NCBI GenBank assembly: GCA_963827235.1
Contig: CAWHAE010000019.1
Span: forward strand, 176,234-240,233
Source: an uncultured bacterium
Lineage (GTDB): Bacteria; Chloroflexota; UBA5177; JANWHV01
Length of the DNA: 64,000 nt
Direction of reading: 5' to 3'
The notes below the pieces were generated by a model. That model was not told the origin of the DNA. It searched no databases and saw nothing but the letters and a program-made list of their open reading frames with translations. Both the position numbers and the translations under genes were made by a program. Of the stretch, positions 1-64,000 are shown piece after piece. How positions within the stretch are numbered: position 1 is the stretch's first letter; each line of letters opens with the position of its first letter.

Positions 1-567
1 CGCATCGTCGGCTCGGCAAACCGGCAGAAGCGCTTGGTCGAAGATCTGCTCCTGCTCAGCCGTCTTGAGCTGGGCGGTATCGTGGCCAGGACTGAGCGGG
101 TAACCCTGGGCAGCCTCGTCAGCCGCGCGGCGGAGGAAATTCGCACAAGCTACCCGGGCCAGGGGATCGATCTCGACGGACCGGCCAATCTCATGGTCAT
201 GGCCGATCCCGATCGCGCCCTGGAGATTCTGCTCAATCTGGTGGACAACGCGGCCAAGTACTCACCCGAGGGATCGCCGATTCGCGTGACATGGGCGCGC
301 GAAGGCGCTTCCGCGGTCCTCTGGGTACGTGACTTCGGCGGTGGCGTCTCGGAAGAAGGCCGGCGGCACTTGTTCACGCGCTTTGGCCGCGTGCCCGGCA
401 GCCGGATGCGTGCCGGCCGCGTGGGCACGGGGCTGGGGCTCTACCTGGCCCGGAGCTTTGCCCAGGCTATGAACGGTGAGCTGGATTCGGCATCCACCGG
501 CCCTGGCGGAAGCACCTTTCGGCTCTCACTCCCGGTTGCCAAGCCGGCTCAACCCGGAGAACGTTGA
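1..567 (+). CDS. Sensor histidine kinase, C-terminal part (end of HisKA plus HATPase_c); 5' end outside window
   Basis: Frame open from base 1; N-box NLVDNAAKYS, G1 VRDFGGG, F-box LFTRFGR, G2 GTGLGL. Confidence 0.9.
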   Translation, partial: RIVGSANRQKRLVEDLLLLSRLELGGIVARTERVTLGSLVSRAAEEIRTSYPGQGIDLDGPANLMVMADPDRALEILLNLVDNAAKYSPEGSPIRVTWAREGASAVLWVRDFGGGVSEEGRRHLFTRFGRVPGSRMRAGRVGTGLGLYLARSFAQAMNGELDSASTGPGGSTFRLSLPVAKPAQPGER

Positions 568-618
568 TGCCCACCTCTTTCGCATGGCCTGCGAACTGCC
601 GGCGCGAAGGCCGGCCGA

Positions 619-1398
619 GTGGCATGGGTCACGCGGATGGGGCCCGCTTCCACCACCTCATCTTCGGGCTCACGGCAGAGGAGTTCCGTGCCGGAAAGTC
701 TCGCCGCGGGCATTGACGTCTCGGCCCGGCGCGGCCTGCATCTTGCGCTCCTGGGGGACGGGCGCAGGCTGGTGGGTGCGGTCCAGGTGCCGGATATCCA
801 TGCGGCACTGGTGTGGCTGGCGGATCATGCCGCGAGCGCTCCGGTCGGCATGGACGCTCCCCTGGGCCCACGGCTGCCGCTTCTGCGCGACGCGGCGACG
901 AGAGCCCTTGTAGCGCCTCCTCCGCCTGAGGGGCTGTATCACCGCTATCGCGTGTGCGACTACCAGCTGGCGCGCCGCGGCATCAGTCTCTATCTCTCGC
1001 CACTGGCTGGAGAGTCGCCGCCGGACTGGATGGCGGTAGGCTACGCGCTCGCCGCCGCCCTGCTGGCCTCCGGACGGCGCGCGCCTCGGCACGCGGATGA
1101 CCGCGCGGCCACGCTGTTCGAGGTGTACCCTTACGCGGCATTCGTGACTCTGCTTGGAGGCATCCCGCCGCGGAAGTCGATGCCCTCCGGGCGCGCGGCC
1201 CGCCTGAGAGCGCTGGCGGACATCGCCGGTCTGGAAGCTGCCGGCAATCACGATCTGCTCGATGCCGTCGCGGTCGCACACACGGCGGCCGTGTTCGCGG
1301 CAGGCGGCGGCTGCGCGGTGGGCGACGCGACAGAGGGCCTGATCATGCTGCCGGTTGCACGCTCGGGAGTGCGCGACCGCTACATGCGCCTGGCTTGA
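619..1398 (+). CDS. DUF429-family protein (predicted RNase H-fold nuclease); start may be 637 or 688
   Basis: Motifs GIDVS, GMDAPL, FEVYPYA, DLLDA. Confidence 0.7.
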   Translation: MAWVTRMGPASTTSSSGSRQRSSVPESLAAGIDVSARRGLHLALLGDGRRLVGAVQVPDIHAALVWLADHAASAPVGMDAPLGPRLPLLRDAATRALVAPPPPEGLYHRYRVCDYQLARRGISLYLSPLAGESPPDWMAVGYALAAALLASGRRAPRHADDRAATLFEVYPYAAFVTLLGGIPPRKSMPSGRAARLRALADIAGLEAAGNHDLLDAVAVAHTAAVFAAGGGCAVGDATEGLIMLPVARSGVRDRYMRLA

Positions 1399-1448
1399 AG
1401 CCAGGCGGGCCTCCCGCCGGGCACACACGGCGGCCGTGTTCGCGGCAG
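1276..1448 (+). repeat. Exact 28-bp direct repeat (1276-1303 and 1421-1448)
   Basis: GCACACACGGCGGCCGTGTTCGCGGCAG occurs inside the DUF429 CDS and again 22 nt after its stop. Confidence 0.9.
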
Positions 1449-1587
1449 ACCGCCACCGGCGAGCGGGCGCCCCACGGTCGCGGCCGGAGGTGTGGCCCCA
1501 TGCTTCATCGCCCTGTTGATGCTCCTGATGCCTCGGGACGCCCAGTGCCCAAGCTCGTGGGAGCGTCCGGGGACACGCTTGCGAGTG

Positions 1588-1728
1588 CCGCCAAGCGCGG
1601 AGTTCACTCCTCCCCTGGGGTTCCACCTTGGCCCGAGTGCATTGTGAGGCCACGACGAGACCTACACGGTGCGACGATGCCCCGGGATTCATTCCGCCCG
1701 TGCGTGTTTCACCGTGGCTCGAGTATAG
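1588..1728 (+). repeat. Dispersed ~140-bp repeat family, locus A: 3' half (1588-1645) followed by an internally deleted copy (1646-1728)
   Basis: CCGCCAAGCGCGGAGTTCACTCC...GGTTCCACCTTGG, then GATGCCCCGGGATTCAT...GAGTATAG; aligns by eye with 43600-43741 and 50715-50854. Confidence 0.75.
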
Positions 1729-1820
1729 CTGTGCCTGGAAAGCGAGCAAGCATGGCCGCGCTCCCTGGGATGTCTTGCGAGTCCCAGGGAGCGCGGCGCC
1801 AGGAGTACTGGGATGGAAGG

Positions 1821-2267
1821 CTAGCAGAGGCCTTCACCCACGGTCACGTACACCACGTTGCTGCGGTTGCCGTTAGTGAGATCCACGGCACGAACCGACA
1901 CGCGCTCCAGCACGCACTTCACGACCCGCGGCGGCATGCTGACCGCGATCCTGCCACCAGGTATCACCAGGTCGTACTGGCATGGGTTCGAGGAAGAGCA
2001 CTTGGGTGGCGGTGGCGGGGGCAGGATGATGGCGCGCGTGGCAGTGGTGAACACCCGCTGGCCGAGCGAGTCCAGGACCTCTACGCGGTCGCCGGAGCCG
2101 AAACCGTAGCCGGAAACATGAATGGTTGTTCCGCTCGTCACCGAGGCACTGATCTCGGGCAGCCCGGACGCGTGAGCCGCCAGGGGCTGGAGCGCTGTGA
2201 GCCCCAGAACTGCACTGATTGCCAACCCACCGAGAAACCGTGACCGAGAACCGTGTAGTGCTGCCAT
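1821..2267 (-). CDS. Hypothetical secreted protein
   Basis: Signal peptide-like N-terminus (RSRFLGGLAISAVLGLTALQPLAAHA), beta-rich body, poly-Pro stretch; GAGG before ATG 2267. Confidence 0.65.
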   Translation of the reverse strand: MAALHGSRSRFLGGLAISAVLGLTALQPLAAHASGLPEISASVTSGTTIHVSGYGFGSGDRVEVLDSLGQRVFTTATRAIILPPPPPPKCSSSNPCQYDLVIPGGRIAVSMPPRVVKCVLERVSVRAVDLTNGNRSNVVYVTVGEGLC

Positions 2268-2562
2268 GACTCGACCCTCTTTCTGCTGCGCTTGCACCTC
2301 TCATCCGGTGCATAATGCAACTCTAGAGCCGAGATATTGCCTGGCCGTTTCCGAGATACAAGCGATAATAAACAGTTTGTAATAGTTTTATTCAGTCGCC
2401 GGCAGGGCGTGGTAGAGCTGAACGACCGCGCTCTGGCTGCGGCGCCCGCGCTCAGCGTCCCAGACGGAGACGTGCTTCGGGCAGGCAGGTGAACCCGGTT
2501 CCGCCTTCGCGTGGCAAACGTCTCGGGCAGCTGCCTCCGCGGCTGATCCAGCACCTCGAAGC

Positions 2563-3516
2563 TCAGCGATAGAGCGCCAGCGTATCGATCAGGAGGTCGT
2601 AGAAGACGTCCACGTCGATATCCATGCCGACCTCTGCCGTGGCAGGCTCGCCGGTTACGTGCCGCAGGTCGCAGAGGGTGCGCCCGTAGGACGGGCCATG
2701 GCTGATGTCGATCTCCACGTGTGCCGGCCGCGTCCGCACGATGCCCGGGCGAATGACCTGCGCCACCGCGCAGGGGTCGTGCAGCGGCGGCCCGGCCAGC
2801 CCGTACGTCTCGCGATAGCGCCCGCCGAAAAAGTCGAGCCACCCGATAACCAGCGCCGCGATCGGCGTGTTCAGGACGGCGATGCGGGCCAGGCGGTCCG
2901 GCTTGGCGATCGTCTGCAGCGTGACGTCGAGTCCGACCATGGTGAGGGGCACGCCGCTGCCGAACACGATGTGCGCTGCCTCGGGGTCGGCAAAGATGTT
3001 GAACTCCGCCGCGGGCGTGGTGTTGCCCAGGCCCGCGGAGCCGCCCATCAGCACGATTCGCTCGATGCGGCCCAGGATCGCCGGATTCAGCCTCATCGCA
3101 ACGGCGACATTCGTGAGGGGTCCGGTTGGGATCAGTGTGATCGGCCGCTCGGACTCCAGCAGGGTGGCAATCAGCAGGTCGACGGCATGGCGCGGCGAGG
3201 GTTGGATAGTGATCTCCGGCAGAGCCGGCCCGTCGAGCCCGGTGCGGCCGTGGATGTGGCCGGCTACTATGCGCGACCGCACCAACGGCCGATCCATGCC
3301 GCCCGCCACCGGCACGTCGTGCACGCCCGCGGCGCTGAGCACGGCCAGCGCGTTGCGCAGCGTGTTGTCGAGCGTCTGATTCCCGGCTACGACCGTGACC
3401 AGGCGCAGGTCGAGCTTCGGTGAGCCGGCGGCAAGAAGCAAAGCGATTGCGTCGTCGTGGCCAGGATCGCAGTCCATGATCACGGGAGTGGCGTCCGCGG
3501 ATTTCTCGGTGCTCAC
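2563..3516 (-). CDS. rihA: Inosine/uridine-preferring nucleoside hydrolase (RihA-like)
   Basis: DCDPGHDD motif, GPLTNVA, AEFNIFADPEAA, LHDP. Confidence 0.9.
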   Translation of the reverse strand: MSTEKSADATPVIMDCDPGHDDAIALLLAAGSPKLDLRLVTVVAGNQTLDNTLRNALAVLSAAGVHDVPVAGGMDRPLVRSRIVAGHIHGRTGLDGPALPEITIQPSPRHAVDLLIATLLESERPITLIPTGPLTNVAVAMRLNPAILGRIERIVLMGGSAGLGNTTPAAEFNIFADPEAAHIVFGSGVPLTMVGLDVTLQTIAKPDRLARIAVLNTPIAALVIGWLDFFGGRYRETYGLAGPPLHDPCAVAQVIRPGIVRTRPAHVEIDISHGPSYGRTLCDLRHVTGEPATAEVGMDIDVDVFYDLLIDTLALYR

Positions 3517-4193
3517 TGGCAGTCTCCCGCGTGTACGACCCAGACCCAGGCGGCGAGGGAGGTGTCCAGGTCGGCCGGGGCAGCCTGCTCCTCAACCTGC
3601 AGGTCCATGTGCTTCCCCGATCGCGCTCGCAGACGAAGCGTGGTGGCGGGCTGCACGTGGAGCGCGGCATAGTCCCGCATCCACTCCGCGCGATGCTCCG
3701 CCAGCTCGGACACGGCGAGCACGCGCAGCCTGGCGGACAGCGGCGCCGTGGCCAGGGCAAAAGCACCCTGATCGCGAAAGTAGGCGGCGGCATCGAATCC
3801 CGGCCGCGGAATGGGATTGCCGTGCGGACAAAAACGGGGCTGCGAAAGCCGGCGGTCGATCTGTTCCTGGACCACATCGGTGAGCCCGCGCTCGAACTGC
3901 CGTGCCTGCTCGTGCGCTTCGGCCCAATCCACGCCCAGCACGTCGACCAGAAATCTCTCCGACAAACAGTGGCGGCGCACGCCCTCTTCCGCGCGAGCCC
4001 GGCCGCTGTCGGTCAAGCTGATGTTCCGCTCCGCGTACTCGATCAAACCGTCTCGCTCGAGACGGCTGATGGTAGCGCCTGCCGCGGCGCGCGACACGCC
4101 GAACAGGCCTGCCAGGGTGGTAGCGTGCACCACGTGCCCTTCGGCTTGCAGCGAGTAGATTGCCTCGAGGTAGTCGCCCACGACCGTACGCAC
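3513..4193 (-). CDS. DtxR/MntR-family metal-dependent transcriptional regulator with FeoA-like C-terminus
   Basis: DYLEAIY winged HTH, RRHCLSERFL, CPHGNPIP; 4-nt overlap with the hydrolase start. Confidence 0.85.
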   Translation of the reverse strand: MRTVVGDYLEAIYSLQAEGHVVHATTLAGLFGVSRAAAGATISRLERDGLIEYAERNISLTDSGRARAEEGVRRHCLSERFLVDVLGVDWAEAHEQARQFERGLTDVVQEQIDRRLSQPRFCPHGNPIPRPGFDAAAYFRDQGAFALATAPLSARLRVLAVSELAEHRAEWMRDYAALHVQPATTLRLRARSGKHMDLQVEEQAAPADLDTSLAAWVWVVHAGDCQ

Positions 4194-4282
4194 GCCTTTT
4201 GCCCCCTTACCGCCTCAGTATGGCCTTTCAGACGATTTGGGCGCAAGCACGAATCTTGGCAATAGGAAGCATTTGGGCGGCA

Positions 4283-4311
4283 TTGACGCGCTACGCGCGG
4301 CGGCCTATCCT
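4283..4311 (+). promoter_or_regulatory. Sigma70-type promoter for tRNA-Leu
   Basis: TTGACG-17 nt-TATCCT, 22 nt upstream of the tRNA. Confidence 0.7.
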
Positions 4312-4333
4312 GAATGGGCAACATTCTGTCCGG

Positions 4334-4416
4334 GCCGAAGTGGCGGAACGGTAGACGCGGCGGTCTCAAAAACCGTTGAGGACAACCTCGTGTGGGTTCG
4401 AATCCCACCTTCGGCA
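4334..4416 (+). tRNA. tRNA-Leu (anticodon CAA); CCA not encoded
   Basis: Acceptor stem GCCGAAG/CTTCGGC, anticodon loop CTCAAAA (CAA 4367-4369), long variable arm, T-loop GGTTCGAATCC. Confidence 0.95.
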
Positions 4417-4439
4417 CTGCAACTTGCCGGCGGGCACCC

Positions 4440-4664
4440 CTACGAGCCGAGCTGCATGATGGCGACGATCAGCGGAATGCCGATCGCCAGCAGCAGGATG
4501 CCGAAACACATGGTCACGATAGCCGTCCGCCGCCGGGCGAGCCTCAGGTGACGGTCGAGATCCGAGCCGTCGCCCACTGCCAAGGCCCGGCGAAGATTAT
4601 GGACGCCGGCCACAAGGAAGAGCAGGCCGGGGAGCAGGATGGCGACCGGCATGTGCGCGATCAC
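4440..4664 (-). CDS. Small two-helix membrane protein, last gene of the GT9 operon
   Basis: Two hydrophobic stretches; 4-nt overlap with the upstream GT9 stop. Confidence 0.5.
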   Translation of the reverse strand: MIAHMPVAILLPGLLFLVAGVHNLRRALAVGDGSDLDRHLRLARRRTAIVTMCFGILLLAIGIPLIVAIMQLGS

Positions 4665-5863
4665 GGCTCGTGCCCCAGCACTGTGAGCGCCGCGCCCAGC
4701 ACCTCGCTGACCGTGACGTCAATCATGCACGACGGCTGCCCGTAGGGGCACTCCGCTGTCGCGCGCAGCGTGTAGCACGGGCTGCATCCCAAACCCCGGC
4801 GGATGACCACCGCGGGCTGTCCTGCACGTGGCGTGGGTCCATAGATGGCGGGGTCGGTCGGACCGTAGATCGAGACCGTCGGTCGCCCTAGCGCCACGGC
4901 CAGATGGAGAGGCCCGCTGTCGCCGCTGATTACCAGGTCGCAGCGCGCAAGCACCGCCAGCAGCTCGTCCAGGTTCGTCTCTCCGGTCAGCACGATCGGC
5001 TGCCGGCACATGCGCGCCGCGATGTCGGCGGCGATGCCGCGCTCGCTTTCGGAGCCGGTCAGAATGACTTTGAAGCCGTGTACACCGATCATGTCGTCGG
5101 CCAGCGCCGCCCAGTGCGAGGCGGGCCAGCGCTTGGCGGTGCCGTTGATCGCGCCTCCGTGAATGCCGACCACTACGTCGGCCTGACCGACGCCCAGGAG
5201 ACGCAAGCGGTCCTGCATATGCTCCGCAGCCCGCCGGTCGACGCCAAGAACCGGCACGCGCGGTCGCCCATCCGCGCCCGCAGCCGCCGCCAGATCGAGA
5301 TCCCAGCGTATCTCGTGCCGGCGACGGGCAAACCGCCCTCCCGCCACCGGATCGGTCAGCGCGAACGGGTAGGCTTCACGCCTGTAGCCCACCCGGCGGC
5401 GGGCGCCGCTTGCCAGTGCTAGCAGGCTTGCCATCCTGCCGTAGAGGCTGACGCAGAGGTCGAATCGTTGCCGGCGCAGCCGGGCAATCGTGCTCACGAA
5501 TACCACGTAGGTACTTACCCTGCACAGGTTCCGTGGACTGCGAATGCTCTTCATATCCAGCACGACTGCCTCGTCGACGAAGGGGAACTGGCGAGGGATG
5601 GCCACCGTGTAGGGCTGGGTGAGCATAGTGATGCGCGCTGCGGGGTAACGCTCGTGCAGAGCTTCCACGGCCGTCATCGAATTGAGCACGTCGCCCAGCA
5701 GATCGAGCCGGATGACCAGGATTCGCCGCATTGTCGCGGTGTCGATCGGTGTGCGCGGCCGGCCGAGGTGCCGCAAGCGGCCGCCGAATCCTACCGCGGC
5801 GATTAGCACGTAGAAAACTGCCTCCAGGAGATGCTTGAGCCGGAGTTTGAGGAAGCGTTTCAC
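4661..5863 (-). CDS. Glycosyltransferase family 9 (WaaF/heptosyltransferase-like)
   Basis: ILVIRLDLLGDV, KRWP, DSGPLHLAVA, CSPC motif. Confidence 0.9.
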   Translation of the reverse strand: MKRFLKLRLKHLLEAVFYVLIAAVGFGGRLRHLGRPRTPIDTATMRRILVIRLDLLGDVLNSMTAVEALHERYPAARITMLTQPYTVAIPRQFPFVDEAVVLDMKSIRSPRNLCRVSTYVVFVSTIARLRRQRFDLCVSLYGRMASLLALASGARRRVGYRREAYPFALTDPVAGGRFARRRHEIRWDLDLAAAAGADGRPRVPVLGVDRRAAEHMQDRLRLLGVGQADVVVGIHGGAINGTAKRWPASHWAALADDMIGVHGFKVILTGSESERGIAADIAARMCRQPIVLTGETNLDELLAVLARCDLVISGDSGPLHLAVALGRPTVSIYGPTDPAIYGPTPRAGQPAVVIRRGLGCSPCYTLRATAECPYGQPSCMIDVTVSEVLGAALTVLGHEP

Positions 5864-5864
5864 G

Positions 5865-7052
5865 TCAGATCTCCGCCGCGGCCATCACGCTGCTGCAGGC
5901 GGCCAGCACGTCGTCGACCGCGATCGCCCGCATGCAGGGCGGCGGTCCGTCGGAGCCCGGCTCCAATCGGCAGCAGTCGAGCCGGCGACACGGCCTGCAC
6001 GGCAGCTCTGTGGCAACCACGACATGCCGCTCGCGATCGTCCCAGGGCCCGAACTGAGCCGGATCGGCCGGCCCGAACAGGACGACGCTGGGCGTGCCGG
6101 CGACAACCGCGAGATGAAGCGCCCCGTTGTCGACGCCTACGACCAGGCCGGCTCGCCGGAGCACGACCTCGAGCTCTCCCCAGCTCAAGCGGCCCGCAAG
6201 GTTGAGCGCGCCGTCGGGCAGGCGGGCGCAGAGCTCGGCTGCCTTCTCGGCCTCGCCGGGGCTGCCGGTCACGACCAGGCGCTCGGCCAGCCGTTCCCGC
6301 AGCAGTGCCGTACCGAGCTCCGCGAAACGGTCCATGGGCCAAGACTTGAGCGCCGAGCCCGATCCCGGGTGGAGCACCGCATAGCGCGGCGTTTCCAGGC
6401 CGGCTTCGCGCAACAGAAGCGTTGCCTCCACGTCGTCGGCAAAGGTGGCGGCGGATACGAGCGCTGGTGGCCCGGACGCGTTCTCGCGCTCGCGGAGGGG
6501 CGGCAGACCAAGAAATGCCTCCACCAGATCCAGTGCTTCCTGGGCTGCATGACGCCCCGGCACGTATGCCACGGCCTCGCTCAGGAAGGGCAGCGTCTCG
6601 TCGGTCGCGTACCCCATTCGCAGCGGAATACCGGCCAGTGCGGCTAGCCAGGCGCCCCACCAGTGGTCCGGCCGCAGGATCAGGGCGGCATCGAAGGAGT
6701 GCCGGCGGCGAAGCAGCAATGCCCAGGAGAGCAGCAGGCGGTACGGCCGCTCGTGCGAGCCGGCCCCGCGATTGAACCCGGGAAAAGGACAGATCAGCAC
6801 CTCGAAGCCCGAATGCGTGCCCAGGGCAGCGCGGCTCCAGGGTCCCACTGCCACGGTAAGACGAGTGCGCGGTAGCGCCCGGCGCAGACGCTCGATCGCC
6901 GGGCGGCTGAGCAACACGTCTCCCAGGTGGTCGGGCCGGATCACCAGTACGGACCGCGGCGGGGCGGAGCCCCGGCCGCGGCCTCGCTGCACAAGGCGTA
7001 GCACGCGGCCGCAGCAGCGCAGCAGGGCCAGCCGCAGGCGTTGCTTCAGCAC
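5865..7052 (-). CDS. Glycosyltransferase family 9
   Basis: C-terminal part of ORF 5865..8084; VLVIRPDHLGDV, KSWP, DNGALHLA, CRPC; GTG start 7052 overlaps the upstream stop. Confidence 0.88.
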   Translation of the reverse strand: MLKQRLRLALLRCCGRVLRLVQRGRGRGSAPPRSVLVIRPDHLGDVLLSRPAIERLRRALPRTRLTVAVGPWSRAALGTHSGFEVLICPFPGFNRGAGSHERPYRLLLSWALLLRRRHSFDAALILRPDHWWGAWLAALAGIPLRMGYATDETLPFLSEAVAYVPGRHAAQEALDLVEAFLGLPPLRERENASGPPALVSAATFADDVEATLLLREAGLETPRYAVLHPGSGSALKSWPMDRFAELGTALLRERLAERLVVTGSPGEAEKAAELCARLPDGALNLAGRLSWGELEVVLRRAGLVVGVDNGALHLAVVAGTPSVVLFGPADPAQFGPWDDRERHVVVATELPCRPCRRLDCCRLEPGSDGPPPCMRAIAVDDVLAACSSVMAAAEI

Positions 7053-8221
7053 GGGCGGCCCTCCTGGAGAAGCTCGTGACAGGCGGAAGCTACCGTGGCG
7101 GCCGGCAGGCCGCGCATGCAGGCGTGCCGGTTTGGACAGGGGGGAAAGCGGCCGTGCACGAAGCACGGACTGCAGGGAATGTCGAGTCGCACGAGTCGCG
7201 AGCGAATGTCGTATGGGCGGTACAGATGCGCCGGCGTGGGCCCGAACACGGCCACCACCGGGCAGCCTACGGCAACAGCTAGGTGCATCGGTCCCGAATC
7301 GTTTCCCACGTAGAGCAGGCAGCGCTGGAAGAACGCCGCTCGCTCGGCAAACGGAATGGCACCGGTGAGATCGACAGGCGGCACGCGCATCGCCGCGCGC
7401 ATCGCCCGGCACACGGCCTCGTCTTGTGGACCGCCCACGATCGCGATCTGCGCCCCTTCGGTCTCGTGCAGGTGGTCGGCGATCTCGGCGAAGCGCTCGG
7501 GCAGCCATCGTTTTTCGGGCAGGTCCATGCCCGGGTTGGTGCCGCCGCCCGGCGCGATGGCGATAACCCTGGAGCCCAGGTCGCGCTGCTGCCAGAGCAG
7601 TTCGGTGGCTTGCACGGCCTGCGCTCCCGGCACAAAGCGCAGGCGCTGGCCGTCCGTCGGGCAGCCGAGCGCGCCGGCAACGCTGAGATACAGGTCTGCC
7701 TCGTGCATCGACTCGTTCCACGGCACACCAACATTGAGGGCGAACCCGCGTCCGGCGCTGTCGATGCCGGCACGCACCCCTATGCCGGCCAGCAGCGGCA
7801 GGACAGTGAACAGCGGCGAACGTTCCAGGACCAGGCAGATATCGTAGCGTCCCGAGCGCAAGCGCGTCAGGAGGCGGACCACGGAACGCCGGTCCCGTCC
7901 GGCGCCCGGTCCCGCGTCCACGATCGCGGCGACGTCCGGATGGCCCTCGATTGCCGGTCGAGCGTGGCGGCCCACGGCAAAGTCGATGGCGCATTCGGGA
8001 AAGCGCATGCGCAGGGCGGCGATCACGGGCGTCGCCATCAGCACGTCGCCCAGGCAGCACGGCTTGATCACCACGATGCGGCACGGGCCCACGGGCATCC
8101 GAGGGTTGGACATGAACGGCCGGAGTACGGCGCGCAGGATGGTGAAACAGGTGGTGAGGAAGCGCTCACGCCGGGGGCGGCCGGCGGCGGGTCGCACGAT
8201 CAGGGGCCTGCACTCGTCCAT
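7046..8221 (-). CDS. Glycosyltransferase family 9
   Basis: IVVIKPCCLGDV, KRWL, NDSGPMHLA, CSPC; start 8221 or 8113. Confidence 0.88.
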   Translation of the reverse strand: MDECRPLIVRPAAGRPRRERFLTTCFTILRAVLRPFMSNPRMPVGPCRIVVIKPCCLGDVLMATPVIAALRMRFPECAIDFAVGRHARPAIEGHPDVAAIVDAGPGAGRDRRSVVRLLTRLRSGRYDICLVLERSPLFTVLPLLAGIGVRAGIDSAGRGFALNVGVPWNESMHEADLYLSVAGALGCPTDGQRLRFVPGAQAVQATELLWQQRDLGSRVIAIAPGGGTNPGMDLPEKRWLPERFAEIADHLHETEGAQIAIVGGPQDEAVCRAMRAAMRVPPVDLTGAIPFAERAAFFQRCLLYVGNDSGPMHLAVAVGCPVVAVFGPTPAHLYRPYDIRSRLVRLDIPCSPCFVHGRFPPCPNRHACMRGLPAATVASACHELLQEGRPC

Positions 8222-8387
8222 ACGTGCGGACAAGTGTACCGCACCGGCCGCGAAACCGGTCGCCCGCCGCTTGCTTGTCCGCTGCCGTGCCTGTAGAATC
8301 CTAGCGGACTGCCGGGGTCTACTCCCGCGCGCCGCGGGGCCGCCTCGAGCATGTGTCGCGCGTTTGGCTGCAACAAGGAGGCACGGC

Positions 8388-9407
8388 ATGGCCTCGTGGC
8401 TGCAAGCGCTTAACGAGGATCCTCTTCCCTGGCTACTGGAGGACAGCACACCTGCAGTCCGGCATCTGGCGCTGCGCCACCTCTTGGGGCGCACGGCGGA
8501 CGATCCCGAGGTGGCCGCGGCCCGCGCCGAGGCGATGGAGACTGCTCCGATTGCTCCCATTCTCGCCGCCCAGAATCCGGCCGGTTTCTGGGTCAAGCCG
8601 GGCCCGGGCTACGGACCCAAGTATCGCGGCACGGTCTGGCAGCTGATCTTCCTTGATCAGATGGGCGCGGATGGCACGGATCCCCGGGTGCACGCTGCTT
8701 GCGCCTACGTGCTTGCGCATACACAGTCCGTGAGCGGCGGCTTCGTCGCGTCGGGGAGCACGACGGAGGCGCCTCCGCCGCCTTCCTTTGCCATCCATTG
8801 CCTGCATGGTAACTTGCTGCGCGCGTTGATCGGCTTTGGCTGGCAGGTGGACGAGCGCGTGCGGCACGCCGTGGAGTGGCAGGCGATGGCGATCACTGGG
8901 GATGACTTTGGCTGGTACTTCCAGTCGGGCACGTCCGGGCCGCGATTCTCCTGTGCGGCAAACGGGCATCTGCCCTGCGCATGGGGTGCGGTCAAGGCCC
9001 TCTCGGCACTGGCGCGGGTTCCGGCGTCGCAGCGCACGCCGCTGGTCGAGCGATCGCTCCGGGAGGGCGTCGAGTTTCTGCTCGGCGTCGACCCGCTCTC
9101 GGCCGCCTACCCTGCCGGCCGTCGCTCCACGACGCCGAGCTCGTCGTGGTTCAAGCTCGGCTTTCCCGGTGGCTACATCGCCGACGTGCTTGAGAATCTG
9201 GAGGTCCTGTGCGAGCTGGGGTATGCCGGGGATCGACGCATCGAGCCGGCGGTCGAGTGGCTCCTCGGCAAGCAGGATGGCCACGGGCGCTGGAAGAACG
9301 AGCATGCCTATACGGGAAAGACCTGGGAAAACATCGAGAGGCAGGGGCGACCCAGCAAATGGGTCACGCTCCGCGCCTGCCGCGTGATCGCGGCGGCCCG
9401 CTGTTGA
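8388..9407 (+). CDS. Prenyltransferase/squalene-cyclase-like alpha-barrel repeat protein
   Basis: QW-like repeats ILAAQNPAGFW and LLGKQDGHGRW, C-terminal PSKWVTLRA; RBS AAGGAGG before ATG 8388. Confidence 0.7.
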   Translation: MASWLQALNEDPLPWLLEDSTPAVRHLALRHLLGRTADDPEVAAARAEAMETAPIAPILAAQNPAGFWVKPGPGYGPKYRGTVWQLIFLDQMGADGTDPRVHAACAYVLAHTQSVSGGFVASGSTTEAPPPPSFAIHCLHGNLLRALIGFGWQVDERVRHAVEWQAMAITGDDFGWYFQSGTSGPRFSCAANGHLPCAWGAVKALSALARVPASQRTPLVERSLREGVEFLLGVDPLSAAYPAGRRSTTPSSSWFKLGFPGGYIADVLENLEVLCELGYAGDRRIEPAVEWLLGKQDGHGRWKNEHAYTGKTWENIERQGRPSKWVTLRACRVIAAARC

Positions 9408-9569
9408 CCCGCTTGCCTTGAGGTCGGCTGGGCAGCCGTGGGTTCGGTCCGGAAGCCCACGGAGCGCTCACGCTCGGGCGGGGAACGCCGCACGCTGAGT
9501 GGCTAGATGCAAGCCACGCCGGGAGCGGCACTGGTGGCGAACACGCACTCGATGCCCCAGGATGAATCC

Positions 9570-11071
9570 CTTATCATTGCCCACATTTAGCGAGCCGGCA
9601 AATGGGCGGTCTGGGGAGCGAACAGCGTGTAGAGGTCGACGAGGTGCGAGAGGTACTGGAAGCCGCGCCAGAGCACCTTGGGTCCGGGCTGGCCATCGCT
9701 CGTGCGGCCGATAAAGCCGCCGAGTTGGGCAATCCAGCGGACGGCCTGGGCCAGGGTCGGTGGGGAGGCGGGCAGGGTGGTGGTCTTGTGGATGGCGCAG
9801 TAGAGAGCCTGCCACTCCGCGGGGGCCAGCAGCACGGTACAGGGCTGGTCGGGGTGGCTGCGGGCCAGCAGGGTGGCCGAGAGCACCTTCCAGGCGATCA
9901 CGCTGAAGAGGGCCAGGGCGCGCTGCAGGGCGGCCCGGCGCTCCAGTTGGCGGGCCTCCAGGGCACAGCCGCTCTTGAGCACGAAGTGCCAGCGCTCGAT
10001 CACCCAGCGGCAGGCGTAGTCGTCCAGCAGCCCGGCCGCCGCTGCCCCGTCGGGGAGGGGTAGCGTGGTCAGCAGCAGCCAGTCCAGCGGCGCCACATCC
10101 GGCGGCGGCTGGTCTTCATGCGCCCACAGGACCCAGAGCGTCACCGGCGTCAAGGTGCTGCCGGCGCGCCGCTTGGGCGCCGGGAAGGTCAACTGCTGCC
10201 ACCGGACCTGCAGCGTGGCCGTCCGGGCCGGGCGACCATCCTGGCGTTGCACCACCACCTGCCGGGTGCTGCCGACCGGCTGCGCGGCCAGGCTGGCCCG
10301 CAGGTGGCCCACCGCCGCGTCCACCCGACGGTCGTAGCTGGCCCGCACCAGCAGATCCACGTTGGGCGCGCGCTCGGCACCGAAGAGCTCGAAGACGTCC
10401 GCCTCGCGGTCAGCCACGCTGACGAACTGGGTCTGCGGGCACTGCACGGCCAGGGCATTCAGGCGCGCCAGGCCCGTCAGCCACTTCTGGCTCTCCTTCT
10501 CGCCGATCGGCCGCTGCTTGCGCTGGTGCTTCTTCCCCTTGCTGCCCGCCTCCCGCACCCAGTCCTCTTGCGCCAAGAGCCCGACCGGCACGCCGTCCGG
10601 TGCCACCGCCAGCGTGCTGTGCACCAGCAGCCCGTAGCCGTAGCCGTAGCCATCGCCGATGTACCCCAAGTCCCGTGTGGCCGGATGGTGCGAGTAGTCC
10701 AACGTCGTGGTGTCCTGCACCGCCAGCACCCGCGGGACCCCCTCCAGACGCTCCAGCGTCTGCTGGACGTGGCTGGCCAGCATCGCCGCTGGCTGCACCG
10801 CCTCGTTCTCCAGCAGCCGGTACGCCGCCTTGAGTTGTGCCCCATCCCCGCAGGCCTCGGGCAGCGAGGCCGCCGGCCGCTCCCCGAGCACACTGGCCAG
10901 CTCGACCAACCGGTCCGTCCGCCGCAAATCCCCCAGCGCTGCGCCGCCAAACTCCTCGATCGCCCACTCCGCCGCCCGCATCGTCCCTTGCCTCCCCGTG
11001 CTCGGTACCTCCCGCTTTCTCTCTACCCTACCACCCCATGCCGTACCTGCCGATTTGTGGGCAATCTTAAG
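9570..11071 (-). mobile_element. Complete IS4-family insertion sequence (IS50/Tn5-like transposase), 1502 bp
   Basis: Terminal inverted repeats CTTATCATTGCCCACATTT / CTTAAGATTGCCCACAAAT (15/19 match); 10-bp target duplication GGATGAATCC at 9560-9569 and 11072-11081. Confidence 0.93.
9587..10981 (-). CDS. IS4-family DDE transposase
   Basis: WAIEEFGGAALGDLRR N-terminal domain, QDTT, DREAD, YREK motif YACRWVIERWHFVLKSG, Tn5-like dimerisation tail LGGFIGR..DGQPG. Confidence 0.93.
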   Translation of the reverse strand: MRAAEWAIEEFGGAALGDLRRTDRLVELASVLGERPAASLPEACGDGAQLKAAYRLLENEAVQPAAMLASHVQQTLERLEGVPRVLAVQDTTTLDYSHHPATRDLGYIGDGYGYGYGLLVHSTLAVAPDGVPVGLLAQEDWVREAGSKGKKHQRKQRPIGEKESQKWLTGLARLNALAVQCPQTQFVSVADREADVFELFGAERAPNVDLLVRASYDRRVDAAVGHLRASLAAQPVGSTRQVVVQRQDGRPARTATLQVRWQQLTFPAPKRRAGSTLTPVTLWVLWAHEDQPPPDVAPLDWLLLTTLPLPDGAAAAGLLDDYACRWVIERWHFVLKSGCALEARQLERRAALQRALALFSVIAWKVLSATLLARSHPDQPCTVLLAPAEWQALYCAIHKTTTLPASPPTLAQAVRWIAQLGGFIGRTSDGQPGPKVLWRGFQYLSHLVDLYTLFAPQTAHLPAR

Positions 11072-11221
11072 GGATGAATCCTGGGGAGGCTCATGGACCG
11101 CCAAGCGCGGAGTTCACTCCGCCTCTGCGCATTCCATCCTGGCCAGGGCGTAGACAGCGACGCTCGGCTCGAGAGTCACGGCGGAACACGGACGGCGCGT
11201 CCTGCAGTGGGCAGCGCATGG

Positions 11222-12934
11222 CTAGCTCGTGGTAGAGTATCGCCGCTGGAAATCCGCCACGCCCTCGTCGACCATGTGGTAGATGTGGTCCTCGCCGATC
11301 GTCGTCATCGCGTCCGCACGGCGCAGCATGGCGAGCACGGGGTCGCGTACGCGCGCGAGCAGCAAGACGATTCCGTCGGACTTGAAGTCCGCGGCCAGGT
11401 GGGCCAGGAGGTCGGCGCTTGAAATGTCGAGCGACATGGAGGCCTCCAGGTCCAGCAGGATAGCCCGGAGTGGCGTCGCAGAAGAATGCACGAGCCCTCG
11501 CAGCTTATCGCGCAGCAGCGCGTTGTTGGCAAAGAACAACTGGGCATCCAGGCGGACCACCAGCAGTCCGGGAATGGTCTCGTTCTCCGGGTGCAGGGTG
11601 AGGTCGGCATAGGTGCGCTCGCCGGGGAAGCGGCCGAGCACGGCGACGTGCGGCCGGCTCGTCCGGTAGATCAGGAGCGCGAACGAAAGACCGACCGCGA
11701 AGAGTAGCCCGGGAAGGACGTTCAGCACGAGCTCCCCCAGCAGGGCTGTGACCGAGATCAGGAATGCCTCCCTGCTGACACGGAAGAGTCGCCGCAGTTC
11801 GCCGACGTCGAAGATGTGCCAGATGGCGGCGATCACGATTGCGCCCAGCGTCGCCTCGGGCAGGTTATGAAACAACGGAGTCAGGAACAGACCGGTGATG
11901 AGCACGAGCACGGCGGTGACTATGCCCGAGACCTGGCTCTGCGCCCCCGCGCTATCGTTGACCGTGGTCTTGGAGAGGCTTCCCGTGACTGCAAAGCCAT
12001 GCAGGAATCCGGCAGCGAGGTTGGCGGTCCCGAGCGCGATCAGCTCCTGGTTGGGATCGAGCTCATCCTGCTTGGCGGAGGAGGTTCTCTGGATGGTGCC
12101 CAGATGCTCGGCATAGCCGACCAGCACGACGCCGAGCGCGGCAGGCAGAAGGGACGATATGTCACTCGACCTCATGGCGGGTAAGCCGGCAGTCGGCAGC
12201 CCGGCGGGGATGGTACCTGCCACCTTCACTCCGTGGTGCGCGAGGTCCAGGAGTGTTACTGCCAGCGTGCCGGCGGCGACGGCAACCAGGGCGGCGGGCG
12301 CGCGGGGAACGAACCGCCGCAGTCCGAAGAGGATCACCAGGCTGCCGCCGCCGATCGCCAGTGTCCAGCCGTTCGTTCCGTCTAGACGGTGCGCCAGACC
12401 GTTCAGCTTCTCGAAGAAGTTGCCTGAGGTGCCCGTGATGCCGAGCAGCTTGGGTACCTGCCCGATGGCCACCACCATGCTCAGCCCGAACATGAAGCCG
12501 GACATCACCGGCCGCGAAAGGAAAGAAGCGACGAAGCCGAGGCGGGCGAAGCCGCAGAGCACGGCTATCGCACCCGCGAGCAGCGCCATCTCGGCGGTCA
12601 GCGCACCGTAGCGCGCGGCGCTGCCCAGCGCCATCGGCGCCACTGCGGCGGCCGACATGACCGCCAGGGCGGAGTCGCCGCCGACCACGGCCTGCCGCGA
12701 CCGGCCGAGCAGCGCATAGGCGAGGAGCACTCCCGGAGCCAGCGAGAGCGCGGCCACGGCAGGCACTCCGGCGAGCTGCGCGTAGGCCACGCTCTCCGGC
12801 ACGAGGATCGCCCACACGGTGGCGCCGGCCACCAGGTCGGAGCGCAGCCAGGTCGCCTTGTAGGAGGGCAGCCAGGTCAGGATCGGCACGTACCGCCGGA
12901 TTGGCGCGGGCACACGCGACGTCCCTGCAATCAT
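11222..12934 (-). CDS. SulP-family anion transporter with STAS domain
   Basis: DLVAG..VPESVAYA, NQELIALG, LFFAN STAS motif. Confidence 0.92.
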   Translation of the reverse strand: MIAGTSRVPAPIRRYVPILTWLPSYKATWLRSDLVAGATVWAILVPESVAYAQLAGVPAVAALSLAPGVLLAYALLGRSRQAVVGGDSALAVMSAAAVAPMALGSAARYGALTAEMALLAGAIAVLCGFARLGFVASFLSRPVMSGFMFGLSMVVAIGQVPKLLGITGTSGNFFEKLNGLAHRLDGTNGWTLAIGGGSLVILFGLRRFVPRAPAALVAVAAGTLAVTLLDLAHHGVKVAGTIPAGLPTAGLPAMRSSDISSLLPAALGVVLVGYAEHLGTIQRTSSAKQDELDPNQELIALGTANLAAGFLHGFAVTGSLSKTTVNDSAGAQSQVSGIVTAVLVLITGLFLTPLFHNLPEATLGAIVIAAIWHIFDVGELRRLFRVSREAFLISVTALLGELVLNVLPGLLFAVGLSFALLIYRTSRPHVAVLGRFPGERTYADLTLHPENETIPGLLVVRLDAQLFFANNALLRDKLRGLVHSSATPLRAILLDLEASMSLDISSADLLAHLAADFKSDGIVLLLARVRDPVLAMLRRADAMTTIGEDHIYHMVDEGVADFQRRYSTTS

Positions 12935-13113
12935 GACGCCTCACAGCCCCGGATCTGGTGCGATAGATGGCGCGCCGACGGCAGTTCCGTCACCCCCTGG
13001 CGTTCGCCATGCCAATTTGGCAGCCCGGTTCTGCAGCATCATACCACCGGCTGCCGGCCGGCGAAACGACCTTTACGCATTACCCGGCGGTGCTACCGGC
13101 CTGAAAGGGCGTT

Positions 13114-14592
13114 TCATACTCCGGTCTGCGCCTTGATCCGTCCGCTAGCCGCGGCCGCCACGAGCGCCTTGTGGTCAAGAGCGTTCTGCGCGGCATAGGT
13201 CGCGGCGAAGGCGGCAATCGCCCGCTCGAAGGCGTCGCCGGTGCCCAGGTAGGCGGCGATGGCAACGCGATCGCCGGACCGCGCATGCGCCCGCGCGAGC
13301 GTCCAACCGCATAGTCGGCCATAGACGAGCAGGGCAGCCGGCTCGATCGTCTCGAGGTCCGCCGAGTACTTCCAGTCCCAGAGCTGCCGCAGGTAATGGT
13401 CGCGCACGGTGCCGTACAGCGACTGCACGCGATCCCAACCCAGCAGGATGTCGGTAACGCCCTGGGTCAGCCGCTGGCCTTCCACGACGCGCTGCGCGTG
13501 ATTGGAGTAGGCGCTCTTGCCCGCATACGGCTCCAGCACCGAAGCGCGGGCCTCCTTGACCTGCAGAAAGAGAGGATCGGTCTCGTCGCGTCCGAACAGC
13601 AGGATGATCCAGGTCTCGGTGCCCACGCTGCCGACGCCCACCACCTTGCGCGCCAGGTGCACGGGCCGGAAGCGCTCCAACAGCTTCCGGCGGTCGCCGA
13701 GCAGCGTGCGGCTGTAGCGGTCGAGCCAGGTCCGCACCACGTCCGCTATCCAGGCGGGATCGGCGGCCGGCATCAGCTCTTCGACGGGGACGAGGAGGGG
13801 CGGCCGGCTGACGATGCACACTTGCCCATCCACTCGATGCGTGAGCTTGGCAAGGGCATGTCTGTTGTCCCGCTTCTGGGCCAGCGTCATGCCTCTTTCG
13901 ATACCGCGCGTCACCTCGGCGTGCGCTTGAGCGCCCCAGCGCGCGCGGATGGCCGCTAGATCCAGCTCGGCGTACCACACTGCGAGCTCCCGCATTGCCG
14001 CGAACTCGCGCATCGCCAACCGGTACTCTTCGACCAGCGCAAGCACGATCGCTCGGCGATCCTTGGCGCTGCAGCCGCGATCCTGGGCGGCAATCTCGGC
14101 GCTGGCCGCAAGCCGTTTGACGTCCCACTCGAACGGGCCTGGCAGTGTTTCGTCGAAGTCGTTGATGTTGAAGAGGAGATCCCGCTCGGGCGAGCCGAAG
14201 CCGCCGAAGTTGGCCAGGTGCGCGTCGCCGCAGAGCTGCACGCGCAACCCCGAGCTGGGAGTGCGCGCTAGGTCCGCCGCCATGATTCCGGCGGCGCCTC
14301 GATAGAAGGCAAAGGGCGACGCCAGCATGCGCCCATACCTGATCGGCACCAGGTCGGGCAGGCGGACCGAGGCCTCGGCCTCGAGCAGAGCGATCGGATC
14401 CTGGCGGTCCGCCGCCGGCGCATAGGCTGCGTGGTCCGCACGGCGGGCCGTCGCGCGGGCGGCCTTGCCCAGCGCGGCGCGGTCCGCGACGGCGGCAGGG
14501 AGGCGTGCCTCCCGGGCGGTGCCGGGACCGGCCGGCGGCGCGGTATTCTCCTCCGGATTGGCGGGGTCACTGCCGGTGGGTTGCTCATGCAT
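13114..14592 (-). CDS. DUF2252-family protein
   Basis: RYGRMLASPFAFYRG, CGDAHLANFG, DFDE, KVVGVGSVG, LARAHARSGD; GGAGG before ATG 14592. Confidence 0.88.
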   Translation of the reverse strand: MHEQPTGSDPANPEENTAPPAGPGTAREARLPAAVADRAALGKAARATARRADHAAYAPAADRQDPIALLEAEASVRLPDLVPIRYGRMLASPFAFYRGAAGIMAADLARTPSSGLRVQLCGDAHLANFGGFGSPERDLLFNINDFDETLPGPFEWDVKRLAASAEIAAQDRGCSAKDRRAIVLALVEEYRLAMREFAAMRELAVWYAELDLAAIRARWGAQAHAEVTRGIERGMTLAQKRDNRHALAKLTHRVDGQVCIVSRPPLLVPVEELMPAADPAWIADVVRTWLDRYSRTLLGDRRKLLERFRPVHLARKVVGVGSVGTETWIILLFGRDETDPLFLQVKEARASVLEPYAGKSAYSNHAQRVVEGQRLTQGVTDILLGWDRVQSLYGTVRDHYLRQLWDWKYSADLETIEPAALLVYGRLCGWTLARAHARSGDRVAIAAYLGTGDAFERAIAAFAATYAAQNALDHKALVAAAASGRIKAQTGV

Positions 14593-14899
14593 GGTCACAC
14601 CTCCGCCTGTATAGTCGCACCGGACGCTTCAGCCCGCAAGCCATGTGCGGACCGCTTCCGAGCTGTGCCACGGCACGGTACATGCCGGTCAATCAGATCT
14701 GGTAGCCTGTCATGTGCGTGCGCTGGCAGACTTGCCTGCACATCTGCCCCGCGGGCTCTCGCCGTGGTCCGCCTCCTTTCGCTTCTTGCGGCCGGACTTC
14801 GGCAATCAGCGTGGATGGAGTACGACACGACGTAGATCTGTCGCGCCCGTTGGCGGCGGACGTCTGCGGCCGAACGGCACGACTCCCTGGAGGTGAACC

Positions 14900-16255
14900 A
14901 TGGACGATCTGCTCCGCGATGCCGCGGAACGGGGAATTGCCTATCGGCGCTCGCTCGCCGAGAGGAGCGTTGCTCCTGCCGCGAGCGCTGTTGCCGCGCT
15001 CGACGCTCTGGATGGTCTGCTTCCGGATGGGCCTTCGGACCCATCCGATGTGCTGGCGTTGCTCGATGATGTGGGCTCGCCGGCCACGATCGCCAGCGAC
15101 GGTGGACGCTACTTCGGCTTCGTGATCGGGGGCTCGCTACCGGCCGCGCTGGCCGCGAGTTGGCTGGCCGGCGCCTGGGACCAGAATGCCGGCATGATCG
15201 CCTCTTCGCCGGTCGGCGCGCGGCTGGAGAGCATCGCGATCGGTTGGCTGCTCGATCTGCTGGGCCTGCCCGCCGGTTGCGGATGCGGCGTGGTGACCGG
15301 CGCAACCATGGCTAACTTTGCCGGTCTGGCCGCGGCACGGCATGCGGTGCTGGCCGGCGCAGGCTGGAACGTGGAGTCGCAAGGGCTGTTCGGCGCACCG
15401 CCGATCGCCGTGATCGTGGGGGATGAGGTACACGTCAGTGTGCTCAAAGCCCTCACCCTGCTGGGCTTCGGGCGCGATCGCCTTGTGCGCGTGCCCGTGG
15501 ACGACCAGGGGCGGATCAGAGCGGACTCGCTGCCGCCGATTGCCGGACCGACCATCGTGTGCGTACAGGCGGGCAACGTGAATACCGGCGCCTTCGACCC
15601 GATTGCCGAGGTCGGCGCGGCCGCGCGGGCGGGCGGCGCCTGGCTGCACGTGGATGGGGCTTTCGGCCTCTGGGCCGCCGCGGCCCCGGAGCGGACTCAT
15701 CTGGCACACGGCGTGAGCGCGGCGGATTCGTGGAGCACCGACGCGCACAAGTGGCTGAACACGCCGTACGACTGCGGACTGGCCTTCGTGCGAGAGCCTG
15801 CGCACCTGCGCGCCGCCATGTCGACCAGCGAGGCCGCCTACCTGGTAGACGCCGGAAGGCGCGAGCCGTGGCACTACGTGCCCGAGATGTCCCGCCGGGC
15901 GCGGGGCATCGAAGTGTGGGCCGCGCTGCGCCAGCTCGGCCGGTCGGGCGTGGCCGACCTGGTAGAGCGGACCTGCCGCTACGCGAAGCGGTTCGCCGAT
16001 GGCCTGCAGGCGGCGGGGTACCGTGTGCTCAACGACGTGGTATTGAACCAGGTATTGGTGACGTTCGGCGACGCCGAGACTACCAGGCGGGTGATCGCAG
16101 CGCTGCAGGACGACGGCACCTGCTGGTGTGGCGGCACGGTCTGGCAGGGTCACACTGCCATGCGGATCAGCGTCTCCTCGGCTGCCACGACGGCGGAGGA
16201 CGTGGAGCACAGCTTGGCAGCCATGATCGCGGTTGCCGGCCGGCACGCCGGATAG
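14900..16255 (+). CDS. PLP-dependent group II (aromatic-L-amino-acid-type) decarboxylase
   Basis: WLHVDGAFG, DAHKWL PLP lysine; RBS GGAGGT. Confidence 0.9.
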   Translation: MDDLLRDAAERGIAYRRSLAERSVAPAASAVAALDALDGLLPDGPSDPSDVLALLDDVGSPATIASDGGRYFGFVIGGSLPAALAASWLAGAWDQNAGMIASSPVGARLESIAIGWLLDLLGLPAGCGCGVVTGATMANFAGLAAARHAVLAGAGWNVESQGLFGAPPIAVIVGDEVHVSVLKALTLLGFGRDRLVRVPVDDQGRIRADSLPPIAGPTIVCVQAGNVNTGAFDPIAEVGAAARAGGAWLHVDGAFGLWAAAAPERTHLAHGVSAADSWSTDAHKWLNTPYDCGLAFVREPAHLRAAMSTSEAAYLVDAGRREPWHYVPEMSRRARGIEVWAALRQLGRSGVADLVERTCRYAKRFADGLQAAGYRVLNDVVLNQVLVTFGDAETTRRVIAALQDDGTCWCGGTVWQGHTAMRISVSSAATTAEDVEHSLAAMIAVAGRHAG

Positions 16256-16455
16256 CACCCGTGGCTGTGTCCCGCTCGGGCTAGCATCCAACCCGGACGG
16301 GTCGAACCGCCCTCGACCGGGCACAACGGTTCGACCGGGGCCTCCTTGCACCTGCCCGGCGCCCACTTGGAGGGGCATCTTGTAATGGTCTGGATGGTTC
16401 TGGCCACGATGTGCTGGTGCGTGTGCCTCGCGGCCTCTCGAGGATTGGGGAATCA

Positions 16456-17496
16456 ATGGCTGTGAATCAGCGCAAGCTCATTCTCGCTCAAACCCAGTCG
16501 CCCGGCGACATCATCATGTTGACAGCCGCCGTACGCGATCTGCATCTTGCATATCCGTCGCGGTTTCTCACCGACGTTCGCACGCCGTCTCCCGCTCTCT
16601 GGGAGAACAATCCCTATGTGACGAAGCTCAGCGAGTCCGATCCCGGCGTTGAGGTCATCGACTGCCAGTACCCGCTCATCCATCGCAGCAACGTGGCGCC
16701 ATATCATTTCCTACACGGCTTCATCCACTTTCTCAATGGGCGACTGGGAGTCTCGGCGGAGCCGACTCTCTTCAAAGGAGACATCCATCTCTCGGAAGCG
16801 GAAAGGGCCCAACCGTCCCGCGTGCAAGAGATCACGGGTGCGCCGATGCCGTACTGGATCATCGTGGCGGGCGGGAAGCGCGACTTCACGATCAAGTGGT
16901 GGGACCACTCTCGCTTCCAGGAGGTGGTCGACTATTTCCAGGGCAAGATCCTGTTCGTGCAGACAGGGCGGCCCGACCACCATCATCCTGAGCTGCATGG
17001 CGTGCTCGATCTCAGGGGCTACACGGACCTGAGGCAGCTTGTGCGCCTCGTCTACCATGCACAGGGAGTGCTCTGCCCGGTCACCATGCTCATGCATCTG
17101 GCCGCGGCGGTGGAGGTCAAAGGCGGGATACCGATCAACAGGCCATGCGTGGTCGTGGCCGGTGGACGGGAGCCGCCGCACTGGGAAGCCTACCCCCACC
17201 ATCAGTACATACATACTGCCGGTGCCCTGCTCTGTTGCGACAACGGTGGCTGCTGGAAGGCGCGGACCGTGCCGGTGGGTGACGGCGACGCCAGGGATCT
17301 GCCTGAGAACCTCTGCGTGGACGTGCGCAACGGCCTGCCGCATTGCATGGACATGATCACATCGGCCGAAGTCGCGCGCCGGATTGAGCTCTACTTCGAG
17401 GGTGGCACGACTCGCTATCTGACGAGCAATGAGTACCTGCACGCGCGATTGGCGATCGAGAAGCCCAGGCCCGGCGCCGCGGGCGAGAGCTCCTGA
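16456..17496 (+). CDS. Divergent GT9 (ADP-heptose transferase-like) glycosyltransferase
   Basis: SPGDIIMLTA, KWW, LDLRGYTDLRQL, MHLAAA, Cys-rich C-terminus. Confidence 0.7.
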   Translation: MAVNQRKLILAQTQSPGDIIMLTAAVRDLHLAYPSRFLTDVRTPSPALWENNPYVTKLSESDPGVEVIDCQYPLIHRSNVAPYHFLHGFIHFLNGRLGVSAEPTLFKGDIHLSEAERAQPSRVQEITGAPMPYWIIVAGGKRDFTIKWWDHSRFQEVVDYFQGKILFVQTGRPDHHHPELHGVLDLRGYTDLRQLVRLVYHAQGVLCPVTMLMHLAAAVEVKGGIPINRPCVVVAGGREPPHWEAYPHHQYIHTAGALLCCDNGGCWKARTVPVGDGDARDLPENLCVDVRNGLPHCMDMITSAEVARRIELYFEGGTTRYLTSNEYLHARLAIEKPRPGAAGESS

Positions 17497-17626
17497 CCGC
17501 GTGAAGCGCCTTTGCCGGCCACCGGATTCCCGTGCGTGCTCGCAGGCTCCCGCCGCAACGTGCTGCTGCCGCTGGCGTGCGGAGCGACCGGAGCACCTTT
17601 TCGGCGGCTCCGGGACTATATACGGC

Positions 17627-17740
17627 ATGTCCACTTCGAGTAGTACCATAGGGGCGCCACGAGCTATCGTCGCGCTGGTGATCATGGGAATCTTCGTCTC
17701 GGTCGTGCCGCCGGTGATTGTGCTCCTCGCCTGGCCTTAG
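17627..17740 (+). CDS. Possible 37-aa single-pass membrane peptide
   Basis: MSTSSSTIGAPRAIVALVIMGIFVSVVPPVIVLLAWP; follows a hairpin near 17588-17613; no clear RBS. Confidence 0.3.
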   Translation: MSTSSSTIGAPRAIVALVIMGIFVSVVPPVIVLLAWP

Positions 17741-17795
17741 AACTGGTACGGCGAGGTCGCGGCCGGTTTGATGTGCGGCCGAGCACATGTATTGA

Positions 17796-21571
<3,776 letters not shown>

Positions 21572-21583
21572 CCGCTCGTCGGT

Positions 21584-21628
21584 CCCGCCACGCCCGTGCG
21601 TCGCATCAGGCGCCGTGGGCGTGGCGGG
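21584..21628 (+). terminator. Stem-loop after the GH2 operon
   Basis: 12-bp inverted repeat CCCGCCACGCCC / GGGCGTGGCGGG; no U-tract. Confidence 0.45.
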
Positions 21629-22143
21629 CCAGCCTGGCGGCGCCCAGTCGGCGGCCTTCGTGCACGCCCTGTTCCCTATCCATCCGGGACCGCGGAGCCC
21701 CGTCTGCTGCCATCCGGCCGCCGTCGGAGCTACCCTGTGCCCCCTTCCATCCCTTTCACGGGTAGGTGTTCAAGCGCAGATCGGCGTGCTCGAACTTTGC
21801 ATGGCAGCTGGGAGCGGCCAGTCGGGCGAGAGGAGTGTCATGCGCGGGAGGGGGCGGCTGGTGAGCTGGGTGGCGATAACCGATGAGCCAACCAAGGCGG
21901 TCCTGGCGGACGAGTCGGCGGCGGCTGGCGGGTGTGGCAGCGCCCCAGAGGGGCAAGCGGCCGTCCTGCTCGGTCGTGTTACCGATGGCGAGGAACATGA
22001 AGATGCACAAGGCCAGGGGCAGCCAGAGGCGCTAAGCGCCCGTGAAGGCTCCGCCCAATCATGTTACCTATCGACCACCTGTGCTACAGTGAACCGAGGC
22101 GTTAGGTAACATGCAGAGGTGACGACGCCGATGGAGGGGAAAG

Positions 22144-25100
22144 GTGCCAAGGCGCGTGTCACACGCCGTGCGATGGCTTTCGCAGAGACAGTGCTATGTG
22201 CTCCAGTGCGGCGCCGACCCCGCGGGTCAGGTAGTGCTGCCCGGCGACGCGGCCTGGCTCGACTGGCTCGACCAGATCGCCTCCTTCTCCTTCCAGGGTC
22301 GATCCGGCAACTACTGCACCGTCCGACGGGAGACACTGCGGCGCGGCGGCGCTTATTGGTACGCCTACCGCTCGCTGCAGGGACGAACGGTCAAGCGCTA
22401 CCTCGGCCGGACAGCCGATCTCACCATCGCCCGCCTGGAAGAGGTCGCCGACCGCATCGCCGCCGCATCGTCCGCCAGTCCGCGGACGGCGGCGGGAGTA
22501 TCCGAGGGCCTCATAGCCGGCGGTTCTCGCGCCACTAACCCTGGCCGCCCCTCGGCGCAGCCGGCGTCGCTGCTGGCCTCCAAGCTCCATCCGCCTCGCC
22601 TCCCGGGGGCGCTGGTCCGGCGCCTGCGCCTGGTCGATCGGCTCGACACGGGCCGGCTGTGCAAGCTGACGCTGGTCGCCGCCCCGGCAGGCTTCGGCAA
22701 AACCACGCTGGTCCGTCAGTGGATCGAGGGGAGCGCGCCCGCCAGTCTGCCGGCCTGGGTCTCGCTCGATGCGGGCGACGACGACCCTATGCTATTCTGG
22801 CGCTACGTGATCACCGCCTGCCAGGCGCTGCAGTCCGGGCTGGGCACCTGGGCCCTGGCACAGCTTTCCGGCGCCATGCAGTCGCCCTTCGAGCCGCCGT
22901 CGCTGGAGGCCGTGCTGACGCCCTTCCTCAACGACCTCGCCCATCTGGCGCGGGAGGGACTGCTGATCCTGGACGACTTTCATCTGATTACCGCACCCCG
23001 CATCCACGAGACGTTCACCTTCTTCGTCGATCACCTGCCGTCGACGCTCCATCTCGTGCTGCTGACGCGCCACGAACCGCCCTTGCCGCTTCCGCGCTGG
23101 CGGGCCAGGGCCGAGCTCGCGGAGCTGCACGCCACGGACCTGCGCTTCTCGCTGGAGGAGACCACGGCCTTCTTCCGGCATACCCTGCCCTTTGCACTCC
23201 CCGAGACGGCCATCGCCCAGCTCGACGCGCGCCTGGATGGATGGGCCGTGGGACTGCGCCTGTTGGCCCTGACCATGCAGGGATTGCCGGCGCCGCGCGA
23301 CGTGGAACGCTACCTCGCCGGCCTGCACGAGGGCCCGGACGCCGCTCAGCCGCACCGGGCCATCCTCGACTATTTCCTCACCGAGGTCCTGCAGAAGCAG
23401 CCGGAGCCGCTCCAACTCTTCCTCCTGCAGACGAGCGTGCTTGACCGTCTCACCGGCTCGCTCTGCGACGAGCTGACGGGCCGGCACGATAGCGCCGCGT
23501 TGCTCGAGGCGATGGAACGTGCCGGTCTTTTCCTGGAGTCACTGGACGATGCCGGACGGTGGTACCGCTACCATGCTCTCTTCGCCGACGCCATGCGGGC
23601 CACGGCGCGTCTCCGCTTGGGCGACGATGCCCTGCGCGCGCTGTCCCTGCAGGCCAGCCACTGGTACGAGCGGCAGGGATTGCCGGCCGAGGCCATCGAC
23701 GCCGCCCTGCAGGGCGGTGATGCCGAGCGCGCTGCCAGCCTGATCGAGCGCCTCGCCGACGCGAGCAACCTCCGCTTCGACCAGGTCCATCCCCTGCGGC
23801 GCTGGCTGGAGAGCATCCCGGATGAGATCCGCTGGGCCCGCCCCCGCCTGTGCCTGGCCCATGCCGTGGCGATCGTCACTACCCAGCTACCGATCGCGCC
23901 GGCACCCGCGCTCATGGCGCGGGTGCATGAGGAGCTACGCCGGGCAGACGACGGCTGGCGCGCGGCCGGCGACCTGGCCGGGCGCGGCGAGGTGTGGACC
24001 TTTCGCGCCACGCTCGCCTGGCGAGAAGGGCAGATTGCTCAGGCGGCACGCGATGCCCGCCAGGCGCTCGCCTGGCTAGCGGACGGCGAGGACCGGAGCA
24101 CCGACGGCGCCGGAGCGCTCCCCGCGCTGCTGGAATGGCACGCCATCATCACCGCCATCCTCGGCAACGAGGCTCTGGAATCCGGCGACATGGGGGAAGC
24201 CCTGCGCCTCCTGCACGAAGTGAACCGGCGCAGCATCGCCACCGATAACCGGCCATTCGTGCGGCTCTCTCGGCTGCTGCTCGCGACCGCGCACGTCGCG
24301 CTGGGCGAGTTACACCAGGCAGAGGTCTACTATCGCCAGGTGCTACCCGATGCCAGGGACCAGGATGATCAGGAGGATCTCGTATTTATCGGCATCGGCC
24401 TCGCCGAGCTGTGCTATGAGTGGAACGACCTCGATGCGACCGAGCGGCTGGTCGGCGAGGCGCGCGATCGGGGCATATTGCCGGGCTTACCCGAGCTTGA
24501 GGAGCATCTGGCCTTCAGGCAGGCGCTTGTGTTGCACGCCCGCGGGCACACCGGGGCGGCCCTGCAGCAGCTCACCGGCATCCTGGCGCGTTTGCAGGCC
24601 ATCTCCTCGCCACGGGCCGTCCAGGCTCTCCCCATCGTGCGGAGCTGGCAGGGCCGCCTGCAGCTCCTGGCCGGGGACCTCTTCGCGGCTCAGCGAGGCT
24701 TCGAAGACCTGGGCAGGGTCGAGGAGAACGACAGCCCCAGCTCTCGGGCCATGGTGCAGATTCTCGCCGCACGGGTGCTACTCTCTCAGGGGCAACATCA
24801 GGGTGCCCTGTCACGACTCGAGACCCTGCTGACCCTGGCCCAGGAGCAGCGCCGCGTGCGCCAGGCCCTGGAGATCCGCGTGCTCAAGTCGCTGGCCCTC
24901 GCCGCCTGCCGGAGAGGGCCGGAGGCCCGCCAGGAGCTGCACCTGGTGCTGGCGCAATGCTGCGGCGAAGGCTTCATGCGCCTGTTCCTCGACGAGGGCC
25001 CATCGCTGGCCGCCCTGCTGCGCTCGCTGCTGCCCTCTCTGCACGGGCCGGCGCTCCGTTCCTACGCGCGCTCCATCCTGCAGGCATTCGGCGCCGTGCC

Positions 25101-25332
25101 GGAAGCACCGGCGATGGCCGCGGCGGATACGCTGCCGATCGAGCCGCTTTCAACGCAGGAAGAGCGGGTGCTGCGGCTGCTGGCAGCCGGACGCTCCAAT
25201 CCCGAGATCGCGGGCGAGCTGTTCGTCTCCGTGAACACGGTGAAGGGCCACGTCAAGAGCCTCTATCGCAAGCTCAACGTACGGCATCGCCTGGAAGCCG
25301 CCGACGCCGCGCGCCGCATAGCGCAGCGCTGA
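22144..25332 (+). CDS. MalT-like LuxR-family ATP-binding transcriptional regulator with an extra N-terminal domain
   Basis: Walker A APAGFGKTT, LDDFHLI, WYRYHALFA, C-terminal LuxR HTH (SNPEIAGELFVSVNTVKGH). Confidence 0.92.
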   Translation: MPRRVSHAVRWLSQRQCYVLQCGADPAGQVVLPGDAAWLDWLDQIASFSFQGRSGNYCTVRRETLRRGGAYWYAYRSLQGRTVKRYLGRTADLTIARLEEVADRIAAASSASPRTAAGVSEGLIAGGSRATNPGRPSAQPASLLASKLHPPRLPGALVRRLRLVDRLDTGRLCKLTLVAAPAGFGKTTLVRQWIEGSAPASLPAWVSLDAGDDDPMLFWRYVITACQALQSGLGTWALAQLSGAMQSPFEPPSLEAVLTPFLNDLAHLAREGLLILDDFHLITAPRIHETFTFFVDHLPSTLHLVLLTRHEPPLPLPRWRARAELAELHATDLRFSLEETTAFFRHTLPFALPETAIAQLDARLDGWAVGLRLLALTMQGLPAPRDVERYLAGLHEGPDAAQPHRAILDYFLTEVLQKQPEPLQLFLLQTSVLDRLTGSLCDELTGRHDSAALLEAMERAGLFLESLDDAGRWYRYHALFADAMRATARLRLGDDALRALSLQASHWYERQGLPAEAIDAALQGGDAERAASLIERLADASNLRFDQVHPLRRWLESIPDEIRWARPRLCLAHAVAIVTTQLPIAPAPALMARVHEELRRADDGWRAAGDLAGRGEVWTFRATLAWREGQIAQAARDARQALAWLADGEDRSTDGAGALPALLEWHAIITAILGNEALESGDMGEALRLLHEVNRRSIATDNRPFVRLSRLLLATAHVALGELHQAEVYYRQVLPDARDQDDQEDLVFIGIGLAELCYEWNDLDATERLVGEARDRGILPGLPELEEHLAFRQALVLHARGHTGAALQQLTGILARLQAISSPRAVQALPIVRSWQGRLQLLAGDLFAAQRGFEDLGRVEENDSPSSRAMVQILAARVLLSQGQHQGALSRLETLLTLAQEQRRVRQALEIRVLKSLALAACRRGPEARQELHLVLAQCCGEGFMRLFLDEGPSLAALLRSLLPSLHGPALRSYARSILQAFGAVPEAPAMAAADTLPIEPLSTQEERVLRLLAAGRSNPEIAGELFVSVNTVKGHVKSLYRKLNVRHRLEAADAARRIAQR

Positions 25333-25469
25333 GGCGCACCCTTCCCCCCGTTACCACCCCATGACCACCCGGCCGGATGGTGTGGCCCCACCCGCTTGTC
25401 CCCTACGCTCGGTAGGAGCCAATGATAGCGCGTGGATGACAACGAGGCACTTGGAGAAGGACACAAGAC

Positions 25470-26945
25470 ATGACTGCCGAAACCAGGCTCGCCGAGAGCG
25501 GCCAAAATCCAGCTGCGCCGCCGGGAACGGTGAAGAATGCCGACCCTACCCGCTTGACCCCTTGGCTGCTGGGCATCTTGGCCATCGTGATGATCGCGGA
25601 CATGCTGGACCTCATAGACTCGCAGATCACCAACATCGCCGCACCGTCCATCGTGCACAGTCTGGGTGGCGGCGAGGCGCTGATCAAGTGGCTGGGCGCA
25701 AGCTACCAGATGGCCCTCGGCACGTTCCTGGTCATAGGCGGCAGGCTCGGAGACCGCTATGGCAAGCGCCGGCTCTACCTGATAGGCATCACCGGCTTCG
25801 TGGCCGCCTCGGCGCTCTGCGGCCTATCCGTCGACCCGGCCATGATCATCATCGGGCGGATCATCCAGGGCGCGTTCGGCGCCATGCTGATCCCGCAGGG
25901 CATCAGCATCCTCATGGCCAACTTCTCCCGTGATCAGCTGCCCCGCGCCTTCAGTGCCTTCGCCCCGATCATGGGCATTGCCGCCGTCTCCGGGCCGATC
26001 GTCGGCGGGTTCATCATCTCCGCCAATATTGCCGGCCAGCACTGGCGTCCGGTGTTCCTGATCAATGTCGTGTTCGGTGGGGTTGGCCTCATCGCAGCGC
26101 TCAGGCTCCTACCGCATGACAAGCCCGCCTCCCATGAGCGCATCGACGCCATCGGTTCAGGCCTGCTGGGGCTCATGATGCTCACCCTCATCTTTGGCCT
26201 CATTCAGGGCTCGACCATTGGCTGGACCGCCATCCCGATCGCCGGCTTGGCCGCCGGCGCCATCTTCTTCGTCGCCTTCGCCGTACGCCAGCGCCAGGCT
26301 ACCGACCCTCTGATCAAGCCATCGTTGTTCACCAACAGGGGGTTTAGCGCCGGGCTGGTTATCGCCCTGGCCTTCTTCGTGGCCATGGCCGGCCTCAGCT
26401 ACGTGCTCTCGCTGTTCTTCCAGCTCATTCTCCACTTCACCCCCGACCACGCCGCGATCGCCATGTCACCCATTGCGCTGGGCTTCATCGGTGGCTCCTT
26501 CGGCTGCTATCCACTCATTCAGCGCCTGGGCCGCACGATCGTCGCTAGCGGCCTTGCCGTGACCCTGTGCGGAGCGCTCGGGCTTTGGGCCACGGTCCTG
26601 GCGCGGGGCACCGGGGTCAGCGCGTGGCTGACGGCTCCCTCGATCTTTGTCTTTGGCCTGGGGATGGGCGCCTGCATCAGCAGCCTCTTCAACGTAGCAC
26701 TCGGCGACGTCGCCCACGACGAAGCGGGGAGCGCCAGCGGTGCGCTCAGCGCCGCCCAGCAGCTCGCTACCGCGATCGGGTCTGCGGTCGTCACAACCGT
26801 CTTTTTCAAGGTCGATGCCAGTCACGGCGGCGCCACAGCCATGACTGCCACCGTCTTCGTCGTCGTGATGATCTTCGCCGTCTGCCTCGGCCTGGTATGG
26901 CTACTGCCTCGCTCAGCCGCTCCGGAGGAGTTTCCCGTCGGATAG
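25470..26945 (+). CDS. MFS drug:H+ antiporter (DHA2, 14-TMS)
   Basis: GGRLGDRYGKRR motif A, WRPVFLIN, many TM helices. Confidence 0.9.
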   Translation: MTAETRLAESGQNPAAPPGTVKNADPTRLTPWLLGILAIVMIADMLDLIDSQITNIAAPSIVHSLGGGEALIKWLGASYQMALGTFLVIGGRLGDRYGKRRLYLIGITGFVAASALCGLSVDPAMIIIGRIIQGAFGAMLIPQGISILMANFSRDQLPRAFSAFAPIMGIAAVSGPIVGGFIISANIAGQHWRPVFLINVVFGGVGLIAALRLLPHDKPASHERIDAIGSGLLGLMMLTLIFGLIQGSTIGWTAIPIAGLAAGAIFFVAFAVRQRQATDPLIKPSLFTNRGFSAGLVIALAFFVAMAGLSYVLSLFFQLILHFTPDHAAIAMSPIALGFIGGSFGCYPLIQRLGRTIVASGLAVTLCGALGLWATVLARGTGVSAWLTAPSIFVFGLGMGACISSLFNVALGDVAHDEAGSASGALSAAQQLATAIGSAVVTTVFFKVDASHGGATAMTATVFVVVMIFAVCLGLVWLLPRSAAPEEFPVG

Positions 26946-26949
26946 TCCT

Positions 26950-27380
26950 GGCCGCCAGGGTAGCCAGGGCCAGGTTGATTGGCGAGGATCATGGCGAGCA
27001 TCGCGGATCCGAACGAGCCGCCGACCTGCTGCACGATCCGGGTTGTACTGCTGGCATGGGCCACTTCGTCCCGCGGGACTGCTTGGAAGGCGCCGGCCTT
27101 GACCCCGACGACCGCCCCAGACATACCGGCGCCACGGACGTAGGGCAATGTGGCCGGCAGCCACTCGTTCGAGGCAGAACCCGCCTGTGTAAAGGCCAGC
27201 GAGCCGAGCGCGATGAGGATCACTCCCCCGACTACCACGAAGCGCGGGCCAATCCGATCGGTGAGCTTGCCCTCGATGGTGCGGGGTAGAAGCGAGCCTA
27301 TGCCCCGCGGCGCGAGAAATAGGCCAGTCAGCAGCGCGCTCTTGCCCAGAACGTCTTGGTAGTAGAGCTAGAGCAGAAGT
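26950..27380 (-). pseudogene. C-terminal remnant of an EmrB/QacA-type MFS transporter
   Basis: LLL*LYYQDVLG (in-frame TAG at 27368-27370)...GKLTDRIGPR...RIVQQVGGSFG; N-terminal half missing. Confidence 0.7.
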
Positions 27381-27484
27381 GTGTCCGGTTGGCGAGTGGC
27401 ATCCGGTGCCGCGAGACGCCGCAGGGGTCGCGGAATCAGCCATCGAACCGGCGAGCCAGGTCACGTACGGTAGTCGCGGCCGCA

Positions 27485-28391
27485 TCAGCCGACCAGTAGA
27501 GCGAGCCTCCCGCGCACGTGACCGTTCTCACTGACGCGGTGCGCCTCCGCGATCTTGGCGAGCGCGAAGGTCTGCTCGACCGGGAGCGAGAAGCTGCCCG
27601 GACTCGATCAGCTCGCCGATCTCGGCGAGCGCGTGCATCGCGCGTCCGTCATCCCCCCTGCTGAACCTCACTCCGTGCTCCTGCGCGCCAGCGAAGTCGG
27701 AGAGCGTCACCACGTGCTCCGAGCCGCCCGCGAGCCCGATGAGCTCGGGCAGGACGCCGCTCCCGGCGACGTCGAGCGCCTCGTCGACGCCATCGGGCGC
27801 GAGCGCGCGAACACGCTCGCTGAGGCCCTCGCCGTAGGCGACGGGCTCGGCGCCCAGCGAGCGCAGGTAATCGTGGTTGCCGGGACTGGCGGTGCCGATC
27901 ACGCGCGCGCCGCGCACCACGGCGAGCTGGACGGCAGCGCTACCGACCCCGCCGGCGGCGCCGTTGACGAGCAGCGTGCTCCCGGCTCCGACGCCGAGCG
28001 CGTCCAGGGCGCGCGTGGCCGTCTCGATGGCGACGGGCAGCACAGCTGCCTCGGCGAAGCCAAGCGACGGCGGGATCGGCGCGTAGTAGGAGAGCAGCGC
28101 CAGCTCGGCCGCGCCCGAGCCGTCGGGGGAGACGCCGAACACTCGATCGCCGACGGTGACGTCCGTGACGCCCTCTCCGACCTCGTCGACGACGCCCGCT
28201 ACCTCGCGACCCGTCGTCTGCGGGAGTTCCCCGCCATGCAGGCCCTTGCGCAGCTTCCAGTCGGTCGCATTGACGCCGACCGCGCGCACCGCGATCCGGA
28301 TAAGGCCGGGCCCCGCGTGCGGCTCCGGAAGATCCACGATCTCGAGGACCTCCGGGCCCCCGAACCTGCTGAAACGGGCTGCCTTCATCAT
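27485..28391 (-). CDS. NADPH:quinone oxidoreductase-type MDR dehydrogenase; one frameshift near 27597
   Basis: FGGPEVL, GAAGGVGSAAVQLA; the shifted frame continues SFSLPVEQTFAL..AEAHRVSENGHVRGRLAL to TGA at 27485. Confidence 0.85.
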
Positions 28392-28474
28392 TCGCTCCTA
28401 TCTAATCTAGACCACCCGGCGTCGCGCTTACTACGCGCTCGACGGTGTACGCTGTGCGCTGCGAACATCATGAT

Positions 28475-28699
28475 CTAAAGTCTGGTGCTTGATCTCCAAC
28501 TGCGACGCTCTCGCTTGCGGATGCCGTGTTTGCTACGGTACCCATACCCTTTCGCGATCGTTTCATTTGCTTCAGTCGTTGGGAAGCCAGGATTCAGTGC
28601 CGCGCTGGCGTTGGTCAGCGACGTCGCCCGGCTGACCAGCTTTTGCGGCGCCGCGTTGATCAGGTGCGTGTTCAAGGGCATCATCATGCCGAGGACCAC
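28475..28699 (-). pseudogene. Short remnant of another EmrB-type MFS gene
   Basis: GMMMPLNTHLINAAPQKLVSRATSLTNA resembles the DHA2 TM12-13 region. Confidence 0.5.
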
Positions 28700-28875
28700 G
28701 CCGATGAATGGTCCTGACCGACGGTGACAGCCATGGTGGGTACTCCCGCTTCTTTCAAGTGTGTTCCCTGTTCCTCTAGTACAGCTCGGCAGTTAGTCGA
28801 TTACCGTGCGGTAAGTAAGTGACCTGCGCCCATCCTACCGAGCAAACCTACCGGTCGTCAAGTAATCTGAGATGC

Positions 28876-29648
28876 ATGACACAGCAACGAGCACATTCGT
28901 GTGGGATTGACGGCCACGTGGTGGCGCCGATCCTGACGGGCGCCGAGTCGGGTCCCGCGCAGTCGACGCGCGAGCGGACCCTGGACATCGCCCTGGATCT
29001 CTTCGTGCGCAAGGGCTACGCGGAGACCTCGCTGCGCGAGATCGCCGTGGAGCTGGGCTTCTCAAAGTCGGCGCTCTACTACCATTTCGAGAGCAAGCAG
29101 GACATTCTCCTGGCCCTACACATGCGGTTGCACAGCCTTACGCAGGCCTGCTTCCGCTGCTCGAGGAAGGTGACATAGCCGGCGACACCTGGGAGCGATT
29201 GGTCGATCGGCTGATCGGCTTTGCCCTAGAGAACCGGCGGCTGATCGAGCTGCACCTGCGCAATCGGGAGCCGATCGCCGACCTGCATCGCGACGATGCG
29301 CTAAAGAGGCATGGCTCACAACAACATCGCGAGGAAGATCTGGAAGGTCTCGTCCAAGGTCTGCTCGCGGATCCGGCGATGCCGATCGAACGGCGCGTGA
29401 GGATGATGGCTTGCATGGTTGCGGTCGCCGGAGTCATGTTCGGAGCGAATTCCTGCCCGGCTCGCCGTAGCCTCGTCCTGGTTCCGATCGCGAGTGGCTG
29501 CTGTCCACCCCTCCGCCGCCGGCGTTCGCGCGGGTGCCCGCACGACCATTCCTGCCGCCACCGCGGTTACCTCACCCTGCTCTGCTCCCCTCTGGGCGAG
29601 ACTGGCCACCGTCACAGTATTGCAGGCCGTTCAGCTACGTGGCGGTGA
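28876..29648 (+). pseudogene. TetR/AcrR-family regulator, frameshifted near 29145, C-terminus degraded
   Basis: HTH ALDLFVRKGYAETSLREIAVELGFSKSALYYHFESK; continuation in ORF 29199..29648. Confidence 0.75.
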
Positions 29649-29940
29649 CTGCAGCCTGCGGGCTTCGCCCGCTGTCCAGACCCCCTGCGTGCTGGAATGA
29701 GAGTCTTTGATAGTGCGCGGCCTGTAGCTGCGAGTGCCGCGGCACGTAACGTGGGTCCATCGGGCCGAAGGGCTCGAGCCGGTGGCGGGCGATTGGCGGT
29801 GACTCTCGGTCTGGCCATCGGGAAAGGTGTCGGAGGCATGCAGGGGATATTGGCTGTGCCGGCTTCCGGCCCGTGGCGAGCACTATGCGCGGTCACTGTC
29901 CTGAACAACAGGCGGAGCCGGGAGGAGTGGGAGACGATCG

Positions 29941-32900
29941 ATGCAGTGCCCAAGATGCGCTTACGTAAGCCAGTCCAGGAACATATCCTGCCCGAGCTGC
30001 CACGGCACGTTCGCCAGGACAGACCTGGAGGAACTGGACCATCTGACGTTCACGCGCGATCGACTGGACCGTTGGACCATGGACGGCACCCTGGCGGCAC
30101 AGGTCGGCGCCAGGCTCGTGGCACTTACCGACGCCGAAAGGAACCGATTGCTGGCTCACATAGACCTCCAGGCGGCGCCGAAGGTTCCCCGGTCCGGGCA
30201 GGTTGCAGCCGGGCCGGCACCTGCGGCGAGAGTGCAATGCGAGGACACGGTCATCGCGGCGAAAGCGGCGGACCGCTGTGCGGCGCCGGCCCTGGCAGGG
30301 CCGGGGTCTTCGGCGGCTGCGTCACGCGCCGGACCTCCTGCGCCGCGCCATGACCCGTCGAGTGGCGGCGCCCCGCTGCCGCCGCCGAGCAGATCCAACT
30401 CGGCAAGAAGGCTATCCCCGGGGCTGGCGGTACCGGCGCTGGCGCCCGCGCGCAAGCAGGTTCCTTCATTTACCTGGAAGCAGGTAGGTACCTACCTGCT
30501 CTCTGAGCGCACGCTCAACGCACTGCTCGGCATGGGCGCCTTCCTGATCCTGGCTGCGGCAGTCGTGATCTCCACAGTGAACCCTACCGGGCTCGGGCCG
30601 TTGACTCATCTGGCGGCGATGCTCGGCACCACCGCGGTCTTTTACGCGGCAGGAGTCGCCGTGCAGCATCGGCTTGGCCTGCCCCGTACCGGCGCCGCAC
30701 TGCTGGCTATCGGCGCCGCCTTCATCCCGCTGGATGCGTGCACGTTCGGACGGGACATTCTGGCTCTCGAGCCGCGCTCGATCTGGGTCGTGGCGTCGCT
30801 GCTCTGCTTGCCGATCTACCTCACCTCTCATCTCACGCTCTACGATCGCGCTTCTGCCGTTCTGACCTCGGTCGCCGGTGGCAGCCTCGTCATGTCGCTG
30901 GCGTACCCACTGGGTGTGGACCCCATCTGGGGTGGTTGCGCCCTGGTCGGCCTTGCCGGTATCTATCTGGTGGTTGCGCAGCGGATCCGTCACAGCCGCA
31001 AGAACCTCTACTGGTCGCTGTTCTGGGGTGCGCAGCTGGCGACGCCCATTTGCATGGCCGGCCTCCTGGCGCTGCGCTTCGCCCCGGGCGTGCTCGGCGC
31101 GTTTCCTCCACGAGCCTTCCTGAATGCGGTTGGCGCCCTGCCAGGCGCCTCCCTCGACTATGCCGTGGGTACGACCTGGTGGCTGGGGGCCGCGTACTAC
31201 GCCCTGGCCGCGCACCTCATGGCGCGCCGCTCGTGTGCACTTGCTGCGGCGTGGATCATCCCCTGCGCCGTTCTCTTCACGCTCACCAAGTCTCCGCTTG
31301 GCGCCGAGTGGTACGGTGTGGCCCTGGCGGCGCTTGCCGCGCTCTACATGCTGTTTGGACGTCACGTCCAGGACGCGCTCAACGGCGCAGCCCGCCCGAG
31401 CCTTCTGCAGCTCATAGGCCGGCCCGCGTACCAGGTCGGCTTGACCCTGGCCCTGCTAGCCGCGATGTGGCCGCCCGCGATCTCACAGGCTCGGCTGACC
31501 TCGACCGGCGAGTCGATCGCACTCTGGATGCTCGTCGGTCTCTCAGCTTGGTCCGCTCTCACGTTCCGGCACGCCCTATTCCGCTACGCTGCGGCCTACC
31601 TGATCCTGGCCGCGCTGGCGAGCGCTCCGGCTGGGCAGGTGCCTTCGGTTCCCGGACAGCCGGGTCTCGGCTTGGCCGCCCTGGCGGCCTGCTACCTGTT
31701 GTTTGGCCGGTTGACCGGTGGACGGCACCTGAGAGGCGACCGCCGTGCAGCGTACGCGGGCCTGGCTCGCGATCCGTTCTTCCAGGTGGCCGCGTTGCTC
31801 ACGGCGGTCGCCGCTCTGCGGCCGGCCCTCATCCCGCACACGACATTCGTGGCGCCGGCGGAGCTCTTGGCACTGGCCGCCGTGGCACTGGTGTACGGCG
31901 CGGCGGCATTCCTGCTCGATCAACGCGCCTGGGCGTACATCTGCATCGCTCTCGTTCCGGGGATCTGCGGCACGGCGATGGCATGGCAGGGCGTCGGCGG
32001 CGATACCGCGCTGCTCGGCTGGGCCGTGCTGGCTACCGTGCTCTGCACTGGCGGTGAGGTGGCGGCGTGGCGCACTGGAGAGGGCAGGCGACCTCTTGCC
32101 CGCACGCTGATGGGCATCGGCAGCTGGCGTTCTCGCTTCGGTTCGCCGCTCTTCGCCGGCGGCTATCTGGTGAGCGGGCTGGCCGCGTCTATGGGGCTCT
32201 CGCAGCGCGCCGATCTCTCCGCCATGCCGGGCCGGGGTGTGGCCGGCCTCTGCCTGGTCTGCGCGCTCTACGTGATCTCCTCTGCCGCCCGGCGGAGTAG
32301 CGTGTTCCTCTATCCCGCTACCTGGCTTCTGCTGCTCCCACTCACCGCCGTGGTGTCCCACGCCTATGCGCAGCGGGGCATGGATTTTAGCGCGGCGCAG
32401 GATGGGCGCTTGCTGGCCATACTCGGGATTGGCTATCTGGCGCTCGCCTTCCCCGTGGATCGCGCGGGCGGTCACTACGCAAAGCCGCTCTATCTGGCGG
32501 CGTATGCTCTGGCAACCCTGGGCGTTGCTTTCGCTATTCCGGACCGCTCCCTCCTCGTACAATCGCTGGGCATAAGCTTGCTGGGCCTTATCTGGTCCGC
32601 TGGGCTCGTGCATGCCGGCCACCATCCATCGCACGCCTGGGCAATGGTGCAGTTCGTGGGTGACGGGTCGGCGACGGCGCTGGAGGCCGCTGAGATGCTC
32701 TTCCAGTACCTGGCCATCTGGCTGCTGCCCGTCTGGCTCGTCCTGCTGCAGAGTCTGCGACAGCCTCTGCCTGGTGTGGCGGACTATGGCCTTGTCCTGG
32801 CAGCGCTTGCGCCCACCTACGCGGCACTCGGTCTGCTCTTCCGGCGCATCCACGCGGCCTACCGGCTGCCCTGGTACCTGGCAGCATGTGTGCTATCGGC

Positions 32901-34917
32901 GCTCGGGCCCCTGGCGGCGCTGCCCGATCCGGGACTGCGCATCGCGGCGCTGGCAGTGTCCATCGCCCTCTACGTGGCGAGCGCCGTGAAGTCGCATCGC
33001 CACGAATGGCTCTGGTTGGCAGCGACGTTGGGTCCCGTTCTCCTGTTGGATTGCCTCCTCCGCACCGGTGACCCGGCTCACTCCTCCGGTGTCGCCTTGC
33101 TTGCACTGAGCTTGTGCTACGGCGCGATCGGCATGATCGTGCGGCGTCGCTGGTTCCACGGCACAGCCACGACTCCGCGCGCGGCATCCGATCGCTTCGC
33201 TTTGCCGTTCTTCGCGGTTGGGCAGGCTCTGTGCTTGATCGGACTCGCTCTCGCGGTGATGGTGCTGAGTGCGGATCTGGCTGTGCTCGGTTTTGCCCTG
33301 GCGGCCGTCCAGTACGGATGTGCGGCGGCCATCTCGCGCCGCCGCGTGTTCGCCACGCCGCTCGCCCTGACTTTCGCGGCGGCGTACTGGAGCGGAATGC
33401 TGGTCTGCGGACTGCCGATCGACGCGTACGGCCCTGCCCTTCTGCCTGCACTTGCCGCCTTCCTGATCGTTGCGGAGCTCTTCCGCCTTACCGTCGGCGC
33501 CGCGGACGTCGTGGCAGAGCGCAGACGGCGACCGTACGCCCTCACCTGGGCCCTGCCCTTCGAGGTCTGCGCCCATTTTTCTGCCGTGTCCGCTTTCGTG
33601 CTGAGCGCACAAGGCAGCAGCCAGGCGACTGCCTGGTGGGGAATCGCGGCCGTGTACTGCGCGTTGGCGGTGTCCCGCCGGCAGCCCGGATGGCTCTATG
33701 CCGGCGCCGGCTCGGCGCTCGCTGCCTATGCAGGCACGGGAATGCTGCTGGCTCCCGGTCTCACGCTGCCCGTTCGACTGCTCAGTTTCGTTCCCGCGGT
33801 CTACGCTCTCGGCGGTCTCGCAGAGGCCATCGGATGGCGGACGAGCCGCGAGCACGGATCGGAGCCCTGGTATCTGCGCCGGCAAGAGTCCGCCTCCGTT
33901 GCCTGGGCTTTGCCAGTGCTCGCATGGGGTGCCGTGGCAGCGACGGCGTCCCTGGTGCTCAGCGCGGGCGACGCCCTGCTCCAGTGCTCCGCGTCCGACC
34001 TCTACGTGGCAGTGGCCTATTTCTGGCTGGCGGCAGTCCTCTCGCTCACCTGGCATAGCCGGGCGCTGGTGTGGGCGGCGATCGTTAGCTGCGCCCTGGG
34101 CTTCGAGGAGGCGCTGGCACTCGCGGGCGTCGCCTGGATCAACCAGCCGGCGTGCTGGGCCGGCGCCGCGCTGTCAGGCACCCTCGCGGGCACCCTGTGC
34201 AATCGGTCGGACGCGAAGGCGGCTAAGCTCTGGGGAGGTCCACTCCTGGTGGTCTCGTACGCCGCCAGCCTGCCGGCACTCGTGGTCGCCGTCGCCAATC
34301 TCAGTATTGGGCAGCAGGCTTTGCCGCCGCTGGCGGTGACTCTCGCCCTCGCCGGTTCGTACTTCCTCGCGCATGGCCTGGCGGAGCGCCGGCACCTGCC
34401 GTGCTATGCCGGTATCGGCCTCCTCGACGGCGCCTATGCATGCGAGCTCCTCTACAGAGATGTGGCGCAGCCGCAAGCGTTCTCGCTGGTGCTCGGCCTC
34501 TCGCTGCTGCTGGCGGCGTACCTGGAGTGGCGCCGCGGCGCGACCACGTCAAAGGCGCTCCTGGAGCTGGCAGCGATCGGTGCCGTACTGGGCACCACTC
34601 TTGTGCAGGGTTGCGGCGGTCTCGGTGCAGGCGACGACCGGTTCAGCTATGACACGTTTTTGCTGCTCGAAAGCGTCGTAGTGTTCGGACTGGCTTCGGC
34701 CCTGCGCTGGAAGCGACTCTTCTTCGCCGCCTGCGGCGCTCTGGTTGCCGATACCGGCATCCTGCTGGTCGACCCACTTCGGTCGATGCCCGCGTGGTAT
34801 CTGATGGCCGCCATCGGCTTTGCCATGATCGGCCTCGTGGTCTTCCTCGAGCAGCGAAGGCAGCAGATTCCGCTCTGGATCGACGAGGTCCGCCTGCACC
34901 TGGACACGTGGGGGTGA
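29941..34917 (+). CDS. Very large polytopic membrane protein with N-terminal zinc ribbon (SCO7613-like architecture)
   Basis: 1658 aa; CPRC/CPSC, Pro-rich linker, then dozens of hydrophobic helices; ends FLEQRRQQIPLW. Confidence 0.75.
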   Translation: MQCPRCAYVSQSRNISCPSCHGTFARTDLEELDHLTFTRDRLDRWTMDGTLAAQVGARLVALTDAERNRLLAHIDLQAAPKVPRSGQVAAGPAPAARVQCEDTVIAAKAADRCAAPALAGPGSSAAASRAGPPAPRHDPSSGGAPLPPPSRSNSARRLSPGLAVPALAPARKQVPSFTWKQVGTYLLSERTLNALLGMGAFLILAAAVVISTVNPTGLGPLTHLAAMLGTTAVFYAAGVAVQHRLGLPRTGAALLAIGAAFIPLDACTFGRDILALEPRSIWVVASLLCLPIYLTSHLTLYDRASAVLTSVAGGSLVMSLAYPLGVDPIWGGCALVGLAGIYLVVAQRIRHSRKNLYWSLFWGAQLATPICMAGLLALRFAPGVLGAFPPRAFLNAVGALPGASLDYAVGTTWWLGAAYYALAAHLMARRSCALAAAWIIPCAVLFTLTKSPLGAEWYGVALAALAALYMLFGRHVQDALNGAARPSLLQLIGRPAYQVGLTLALLAAMWPPAISQARLTSTGESIALWMLVGLSAWSALTFRHALFRYAAAYLILAALASAPAGQVPSVPGQPGLGLAALAACYLLFGRLTGGRHLRGDRRAAYAGLARDPFFQVAALLTAVAALRPALIPHTTFVAPAELLALAAVALVYGAAAFLLDQRAWAYICIALVPGICGTAMAWQGVGGDTALLGWAVLATVLCTGGEVAAWRTGEGRRPLARTLMGIGSWRSRFGSPLFAGGYLVSGLAASMGLSQRADLSAMPGRGVAGLCLVCALYVISSAARRSSVFLYPATWLLLLPLTAVVSHAYAQRGMDFSAAQDGRLLAILGIGYLALAFPVDRAGGHYAKPLYLAAYALATLGVAFAIPDRSLLVQSLGISLLGLIWSAGLVHAGHHPSHAWAMVQFVGDGSATALEAAEMLFQYLAIWLLPVWLVLLQSLRQPLPGVADYGLVLAALAPTYAALGLLFRRIHAAYRLPWYLAACVLSALGPLAALPDPGLRIAALAVSIALYVASAVKSHRHEWLWLAATLGPVLLLDCLLRTGDPAHSSGVALLALSLCYGAIGMIVRRRWFHGTATTPRAASDRFALPFFAVGQALCLIGLALAVMVLSADLAVLGFALAAVQYGCAAAISRRRVFATPLALTFAAAYWSGMLVCGLPIDAYGPALLPALAAFLIVAELFRLTVGAADVVAERRRRPYALTWALPFEVCAHFSAVSAFVLSAQGSSQATAWWGIAAVYCALAVSRRQPGWLYAGAGSALAAYAGTGMLLAPGLTLPVRLLSFVPAVYALGGLAEAIGWRTSREHGSEPWYLRRQESASVAWALPVLAWGAVAATASLVLSAGDALLQCSASDLYVAVAYFWLAAVLSLTWHSRALVWAAIVSCALGFEEALALAGVAWINQPACWAGAALSGTLAGTLCNRSDAKAAKLWGGPLLVVSYAASLPALVVAVANLSIGQQALPPLAVTLALAGSYFLAHGLAERRHLPCYAGIGLLDGAYACELLYRDVAQPQAFSLVLGLSLLLAAYLEWRRGATTSKALLELAAIGAVLGTTLVQGCGGLGAGDDRFSYDTFLLLESVVVFGLASALRWKRLFFAACGALVADTGILLVDPLRSMPAWYLMAAIGFAMIGLVVFLEQRRQQIPLWIDEVRLHLDTWG

Positions 34918-34963
34918 TCGGCGCGGTAAGCGGCGCGGAAGCTCGCGCAGGCAGGCGGCCCGG

Positions 34964-36523
34964 TCAGCTCTCCGGGCCGCCTGCCTGCCTCGACATGGGC
35001 GCCGATCCCCCGGCGGCAGCCTCGCGCTCGCTAAGCGCCGCGGCAATGGTGTCCGATGCCCTGCGCTGCCAGCGGTAGAACGTGGCCTCGTCTTGCTGCA
35101 ATAGCCAGTCGACGACTCGTTCCTCGTCTGCCTTCGGCGTCCCTTCCCTGGAGCGCCGTTCCTGGAGCCGGCGCTGCACGGCAGGTAGACGCCGCCGGCC
35201 GATACCCAGCACATAGGGGTAATAGAGGCAGTTGTAATACCGGTAGGCATCGCCGGTCACGCCGCCCGCGCGTCCCACCGGCCGCAGGCCGTCCAGGAGA
35301 TCGATGAGCATCTCACGCAGCGCCGCCGTTCGATTCAGACGGTTGTCTTCTTGACCGCTTTCTTCGAGGTGCCTGCCCACCGCGCGTAGCTGCAAGAGCG
35401 GTGAGGTCGCCAGCCTGGTGGGGTCGGGCAGGTGGGTAAGGGCGCGCCGAACGGCATCTTCGAATTCCTTGCTCGTGGCCAGGGCAGAACTGATCCCGGT
35501 GGGCTGGGTCGCGAGCGCCTGCTCGTAGGCGCGTGCGGCCGCTCGCGCGTGCCGCACGGGAGGGGTGAAGAACAGCACGTCCAGACGTTCGTGCAGCGAC
35601 TCGTGGAGCGTATAACCGGCGGTGATGGTTGCTACGACCAGCAGAACGGCCAGACACCGTCTCCCATCGCCGAAACCGATAAGCCAGTCCATCACGGCCA
35701 GTCCGGGGATGAGCATGGTGGTAACGGCGGTAAAGCTGTGCAGGCAGTCGAGCCGCAGGTCCTTGCCCAGCAGCAGGGCGCTGCGCAGAGCTATGGTCAC
35801 GCTTACGATGCCCAGACCGATCACCAGCGCCAGCAGACCGGGCCACTGATCCCAGTGCGTGTCTGCCAGCTCGTGCACGGTCAGGTAGCCGGCGCCGGCT
35901 AGGAAGCAGATGGCGGCGATCGCCAGCAGGCGTATCTCGCTCGATCGCTCGGGCGCTGCGCCGATCTCGGCTTGATCGCTCTGCACGTCCCGCGGAGTCA
36001 CCGCCTCCATGCGACTGAGATTGAGGCAGGCTAGGCCGAGCGCTACCACCACATAGGTGACGTATAGAGCGAACAGCGGGCCGGAGCCTACCGGACGACT
36101 GGCAGTGGAGTGCGAGTAGTCGCGCTCGAGATCGGTGAACGTGCCGAGCACGGCGAGGATGCCGGCACAGGCAATGTTTACGTATGCGACGGGCGTTCGC
36201 CAGCCGCTGCGCGCGGCGTGCGGGTCGAGCACGAGGCTGAGCTGCAGCCAGAGCGTTGCCGGCACGATCGATGCCCACCAGCTGCAGCGATTGAGCAGCA
36301 CCGCGGGATCTCCCGACAAGCTCTTGAGCCAGCAGTTGAAGAAGAAGAAGCAACACGTAGCTACCGCGGTCGCTCCCGTCAGATAGGCGGTCCGGCCGCG
36401 ATCGCCGCGCGTAACGGCATAGAGGCCAATCCAGAGAAATCCGGCAAAGCCGGCGTAGTCAATCAGGTAGGTCGCGGTGTCTTCACCCACTGCCACGAAC
36501 CCCTGACCGGATGACAACCGCAC
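34964..36523 (-). CDS. Multi-TM sensor-like protein (HisKA_7TM-like) with a cytoplasmic C-terminal domain; start may be 36496
   Basis: About 9 hydrophobic helices, then VRRALTHL...LATSPLL...LYYPYV...EATFYRWQRRA. Confidence 0.7.
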   Translation of the reverse strand: MRLSSGQGFVAVGEDTATYLIDYAGFAGFLWIGLYAVTRGDRGRTAYLTGATAVATCCFFFFNCWLKSLSGDPAVLLNRCSWWASIVPATLWLQLSLVLDPHAARSGWRTPVAYVNIACAGILAVLGTFTDLERDYSHSTASRPVGSGPLFALYVTYVVVALGLACLNLSRMEAVTPRDVQSDQAEIGAAPERSSEIRLLAIAAICFLAGAGYLTVHELADTHWDQWPGLLALVIGLGIVSVTIALRSALLLGKDLRLDCLHSFTAVTTMLIPGLAVMDWLIGFGDGRRCLAVLLVVATITAGYTLHESLHERLDVLFFTPPVRHARAAARAYEQALATQPTGISSALATSKEFEDAVRRALTHLPDPTRLATSPLLQLRAVGRHLEESGQEDNRLNRTAALREMLIDLLDGLRPVGRAGGVTGDAYRYYNCLYYPYVLGIGRRRLPAVQRRLQERRSREGTPKADEERVVDWLLQQDEATFYRWQRRASDTIAAALSEREAAAGGSAPMSRQAGGPES

Positions 36524-36919
36524 GAGCCGGCCGCCGGAGGCGGCGAGACGACGTCACGCTGCATCCCCGCTACATGCGGCGTCTCCTGCCGTGGCACGGC
36601 ACCGATCGCCGCTCGTTTGCCGCAAGAAAGACCCAAGCGGCATTATAGTCCCGTGGCGGCGCCGTTCCAAGAGCAGAGCAGCACTCGAGGGCTGCTCGAG
36701 GCATGGAAAGGACGGGCGCGGGCAAGGCCGGGGACGCAGGCAGCGTACCTGCCTCGCATCGCACGTCACCATGCCGGTGCGCGCGCCGGCTAGTCAACCC
36801 TGGGCGGCATGGCGCGCAGGCGGCTACCCTGGACCTCGGAGATGGTGGGAGCCGGAGGACGCCGCGGGGTAGATCCATAGGCAACGGCCGGCGGCGCCAT
36901 TGCCTGCAAAGGAGTACAG

Positions 36920-38209
36920 GTGAGTTCGAGCGCAAGAGCCGACATCAGCCTTGGCGAGGCACGCGCCCTGGCGGTGGCCGCGCAGTGCCTCGCCGCCGTA
37001 CCGGTTGCTCCGGTCGACAGCATGGCTGTACTGCGCACGATCGACCGTCTCGGCGTGCTGCAGGTCGACACCATTAGCGTGGTCGAGCGTTCGCAGTATC
37101 TCGTGCTCTGGAGCAGGCTCGGCAGCTACGATCCGGGCTTGCTCGACTCTCTGCTCTTTCCGCGGCGGCTGGTGTTTGAGTGCATGGCACCGGTCGCCCT
37201 GATCGCTCCCATGGCAAACTACCGCTTCTACCAGCCCGGCATGCTGGCCGCCGCGGAGGAGGGCCGGCGGCGATCGCGGGAGTGGCTGGCAGAGCACCCG
37301 GACGCTCTCCTGGCGACGCTCGAAGCCGTGCGCAGCCGCGGTCCCATGGCTTCCGCCGACTTCGAGCGACCGGACGGAGCTACTCGAAGCGCGCCGTGGG
37401 ACTGGCATGGGTCTAAACCGAGCCGGCGGGCACTCGAGATGCTGTACGGTTCAGGTGAGCTCATGGTGCACAGCCGTTGTGGCGGGCAAAAGCTCTACGA
37501 CCTCCGTGAGCGCGTGCTGGCGGAGGCCTTCGGCGATGAGGCGCCGCGCGACGACGATTTGCCGGGCGCCGCCGAGCGCGTCGCATTCTTCGCCGCCCAT
37601 GCCGCCGAGGCGCTGGGCATCGTGATTCCGGCCTGGTTGTGGGAGTACCACGCCCTGCGACCGGCGCGCGGCTCGGGTAAGAATCACCGTGACTCCGCCT
37701 TGGCTGCCCTGGAGGACTTGGTCGACGCCGGCAGGATGATCAGGGTCTCCGTAGATGGCCTCGAGGGGCCGGCCTACATGGCGTCGTCGCTGCGCGATTC
37801 GCTCAGCCGGCGGCATCGAAAGCGGGCTCCGGCGCGCACGACCTTGCTTTCGCCCTTTGACAGCCTGATCTGGGATCGTGCGCGGACCCGAGCCCTGTTC
37901 GGCTTCGACGTCTGCTTCGAAGCCTACGTCCCGCCTGCCAGGCGCAGGTTCGGCTACTACTGCCTTCCGATCCTCCATGGGAACAGGCTGGTCGGCCGAC
38001 TGGACCCCAAGATGGATCGAGCCTCTCGCCGTCTTCTGGTGCGGGCGGCCTACCTCGAGCCGGACGCGCGTATCGACGAGGCCCTGCTCGACGGGGTCGC
38101 AGCGGCCCTGCTTGACCTGGCGCGTTTCCTGGGCGGCAGCGGAGTGCACCTGGGCGATCGTGGCAGCGCCGAGTTGATAGAAGGGCTTGCAACGCGCCTG
38201 CGAGACTGA
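36920..38209 (+). CDS. YcaQ/AlkZ-family (HTH_42) DNA glycosylase for interstrand crosslink repair
   Basis: LQVDTISVVERSQYLVLWSR (QxD motif), LLSPFDSLIWDR, GYYCLPIL; RBS AAGGAG. Confidence 0.88.
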   Translation: MSSSARADISLGEARALAVAAQCLAAVPVAPVDSMAVLRTIDRLGVLQVDTISVVERSQYLVLWSRLGSYDPGLLDSLLFPRRLVFECMAPVALIAPMANYRFYQPGMLAAAEEGRRRSREWLAEHPDALLATLEAVRSRGPMASADFERPDGATRSAPWDWHGSKPSRRALEMLYGSGELMVHSRCGGQKLYDLRERVLAEAFGDEAPRDDDLPGAAERVAFFAAHAAEALGIVIPAWLWEYHALRPARGSGKNHRDSALAALEDLVDAGRMIRVSVDGLEGPAYMASSLRDSLSRRHRKRAPARTTLLSPFDSLIWDRARTRALFGFDVCFEAYVPPARRRFGYYCLPILHGNRLVGRLDPKMDRASRRLLVRAAYLEPDARIDEALLDGVAAALLDLARFLGGSGVHLGDRGSAELIEGLATRLRD

Positions 38210-38250
38210 CCCTCCCCGCCGGTGCCTGTTTCACCGACTCTTGAGTATAG
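38210..38250 (+). repeat. Dispersed repeat family, locus E (3'-end remnant)
   Basis: GTGCCTGTTTCACCGACTCTTGAGTATAG aligns with 1700-1728 and matches the end of 50715-50854 at 18/27 positions. Confidence 0.55.
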
Positions 38251-38510
38251 GGCCTCGGCATCAGCGCTGCCGGCTCTCTGAATCTGGTTAAGTACCGGCA
38301 CCGTAGGTGATAAGTGGGGGCGCTCCCCGGCCGGCTCGCCCAGCCGGCGCCGTCGTATGGAGAGAGGGGGTTGCTCAAACGACTGGTAGAACGCGGCGAC
38401 ATCACGGTCTGGGGCCGGCGTCGTCGCCGGTCTACGTTGCCTTGCCTGCTCTCGGCGCGCCTCTCGTTGCGCGCCGAGGCGATCGAACCACGAATCAACG
38501 GAGGTACAGA

Positions 38511-39014
38511 ATGACACTTGCGCCTCGCTGCGCGGCTACTGTCGGCGCGCTCGCCTTGGCCTTATCCGTCTATGGCGTTTCGGCGGCTGCGCCGGCCACT
38601 ACCACCTTTCCCCTGCGCGGCACGCGGATGGCGAGCATGGCGCATGGGTTGGCGCAGATCACGCAGACGGCGCCGGGCGACTACATGGTGACCGTCACGG
38701 TCGACAAGTTGCCCGCCCCGGCCACCTTGAAGACGACCCCCATCCGCCATGCCTACGTCGCCTGGGCGCTGGTCATGTCGAGCCAGCCGCGCTCAACCAG
38801 CAGCCAGAAGCGGCCGGCCGGCGCCCGACCACAGCTCGGCCCCCTGACGCCCATACGGCTTCATGCCACCACGGCAGGTACCTACACGGGCAGCGGCGTG
38901 GTTATGATGAAGAGCGAGCCGTCCATCTTGATCACTGCTGAGGTGAGCGAGACGGTCGACAAGCCTGCCACGCCGTTGTGGGGCGTCTTGATTGGACGTC
39001 CGGGCAGTATGTAA
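38511..39014 (+). CDS. Hypothetical secreted protein
   Basis: RBS GGAGG, ATG 38511, signal peptide-like N-terminus, beta-rich body. Confidence 0.65.
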   Translation: MTLAPRCAATVGALALALSVYGVSAAAPATTTFPLRGTRMASMAHGLAQITQTAPGDYMVTVTVDKLPAPATLKTTPIRHAYVAWALVMSSQPRSTSSQKRPAGARPQLGPLTPIRLHATTAGTYTGSGVVMMKSEPSILITAEVSETVDKPATPLWGVLIGRPGSM

Positions 39015-39071
39015 GAAGCGCTCTCCTCCCGGAGTTCGTGTTCGCAGCGCCCTGGGGATCGCGGCGACCAC

Positions 39072-39110
39072 CCGTGCCTCGAGCTCAGGCTCGAGGCACG
39101 GCTGTTTCTT
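39072..39110 (+). terminator. Intrinsic terminator-like hairpin
   Basis: Perfect 13-bp stem CCGTGCCTCGAGC/GCTCGAGGCACGG, 4-nt loop, followed by CTGTTTCTT. Confidence 0.65.
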
Positions 39111-39208
39111 CCACGCCAGGTGCGTGCTGGTCATAGCTGCTCACGAAAGTCTCCCTCGACACTGACGAAATCCCCTTCGATCAGTAATCAGACTTGGCCA
39201 TTCCCATG

Positions 39209-39217
39209 TGGTATGAT
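39209..39217 (+). promoter_or_regulatory. Extended -10 promoter of the metG leader
   Basis: TGgTATGAT ending 7 nt before ATG 39225. Confidence 0.65.
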
Positions 39218-39224
39218 CGTAGCC

Positions 39225-39320
39225 ATGCAGACGAGCCTGATCTCCACGACCGCCGCCGGAGCGCTGAGCATGCCTATGTCCATGCGCCGGCCTCGTCTGT
39301 GCGCGCGAGGCGGGCCGTAG
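39225..39320 (+). CDS. Putative Met-rich leader peptide of metG (31 aa, leaderless)
   Basis: MQTSLISTTAAGALSMPMSMRRPRLCARGGP; Met codons at 39270, 39276, 39282; tandem TAG TAG stop. Confidence 0.65.
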   Translation: MQTSLISTTAAGALSMPMSMRRPRLCARGGP

Positions 39321-39348
39321 TAGCCCGCCCGGCCGGTACCCAGAGCAG

Positions 39349-39387
39349 ACGAGGCGCCTTGAGTGATCGAGGCGCCTCGTGTTTTTT
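39349..39387 (+). terminator. Attenuator terminator upstream of metG
   Basis: 14-bp stem ACGAGGCGCCTTGA/TCGAGGCGCCTCGT (one G-U), GUGA tetraloop, T6 at 39382-39387. Confidence 0.88.
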
Positions 39388-39398
39388 GTGGAGGACCA

Positions 39399-41159
39399 GT
39401 GAGCGAGCATGTCGGCGTCTTCGTAGCCTGGCCGTACGCGAACGGTGACATCCATCTCGGGCACGTAGCCGGCGCCTATCTGCCGGCTGACATCTTCGCT
39501 CGCTATCATCGGCTGCGCGGAGACCACGTGCTGATGGTCAGCGGAAGTGACGCTCATGGAACGCCGGTCAGTCTACAGGCCGAGGCCGAAGGTGTCTCGC
39601 CGCGCGTCTACTTTGAGCGCTTCCACCACCGGTTCCTGGACGACTTGCTTCACCTGGGTGCCGGCTTCGACCTCTTCACACACACGAACACCGATCTGCA
39701 TGCCGCCGTGGCGCAGGACATTTTCCGCGCGTTGCATGAACGGGGCCTGATCCGGCCGGGCACGACGACCCAGCTCTATTGCGAGAAACACCGTCGGTTC
39801 CTCCCCGATCGATACGTGGAAGGGAGCTGCCCGCTCTGCGGTGAATCTGGGGCACGGGGCGATCAATGCGATGCCTGCGGGCACACACTCGACGCAGCGA
39901 ATCTCGTCGAGCCCCGCTGCAGGCTGTGTGGATGTTCCCCGATATCGCGTGAGAGCACGCACCTGTTCCTCGACCTCCCGGTCTTCCAGGACGGCATCGC
40001 CGCCTACATCGAACGGCAGGCGCATTGGCGCCCTAACGTGCTCAACTTCGCGCGCAACTACGTCGGCGGCGGGCTGCGGCCGCGCGCCGTCTCACGCGAT
40101 CTCGACTGGGGCATTCCGATCCCGGTGCCCGGCTATGAGGGAAAGGTGATGTACGTCTGGTTCGAGGCAGTTATTGGCTATCTCTCAGCCAGCATGGAGT
40201 GGGCGCGGACTCGGGGCGAGGCGGCCGAGTGGCAGGCGTGGTGGCGTAGCCCGGATGCGCGCGGTTACTACTTCATCGGCAAGGACAACATCCCCTTCCA
40301 TGCCGTAATCTGGCCTGCCGAGCTCATGGGCTGGGACTCGAGCCTGGCGCTGCCCTACGACATCCCGGCCAACGAGTTCCTCACCCTGGAGGGCAGACGG
40401 CTCAGCACCAGCCGCCGGTGGGCCGTCTGGCTGTCCGACTATTTGCAGCGCTATGGGCCGGACCCTCTTCGCTACTATCTGACCGGCATTGCGCCGGAGA
40501 GCGGAGACAGCGAGTTCACCTGGCAGGGCTTTCTCGATCACAACAACAACGAGCTGCTGGCTACGTGGGGCAACCTGGTCCAGCGCGTGATTAGCTTCGC
40601 GCACAGCCGCTGGGAAGGGCGAGTGCCGGTTCCAGGCGCGCTGGACCGGCGAGACGACGCGATGCTCGCTGAGATCGAGCAGGGATTTGCCACGGTCGGC
40701 GACCTCTATGCTCGCGTCAGGCCGGCCGCCGCGCTTCGAGAGGCCATGGCCCTGGCGCGCGCCGTGAATCGGTACTTGGACGACAAGGCACCGTGGTTCC
40801 AGATTAGGCAGGATCGGGCGGCGGCTGCCACCACGGTCTTCGTGGCACTGATGGCCATCGACTCTCTGAGCATTCTTCTGGCGCCCGTGCTGCCGTTCAC
40901 GAGCGAGCAGACACGCCGGTACCTGGGCTACGATCGGCCGTTGTTCGGCAGCCTGCGGGTCGAACAGAGCGAGGAAACAACGCAGCCCCACGCGGTGCTT
41001 CGTTACCTGCCTCACCCGGAAGAGGGGGTAATAGACCGCTGGCAGCCGAGCGCGTTGCCTGCCGGCCGTCCGCTCGAGCGGCCGATGGTGCTTTTCGAGA
41101 GGCTCGACCAGTGCATCGTTACCGAGGAGCGCGCTCGGCTCCGCGCGTGGTCTGGATGA
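39399..41159 (+). CDS. metG: Methionine--tRNA ligase (two Zn knuckles, no C-terminal tRNA-binding appendix)
   Basis: AWPYANGDIHLGH, GSDAHG, YVWFEA, IGKDNIPFH, RLSTS; GGAGG before GTG 39399. Confidence 0.96.
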   Translation: MSEHVGVFVAWPYANGDIHLGHVAGAYLPADIFARYHRLRGDHVLMVSGSDAHGTPVSLQAEAEGVSPRVYFERFHHRFLDDLLHLGAGFDLFTHTNTDLHAAVAQDIFRALHERGLIRPGTTTQLYCEKHRRFLPDRYVEGSCPLCGESGARGDQCDACGHTLDAANLVEPRCRLCGCSPISRESTHLFLDLPVFQDGIAAYIERQAHWRPNVLNFARNYVGGGLRPRAVSRDLDWGIPIPVPGYEGKVMYVWFEAVIGYLSASMEWARTRGEAAEWQAWWRSPDARGYYFIGKDNIPFHAVIWPAELMGWDSSLALPYDIPANEFLTLEGRRLSTSRRWAVWLSDYLQRYGPDPLRYYLTGIAPESGDSEFTWQGFLDHNNNELLATWGNLVQRVISFAHSRWEGRVPVPGALDRRDDAMLAEIEQGFATVGDLYARVRPAAALREAMALARAVNRYLDDKAPWFQIRQDRAAAATTVFVALMAIDSLSILLAPVLPFTSEQTRRYLGYDRPLFGSLRVEQSEETTQPHAVLRYLPHPEEGVIDRWQPSALPAGRPLERPMVLFERLDQCIVTEERARLRAWSG

Positions 41160-41219
41160 TGATCGGACCCCGCCCCTGCCCACGCCGCCGGTGACGCCGA
41201 TGCCACGCTGCACGACAAG

Positions 41220-41486
41220 GTGCTGGCCCGAAACGGTTACTCTTGGCGCTCGACCGATAGGGACAGCGACGGAGGAGCTCACTGGACGCTGGCGGCGGGC
41301 GGTATTGCGGTCCCTCCCGCTCCGGGCGCCTTTCCCAGCGACGTGAGCGGCAGTTACTTCTACTCTCCCGCCTCCGGCTGGACCAGCGTCGTGATCGGTC
41401 CCGGACCGCAATTGAGCGGTCTCTACCACTCGATTGATGGCGGCCATGCCTGGAAAGCCCGGCATCCGTTGTTTGCCGCAGCCTGA
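41220..41486 (+). pseudogene. Fragment of a BNR/Asp-box repeat protein
   Basis: SDGGAHW and YHSIDGGHAW repeats; no signal peptide or full-length ORF. Confidence 0.45.
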
Positions 41487-41884
41487 TCCACGGTGCGGTG
41501 ACGGCAGTGCCTGTGCATGGTGAACGCCCCGTGCTGTACCCTGTGGAGAAGGCGGCGATTCGCGGCTCGCCGGTCATTCGGTCGTTGGCAGCGCTCGAGT
41601 GCGGGCCGCGGCCGCGCGAGCAGACGAGGGACCCCGCGAGCGGGTACACGGCGGCGAACCGCGGGTCATCAATGGCTACGACCATGACAGTAGTTGCTCA
41701 CCGGCACGATGCCGGCGATCGCGCGTTGCGGAGGGATGCATGCGCCTGCTCGCTCCCAGCCGCGACGACGTAGTGCGCATTCGGATCGCACCACGGCGCG
41801 CCGCGCGCCGGTAAACCGGGCCCGGCTTGGCGAGCGCACATAGATTGGGCACCGGGACGTTCCTGGCGTCCCGTGTGAGGGGAG

Positions 41885-43606
41885 ATGGACATGTCGACGG
41901 TTACCACGCGGCAAATGCGCTCAGACACGATCAAGAAGGGCTTCGAGCGTGCACCTCATCGGGCACTGCTCCGCGCTACCGGCGTGATCCGGGACGAGAA
42001 GGACTTTGAGAAGCCGTTCATCGCCGTGATCAATAGCTACGTGGACATTATTCCCGGTCACGCCCACCTGCAGGAGGTCGCCAGGACCGTGAAGGCTGCC
42101 ATTCGCGCGGCGGGTGGCGTGCCCTTCGAGTTCAACACCATCGGCGTGGACGACGGTATCGCCATGGGACATATCGGCATGAAGTACTCGCTGCCCAGCC
42201 GCGAGCTGATTGCCGATTGCGTGGAGACGGTGATCGCCGCCCACGCCTTTGACGGCATGATCTGTATCCCGAACTGCGACAAGATCGTGCCCGGGATGCT
42301 GATGGCTACCATGCGCTTGAACATCCCCACTATCTTCTGCTCCGGCGGGCCGATGCGAGCCGGGCGCCTGGCCAGCGGGGCCAAGGCAGATCTGATCACC
42401 GTGTTCGAGGCGGTCGGCGCATACGCGCAGGGCAAAGTCAGCGACGAAGCGCTGCTGGAGCTGGAGCAGAAGGCCTGTCCCTCCTGCGGCTCGTGCTCCG
42501 GCATGTTCACGGCCAATTCCATGAACTGCCTGTGCGAAGCGCTGGGCATTGCTCTTCCCGGCAACGGCACCATCCTGGCCAGAACGCCGGAGCGTGAGGA
42601 GCACTACCGCCGCTCGGCCGCGCGCTTGCTGCATCTGGTCGAAGAGAACGTCCGCCCGCTGGACATCATCACGCCGCCGCGATCGACAACGCCTTCGCCC
42701 TGGATATGGCGATGGGAGGCTCGACCAACACGGTGCTGCACACGCTGGCTCTCTGCCACGAGGGTGGGGTGGACTACCCGCTCGAGCGGCTGAACGAAGT
42801 CGCGGCGCGCGTGCCGTACATCTGCAAGGTGTCGCCGGCCTCCGCGAAGGTGCACATCGAGGACGTGCACCGCGCCGGCGGTATCAGCGCCATTCTGCAC
42901 GAGCTGAGCCGCCGGCCCGGGCATCCTGCACCTCGACGTGCCGACGGTGACCGGCAAGACGCTGGGCGAGAACATCGCGCGGCTCTGCCGTCGCCGATTC
43001 CGCGGTGATTCGGCCGCTGGATGAGCCGTTCCAGGACCGCGGCGGACTGACGGTGCTCTTCGGCAACCTGGCGCCTGATGGTGCCGTCGTCAAGTCCGGG
43101 CGCCATCGACGAGTCTGCCTGGAAGTTCCGCGGTGCGTGCCGCATCTATGAGAGCGGGGAAGCAGGCCCAGGCCGCTATTCTGCGCGGCGAGGTAGTGGC
43201 CGGCGATGCCGTGGTCATCCGCTACGAGGGACCCAAGGGCGGTCCCGGCATGCAGGAGATGCTCGGGCCGACCGGCGCCCTGGCGGGCATGGGCTCGGCG
43301 ACGTCGGTCGCGTTGCTGACCGACGGACGCTTCAGCGGCGGCAGCCGCGGCATGGCCATCGGCCACATCTCGCCGGAAGCGGCAGCCGGTGGACCCATCG
43401 CCGCGCTGCGCGACGGGAGACATCATCGTCCATCGACATCCAGGCCTGCCGGCTGGACGTCGAGCTGAGCGAAGACGAGCTGAGCCGTCGCCTCAAAGAG
43501 GCGCGACCGCCCGAGCAGCGTGCTGCCTGGTCGCTGGCTAAGGCGCTATCGGAGCCTGGTGACCTCGGCAAATACGGGGGCGGTACTGCGCGACCCGGAC
43601 TACTAA
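41885..43606 (+). pseudogene. ilvD: Dihydroxy-acid dehydratase, interrupted by about 7-8 single-base frameshifts (possibly sequence errors)
   Basis: [62 protein letters not shown] spread over successive frames between 42677 and 43530. Confidence 0.92.
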
Positions 43607-43741
43607 AGGCAAGCCACGCCGGGACCCACGGTGGCGTCGAAGGCGCACTCGATGCTCCAGGATTCATCCTGGGCAGAATCATGTCCCGCCAAGCACGGAG
43701 TTCACTCTGCCCCTGCGGGTTCCACGTTGGCCTGGGTATAG
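43600..43741 (+). repeat. Dispersed ~140-bp repeat family, locus C (full-length)
   Basis: Starts CTACTAAAG (contains the ilvD stop), central palindrome CCAGGATTCATCCTGG, ends CCTGGGTATAG. Confidence 0.85.
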
Positions 43742-44083
43742 GTGTGCCGGGGATGCTCGCGCTGCCCTGGGACCACCTGCGTCGCCGCGGAGCCACGCGG
43801 GCTGCTCCTCGAGGTGTGCCGCAGTCTGCGAGCCGGCCTTCCCGATAGCGTCTCCCGCCCGCGCGCCGCTGTGGTCTGTAGATAGCGACCGAGCCCGTTT
43901 GTCGCGCCGGCCACGGCCCGCGCCGCGGCACCACGCAGAAAGGCGTCCGGCTGGTGCTGATGCACGAGGGCAAGTGCAGGACACTGGGGAAGGTCGTAGG
44001 GGGTGTCCGCCGCTCGCGCGGCCGGTGTGCCCGCATGGGGCGCGGGCCATCCGGTCTCGAGCGTGCCGGGAAGCGGCAGACAA

Positions 44084-44620
44084 TCAGGCGGTAACCAGGG
44101 TGGGCTCTCCAGCTTTCCATCCGCACGCGGTGAGTCCGCCTGCCTGGATGGCCTTCAGAGACCGCAATACTTCGTCGACGCTTCGACCGGTATCGAGGTC
44201 GTTCACGGCCACGAACCGGATCACGCCCTCGGGATCGACGATGAACGTGGCACGCAGGGCTACACCCTCCTGATGATCGAGGATTCCCAGTGCCATCGAC
44301 AGCTCGCGCTTCAGGTCCGCCGCCATGGGGAACGGCAGATGACGGATGAGCGGGTTCTGCTCACGCCACGCCAGATGCACGAACTCATTGTCTACGCTGA
44401 CGCCGAGAATGTCTGCCTCAACCGCGCTGAACTCGGGTTGCATCTTGCCGAATCCTGCGATCTCGGTGGGGCATACGAAGGTGAAATCCTTGGGCCAGAA
44501 GAACGCTACCAGCCAACGACCTTTGTACTCCGACAAGGAGACGCGTGTGATGGTCGGATCCTCGAAACCGTCGACTGCAGCCAAGTCAAAATCCGGGAAA
44601 CGGTCGCCAACCGTGAGCAT
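44084..44620 (-). CDS. ahpC: 2-Cys peroxiredoxin (AhpC)
   Basis: FWPKDFTFVCPTEI, LRATFIVDPEG, GRSVDEVLR, C-terminal Cys; AAGGAG before ATG 44620. Confidence 0.93.
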   Translation of the reverse strand: MLTVGDRFPDFDLAAVDGFEDPTITRVSLSEYKGRWLVAFFWPKDFTFVCPTEIAGFGKMQPEFSAVEADILGVSVDNEFVHLAWREQNPLIRHLPFPMAADLKRELSMALGILDHQEGVALRATFIVDPEGVIRFVAVNDLDTGRSVDEVLRSLKAIQAGGLTACGWKAGEPTLVTA

Positions 44621-44836
44621 GTTGAACTCCTTGATCTTCCAGGGCAGCACTCTAGGTGTCCCATCCTAAGGGAAGGTAGAGGTTAGCACCGGGCACCGTC
44701 AAGCGCTGTGTGCGCTTCCGTTAAGGGATCGTAGTTGACGTGGTGGCCATGACCACGCAAGGTGCCGGGCCGGCCGTTTGCGGAAACGCCTACGGCGTAT
44801 GATGGTACCTGCGCATGTTTCGTACAAGGAAAGATC

Positions 44837-45622
44837 ATGGAGAAACATCAGCAGGAATCGATCGACCGGCTCGTCGATCTGTTGGCGCGGGAGCCCGGCA
44901 TCGTGGCGCTGATCCTCGGCGGCTCGATCGCACACGGATTCGCGACGGCGGATTCCGACATCGACGTGGCCATTGTCGTGGAGCCAGGCGAGTATCAGCG
45001 GCGACGGAACGAAAACAGGCTTGTGTACTTCAACCGGGAGTTGTGCCACTACGAGGGAGGCTACGTCGACGGCAAATACATGGATCTCGAGTTTCTGAGG
45101 CTCGTGGCCGCACGGGGAAGCGAGCCGGCCCGCTATGCATTCAAGGATTGCCACCTCCTGTTCTGTCGCGACGCGGAAGTGGAGCGAGTGCTCGCCGAGA
45201 TTGAGCGCTATCCGTCAGAGCACGGTCGTGAAAGGATTGAGCGGTTTGCTGCTCAGGTCCTGGCGTGGAAGTGGTATTACGGCGAGGCTGCCAGGAAGCA
45301 GAATCTCTATTTGACCACGCTCTCGGTGCAGAAGCTGATCCTGTTCGGCGGGCGCATCGTTCTGGCGGCGAACGAGATGCTCTACCCATATCACAAGTGG
45401 CTACTCGAAGAGCTCAAGAAGGCCGCCAGGAAGCCCGAGCACCTGTTGGCCGATATCGAGACGCTCATGACCGCTCACAGCCTCGATAAAGTCGATGCCT
45501 ATTGCACGAAGATGCTCGCGTTCGCAGGATGCATCGCCGAGGATCTTCGCTGGCCGAATCAGTTCGTACGGGATTCGGAGCAGAACTGGATAACCCACGA
45601 GCCGCCAATCGACGATCTATAG
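44837..45622 (+). CDS. Pol-beta-like nucleotidyltransferase domain protein
   Basis: GGSIAHG...DSDID signature; helical C-terminus with YPYHKW. Confidence 0.8.
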   Translation: MEKHQQESIDRLVDLLAREPGIVALILGGSIAHGFATADSDIDVAIVVEPGEYQRRRNENRLVYFNRELCHYEGGYVDGKYMDLEFLRLVAARGSEPARYAFKDCHLLFCRDAEVERVLAEIERYPSEHGRERIERFAAQVLAWKWYYGEAARKQNLYLTTLSVQKLILFGGRIVLAANEMLYPYHKWLLEELKKAARKPEHLLADIETLMTAHSLDKVDAYCTKMLAFAGCIAEDLRWPNQFVRDSEQNWITHEPPIDDL

Positions 45623-45663
45623 ACGAGCGCGCTAGCACTTTCGTCGGCTGTCGCGTTGGGCGG

Positions 45664-46308
45664 CTACAGCCAGATCAGCCCGCGTCGTGCGGCGACTGTC
45701 ACCGCCTCGGTGCGGCTGCCGGCGTTGAGCTTGGCCATGATCGCCCCCACGTGGAATTTCACCGTGTGCTCGCTGATGCCCAGACGGCGGGAGATCATCT
45801 TGTTGCCCAGGCCTTCGCTCAGTAGCCGCAGCACCTCCAGCTCCCGTGGGGTCAGAGCCTCGCCCACGCCGGCCGCGGCCGCCTCGACAATCGGCACGGA
45901 CTGGCTGGGCAGCAGCGGACGGACGGCCGCCGCGTCCAGCACAACCAAGCCGTGAGCGGCGGCGAGCACCGCGGCCGCCAGCTCGCCGCCCGACGCGTCG
46001 CGCGGCAATACACCCCGGACACCGGCGCGCAGGGCGTCCAGGGCCCAGCGTTCGGTCGTGTCACAGACGACCACCGTGCCCGGGACCTGACCGCCGCCGG
46101 CTATCTGCCAAACGGCGTCGGTCATATCGTCGTCCGCGCTCTCGAGTTCCGCGAGCACCGCGTCCGGCTGCAATGAGGCGGCCAGCGCGGAGAGCTGCTC
46201 CGCGCTGGCCGCCTCGCCGATCACTTCAATGCCGGGCTGTTCCCGCAGGACGGCGGCCAGTCCGGCGCGCACCGTGGGAAATGCCGCGGCGACCAACACC
46301 CTGATCAC
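45664..46308 (-). CDS. NarL/LuxR-family regulator with an atypical receiver domain
   Basis: LTPRELEVL..GLGNKMISRRLGISEHTVKFH; GTG 46308 overlaps the protease stop. Confidence 0.9.
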   Translation of the reverse strand: MIRVLVAAAFPTVRAGLAAVLREQPGIEVIGEAASAEQLSALAASLQPDAVLAELESADDDMTDAVWQIAGGGQVPGTVVVCDTTERWALDALRAGVRGVLPRDASGGELAAAVLAAAHGLVVLDAAAVRPLLPSQSVPIVEAAAAGVGEALTPRELEVLRLLSEGLGNKMISRRLGISEHTVKFHVGAIMAKLNAGSRTEAVTVAARRGLIWL

Positions 46309-47243
46309 GGCTGCCCGTTCGGTCGCTGTCCGGGACCGGCGGCAGCGGTCTCTCGTTCCCCGAGGATCGCCGTGACGTCCATCAGCGTGCCCGCCCGCAT
46401 GATCAAGAGAGGCAACGGAGTACCGGCGGCGCACTGTCCGAGCACGCCGGCCAGCGCATCGTGATCTGTGAGCGGCCACTTCGCGGCGGCGACGAGGACG
46501 TCACCCGGCAGCAGGCCGTTGCGGGCTGCCGGCCCGCCCTCCACCACGGAGAGTACCATGAGGCCGCTTTCCTGCCCGATGCCATGGCGGGAGAGCCCGC
46601 TTCCTGCCAGGTCGACCACCTGTGTGCGCACGCCGAGAAAGGCCGGCCGCAGTTTTCCGGACACGAAGCGTTCCACCACGTTACTGGGAATGGCCAGCGC
46701 CAAACCACCGGCGACCATGCTGTTGATGCCGATCACCCGGCCGGCGGCGTCCGCGAGTGGTCCGCCCGAATTGCCGGGCAGAAGACTCAGATCTGCCTGA
46801 ATCCAGCGGTCGCCGTGATTCTCCGGCCGGACCGAGGGTGCCATGTGAACGATCCCCATGCTCAGGGCGTCTTTCACGCCCAGCGGATGGCCCATGGCCA
46901 GCACGAGCTGGCCGACGCGCAGCTTCGACGAATCGCCGATTGTCGCCTGCTGAAGAGTATCGGCGGTCACGCGCACGGCCGCAAGGTCGAAGTCTTCATT
47001 GCGATCAAGGACACGCCCGGGCACGTGCCTGCCGTCGGACAGCACGACCTCGGCCCGGTCATCGCGCATGACATGGTTGTTGGTGACGACCACGCCGTCG
47101 CTTCGCCAGACGACGCCCGATCCGTTGCCGTGTCCGTCGACCCGGATCTCCACCGTCGAGGCTCGTAGTTGGGCCGCGAGATGCGCGGCCGAAGCGTTCA
47201 TGCCCGGTGCCCGGGCAAACTGTTCCTGCAGAATTGCCGTCAT
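46305..47243 (-). CDS. HtrA/S1C-family serine protease with PDZ domain, no signal peptide
   Basis: TNNHV, DLA, GNSGGPL, PDZ GPAARNGLLPGDV. Confidence 0.9.
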   Translation of the reverse strand: MTAILQEQFARAPGMNASAAHLAAQLRASTVEIRVDGHGNGSGVVWRSDGVVVTNNHVMRDDRAEVVLSDGRHVPGRVLDRNEDFDLAAVRVTADTLQQATIGDSSKLRVGQLVLAMGHPLGVKDALSMGIVHMAPSVRPENHGDRWIQADLSLLPGNSGGPLADAAGRVIGINSMVAGGLALAIPSNVVERFVSGKLRPAFLGVRTQVVDLAGSGLSRHGIGQESGLMVLSVVEGGPAARNGLLPGDVLVAAAKWPLTDHDALAGVLGQCAAGTPLPLLIMRAGTLMDVTAILGERETAAAGPGQRPNGQP

Positions 47244-47273
47244 ATACGTGTTCCGATCGGGTATTATTTGCTG

Positions 47274-48197
47274 CTACTGCCGCTCGCCCACCGTGACCGG
47301 GAGGGTTTTCAGCTCGCCTCCACGGATCAGCTTCGCCTGCAAGGTCTTTCCTGCACTGTCGGTGCCAAGCTGCGCCTGCACGTCGTCGGCGCTCGCGGTC
47401 GCGTGATCGCCGAGGGCGACGATGATGTCGCCGAGGAGCAGACCTGCATTGGCTGCCGGTCCGCCCGAATCAACCGTGACCAGGATGGCGGCGCTCGTCT
47501 GCTGCAAGCCCAGCTTTTGCACGAGGTCGGTGGGCAGTTGAACGGGCTGCAGCCCTATGCCGAGATAACCGCGACTGACGCGACCGCGCGAGAGCAGGGC
47601 TTCGGCGACACGTTTGACCGTCTGCGACGGAATGATGAGCGAGTGGCCGCGCGAGAGGCCCGACGTGTTGATGCCCGCCACTCGTCCCTGGACGTCCACG
47701 AGCGGTCCGCCGGAGAATCCCGGGTAGAGTGTGAGGTCGGTCCGTACCAGGGCGTCAATCGTTCCCCCGCGCCAGGTGCGCCAGGGTCCGCCAATCGCGC
47801 TGATGATGCCGATGCTCGCGGCGAGCCCTTCGCCGCCCGGCCTGGCCACGGCAAGGGCAAGCTGACCCACGCGCAGCGCGGTGGAGTCCGCGATCTGGGC
47901 TGGGGTGGCGGCCGTGTTGTCGATGCGCAACACCGCGAGGTCGGTGCCGCCGTCGCGACCGGCCAGGGTGGCGCGAATCTCCTCGCCGGAAGGCAGCACG
48001 ACCTTCACGTCCTCATCGCTTTCCACCACGTGATCGGCGGTCACGACTACGCCGGGCGACCAGATCACACCACCTGCCGCCACGTGCCGCCGTGCCCGCA
48101 CGGCAACGGTGCTCTGCCCGGCCCGCTCCACCGCGTTAGCCAGCTCGTCCGAGATGCCGGCCAACACACCCGGCTGTCCTTCTGTCTGTCCGCTCAT
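47274..48197 (-). CDS. HtrA/S1C-family serine protease with PDZ domain, no signal peptide
   Basis: TADHV, DLAVL, variant GFSGGPL, GYLGI, GPAANAGLLLGDII. Confidence 0.9.
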   Translation of the reverse strand: MSGQTEGQPGVLAGISDELANAVERAGQSTVAVRARRHVAAGGVIWSPGVVVTADHVVESDEDVKVVLPSGEEIRATLAGRDGGTDLAVLRIDNTAATPAQIADSTALRVGQLALAVARPGGEGLAASIGIISAIGGPWRTWRGGTIDALVRTDLTLYPGFSGGPLVDVQGRVAGINTSGLSRGHSLIIPSQTVKRVAEALLSRGRVSRGYLGIGLQPVQLPTDLVQKLGLQQTSAAILVTVDSGGPAANAGLLLGDIIVALGDHATASADDVQAQLGTDSAGKTLQAKLIRGGELKTLPVTVGERQ

Positions 48198-48394
48198 TGC
48201 CTGTTCTCCTGCCTACGAGCGGCTCGCTGCCGCTGCTTCCATTCCATCATGCTCCGGCGCGCTTCCCCGGACATCACCGGATCCGGCGGTACGGTACCTG
48301 GACGATCGACTAGCCGATTCTCTGCTAGCATGGGGCAGGATGTGTGGCACGGCTCGCCGGCCGCGGTCCGGCAGGTGGGAGGCGTCGACTGGCG

Positions 48395-49798
48395 ATGAGT
48401 ATCACATCACACGATTACGATCTGGTCGTGCTTGGGACTGGGCCGGCAGGCCAGAAAGCGGCCATCGCGGCGGTAAAGGCGGGGAAGCGCGTGGCCATCG
48501 TGGAGAAGAAGGCGGTGGTCGGCGGCACGTGCATCAATACCGGCACCATCCCCAGCAAGACGCTCCGCGAGGCCGTCCTCTACCTCTCCGGCTGGCGCGA
48601 GCACACGTTCTACGGCGCGAGCTATGCCGTGAAGCACGACATCACGATCAACGACCTGCTCATTCGCACGACATACGTCATCCAGCATGAGCTCGACGTG
48701 ATCCAGCACCAGATGTTCAGAAACAACGTCGACCTGATTCGCGCTGCCGGCTCATTTGAGGATGCGCACACGCTGAACCTCGATCTCCTGGATGGCACCG
48801 GCACGCGCCAGGTGAGTGCCGCGTTCGTGATTATCGCCACCGGCACCGAGGCGGCTCAGCCGCGCGACGTATCGGTCGACGACCAGGCCATCTTCACGAG
48901 CGACGCCATCCTGCGCCTGGATCGGCTGCCGCGTACGCTCGCCGTGGTCGGCGCCGGCGTGATCGGCTGCGAATATGCCTCGATGTTCGCGGCCCTCGGC
49001 ACGCGAGTGACCGTGATCGACGCGCGTCCGGATCTGCTCCCTTTCGTGGACGAGGAAGTCGCCGACGCGCTCGCCTTTCATCTGCGCCAGAACAACGTGG
49101 TGTTGCGTCTCGGCGAAACGGTCGAGCACCTCGAGCAGAACGAGCAGTGCAAGGTGGTGACGCACCTGAAGAGCGGCAAGCGGCTGACCACCGACAAGGC
49201 GCTGTACAGCATTGGGCGTGTCGGCGCCACGGCTTTGCTCAACCTCGCGGCAGCCGGCATCGTACCTGACGATCGCGGGCGCGTGGTCGTCAACGACCAC
49301 TACCAGAGCTCGGTGCCGCACATTTACGCGGTGGGTGACGTGATCGGGTTTCCGGCTCTCGCCTCGACGTCTATGGAGCAGGGCCGGGTAGCTGCTTCGC
49401 ATGCATTCGGCCTGCCGGTGAGCAGCGTGCCCGCGCACTTTCCCTACGGCATCTATACCATCCCCGAGATATCGATGGTGGGAAAAACGGAGGCGGAGCT
49501 CACCAATGAGAACATTCCCTACGAGGTGGGGAAAGCCAACTACCGGGAGATCGCGCGCGGGCAGATCATCGGCGATCACCTGGGTATGTTGAAGCTGATC
49601 TTCCACTCGGATACCAGGCAGCTACTCGGCGTGCATATCATAGGAGAGGCGGCGAGCGAACTCGTACACATAGGACAGGCGGTGATTGCCTTTGGCGGCA
49701 CGGCCGACTATTTCGTCAACACGGTTTTCAACTACCCTACTCTGGCCGAATGCTACAAGGTCGCGGCATTCGATGCGCTAAATCGCATGGGAGGGTAG
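48395..49798 (+). CDS. sthA: Soluble (Si-specific) pyridine nucleotide transhydrogenase
   Basis: GTGPAG, CINTGTIPSK (single Cys), GAGVIG, FNYPTLAECYKVAA. Confidence 0.92.
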   Translation: MSITSHDYDLVVLGTGPAGQKAAIAAVKAGKRVAIVEKKAVVGGTCINTGTIPSKTLREAVLYLSGWREHTFYGASYAVKHDITINDLLIRTTYVIQHELDVIQHQMFRNNVDLIRAAGSFEDAHTLNLDLLDGTGTRQVSAAFVIIATGTEAAQPRDVSVDDQAIFTSDAILRLDRLPRTLAVVGAGVIGCEYASMFAALGTRVTVIDARPDLLPFVDEEVADALAFHLRQNNVVLRLGETVEHLEQNEQCKVVTHLKSGKRLTTDKALYSIGRVGATALLNLAAAGIVPDDRGRVVVNDHYQSSVPHIYAVGDVIGFPALASTSMEQGRVAASHAFGLPVSSVPAHFPYGIYTIPEISMVGKTEAELTNENIPYEVGKANYREIARGQIIGDHLGMLKLIFHSDTRQLLGVHIIGEAASELVHIGQAVIAFGGTADYFVNTVFNYPTLAECYKVAAFDALNRMGG

Positions 49799-49830
49799 GC
49801 TCGCCACTACGAGGGAGTAGGGAGTTCGGT

Positions 49831-50721
49831 ATGCGTGTTGCGGTGTTGGGGGCGCCGATCGACTTCGGCGCGGCACGGCGCGGCGTAGATATGGGCTGCA
49901 GTGCCATTCGCTATGCCGGCTTGCATGCTGGCTTGCACCGTCTGGGGCACGACGTCGTGGACATGGGGAACGTCCCGGTAACGCTGGCCGAGCAAGGCGG
50001 GATCGTGGATGCAAAGCTCAAGCACCTCGACCAGATCGTGGCCATGGCGGATGCCCTGGCCGCCGCGGTCGCCGATGCGCGCGCGGACGAGCGCTTCCCG
50101 CTGGTGCTGGGCGGCGACCACAGCGTCGCCCTGGGATCTATTGCCGCGCTGGCGCGGGAGCTGCGCCTGGGCGTGATCTGGATAGACGCCCACGGCGACT
50201 TCAACAGTGCGGACACCACGCCGAGCGGCAATATCCACGGCATGCCGCTTGCCGCCTCCTGCGGCGTGGGTGATCCGCGCCTGGTGAACCTGGTCTACAT
50301 GGGCCGGAAGGTAAATCCGCGCAACGTGGCATTGGTGGGGACCCGGGACCTCGACGACGGCGAGCGCGCGCTACTGCGCGAGCAGGGCGTGACCGTGTTC
50401 ACGATGCAGCAGATCGACCGCCAGGGTATGGATCGCGTGGTTTCATCCGCTCTCGAAGTGGTGACGCACGGCACGGACGGCGTGCTCGCCAGCCTGGACA
50501 TGGACGCCCTCGATCCACGCGAGGCACCCGGCGTCGGTACCCCGGTGGCCGGCGGCATGACCTATCGCGAGGCACACCTGACCATGGAGCTGTTGGCAGA
50601 GGCCGGCTGCCTGGCAGGTCTGGACATCGTGGAAGTGAATCCTATCCTCGATCAGGGCAACTCAACGGCCAAACTGGCGGCAGAGCTGGCCTGGAGCGCC
50701 CTGGGCAAGCGCATCTACTAA
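49831..50721 (+). CDS. rocF: Arginase
   Basis: LGGDHS, DAHGDFN, SGNIHGMP, DMDALDP, EVNP. Confidence 0.94.
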   Translation: MRVAVLGAPIDFGAARRGVDMGCSAIRYAGLHAGLHRLGHDVVDMGNVPVTLAEQGGIVDAKLKHLDQIVAMADALAAAVADARADERFPLVLGGDHSVALGSIAALARELRLGVIWIDAHGDFNSADTTPSGNIHGMPLAASCGVGDPRLVNLVYMGRKVNPRNVALVGTRDLDDGERALLREQGVTVFTMQQIDRQGMDRVVSSALEVVTHGTDGVLASLDMDALDPREAPGVGTPVAGGMTYREAHLTMELLAEAGCLAGLDIVEVNPILDQGNSTAKLAAELAWSALGKRIY

Positions 50722-50854
50722 AAGCAGGCTGCGCCCGCATCCACAGTGGCGGCGAAGCCGCACGCGATACCCGCGACTTATCCTGGGAGCCTCGTGACCT
50801 GCCGGGCGCGGAATTCACTCCGCACCTGCGGGTTCCACCTTGACCTGGGTATAG
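50715..50854 (+). repeat. Dispersed ~140-bp repeat family, locus D (full-length, diverged); overlaps both flanking genes
   Basis: Starts CTACTAAAAG (rocF stop), ends CCTGCGGGTTCCACCTTGACCTGGGTATAG; colinear with 43600-43741. Confidence 0.8.
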
Positions 50855-51848
50855 ATTGATTCTGGGTTGACCGGGCTCTCGAGCGTCTCGCTGACGATGT
50901 ACAGCGGGCGGTTGCGCACTTCGTCGTAGATCCTGCCCAGGTACTCGCCGAGCACGCCCAGGAAGATAAGCTGGATGCCGCCCAGAAAGAGCACCGCGAT
51001 CAGCGTCGTGCCCTGGCCGACTATGGCACCGCCGACGATACGCGCGATGAGCGCCAGCACTATGCTCACCAGGCTCAGGCCGGCGAGGAAGAAGCCGAGC
51101 GAGGTGGCGAGCTGCAGTGGTGCGTAGCTGAAGCCGGTGATGGCGTCGACAGAGAGCCGGATCATCTTGAACAGCGGGTAGTTCGTCGTGCCGGCGAAGC
51201 GCTCGTGCCGATCGTACTTCACGACGTCCTGGCGGAAGCCGACCCACACCGAGAGGCCGCGCATGAAACGGTTGTGCTCGCGCATCTGGATCAGCGCGTC
51301 CGCCACCTTGCGATCGAGGAGCCGGAAATCTCCCGTATCACGCGGCAGCTTCATGGTGGTAAGCCGGTTGATCAGGCGGTAGAACATCGCGGCAGTGAGC
51401 AGCTTGAAGCGCGTCTCGCCCGCGCGCTGGCGTCGCTGCGCGTAGACGACCTGGGCCCCATCTTTCCAGTGCTCGACCATCTCGGGGATGATCTCGGGGG
51501 ATCCTGCAGGTCGGAATCGATGATCACCACCGCGGCACCGCGCGAATAGTCGAGTCCGGCCGAGATAGCCGCCTGGTGGCCGAAGTTGCGCGAGAAGTTG
51601 ATCGCCCGCACCCGCGGATCGCTGGCGTGGAGCTGGCGCATGAGCGCAAACGAGTTGTCGCGGCTGCCGTCGTTCACCAGTATCAGCTCGAACGGTTCGC
51701 CCAGGCCCACCATGACGGCGATCACACGCTCGTAGAAATGCGGCAGCGTTTCGGACTCGTTATAGACCGGCGCTACCACGGAGATCACGGGAGGCCGGGC
51801 GTCCTTCGCCGTCGAGACGGCATCGGCGCCCTCTATCATGCTTGCCAC
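50815..51848 (-). CDS. GT2 polyprenol-phosphate glycosyltransferase (GtrB/DPM1-like); one frameshift in the G5 run at 51496-51500
   Basis: PVYNE, VNDGSRD, SRNFGHQ, DSDLQDPP, GDFRLLDR, two C-terminal TM helices. Confidence 0.9.
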
Positions 51849-51934
51849 GACACTCCTTCGTTACGGAGCATGATACCCGAATTGATATCCGGCGCGCGTT
51901 TGACGGACCGCCACCCGTGTGCGAAACTCCAAGC

Positions 51935-52204
51935 AAGAGCGATGACGGAGCCGGTAAGCCGCCTGGTCCCGCGAGCGAGCTCCCACGTGGTGCGAGGGGA
52001 GCCGGGAAAGGGCGGCTGAGGATCACTCCCGAGCAGGTGCCGCGCGGGCCTCCGGCCCCAGTTGCACCCGGTAACGCCGACCGTTAACCCGGCGCGGGCA
52101 TGCACACGTGCCCGATCGAGTGGGCCATCGTCGGGCGACGACGGCCAATGGTAGGGTGGTACCGCGGGAGTCGACCCCGTCCCTGCGTGGGATGGGGTTT
52201 TTTG
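51935..52204 (+). promoter_or_regulatory. T-box riboswitch (Ile, specifier AUC) with intrinsic terminator
   Basis: Stem I motifs GCGATGA, GAGCGAG, GGTGCGA; specifier ATC at 52022-52024; T-box AGGGTGGTACCGCG at 52153-52166; terminator GACCCCGTCCC/GGGATGGGGTT plus T-run. Confidence 0.93.
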
Positions 52205-52257
52205 TTGGCGGCTCCGCGGACACGCGAGCAAGTTCTGGCCTTGCACAGGAGGGTTGG

Positions 52258-55200
52258 ATGACAGTGGAATCGGTCTCACGGCGCTTCGCGCCTGTTTCCG
52301 CTCAGCCGGATTTTCCGGCCATCGAGCATGCTCTGCTTGCCTGGTGGCAGGAGGCCGGCATTGTCGAGAGGTACCTGGCGCGGAACCGCGGTCGCGCCCG
52401 CCGCTACAGCTTCATCGACGGACCGATCACTGCCAATAATCCTATGGGCGTGCATCACGGCTGGGGCCGCACCTATAAGGATCTCTACCAGCGCTTCCAT
52501 ACTATGCTGGGCGAGGAACAGCGATACCAGAACGGATTCGACTGCCAGGGCCTGTGGGTGGAGGTGGAAGTCGAGAAAGAGCTCGGCTTCAAGAGCAAGC
52601 GCGATATCGAGACGTTCGGCATCGCCGAGTTCGTGGAAAAGTGCAAAGAGCGCGTGCGCACCTTCGCCGGCGTGCAGACGCAGCAGTCCATTCGCCTTGG
52701 CTATTGGATGGACTGGAACAACTCGTACTACACAATGTCGGATGAGAACAACTATACGATCTGGCACTTCCTGAAGACGTGCTACGAGCGCGGCTGGATC
52801 TACAAGGGTCACGACGTGCTACCGTGGTGCGCGCGCTGCGGCACGGCGCTGACCGAGAACGAGATGCTCGACCAGTACTTCGAGACGACACATACCAGTC
52901 CGTTCGTCAAGCTGCCGCTGCTGGACGAGCCGGGATCGGCGCTCCTGGTCTGGACCACTACGCCGTGGACTCTCGCCGCGAACGTGGCGGCGGCCGTGAG
53001 GCCCGATCTGGTCTATGCACGGGTGCGCCAGGGTGACGACGTGTACTACCTGGCGCAGTCACTTCTCTCGGTGCTGCGAGGCGAGTACCACGTGCTGTCT
53101 TCGGTGAGCGGATCCGATCTGGTCGGCCGGCGCTATCATGGGCCTTTCGACGAGCTTCCCGCTCAGGCCGGCGTACAGCATCGCGTGATCGCCTGGGACG
53201 AGGTGAGCGACACTGAAGGCACCGGCATCGTGCACATTGCACCCGGCTGCGGCCGTGAAGACTTCTCGCTCTCGGGCCCGGAATCTCTGGCGGTGCTCGC
53301 TCCGATCGACGAGAGCGGCAACTACGTCGAAGGCTACGGATTCCTTACCGGCCTGCATGCTAAGGAAGTGGTGAAGCCGATCCTGCACTCGCTACGTGGG
53401 AAGGGGCTGCTCTATCGCACCGAGGAATACAGGCACCGGTACCCACACTGCTGGCGTTGTGGCACCGAGCTGGTCTTCCGATTGGTGGACGAGTGGTTCA
53501 TCAGCGTGCAGGAGCTGCGACAGCCCCTGATCGACGTCGTCAACCAGATCACCTGGATACCGGAGTTCTGTCGCGACCGCGAGCTCGACTGGCTCCGGAA
53601 TATGGGCGACTGGATGATCTCCAAGAAGCGCTACTGGGGTCTTGCCCTACCCATCTACGATTGCACCGCCTGCGGCCACTTCGAAGTGATCGGTAGCGAG
53701 CACGAGCTACAGGCGCGGGCGGTGGAGGGGTGGGACGCCTTCGCCGGTCACACGCCGCACCGGCCGTGGGTCGACAACGTGAAGATCCGCTGCTCTCGCT
53801 GCGGCGGTATCGTGTCGCGAGTGACCGACGTGGGCACGCCGTGGCTGGATGCCGGTATCGTGCCCTTCTCGACCCTGGAGTATCGCTACGATCGCGACTA
53901 CTGGCAGAAGTGGTTTCCCGCCGACTTCATCACCGAGAGCTTTCCGGGGCAGTTCCGCAACTGGTTCTATGCCGTCCTGGTGATGGGTACCGCGCTGGCC
54001 GGCGTGCCGCCGTTCCGTACCTGTTTTGGCTTCGCGACCCTGCTGGACGAGTCCGGGCGCGAGATGCACAAGTCCTGGGGCAACTCCATCCCATTCGAGG
54101 AAGCGGCGGACATTGGTGGCAGGGACGTCAAGGGCAAGCAGCACGGGCCGATGGGCGCCGATGCGATGCGCTGGATCTATCTGGGCCAAAATCCGGCCAG
54201 CAACCTTCGCTTCGGCTATCCGGTTGCCGAGGAGGTGCGTCGCCGCCTGTTCCTGACGCTCTGGAACGTGTATTCGTTCTTCGTGCTCTACGCCAACCTC
54301 GACGGCTTCGATCCGGCGGCCCCTCGGCCGCCGGTGCAGACGCGCAGCACCCTGGACCGCTGGATGCTTGCCGAGCTGCATGCTGCCGTCGAGAGCGTTA
54401 CCACGGCTCTGCACCGTTACGAGGCAGCCCCGGCTACCCGCGACCTCGAGAACCTGGTCGACCAGCTCTCGAACTGGTACGTGCGGCGCAGCCGCCGGCG
54501 CTTCTGGAAGGGCGAGGACGACCAGGACAAAGCGGCCGCGTACGCCACCCTGTACGAGGTGTTGACCACGATCACGCGGCTGCTGGCTCCGATGGTGCCT
54601 TTCCTGGCCGAGGAGCTGTATCGCAACCTCGAAGCCGCTGCCGTTCCCGGTGCGCTCGAGAGCGTACATCTCACCGACTGGCCGGTGGCCGACGCCTCGC
54701 TCGTGGATCGCGCGCTTCTCGAGGCCACTCGCCTGACCATCCGAGTCGTCGGGCTCGGCCGTGCGGCCCGGAATGCCGGAAAGCTGAAAGTGCGCCAGCC
54801 GCTTGCGGCGGCGCTGATTCGCACACGGCGCCCCGAAGAGTGGGAAAAGCTGTTGCCCTTCGTCGAGCAGATCCAGGAGGAGCTCAACGTCAAGGAGGTC
54901 CGGTACATGGCCGATGAGGCGGCCGTGGCTAAATATCAGCTACGACCCAATCTTCCGGCCCTGGGACCGCGGCTCGGCCCGGATCTGCCGAAGCTCGTCG
55001 CAGCGCTGAAAGAGCTCGACGCGGACGACGCCGTGGTGCGGCTCAAGCGCGGAGAGCGCCTCACCTTGCGTGTCGGAGACCGTGAGCTCAGCCTGGGCAT
55101 GGACGACGTGCAGCCGCTCGCTACGGCGGTGCCCGGCTACGCCGTGGCGGAGGAACACGGCTATCTGGTAGGGCTTGTCTCGGACCTGACCGCCGAGCTT

Positions 55201-55461
55201 CGCGACGAGGGTTTGGCGCGTGAAGTGGTGCACAGGCTGCAGAGCCTGCGCAAGGCGGCCGGGTTCGAGGTCGCCGATCGGATCGTCGTGCATTATGAAG
55301 CCGGCGACCGGCTACGGCAGGTCTTTGCCGCCTGGGATGCCTATATTCGCTCCGAGACTCTGGCTGTCGCGTTGCCGGCAGGCGTGAAGGGAGCGGAGGG
55401 CTTTCAGGATAGTGCACCCATCGAAGATGAGCCGGTCACCTTTGTCCTGCGCAAGGCGTGA
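52258..55461 (+). CDS. ileS: Isoleucine--tRNA ligase (type 2-like)
   Basis: DGPITAN, WTTTPWTL, GTGIVH, DWMISKKRYWG, EMHKS; AGGAGG before ATG 52258; Ile T-box upstream. Confidence 0.96.
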   Translation: MTVESVSRRFAPVSAQPDFPAIEHALLAWWQEAGIVERYLARNRGRARRYSFIDGPITANNPMGVHHGWGRTYKDLYQRFHTMLGEEQRYQNGFDCQGLWVEVEVEKELGFKSKRDIETFGIAEFVEKCKERVRTFAGVQTQQSIRLGYWMDWNNSYYTMSDENNYTIWHFLKTCYERGWIYKGHDVLPWCARCGTALTENEMLDQYFETTHTSPFVKLPLLDEPGSALLVWTTTPWTLAANVAAAVRPDLVYARVRQGDDVYYLAQSLLSVLRGEYHVLSSVSGSDLVGRRYHGPFDELPAQAGVQHRVIAWDEVSDTEGTGIVHIAPGCGREDFSLSGPESLAVLAPIDESGNYVEGYGFLTGLHAKEVVKPILHSLRGKGLLYRTEEYRHRYPHCWRCGTELVFRLVDEWFISVQELRQPLIDVVNQITWIPEFCRDRELDWLRNMGDWMISKKRYWGLALPIYDCTACGHFEVIGSEHELQARAVEGWDAFAGHTPHRPWVDNVKIRCSRCGGIVSRVTDVGTPWLDAGIVPFSTLEYRYDRDYWQKWFPADFITESFPGQFRNWFYAVLVMGTALAGVPPFRTCFGFATLLDESGREMHKSWGNSIPFEEAADIGGRDVKGKQHGPMGADAMRWIYLGQNPASNLRFGYPVAEEVRRRLFLTLWNVYSFFVLYANLDGFDPAAPRPPVQTRSTLDRWMLAELHAAVESVTTALHRYEAAPATRDLENLVDQLSNWYVRRSRRRFWKGEDDQDKAAAYATLYEVLTTITRLLAPMVPFLAEELYRNLEAAAVPGALESVHLTDWPVADASLVDRALLEATRLTIRVVGLGRAARNAGKLKVRQPLAAALIRTRRPEEWEKLLPFVEQIQEELNVKEVRYMADEAAVAKYQLRPNLPALGPRLGPDLPKLVAALKELDADDAVVRLKRGERLTLRVGDRELSLGMDDVQPLATAVPGYAVAEEHGYLVGLVSDLTAELRDEGLAREVVHRLQSLRKAAGFEVADRIVVHYEAGDRLRQVFAAWDAYIRSETLAVALPAGVKGAEGFQDSAPIEDEPVTFVLRKA

Positions 55462-55664
55462 GCCGGTGCAGACCAGATGATCGAGAAATCGACCGGCCGG
55501 CTGGCACTCTAGGCTATACTCCAGTCAGCAGGACGAATCGGCGACCGCCCGGCGCGGATAGGCTTCCTGACCGGGACGACCATGAGCAGTTTCGCGCGTC
55601 GCGGCGCGAGATGAGGTTAGCGCCGAGGATGCCAGAGCCGAGCCGCCGTGACAGGAGACCGCCG

Positions 55665-57155
55665 GTGTCAGAATTCCGGGCGGCGGCACTGTGGATCGCC
55701 TCGTTTTGCTGCCTGATGGCGGGACTTGCCATCGTCTTCGTCGCACGCGCCGGTGAGTGGCTCGCGATTGGCGCACTACTTGCTCTGTGCGGCGCCATCC
55801 TTGGCACCGTGCTCTCTTTGCGCACGCGCCGCGAGGTGCAGCTGCTCCACGATCGGGCTCGGAAAGCGATGCGGGTCGAGCTCGGTCTGAGGGAAGAGCT
55901 GCAGGTCCTGCGGGACTCTGTCAGCTCGTTGAAGCAGTTCGACGACGAAGCACACCGGCTGAAGACCGAGGCTGAGGCGCAGAACGCAGCGTTGTCCGAG
56001 GCCAACGCTCGCCTCGAGAGACTGGCGACCAGCGATCCGCTTACCAGGCTGCTGAACCATCACGCGATCGTCGACGAGCTCGATCGCGAGGCGGCTCGTG
56101 CGCTGTCGGCGGGACGCCGGTTCGCCGTGTTGTTCGTCGATCTGGACCATTTCAAGGTGCTGAATGACACCTACGGACACCAGGCGGGCGATGAGACCTT
56201 GCTCGAGTTTGCCAGCTTGCTACGCGCCACGCTCGGACCGACCAGCGTCGCCGGGCGGTGGGGCGGCGAAGAGTTCCTGGCCATCCTGCCGGAGACCGAC
56301 CATACCGGGGGCATGCGAATAGCAGAGGCCCTGCGCGCGGAAGCTGCCGAGCACCGGTTCGTTTCCGGTGAGGCCGGCCGGGTCACCTGTTCCATTGGCC
56401 TTGCGGTCTATCCCGAAGACGGCAGAAGGAGTAACACTCTAGTCGCAGCCGCGGATGGCGCCATGTACGCGGCAAAGCGATTGGGACGCAACCAGGTGAG
56501 AGCGGCTGCCGATATTGCCGTGAACGCGCTGGAACGCGCGCACGATCACTCGGACCGTCATGAGGAACTGGAGTTGGCAGGGACTGTCGAAGCGCTGGCA
56601 GAGCTGGTGGCGGCCCGGGACCACTACAGCAATGAGCAGTGCCTGGCGATCGTCGGCCTTGCCAGGGGCATGGCAGGCAGGCTCGGCATCCGCGGCGAAG
56701 GCCTGCGCTTGCTCGGGATGGCCGTGCGCCTGCACGATATCGGCAAGGTGGCAGTCCCGGACTGCGTCCTCGTCAAGGAGGGAGAGCCCTTCACCGAGGA
56801 AGAATGGCGGTTGATGCGCAGGCACGTTACGGTCGGGGCCGAGGTCGTCGAACACATTCCCGCCCTTCGCCCGCTGGCGCCGATCATCCGCTCGCATCAC
56901 GAGCGCTGGGATGGCAGGGGATACCCGGATGGCCTGGCAGCCGGCAGCATCCCTCTTGGGGCACGTATTGTTGCCGTCGCCGGGGCCTATCGCGCTCTCA
57001 CGGCCGACCGCCCATATCAGCAGTGCCGCTCGCGCGAGAGCGCGATAGAGGAGCTCCGCAGGTGCTCGGGCACACAGTTCGACCCCGCCGTGGTGGAAGC
57101 TCTGGCCGCGGAGCTAGGCGCGCGGCCCGCCGTGCCGGCCGAGAAGGCAGTGTAG
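55665..57155 (+). CDS. Membrane-anchored GGDEF plus HD-GYP domain protein; start uncertain (55458-55665)
   Basis: Two TM helices, coiled coil, DLDHFK.LND.YGH..GD, GGEEF, LHDIGK, HHERWDG.GYP. Confidence 0.9.
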   Translation: MSEFRAAALWIASFCCLMAGLAIVFVARAGEWLAIGALLALCGAILGTVLSLRTRREVQLLHDRARKAMRVELGLREELQVLRDSVSSLKQFDDEAHRLKTEAEAQNAALSEANARLERLATSDPLTRLLNHHAIVDELDREAARALSAGRRFAVLFVDLDHFKVLNDTYGHQAGDETLLEFASLLRATLGPTSVAGRWGGEEFLAILPETDHTGGMRIAEALRAEAAEHRFVSGEAGRVTCSIGLAVYPEDGRRSNTLVAAADGAMYAAKRLGRNQVRAAADIAVNALERAHDHSDRHEELELAGTVEALAELVAARDHYSNEQCLAIVGLARGMAGRLGIRGEGLRLLGMAVRLHDIGKVAVPDCVLVKEGEPFTEEEWRLMRRHVTVGAEVVEHIPALRPLAPIIRSHHERWDGRGYPDGLAAGSIPLGARIVAVAGAYRALTADRPYQQCRSRESAIEELRRCSGTQFDPAVVEALAAELGARPAVPAEKAV

Positions 57156-57261
57156 AGACCGTTCATCCCGGGCGGGACCAGTCTGGCGCATCCACCGTGG
57201 GCACGCGCCGGCGCGTCTAGCGGCAACGGCGATCAGCAGGCCCGGACGGGCGTGCAGGCAA

Positions 57262-58356
57262 TCATCCGTCGCGCAGGGAGGCCATCAGGCTGAGGTAGCC
57301 CGCGTGAGACCAGAGGAGCGGGCGCGCTACTGGTCCCCAGAGGTCGACCCACTCCTGGATACGCGACGGAGCCAGCACGGCGGCGCTCGACTGCTCCGGT
57401 AGGTTGCCCGCCGCGTCGGCCTGAGCTGCCGCGAAGGCGCGGCAGCGCTCGGCGCCGGGCCGATCGCCGGTTGACAGTCGGTATTCTCCCAGCAGGGCCG
57501 TCAGTAAGACCCACTCACCGCCGCCATAGAAGGTATCGTCCAGGAAGCGGTGGACGCCGCCGCTGCGCCCGACCAGGTCGCTCTCGATGCGGGCTGCAGT
57601 GGCACGCATGATCGGATGCAGCGGCGCGAACAGGGCGTGCTCCCCGAAAGGAAGTGACGCCCAGAGCAGACTGGCGTCAACCTCGTCGGCACCATCAATC
57701 TGCTTGATGAGGTGTCCATCGCGCACGCCACGCTCGAGCACGAGGTCGCGCACGGCTGCCGCGGTGCGCTCGGCAACCGAGGCAGCCGGCGACGGATCAA
57801 GTAGCTGGGCGGCGCTGCGCAGCCCGGCATACTGCGCTGCCAGGGTCGAGACGGCGAGCCTGTCGGCATGCTCCTCCCAGCAATCCGAATTCGGCACGGA
57901 CCACAGGGCGCCCAGGTAGCTGATCAGCACACGGACGGCCTCCCGCCATGTGCCCGGAAGCGTCAGATCGACGGCTCGCAAGTGCCGTCCGAAGCCCCAG
58001 AGAAGGGTGCCAAAGCCGTCGAGCTGGTGGTTTGGCCACTCGGTAGCGCTGGTATCGCCGTGGGCCGAGTAACGCGTGTGCAGCAGATCGCGCGGCTCGG
58101 GCGCGGCGCCGCGCTGTATGGCGTCCACGACACGCTCCACGGACGCCGCGTTGGCGCCGATCATGCTGGCCGCCCAGTTGAAGAAGCGTGTGGCACTGTC
58201 GTACTCGCCCCAGCGGTCCATGGCGTGCGCGATAAATGTGCCGTCGCGGAACCAACAGTACTGGTAGGTGGGATAGGTCGGGCAAGCCAGGTAAGCTCCG
58301 GTGTCGGCCTGGCCCCACCGGATGACACGTATGCTCCGTGCTACGAGTTCGTCCAT
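57262..58356 (-). CDS. Glycoside hydrolase family 15 (glucoamylase/glucodextranase-like)
   Basis: YCWFRDG, QLDGFG, DCWEE, LPEQ, PLLWSHA. Confidence 0.88.
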   Translation of the reverse strand: MDELVARSIRVIRWGQADTGAYLACPTYPTYQYCWFRDGTFIAHAMDRWGEYDSATRFFNWAASMIGANAASVERVVDAIQRGAAPEPRDLLHTRYSAHGDTSATEWPNHQLDGFGTLLWGFGRHLRAVDLTLPGTWREAVRVLISYLGALWSVPNSDCWEEHADRLAVSTLAAQYAGLRSAAQLLDPSPAASVAERTAAAVRDLVLERGVRDGHLIKQIDGADEVDASLLWASLPFGEHALFAPLHPIMRATAARIESDLVGRSGGVHRFLDDTFYGGGEWVLLTALLGEYRLSTGDRPGAERCRAFAAAQADAAGNLPEQSSAAVLAPSRIQEWVDLWGPVARPLLWSHAGYLSLMASLRDG

Positions 58357-58385
58357 GTTCAACTCAGTCGCCTATCGTCTTGGCA

Positions 58386-60224
58386 CTATGACTCATCCGT
58401 GCGCACGACTACGAGCGTCCAGTAGTCGAGCTTTGGTACTACGAGCTCCACGCTGGTGGACACGCCTTTGCCGCCCGTGCCGAACGGCAGGCGCCGCGGG
58501 CGCAGATCGGGCTCGTCGGGATCCGCGGCGAACACACCCGTCACCGTCGCTCCCGTGTTCAGTGTCACGGTCAGGTTCTGCACAGGATGCACCGGCGGCT
58601 TCGGGCTGTTCCACAGCACGTCGGCGGCACCGGTAAGGTTGATCAGGCTGAGTGTCCGCACTCCCGGCATCGACCTGCAGATCGTCCATACCTTGCCCGG
58701 TTCTGGTGCCGGCCCGTGATCGTGGCCGCGTATCTCGGCAGCCGACAGCGCGGCATCGCCCGTCGCCGTTACGAGGCCGGTGTCGCAGAGCACGTTCTCG
58801 TATCGCACCACGAAGTCGTAGTAACGGCGCATGACCTGGGCAAAGTCGGGCATGAGCGTCGCGTACTTCGGATAGTAGGCGTCGCAGAGAGCACCGTTGT
58901 TCTCGCCGACCAGGAGATGAAATCCGCCGTTGGCCCATATCGCCGCGCTCGCCAGTCTGGTGGCGCGTTCTGCCGGCGGAACTGCATCGCCGAGCGCGCC
59001 GAGCAGAGGCGCCATGTATGCCGCCAGGATGACCTGTTTCTCGGGCGCAAGCGCCCGCGCGCCCAGAATCAGGGCTTGCAGGTCGCCGTAGCTCACGTAG
59101 GGTGGCCAGACTTCGATGTAGGTCGCATCCTGTGTGGTCGGCGCTACAGTCTGGATCGGCCAATTCTCGACGGCGTTGAAGATCACTCGGGTGCCAGGTC
59201 GTTCCCGGCGAACGGCGGCGCGCGCGTCGTCGATAAACGGGGGAAAGTCCTCGGCGAGATCGTAGCGCTTGGGGTTCTTGCCCGGGCCGAAGGCGTTGTC
59301 CTTGGGGAAGCCGTACTGGTCCAGGTGCAGACCGTCGAATGGCACCTCGCGTACGGAGCGCGCCATTTGCTGGAGAATATGCGGGCGCCAGGGAATGCCC
59401 TCGTGGATGTTCATGACATAGAAGAGCTTCTCGATGCTGTAGGGTGTGCCGGAGGCGTCGTACAGCATCTCGCCGGGGTGCTCGAGCGCGTACTCCGGCT
59501 CCGCGCCGTAGACGGCGGCGTAGCCCATCGCGGCCATACCGTGAGCGTTGCAGGCGCGCGCCTTCTGGCGCACCGTTTCCAGAGAAAGCGACCTGCCGAG
59601 GGCATCGGTGAAGTCGTCGGCCGGCGGCATCAGCTCGTAGTGGCGCCACATCCAGTCGTAGAACTGCACGACGTTGACGTGGTAGCGGGCCAGGGCGCGC
59701 ACCGTTGTCGCGGCAAAGGGATCCCCGGGACCGAAGTCGGAAAGGAACCCGTAGCGAGGTGCCTGCGCCCAGCTCTCGAGCACGTCCAGCGCGGTGCCGG
59801 CGCGCGCAAGGATCGAGCCTCCGCCGTCGAGCAGCTCGACGTCGACGCCGTAGCCCCGGAATGTCTGCTCCGGAAGCGGGATGTCGAGCGCCAGGCTGCT
59901 TTCGCCCTCGGCAAGGCTTACCTGGCTGAGCTGACCGGTGATCTCCTGATCGAGGTATCGAACGGTGAGCCGGATCTGGCAACGCATGTCGAAGGCGCTC
60001 CTGAGCACCACGTGGATCGTCGCCCCTTCGCCCGGCACGTACACCGCGCGATCGGCCCACACATCGTCGATTGTTGCCTGGGCCTGCTGTGCCCGCTCTC
60101 TCACTCTTTCCTCCTGGGAACTGGTCGCTGCAAACGTCCGGGTCTGGCGGCTTGCCAGGCCGGCGACGGCGACGGCGGCGCCGGAAAGCAGCGCGCGGCG
60201 CGATAGGCGCTGGACATTCGTCAC
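58386..60224 (-). CDS. Glycoside hydrolase family 66 (dextranase/cycloisomaltooligosaccharide glucanotransferase-like), Tat signal
   Basis: SRRALL twin-arginine motif, PRYGFLSDF, QFYDWMWRH, FDGLHLDQYG, YIEVW; GTG 60224 overlaps the permease stop. Confidence 0.85.
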   Translation of the reverse strand: MTNVQRLSRRALLSGAAVAVAGLASRQTRTFAATSSQEERVRERAQQAQATIDDVWADRAVYVPGEGATIHVVLRSAFDMRCQIRLTVRYLDQEITGQLSQVSLAEGESSLALDIPLPEQTFRGYGVDVELLDGGGSILARAGTALDVLESWAQAPRYGFLSDFGPGDPFAATTVRALARYHVNVVQFYDWMWRHYELMPPADDFTDALGRSLSLETVRQKARACNAHGMAAMGYAAVYGAEPEYALEHPGEMLYDASGTPYSIEKLFYVMNIHEGIPWRPHILQQMARSVREVPFDGLHLDQYGFPKDNAFGPGKNPKRYDLAEDFPPFIDDARAAVRRERPGTRVIFNAVENWPIQTVAPTTQDATYIEVWPPYVSYGDLQALILGARALAPEKQVILAAYMAPLLGALGDAVPPAERATRLASAAIWANGGFHLLVGENNGALCDAYYPKYATLMPDFAQVMRRYYDFVVRYENVLCDTGLVTATGDAALSAAEIRGHDHGPAPEPGKVWTICRSMPGVRTLSLINLTGAADVLWNSPKPPVHPVQNLTVTLNTGATVTGVFAADPDEPDLRPRRLPFGTGGKGVSTSVELVVPKLDYWTLVVVRTDES

Positions 60225-61102
60225 CCCTTTACGGCGCCCGCGCTCACGCCCCGGATGAAGTGGCGCTGGAATACCAGGAACACCACGACCACCGGCAGCA
60301 CGGCAATCGAGGAGGCTGCGAACACGATCCCCCACTGCGTGCTGTGAGCGCTCTGGAATTGCTGGATGGCGATGGGGAGCGTATACAGGTTCGAGTTGTT
60401 GAGGAACGTGATTGCCAGCACGAACTCGTCCCAGTTGCCGAGGAACGAGAAGATGGTGGTGGCGGCCAGGGCGGGCTTGGCCAGCGGCAGGGCTATGCGC
60501 AGGAATGTGCGCCACACGCCGCACCCGTCGATCGACGCGGCGTCCAGCAGCTCCTGGGGCAACTCCTCGAAGAAGCTGCGCAGCAGGAAGATGCTGAAAG
60601 CCATGTTGGCGGCATAGACCAGGACGAGACCGTGCCGGCTGTTCGTGAGATGCAGGTGGCTGGCGAGCACAAACTGAGGAATGATCAGGACGATGCTGGG
60701 TACCGTCAGCGTGGCCAGTATCCCGTAGTAGAGGAGAGTGCGGCCGGGAAAGCGATAGCGGGCGAAGGCGAATGCCAGGCTGGCCGAGAGCACCACGTTG
60801 ATCGCCGTTGAACAGGTAGCCACGCTCACGCTGTTGAAGAAAGCCTGGCCGAAGTTGTTCGCCGCCCAGGCGGCCGTGTAGTTGTCGAACGTGGGATCAG
60901 ACGGGATGAAGGTAGGCGGCGTGCCGAGCACGTACGCGTTGGGCATGAACGAGATGCCGACCATGTAGGCAAACGGCGTGAGCGTTATGACCACGCCGAG
61001 CAGCAGTAGTAGGTAGATCGGCGCTCTGCGCAGTAGTCTTGCCGGCGTCGTTCGCGACCGGCGACGGCCGAGTACAGGACGCGACGCTTCTGGTTCGTTC
61101 AT
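60221..61102 (-). CDS. Carbohydrate ABC transporter permease (MalG-like)
   Basis: EAA loop ELLDAASIDG; AGGAG before ATG 61102. Confidence 0.92.
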   Translation of the reverse strand: MNEPEASRPVLGRRRSRTTPARLLRRAPIYLLLLLGVVITLTPFAYMVGISFMPNAYVLGTPPTFIPSDPTFDNYTAAWAANNFGQAFFNSVSVATCSTAINVVLSASLAFAFARYRFPGRTLLYYGILATLTVPSIVLIIPQFVLASHLHLTNSRHGLVLVYAANMAFSIFLLRSFFEELPQELLDAASIDGCGVWRTFLRIALPLAKPALAATTIFSFLGNWDEFVLAITFLNNSNLYTLPIAIQQFQSAHSTQWGIVFAASSIAVLPVVVVFLVFQRHFIRGVSAGAVKG

Positions 61103-61220
61103 CGCTCCTGTCCCCGCATTTGCCCGGCGACGGCGCGGCCACACTCTTGTCGCGGAATCCGCGCCGGGGCATGGAACAGCGGCGCTTTCCGGAAGCGGCT
61201 CGACGCCGATCGCTCTGCCA

Positions 61221-62168
61221 CTAGTACTCAACCTTCGTGCGAAGCAGCTTGAGCTGCACGATGCTCAGTGCGAAGACAAACACCATGAACAGGTAGGTGA
61301 TAGCCGCGCCGTAGCCAAAGTCAAACGAGGAGAAGGCATTGCTATACCCGTAGGTCAGCAGTGACTCCACGCTGTGCTCCGGACCGCCGCCGCTGCCCAT
61401 CACGATGAACATCTGCGTGAACGAGCCGAAGGCTCCGATCACCAGCATTACGGTGACGAAGGCTACGACCGGCCGCAGCAGTGGAAGTGTGATGTGGAGG
61501 AAGCGTGCCCAGGCACCGGCGCCGTCCACCGAGGCGACTTCGTAGAGCTCGTTCGGAATACTCTGCAATCCGGCCAGGAAGATAACCATGTTCCATCCGA
61601 CGCCCTTCCAGATGCCGAGCACCATCACGGTAGGCAGGGCCAGCGTGGGCGATCCCAGCCACGTAGTCGTGTCCGAGATCAGGTGCAGGTTGTCGCCCAA
61701 GATCCAGTTCATCAGTCCGCCCTGGCTGCTGAACAGGTACTCGAAGATGAACGACACGACGACCCAGGAAGTGATTACGGGAAGATAATAGAGCACCCGG
61801 AAGACGGCGCGTCCAAACAGCTTGCGGTCAAGCATGAGGGCCACCGCCAGGCCGAGTACCATCTGGGCCGGGACCGTGATCAGGGCATACCAGACCACGT
61901 TGCCGAAGGCCTGCCAGAACACGGGATCGTGGAGAGCGTTGGTGTAGTTGGTCCAGCCTATGAACTGGCTCGAGGCTGCCGGATTGGGATTCCAGTCGAA
62001 GAAGCTCATCACCAGGGCATAGAACAGCGGGTAGATCGTCCACAGGCCGAAGAGCGCTATTCCGGGGAGGATCAGCCCATAGATGGGAGCCACGCGCCGT
62101 ATCTCGCGCCAGAACCGCTTCTGTCTGCCAGTCCGGCGATTGATCGGCAGGTTGTCGATGGCCTGCAT
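61221..62168 (-). CDS. Carbohydrate ABC transporter permease (MalF-like)
   Basis: LAGLQSIPNELYEVASVDGA, ITLPLL. Confidence 0.92.
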   Translation of the reverse strand: MQAIDNLPINRRTGRQKRFWREIRRVAPIYGLILPGIALFGLWTIYPLFYALVMSFFDWNPNPAASSQFIGWTNYTNALHDPVFWQAFGNVVWYALITVPAQMVLGLAVALMLDRKLFGRAVFRVLYYLPVITSWVVVSFIFEYLFSSQGGLMNWILGDNLHLISDTTTWLGSPTLALPTVMVLGIWKGVGWNMVIFLAGLQSIPNELYEVASVDGAGAWARFLHITLPLLRPVVAFVTVMLVIGAFGSFTQMFIVMGSGGGPEHSVESLLTYGYSNAFSSFDFGYGAAITYLFMVFVFALSIVQLKLLRTKVEY

Positions 62169-62211
62169 GAGTGGGTGGCCTCCGAGTCAAGATGATCTAC
62201 CTGTGCGTGCA

Positions 62212-62246
62212 GTTCACGAGGCGGACGAAGCGCCCGCCTCGTGAAC
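62212..62246 (-). terminator. Stem-loop between the solute-binding protein and permease genes
   Basis: Perfect 13-bp inverted repeat GTTCACGAGGCGG/CCGCCTCGTGAAC. Confidence 0.6.
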
Positions 62247-62263
62247 GCGGTCTCTGCCGTTTA

Positions 62264-63538
62264 CTACAGCAGGCCGTCGATCTGCTTGGCGGCGGAATCG
62301 AGGGCTGCCTGGGCAGTCTCCTGGTGGCGAATCGCCTTGTTATAGGCGTCGGTCAACACGGTGTCGATCTTGGTCCAGTTCGGGCTTACCGTGCGCGGAT
62401 AGGCCGTTTCGAGCTGCTTGGAGAAGACCGGGAAGTAGGAGGGCAGTGCCGGGTTCTTGGCCACGCTGGAGATCACCGGCATCTGGCCTGTGGTGCCCAT
62501 CAGTACTTGCGCGGTCGGCGAGGTCATGAACTGCATGAAGGCGCGGTCTGCGGCGACGTTCTTGCTGGAGGCCATCTGCACGATGTCCTCACCGCCGACC
62601 ACGGACGCCGACTGGCCTCCAGGCCCGGCAGGCATGGGTGCCATGCCGTAGTCCAGCTTCGGATAGGTGGCCGAGAACAGCGGCGGCATCCAGGGACCGT
62701 CGATGATCATCCCGGCCTGGTTGGTCCCGATGGCCGCGCTCGTCTGCAGACCACCGCCCAGAATCGAGGGCGACAGCGTTCCGGCGTCCTTCATGTTCAC
62801 CAGGAACTGCAGTGCCGCTACGCTCTTGGCGCTGTTGGTGTAGCCGGTGGCGTGCTGGAACTTGGAGTCGGTCACCGCGCCGCCGAAGCTCCAGATCCAG
62901 GGCAGGATGTTCCAGGGGTCGAGGCCGCCTTCGGCGTAGCCGTAAATGTTCTTGCCCAGGGCGGTGATCTTGGCTGCGTCGGCCATGAATTCGTCGGTGG
63001 TTGTCGGAGGCGTGCTGATACCTGCCTTGGCAAATAGCGTCTTGTTATAGATCAGCACGCGCGTGTTCGTGTCGAGCGGCAGGCCATAGTAGTGACCCCT
63101 GAAGTAGAGCGTGGCCAGCGGCCCGGAGTAGAACTCCTTGCCGCGCGACGCCACGATGTCGTCCGTCCTGGCCAGGGCGCCGATCTTGGCGAGCTGCGGC
63201 ACCCAGATGATGTCCGAGCGCACCACGTCGGGCCCGCTGCCGCCGGCCACGGAGGCGACCAGCTTTTGTAGCAGCGATGCATAGGGAATGTTCTGGCTAT
63301 AAACCGTGACGCTGGGATACAGCTTCTGGAAGGCCGGGATCACCTTGGTAATCAGCGTGGTGTTCTCGGCGCTGACCGTATTGTAGGCATTCCAGAACAC
63401 CACGTCGCCACTGATCGCAGTGTTCCCGGCCGCCCGCGACTGCGGCAGACTCGTGCCCGCGAGACCGACGAATAGCGCCGCGGCCAGCGCGGCACTGACG
63501 ATGTGGCGACTCACCCGGACGCTGTGTAGACTGAGCAT
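62264..63538 (-). CDS. Carbohydrate ABC transporter solute-binding protein
   Basis: Signal peptide, GPDVV, YYGLP, LIYNK.LF, DGPW; AAGGAG before ATG 63538. Confidence 0.92.
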   Translation of the reverse strand: MLSLHSVRVSRHIVSAALAAALFVGLAGTSLPQSRAAGNTAISGDVVFWNAYNTVSAENTTLITKVIPAFQKLYPSVTVYSQNIPYASLLQKLVASVAGGSGPDVVRSDIIWVPQLAKIGALARTDDIVASRGKEFYSGPLATLYFRGHYYGLPLDTNTRVLIYNKTLFAKAGISTPPTTTDEFMADAAKITALGKNIYGYAEGGLDPWNILPWIWSFGGAVTDSKFQHATGYTNSAKSVAALQFLVNMKDAGTLSPSILGGGLQTSAAIGTNQAGMIIDGPWMPPLFSATYPKLDYGMAPMPAGPGGQSASVVGGEDIVQMASSKNVAADRAFMQFMTSPTAQVLMGTTGQMPVISSVAKNPALPSYFPVFSKQLETAYPRTVSPNWTKIDTVLTDAYNKAIRHQETAQAALDSAAKQIDGLL

Positions 63539-63624
63539 GAGTGCGAACTCCTTCGTCCCTTCGACAGGAATGTGCTGCAAAGCATGACATTAGGCTGCTG
63601 TGCGCTGTTGCGTTGCGGCTCGCA

Positions 63625-64000
63625 TCACCCCCTTCTGCGCGTGCGACCCTGGCGAGACGCCAGTCGCGACGCCAACAACGTGTCGATCACCGGATCCTCC
63701 CCGGTCTCGTAGATAGGCGGCCGGAAAACCTCGCGCAGGACCAGGCTGGCGGCGCCGCGTGCCCATTCTTCGTCGGACGTTTGCAGTACCTCGAGCGCGA
63801 CCTCGTGCCCGGACCGGCCGAATACGTGTCGAGGCAGCGCGGCCCGCAACGGATCGATGATCAGGTCTCCGCCGCGCAGGCCCTCTCCGCCCACCAGCAC
63901 CAGCGAGGGATCGAAGATGTTGACCAGATTGGCCAGCGCCACGCCGAGGGCGGTACCGGCACGCTCGAATATGGCTCGCACGCGGCGGTCGCCCGCGTGC
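63625..64000 (-). CDS. ROK-family regulator, C-terminal part; 5' end outside window
   Basis: AG..LG.ALANLVNIFDP..VLVGGEG, WARGAA. Confidence 0.85.
   Translation of the reverse strand, partial: HAGDRRVRAIFERAGTALGVALANLVNIFDPSLVLVGGEGLRGGDLIIDPLRAALPRHVFGRSGHEVALEVLQTSDEEWARGAASLVLREVFRPPIYETGEDPVIDTLLASRLASRQGRTRRRG

Follow-up and report, generated by a model that had tools for sequence, protein, structure and literature searches.

The metG gene in the 64,000-nucleotide stretch of DNA analyzed here (the window) is preceded by a compact leader that probably functions as a ribosome-mediated transcription attenuator, sensing charged elongator tRNA-Met and controlling an accessory copy of metG. 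An earlier note on this DNA had proposed a ribosome-controlled, Met-sensing attenuator at this position, and the proposal gains support from a lack of matches to known RNA families in Rfam, from the conservation of Met codons, helices, and spacing among related leaders, and from the recurrence of the design in other families. The extended -10 element, the ATG devoid of a Shine–Dalgarno (SD) sequence, the M-P-M-S-M frame, the three pairing segments, the stop-codon hairpin, and the T6 terminator are all present as that note had described them (Table 1). On its left, the metG control region is bounded by the hairpin that ends the upstream 235-residue gene. Seven nucleotides (CGTAGCC) separate the -10 element from the leader ATG, with no GGAGG-like motif ahead of this start codon, and three Met codons, beginning at 39270, 39276, and 39282, fall within five codons of the leader frame. 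Segment 2 is exactly complementary to segment 1 over 8 bp and to segment 3 over 10 bp; segment 3 in turn overlaps the 5' arm of the terminator by 7 nt, and 12 nt separate the end of the terminator from the metG start. A simple sigma-70 consensus scan calls no promoter in 38500-41600, because the extended -10 element is not accompanied by a -35 match.

Table 1. Features of the metG control region (coordinates are positions of the window)
Feature	Position	Strand	Description and basis
Upstream 235-aa ORF	38307-39014		ORF upstream of the metG control region
Terminator hairpin and T-rich tail of the upstream 235-aa gene	39072..39101	+	13 pairs; terminator scan
Extended -10 promoter element	39209-39217	+	TGGTATGAT; sequence; no good -35 with it
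Putative leaderless leader-peptide frame	39225..39323	+	31 codons, MQTSLISTTAAGALSMPMSMRRPRLCARGGP, ATG...CCG and tandem TAG TAG; sequence
Segment 1	39228-39235	+	CAGACGAG; anti-antiterminator strand, partner segment 2; sequence
Putative sensor, three Met codons	39270..39284	+	ATG CCT ATG TCC ATG; sequence
Segment 2	39290-39299	+	GCCTCGTCTG; switch strand, alternative partners segment 1 and segment 3; sequence
7-bp hairpin	39309-39315 / 39323-39329	+	GGCGGGC/GCCCGCC, leader stop codon(s) in loop; sequence, MFE, RNAalifold
Tandem stops of leader frame	39318-39323	+	TAG TAG; sequence
Segment 3	39346-39355	+	CAGACGAGGC; antiterminator partner of segment 2; sequence
Intrinsic terminator	39349..39387	+	14-bp stem 39349-39380, GTGA loop, then G and T6 (39382-39387); terminator scan
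metG Shine–Dalgarno sequence	39390-39395	+	GGAGGA; sequence; outside terminator stem
metG, methionine--tRNA ligase	39399..41159	+	586 aa, accessory second copy, start GTG 39399; NCBIfam TIGR00398

The metG product scores 484.3 bits against NCBIfam TIGR00398 (cut-off 336.35) and thus passes the curated metG model. Among the class I signatures, HLGH is present and the KMSKS position reads RLSTS, a type of variant (xFSTS/KISGS) that is common to the whole clade of this MetRS. The gene encodes a second MetRS that is specific to this strain and sits between genes that are conserved: a MetRS of the window type is missing from 20/20 further genomes of its class, and synteny at the metG locus is broken relative to genome G001 (the genome of the window is designated G000, and other comparison genomes and loci carry labels of the type G001 and L###). 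We regard this copy as horizontally acquired. The genus's own MetRS harbors an odd P-S-A-G-S motif where HIGH is expected. The accessory, second-copy status of metG had not been part of the picture drawn in the earlier note.

In the mechanism that we propose, transcription would start at or beside the A of ATG 39225, yielding a leaderless mRNA whose 31-codon frame would be read by a 70S ribosome. The missing SD sequence and a -10-to-ATG distance of 6 to 7 nt in 6/6 leaders (see below) point this way; that the promoter escapes a consensus scan counts against it. In an untranslated RNA, segments 1 and 2 would pair once segment 2 is made, leaving segment 3 free, and the 14-bp terminator would form and halt transcription at the T-run 12 nt upstream of metG. 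When Met-tRNA is plentiful, the ribosome would reach the stop codons in the small hairpin and lodge between segments 2 and 3, and segment 2, emerging behind the ribosome, would re-pair with segment 1, again giving the terminator. When Met-tRNA is scarce, the ribosome would stall at Met codon 1 or 2, where it would lie between segments 1 and 2 and open the inner portion of their hairpin. Segment 2 starts 20 nt downstream of the first Met codon and would be free to capture segment 3 as the latter emerges, and this pairing would sequester the 5' arm of the terminator and permit RNA polymerase to read into metG. Judging from ribosome footprint sizes, a ribosome whose A site held the third Met codon would overlie the start of segment 2, a point against the scheme. 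The sequence elements, their conservation and pairing capacities, and the accessory status of metG are observed directly; we infer where transcription starts, that the frame is translated, that the ribosome stalls, and which way the switch turns. The expected outcome is a feedback loop in which falling tRNA-Met charging leads to more MetRS and, since metG is a second, horizontally acquired copy, its product would serve as an inducible back-up enzyme. A shortage of Met would also lower the charging of initiator tRNA, counteracting translation of the leader frame.

Homologous leaders are found on five distinct metagenome contigs (L255, to which L257 is identical, L256, L258, L273, and L306) that encode MetRSs 60 to 73% identical to that of the window; leader frames on these contigs read MKTGQRATIAISTLMLMPMAMRMPMCRPRLLARGGP, MQTGQHTTNTTIAIGAIMRHGMPMSMPMRKPRLLAQGGP, MQTGQRTTTGIVTRHGMPMSMCWPRLLARGGP, and MEADGLMTHVVHQCMPMVMPGPRLPSGGT. 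Together with the G000 leader, they afford a comparison of just six distinct sequences. A TGnTAnnnT motif followed after 6 to 7 nt by ATG is kept in 6/6 leaders, and the frame, 29 to 39 codons in length, is open in all six from the 5' ATG to the loop of the small hairpin, which contains the stop codon and is followed by segment 3 and the terminator. Each homologous frame harbors three to six Met codons. Alignment of the six leaders bears out the conservation of Met codons in relatives that the earlier note had called for: three ATG triplets form invariant columns while the intervening and neighboring codons vary, and they are the sole invariant codons in the Met-cluster part of the frame. Constant openness and invariant ATG columns make the frame look translated. 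The core of segment 2, CCTCGTCTG, is invariant in 6/6 leaders, third codon positions included, and L306 retains the segment 1 motif GCAGACGG although a 4-nt insertion shifts the reading frame; segment 1 thus looks to be conserved at the RNA level. The terminator stem and T-run are retained in 6/6, as is the SD sequence GGAGG of metG in the homologs.

The capacity to form the alternative helices is likewise kept in these relatives, as the earlier note had anticipated, with 93.8% (1:2), 98.3% (2:3), 91.5% (3:4), and 80.5% (small hairpin) of cells pairing over the six leaders, versus 31 to 57% for control helices slid by 1 to 3 columns; with six sequences, shuffle controls for the same quantity are exceeded only weakly. 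Three two-sided pair changes are found in total, two in the small hairpin and one in the terminator (AU<->GC, 4:2). The compensatory changes that the earlier note had looked for therefore hold for one pair of the terminator (3:4) helix and fail for the 1:2 and 2:3 helices, in which none occurs across the six leaders because segments 1 to 3 hardly vary. An RNAalifold consensus over the leaders contains the 2:3 helix and the small hairpin.

The invariance of the ATG columns bears on an alternative in which the leader is a translation-dependent attenuator that reports general ribosome availability or speed, like antibiotic-responsive leaders, and the Met codons are not the sensor. The G000 frame has just three, nonadjacent Met codons, and equilibrium models do not pick out Met-codon stalls, both of which would be in keeping with such a role. 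We nonetheless consider it quite unlikely, since no codon in that part of the frame other than the ATG triplets is invariant, Met accounts for 26 of 200 residues (13%) in the six leader peptides, start residues aside, versus 8 of 586 in MetRS (1.4%), and Met-rich short frames stand before metG in several families, on the sense strand of 28/154 orthologue regions versus 2/154 on the reverse complement and a mean of 0.6 in 20 shuffles.

The equilibrium models applied a 27-nt ribosome mask and recorded the probability of the terminator as well as, in transcripts cut before its 3' arm, the pairing of its 5' arm. They reveal no switch in the G000 leader, where terminator probability is 0.98 in every state and upstream pairing of the terminator 5' arm is 0.71 in free RNA, 0.63 to 0.75 when the ribosome is stalled, and 0.68 when it is at the stop; 6/29 leaders exhibit switch behavior in the same model. 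Folded alone, the terminator reaches -28.5 kcal/mol. With no ribosome present, the 2:3 domain is favored over the 1:2 domain (-41.5 versus -29.1 kcal/mol), and the default-off state would therefore depend on cotranscriptional kinetics. Because classical attenuators also act kinetically, we dropped equilibrium folding as a test.

In 18/18 genomes examined of family f8, which belongs to the same phylum (probably Chloroflexota), the orthologous metG likewise follows a leader of this design. In each, a -10 hexamer is a short distance upstream of an ATG or GTG start (6 to 8 nt in most) and the terminator stem and T-run are kept, and the end of the f8 frame is complementary to the terminator 5' arm, with 87.3% of cells pairing versus 27 to 59% when slid. 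The f8 leader looks independent of the G000 type. Three further families besides these two carry a Met-codon leader design before metG. Four f13 loci (L058, L063, L094, and L125) have Met-rich frames 230 to 470 nt upstream of metG, with no promoter-like hexamer in the 20 nt before each frame, and were not counted as leaders. The nearest MetRSs from named species, 66 to 70% identical, belong to Thermomicrobium, Sphaerobacter, and Ardenticatenia, and no homologous leader is found in Thermomicrobium, Sphaerobacter, Thermalbibacter, or Ardenticatenia. A covariance model, R1, spanning the Met cluster through the terminator of the G000-type leader retrieves solely itself in G000 (131.9 bits), and its matches in 150 further genomes of the phylum score at most 32.3 bits, with none convincing; the G000-type leader therefore appears to be a separate, rarer sequence family tied to the accessory gene. 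Five R1 matches that we inspected are gene-end terminators without Met frames.

No Rfam family is matched at threshold in the leader region (38800-39700), with the T-box (RF00230) unmatched even at E ≤ 10; no family, T-box and SAM riboswitch included, reaches its gathering score in the six related leader loci, and a single tRNA is all that does so in the whole window. These searches agree with the earlier note that neither a T-box nor a SAM riboswitch is present. The best subthreshold matches, sX12 (23.2 bits; gathering score 106) and sX11 (22.2 bits; gathering score 70), sit on the terminator hairpin. The curated leader families of Rfam, Phe_leader, Trp_leader, His_leader, Leu_leader, and Thr_leader, are likewise unmatched in the leader, the related loci, and the window.

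This lack of a match to any known riboswitch or leader family also weighs against a second alternative, which casts the RNA as an operator for MetRS, another protein, or a ligand and the open frame as incidental. C-AUG contains CAU, the anticodon of tRNA-Met, which the cluster could mimic, and autoregulation of E. coli ThrRS provides a precedent for anticodon mimicry; C precedes two of the three AUGs in G000, and the Met codons lie within a small local hairpin of the MFE structure. We judge an operator highly unlikely given that the frame is open in 6/6 leaders from a 5'-terminal start to a stop at a conserved place, despite lengths of 29 to 39 codons, and that the spacing from promoter to ATG is fixed.

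Regulation might instead be translational, with the folds governing access to the metG SD sequence and the hairpin and T-run terminating inefficiently. RNAalifold does predict that the SD sequence pairs weakly with the end of the terminator 3' arm (CCUC..), through four pairs in G000, and the leaderless poly-Cys precedent of mycobacteria involves sequestration of the ribosome-binding site (10.1101/834739). The 14-bp GC-rich stem followed by T6 is, however, a canonical terminator that is kept in the six homologs and in 18/18 f8 leaders, and the SD sequence lies outside its stem, which makes purely translational control highly improbable.

The arrangement before metG does not appear to be a chance product. 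The 176-nt leader folds at -87 kcal/mol, and 0/200 shuffles fold as well; the 2:3 duplex of the G000 leader has an energy of -22.7 versus a shuffle mean of -17.3 (p 0.037); and the 8-mer CAGACGAG or its complement occurs eight times in the 64-kb window versus 3.9 expected, with three of these occurrences within 39228-39353. When all 21 contigs of G000 were scanned for short frames that hold a cluster of Met codons and lead into a terminator, six candidates emerged. The stem of the metG leader is the longest among them (14 bp), and no other candidate precedes a frame recognized as met-related; besides metG, none of the six is a convincing member of a further Met-attenuator regulon. One other candidate, inspected in detail, runs antisense within a 981-aa frame. 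That the leader is a constitutive terminator or structured 5' UTR arising by chance from GC-rich sequence, with no regulation, is extremely unlikely: GC-rich RNA does pair promiscuously, and the antiterminator duplex beats shuffles at p ≤ 0.05 in just 14/29 leaders, but the full layout is kept in homologs whose MetRSs are 60 to 73% identical, other families repeat the design with a marked bias toward the sense strand, and the leader fold has a z of -3.61.

Leader-peptide attenuators are known for Trp, His, Phe, Leu, Thr, Ile/Val, and Cys. The earlier note knew of no characterized Met-codon attenuator, and our literature search, which subscription journals lay largely beyond, likewise returned no description of one. 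The trpL leader comprises four segments with 1:2, 2:3, and 3:4 pairings and two regulatory codons, and its untranslated RNA terminates by default. The metG leader resembles trpL and classical operon attenuators in its four-segment layout, few regulatory codons, and predicted default termination, but targets a synthetase rather than a biosynthetic operon. Regulatory codons fall inside segment 1 in trpL but in the gap from segment 1 to segment 2 in the metG leader, and stalling there would therefore act by separating segments 1 and 2 and melting the inner hairpin rather than by masking segment 1.

In the E. coli pheM-pheST attenuator, the level of the synthetase tracks the charging of its own tRNA. 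Distinct from this type, the metG leader would sense Met, appears leaderless, and is unmatched by Phe_leader of Rfam; moreover, its stop falls 18 nt after segment 2 instead of just before it, and a terminating ribosome would therefore leave segment 2 unmasked. Attenuators are known or proposed before the synthetase genes pheST, trpS, and leuS, with the trpS and leuS candidates in Streptomyces (PMC1262725). Both pheM-pheST of E. coli and trpS/leuS of Streptomyces share with the metG leader a cognate-codon-rich peptide, an antiterminator/terminator pair, and a synthetase as target. The proposed logic, in which the regulated gene charges the tRNA that is sensed, fits that of the pheST, trpS, and leuS attenuators.

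The Cys "ribulon" of mycobacteria is made up of leaderless poly-Cys short ORFs on which stalling turns on downstream genes (10.1101/834739). Like the metG leader, this system has a sensory ORF at the 5' end of the mRNA and stalling for one amino acid; there, stalling exposes a ribosome-binding site otherwise concealed by RNA structure, whereas the output of the metG leader would be a canonical intrinsic terminator. The amino acid and the phylum differ as well.

A different kinship is to auxiliary synthetases: thrZ and tyrZ of Bacillus subtilis are induced through a T-box at low charging, and trpRS1 of Streptomyces coelicolor is induced via a Trp leader peptide. Like these, metG here would be a normally silent second synthetase copy for which induction by low charging is proposed. 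It differs from thrZ and tyrZ in a leader without a T-box and in its presumed specificity for Met; resistance of the second copy to an inhibitor is conjecture.

More tentatively, and as a possibility to which we give distinctly less credence than to attenuation at this locus itself, the metG leader may represent an undescribed class of Met-tRNA attenuators in which the ribosome acts as a wedge; in this genome, the leader would form part of a self-contained, inducible back-up MetRS cassette. A stall at the Met codons would split segment 1 from segment 2, and parking at the stops would split segment 2 from segment 3, such that the position of the ribosome, not masking, would pick the partner of segment 2. 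The cassette would be switched on when the resident P-S-A-G-S MetRS fails to charge tRNA-Met, for example in the presence of an inhibitor. The attachment of the leader to a horizontally acquired MetRS suggests that synthetases and their attenuators travel together as self-regulating cassettes. Met has seemed awkward for attenuation because the same amino acid and synthetase also supply initiation. A conserved Met-codon attenuator before metG, if true, would add a missing specificity to leader-peptide attenuation; the charging of elongator tRNA-Met would then be readable apart from initiation on a leaderless mRNA, and the leader would constitute a simple, portable sensor of MetRS activity.

The leader upstream of metG is a real and conserved feature, and the elements that the earlier note had described are all present at the coordinates it claimed. 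The extended −10 is followed after 7 nt by the ATG at 39225, which opens the leader frame without a Shine–Dalgarno sequence; the tandem stops of this frame lie in or at the loop of a small hairpin, and segments 1, 2, and 3, which would pair alternatively as an anti-antiterminator (1:2) or an antiterminator (2:3), precede or overlap a terminator (3:4) that a dedicated scan confirmed, T6 included, ahead of the metG ribosome-binding site. As the extended −10 lacks a −35 partner, a simple two-hexamer promoter scan of 38500–41600 called no promoter. At its minimum free energy (−87 kcal/mol), 39225–39400 adopts helix 1:2 together with the small hairpin and terminator. Leader features exceed chance expectation, both in fold z-score (−3.61, with 0 of 200 shuffles folding equally well) and in the count of the segment-1 8-mer or its complement (eight copies in the window vs 3.9 expected, three of them inside a 126-nt stretch of the leader).

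Features of the metG leader and the resident MetRS gene of the source genome
Feature	Position	Strand	Basis
Extended −10, TGGTATGAT	39209–39217	+	sequence
Leader frame, 31 codons, MQTSLISTTAAGALSMPMSMRRPRLCARGGP, then TAG TAG	from 39225	+	sequence
Segment 1, CAGACGAG	39228–39235	+	sequence
Segment 2, GCCTCGTCTG	39290–39299	+	sequence
Segment 3, CAGACGAGGC	39346–39355	+	sequence
7-bp hairpin, leader stops in or at loop	39309–39329	+	sequence
Terminator, 14-bp stem, then G and T6	stem 39349–39380	+	terminator scan
metG ribosome-binding site, GGAGGA	39390–39395	+	sequence
metG start, GTG	39399	+	sequence
Resident MetRS of the genus (contig C9)	L323:132–1673	−	passes NCBIfam NF008900; orthologues L327, L328, L329

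At gathering score, Rfam returned nothing in the whole window except one tRNA (4334–4416), and seven related loci gave no match. A permissive scan of 38800–39700 yielded eight matches, every one far under its gathering score, with sX12 at 23.2 bits (threshold 106) and sX11 at 22.2 (threshold 70) as the top two, both on the terminator hairpin. The scans thus find no T-box, SAM riboswitch, or curated leader family in the leader, the window, or the related loci, in line with the earlier reading.

Homologous leaders were found in metagenome contigs. Genomes of the closest species (MetRS 67–70% identical) have just a short UTR after a TGCTTTAAT- or TATAAT-type promoter, and among 76 loci on genome contigs any upstream Met cluster occurs in four and the type found here in none. 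In metagenome contigs, a Met cluster precedes 7 of the 60 loci having usable upstream sequence, and in six of these seven the leader is a clear homologue (L256, L258, L273, L306, and the identical pair L255 and L257; MetRS 60–73% identical). An alignment of the six distinct leaders, ours included, shows as invariant or nearly so TGnTAnnnT with 6–7 nt to the ATG, three ATG triplets, CCTCGTCTG, GACGAGGC, and the terminator core; the codons separating the ATGs differ. The frames span 29–39 codons, and each, beginning at the 5′ ATG, remains open until a stop within the small-hairpin loop. In L306, a 4-nt insertion moves the segment-1 motif to another reading frame and the motif is retained nonetheless, an argument for conservation of segment 1 at the RNA rather than the peptide level.

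Pairing is maintained in 93.8% of alignment cells for the 1:2 helix, 98.3% for 2:3, 91.5% for the 3:4 terminator, and 80.5% for the small hairpin, vs just 31–57% when helices are slid by 1–3 columns. The Met codons and pairing capacity on which the earlier proposal depended are therefore conserved; the compensatory changes that it had also proposed to look for appear in 3:4 (one pair, switching between AU and GC, 4:2) and not in 1:2 or 2:3, and two pairs of the small hairpin are altered on both sides. Because segments 1–3 vary too little for such changes, covariation does not prove their helices; what is conserved is the capacity to form them. In the RNAalifold consensus, helix 2:3 and the small hairpin appear along with the upper half of the terminator stem. 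The consensus also lets the end of the terminator 3′ arm (CCUC..) base-pair with the metG Shine–Dalgarno sequence (alignment columns 195–200 with 209–214; window 39375–39380 with ~39389–39394), a helix of only four pairs in our sequence and imperfect in homologues, with at most ~6 pairs, which could be an added translational layer or incidental.

The layout fits a leader-peptide attenuator, with a geometry that differs from that of trpL: here, segments 1 and 2 have the Met codons between them, and 18 nt separate segment 2 from the stops. We therefore propose a mechanism based on ribosome position. A ribosome stalled on the first or second Met codon would sit between segments 1 and 2 and open the inner part of the 1:2 hairpin, so that segment 2 becomes available to segment 3; if the A site held the third Met codon, the footprint would extend into segment 2. 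A ribosome at the stops, between segments 2 and 3, would melt the small hairpin and return segment 2 to segment 1, allowing the terminator to form, and in untranslated RNA 1:2 would fold first, leading to termination. Equilibrium folding of this leader with ribosome masks did not reproduce the switch: in every masked state the terminator forms with probability 0.98, and upstream pairing of its 5′ arm is 0.63–0.75 across all states. Folding energies favour the 2:3 domain (−41.5 kcal/mol) over the 1:2 domain (−29.1), with −28.5 for the terminator alone. Any switch must consequently be kinetic, and classical attenuators act kinetically.

A similar design recurs in other families of the phylum. 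Among 154 regions (600 nt upstream of 140 listed orthologues plus 14 earlier loci), short frames having three or more Met in eight residues occur in 28 on the sense strand, vs 2 on the reverse complement and a mean of 0.6 (maximum 2) over 20 shuffles; at a threshold of at least four Met the counts are 15, 0, and 0. The 28 comprise the source genome, 17 from family f8, three from f52, two from f32, one from f79, and four from f13, the last not counted as leaders (230–470 nt upstream, no promoter-like hexamer just before). Three f13 loci (L058, L063, and L094) share a conserved Met-rich frame, MSTTTSRMMMRPRTMRPIAKGGDI and variants, 346–468 nt upstream of metG with no promoter-like hexamer seen in the 20 nt ahead; this frame may fall within another gene or run antisense to one. 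In f8, the leader is present in 18 of 18 genomes examined (one added to the 17; the other six f8 genomes of the sample are outside this count), with a −10 hexamer close ahead of the ATG or GTG start (6–8 nt in most), TTGACA as −35 in most, peptides such as MQNRPAYPMVTITMLMPMCMEQWMRVWMAR, and a conserved terminator (GGCTGTCC...GGACAGCC, then a T-run). The f8 frame ends in a stretch (TGGATGGCACGTTAG or variants) that can pair with the terminator 5′ arm, doing so in 87.3% of cells vs 27–59% when slid. When the post-Met region is paired with this arm, the best duplex beats 300 shuffles at p ≤ 0.05 in 14 of 29 leaders, including our own (−22.7 vs a shuffle mean of −17.3, p 0.037). A covariance model of our leader type matches only itself in the source genome, and searching 150 other genomes from the phylum gave no convincing hit; this type is thus a sequence family of its own, rarer but built on the same logic. 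Locus L197, on a contig named Ardenticatenaceae, has a very Met-rich frame (..MMIGHWVVLMMRMPSAPIMMMVRGSARVGAQRWSMPGPG) with hairpin and T-run ~190–340 nt upstream of metG and a second promoter-like TGTTAGAAT nearer to metG, and may be a further variant.

The metG product scores 484.3 bits against NCBIfam TIGR00398 (cut-off 336.35), with an HLGH motif and RLSTS at the KMSKS position; its whole clade has xFSTS, RLSTS, or KISGS there, and so lacks the second lysine. Named relatives in Chloroflexota are from Ardenticatenia (70%) and from Thermomicrobium, Sphaerobacter, and Thermalbibacter (66–68%). Of 401 genomes sampled across the phylum, 234 were found to have this MetRS type; the counts for the three families of the source genome's own class are 0 of 4, 0 of 4, and 0 of 12 (tallies that take in unpublished genomes G343 and G271). 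A second MetRS of 514 aa is encoded on contig C9 (NF008900, 617 bits, cut-off 598; the tally from that search takes in G018). Genome G001 matches the flanking genes in the same order (429-aa gene, 73%; ilvD, 82% DNA identity), and the contig truly belongs to the genus; between these two, where the source genome carries a 235-aa gene, the leader, and metG, G001 encodes products of 267 aa and 375 aa (the latter membrane-protein-like). Because of the second MetRS, the class relatives without this type, and the other genes in G001, the window metG is a strain-specific accessory copy.

The resident MetRS has P-S-A-G-S (P-S-T-G-S in G001) vs P-H-[ILV]-G-[HF] in 16 of 16 class and phylum relatives (one, L026, from unpublished genome G018). 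The P-S-[AT]-G-S motif is kept in genomes G001, G002, and G004 (resident MetRS 76–91% identical), in which the same query found no other MetRS; a class I synthetase without either HIGH histidine is unusual. In the 300 nt upstream of this gene, neither a leader frame nor an Rfam match was found, and with TGGTACACT 9 nt ahead of its ATG and no obvious Shine–Dalgarno sequence, it too may be leaderless. Downstream of the window metG, ~720 nt (41160–41884) contain no convincing ORF or Rfam match, and ilvD (41885–43600) looks frameshifted: the frame from 41885 runs for 302 aa, its tail nonsense-looking, and the remaining similarity to G001 ilvD (query 41881–43600, 82% identity) falls in other frames. 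This is either a pseudogene or assembly indel errors; if the latter, exact homopolymer lengths, such as the leader T6, are uncertain.

A literature search for a Met-codon attenuator found nothing relevant, in agreement with the earlier note; PMC4833913 mentions neither methionine nor metG. Passages of an actinobacterial survey describe known or predicted classical attenuators of the synthetase genes pheST, trpS, and leuS, and no conserved RNA structure ahead of methionine operons (PMC1262725). Published work also describes leaderless sensory short ORFs for cysteine in mycobacteria, acting on translation (10.1101/834739), and leaderless genes predicted in 4 of 12 Chloroflexi genomes (~4.7% of genes) (PMC3160421). 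Given its layout, its conservation, and the lack of an Rfam family, the leader is most likely what the earlier note proposed, a Met-tRNA-sensing, ribosome-mediated transcription attenuator, here before an accessory MetRS. The putative attenuator would belong to a known kind of system, its novelty lying in the Met specificity, the apparently leaderless frame, and the unusual geometry.
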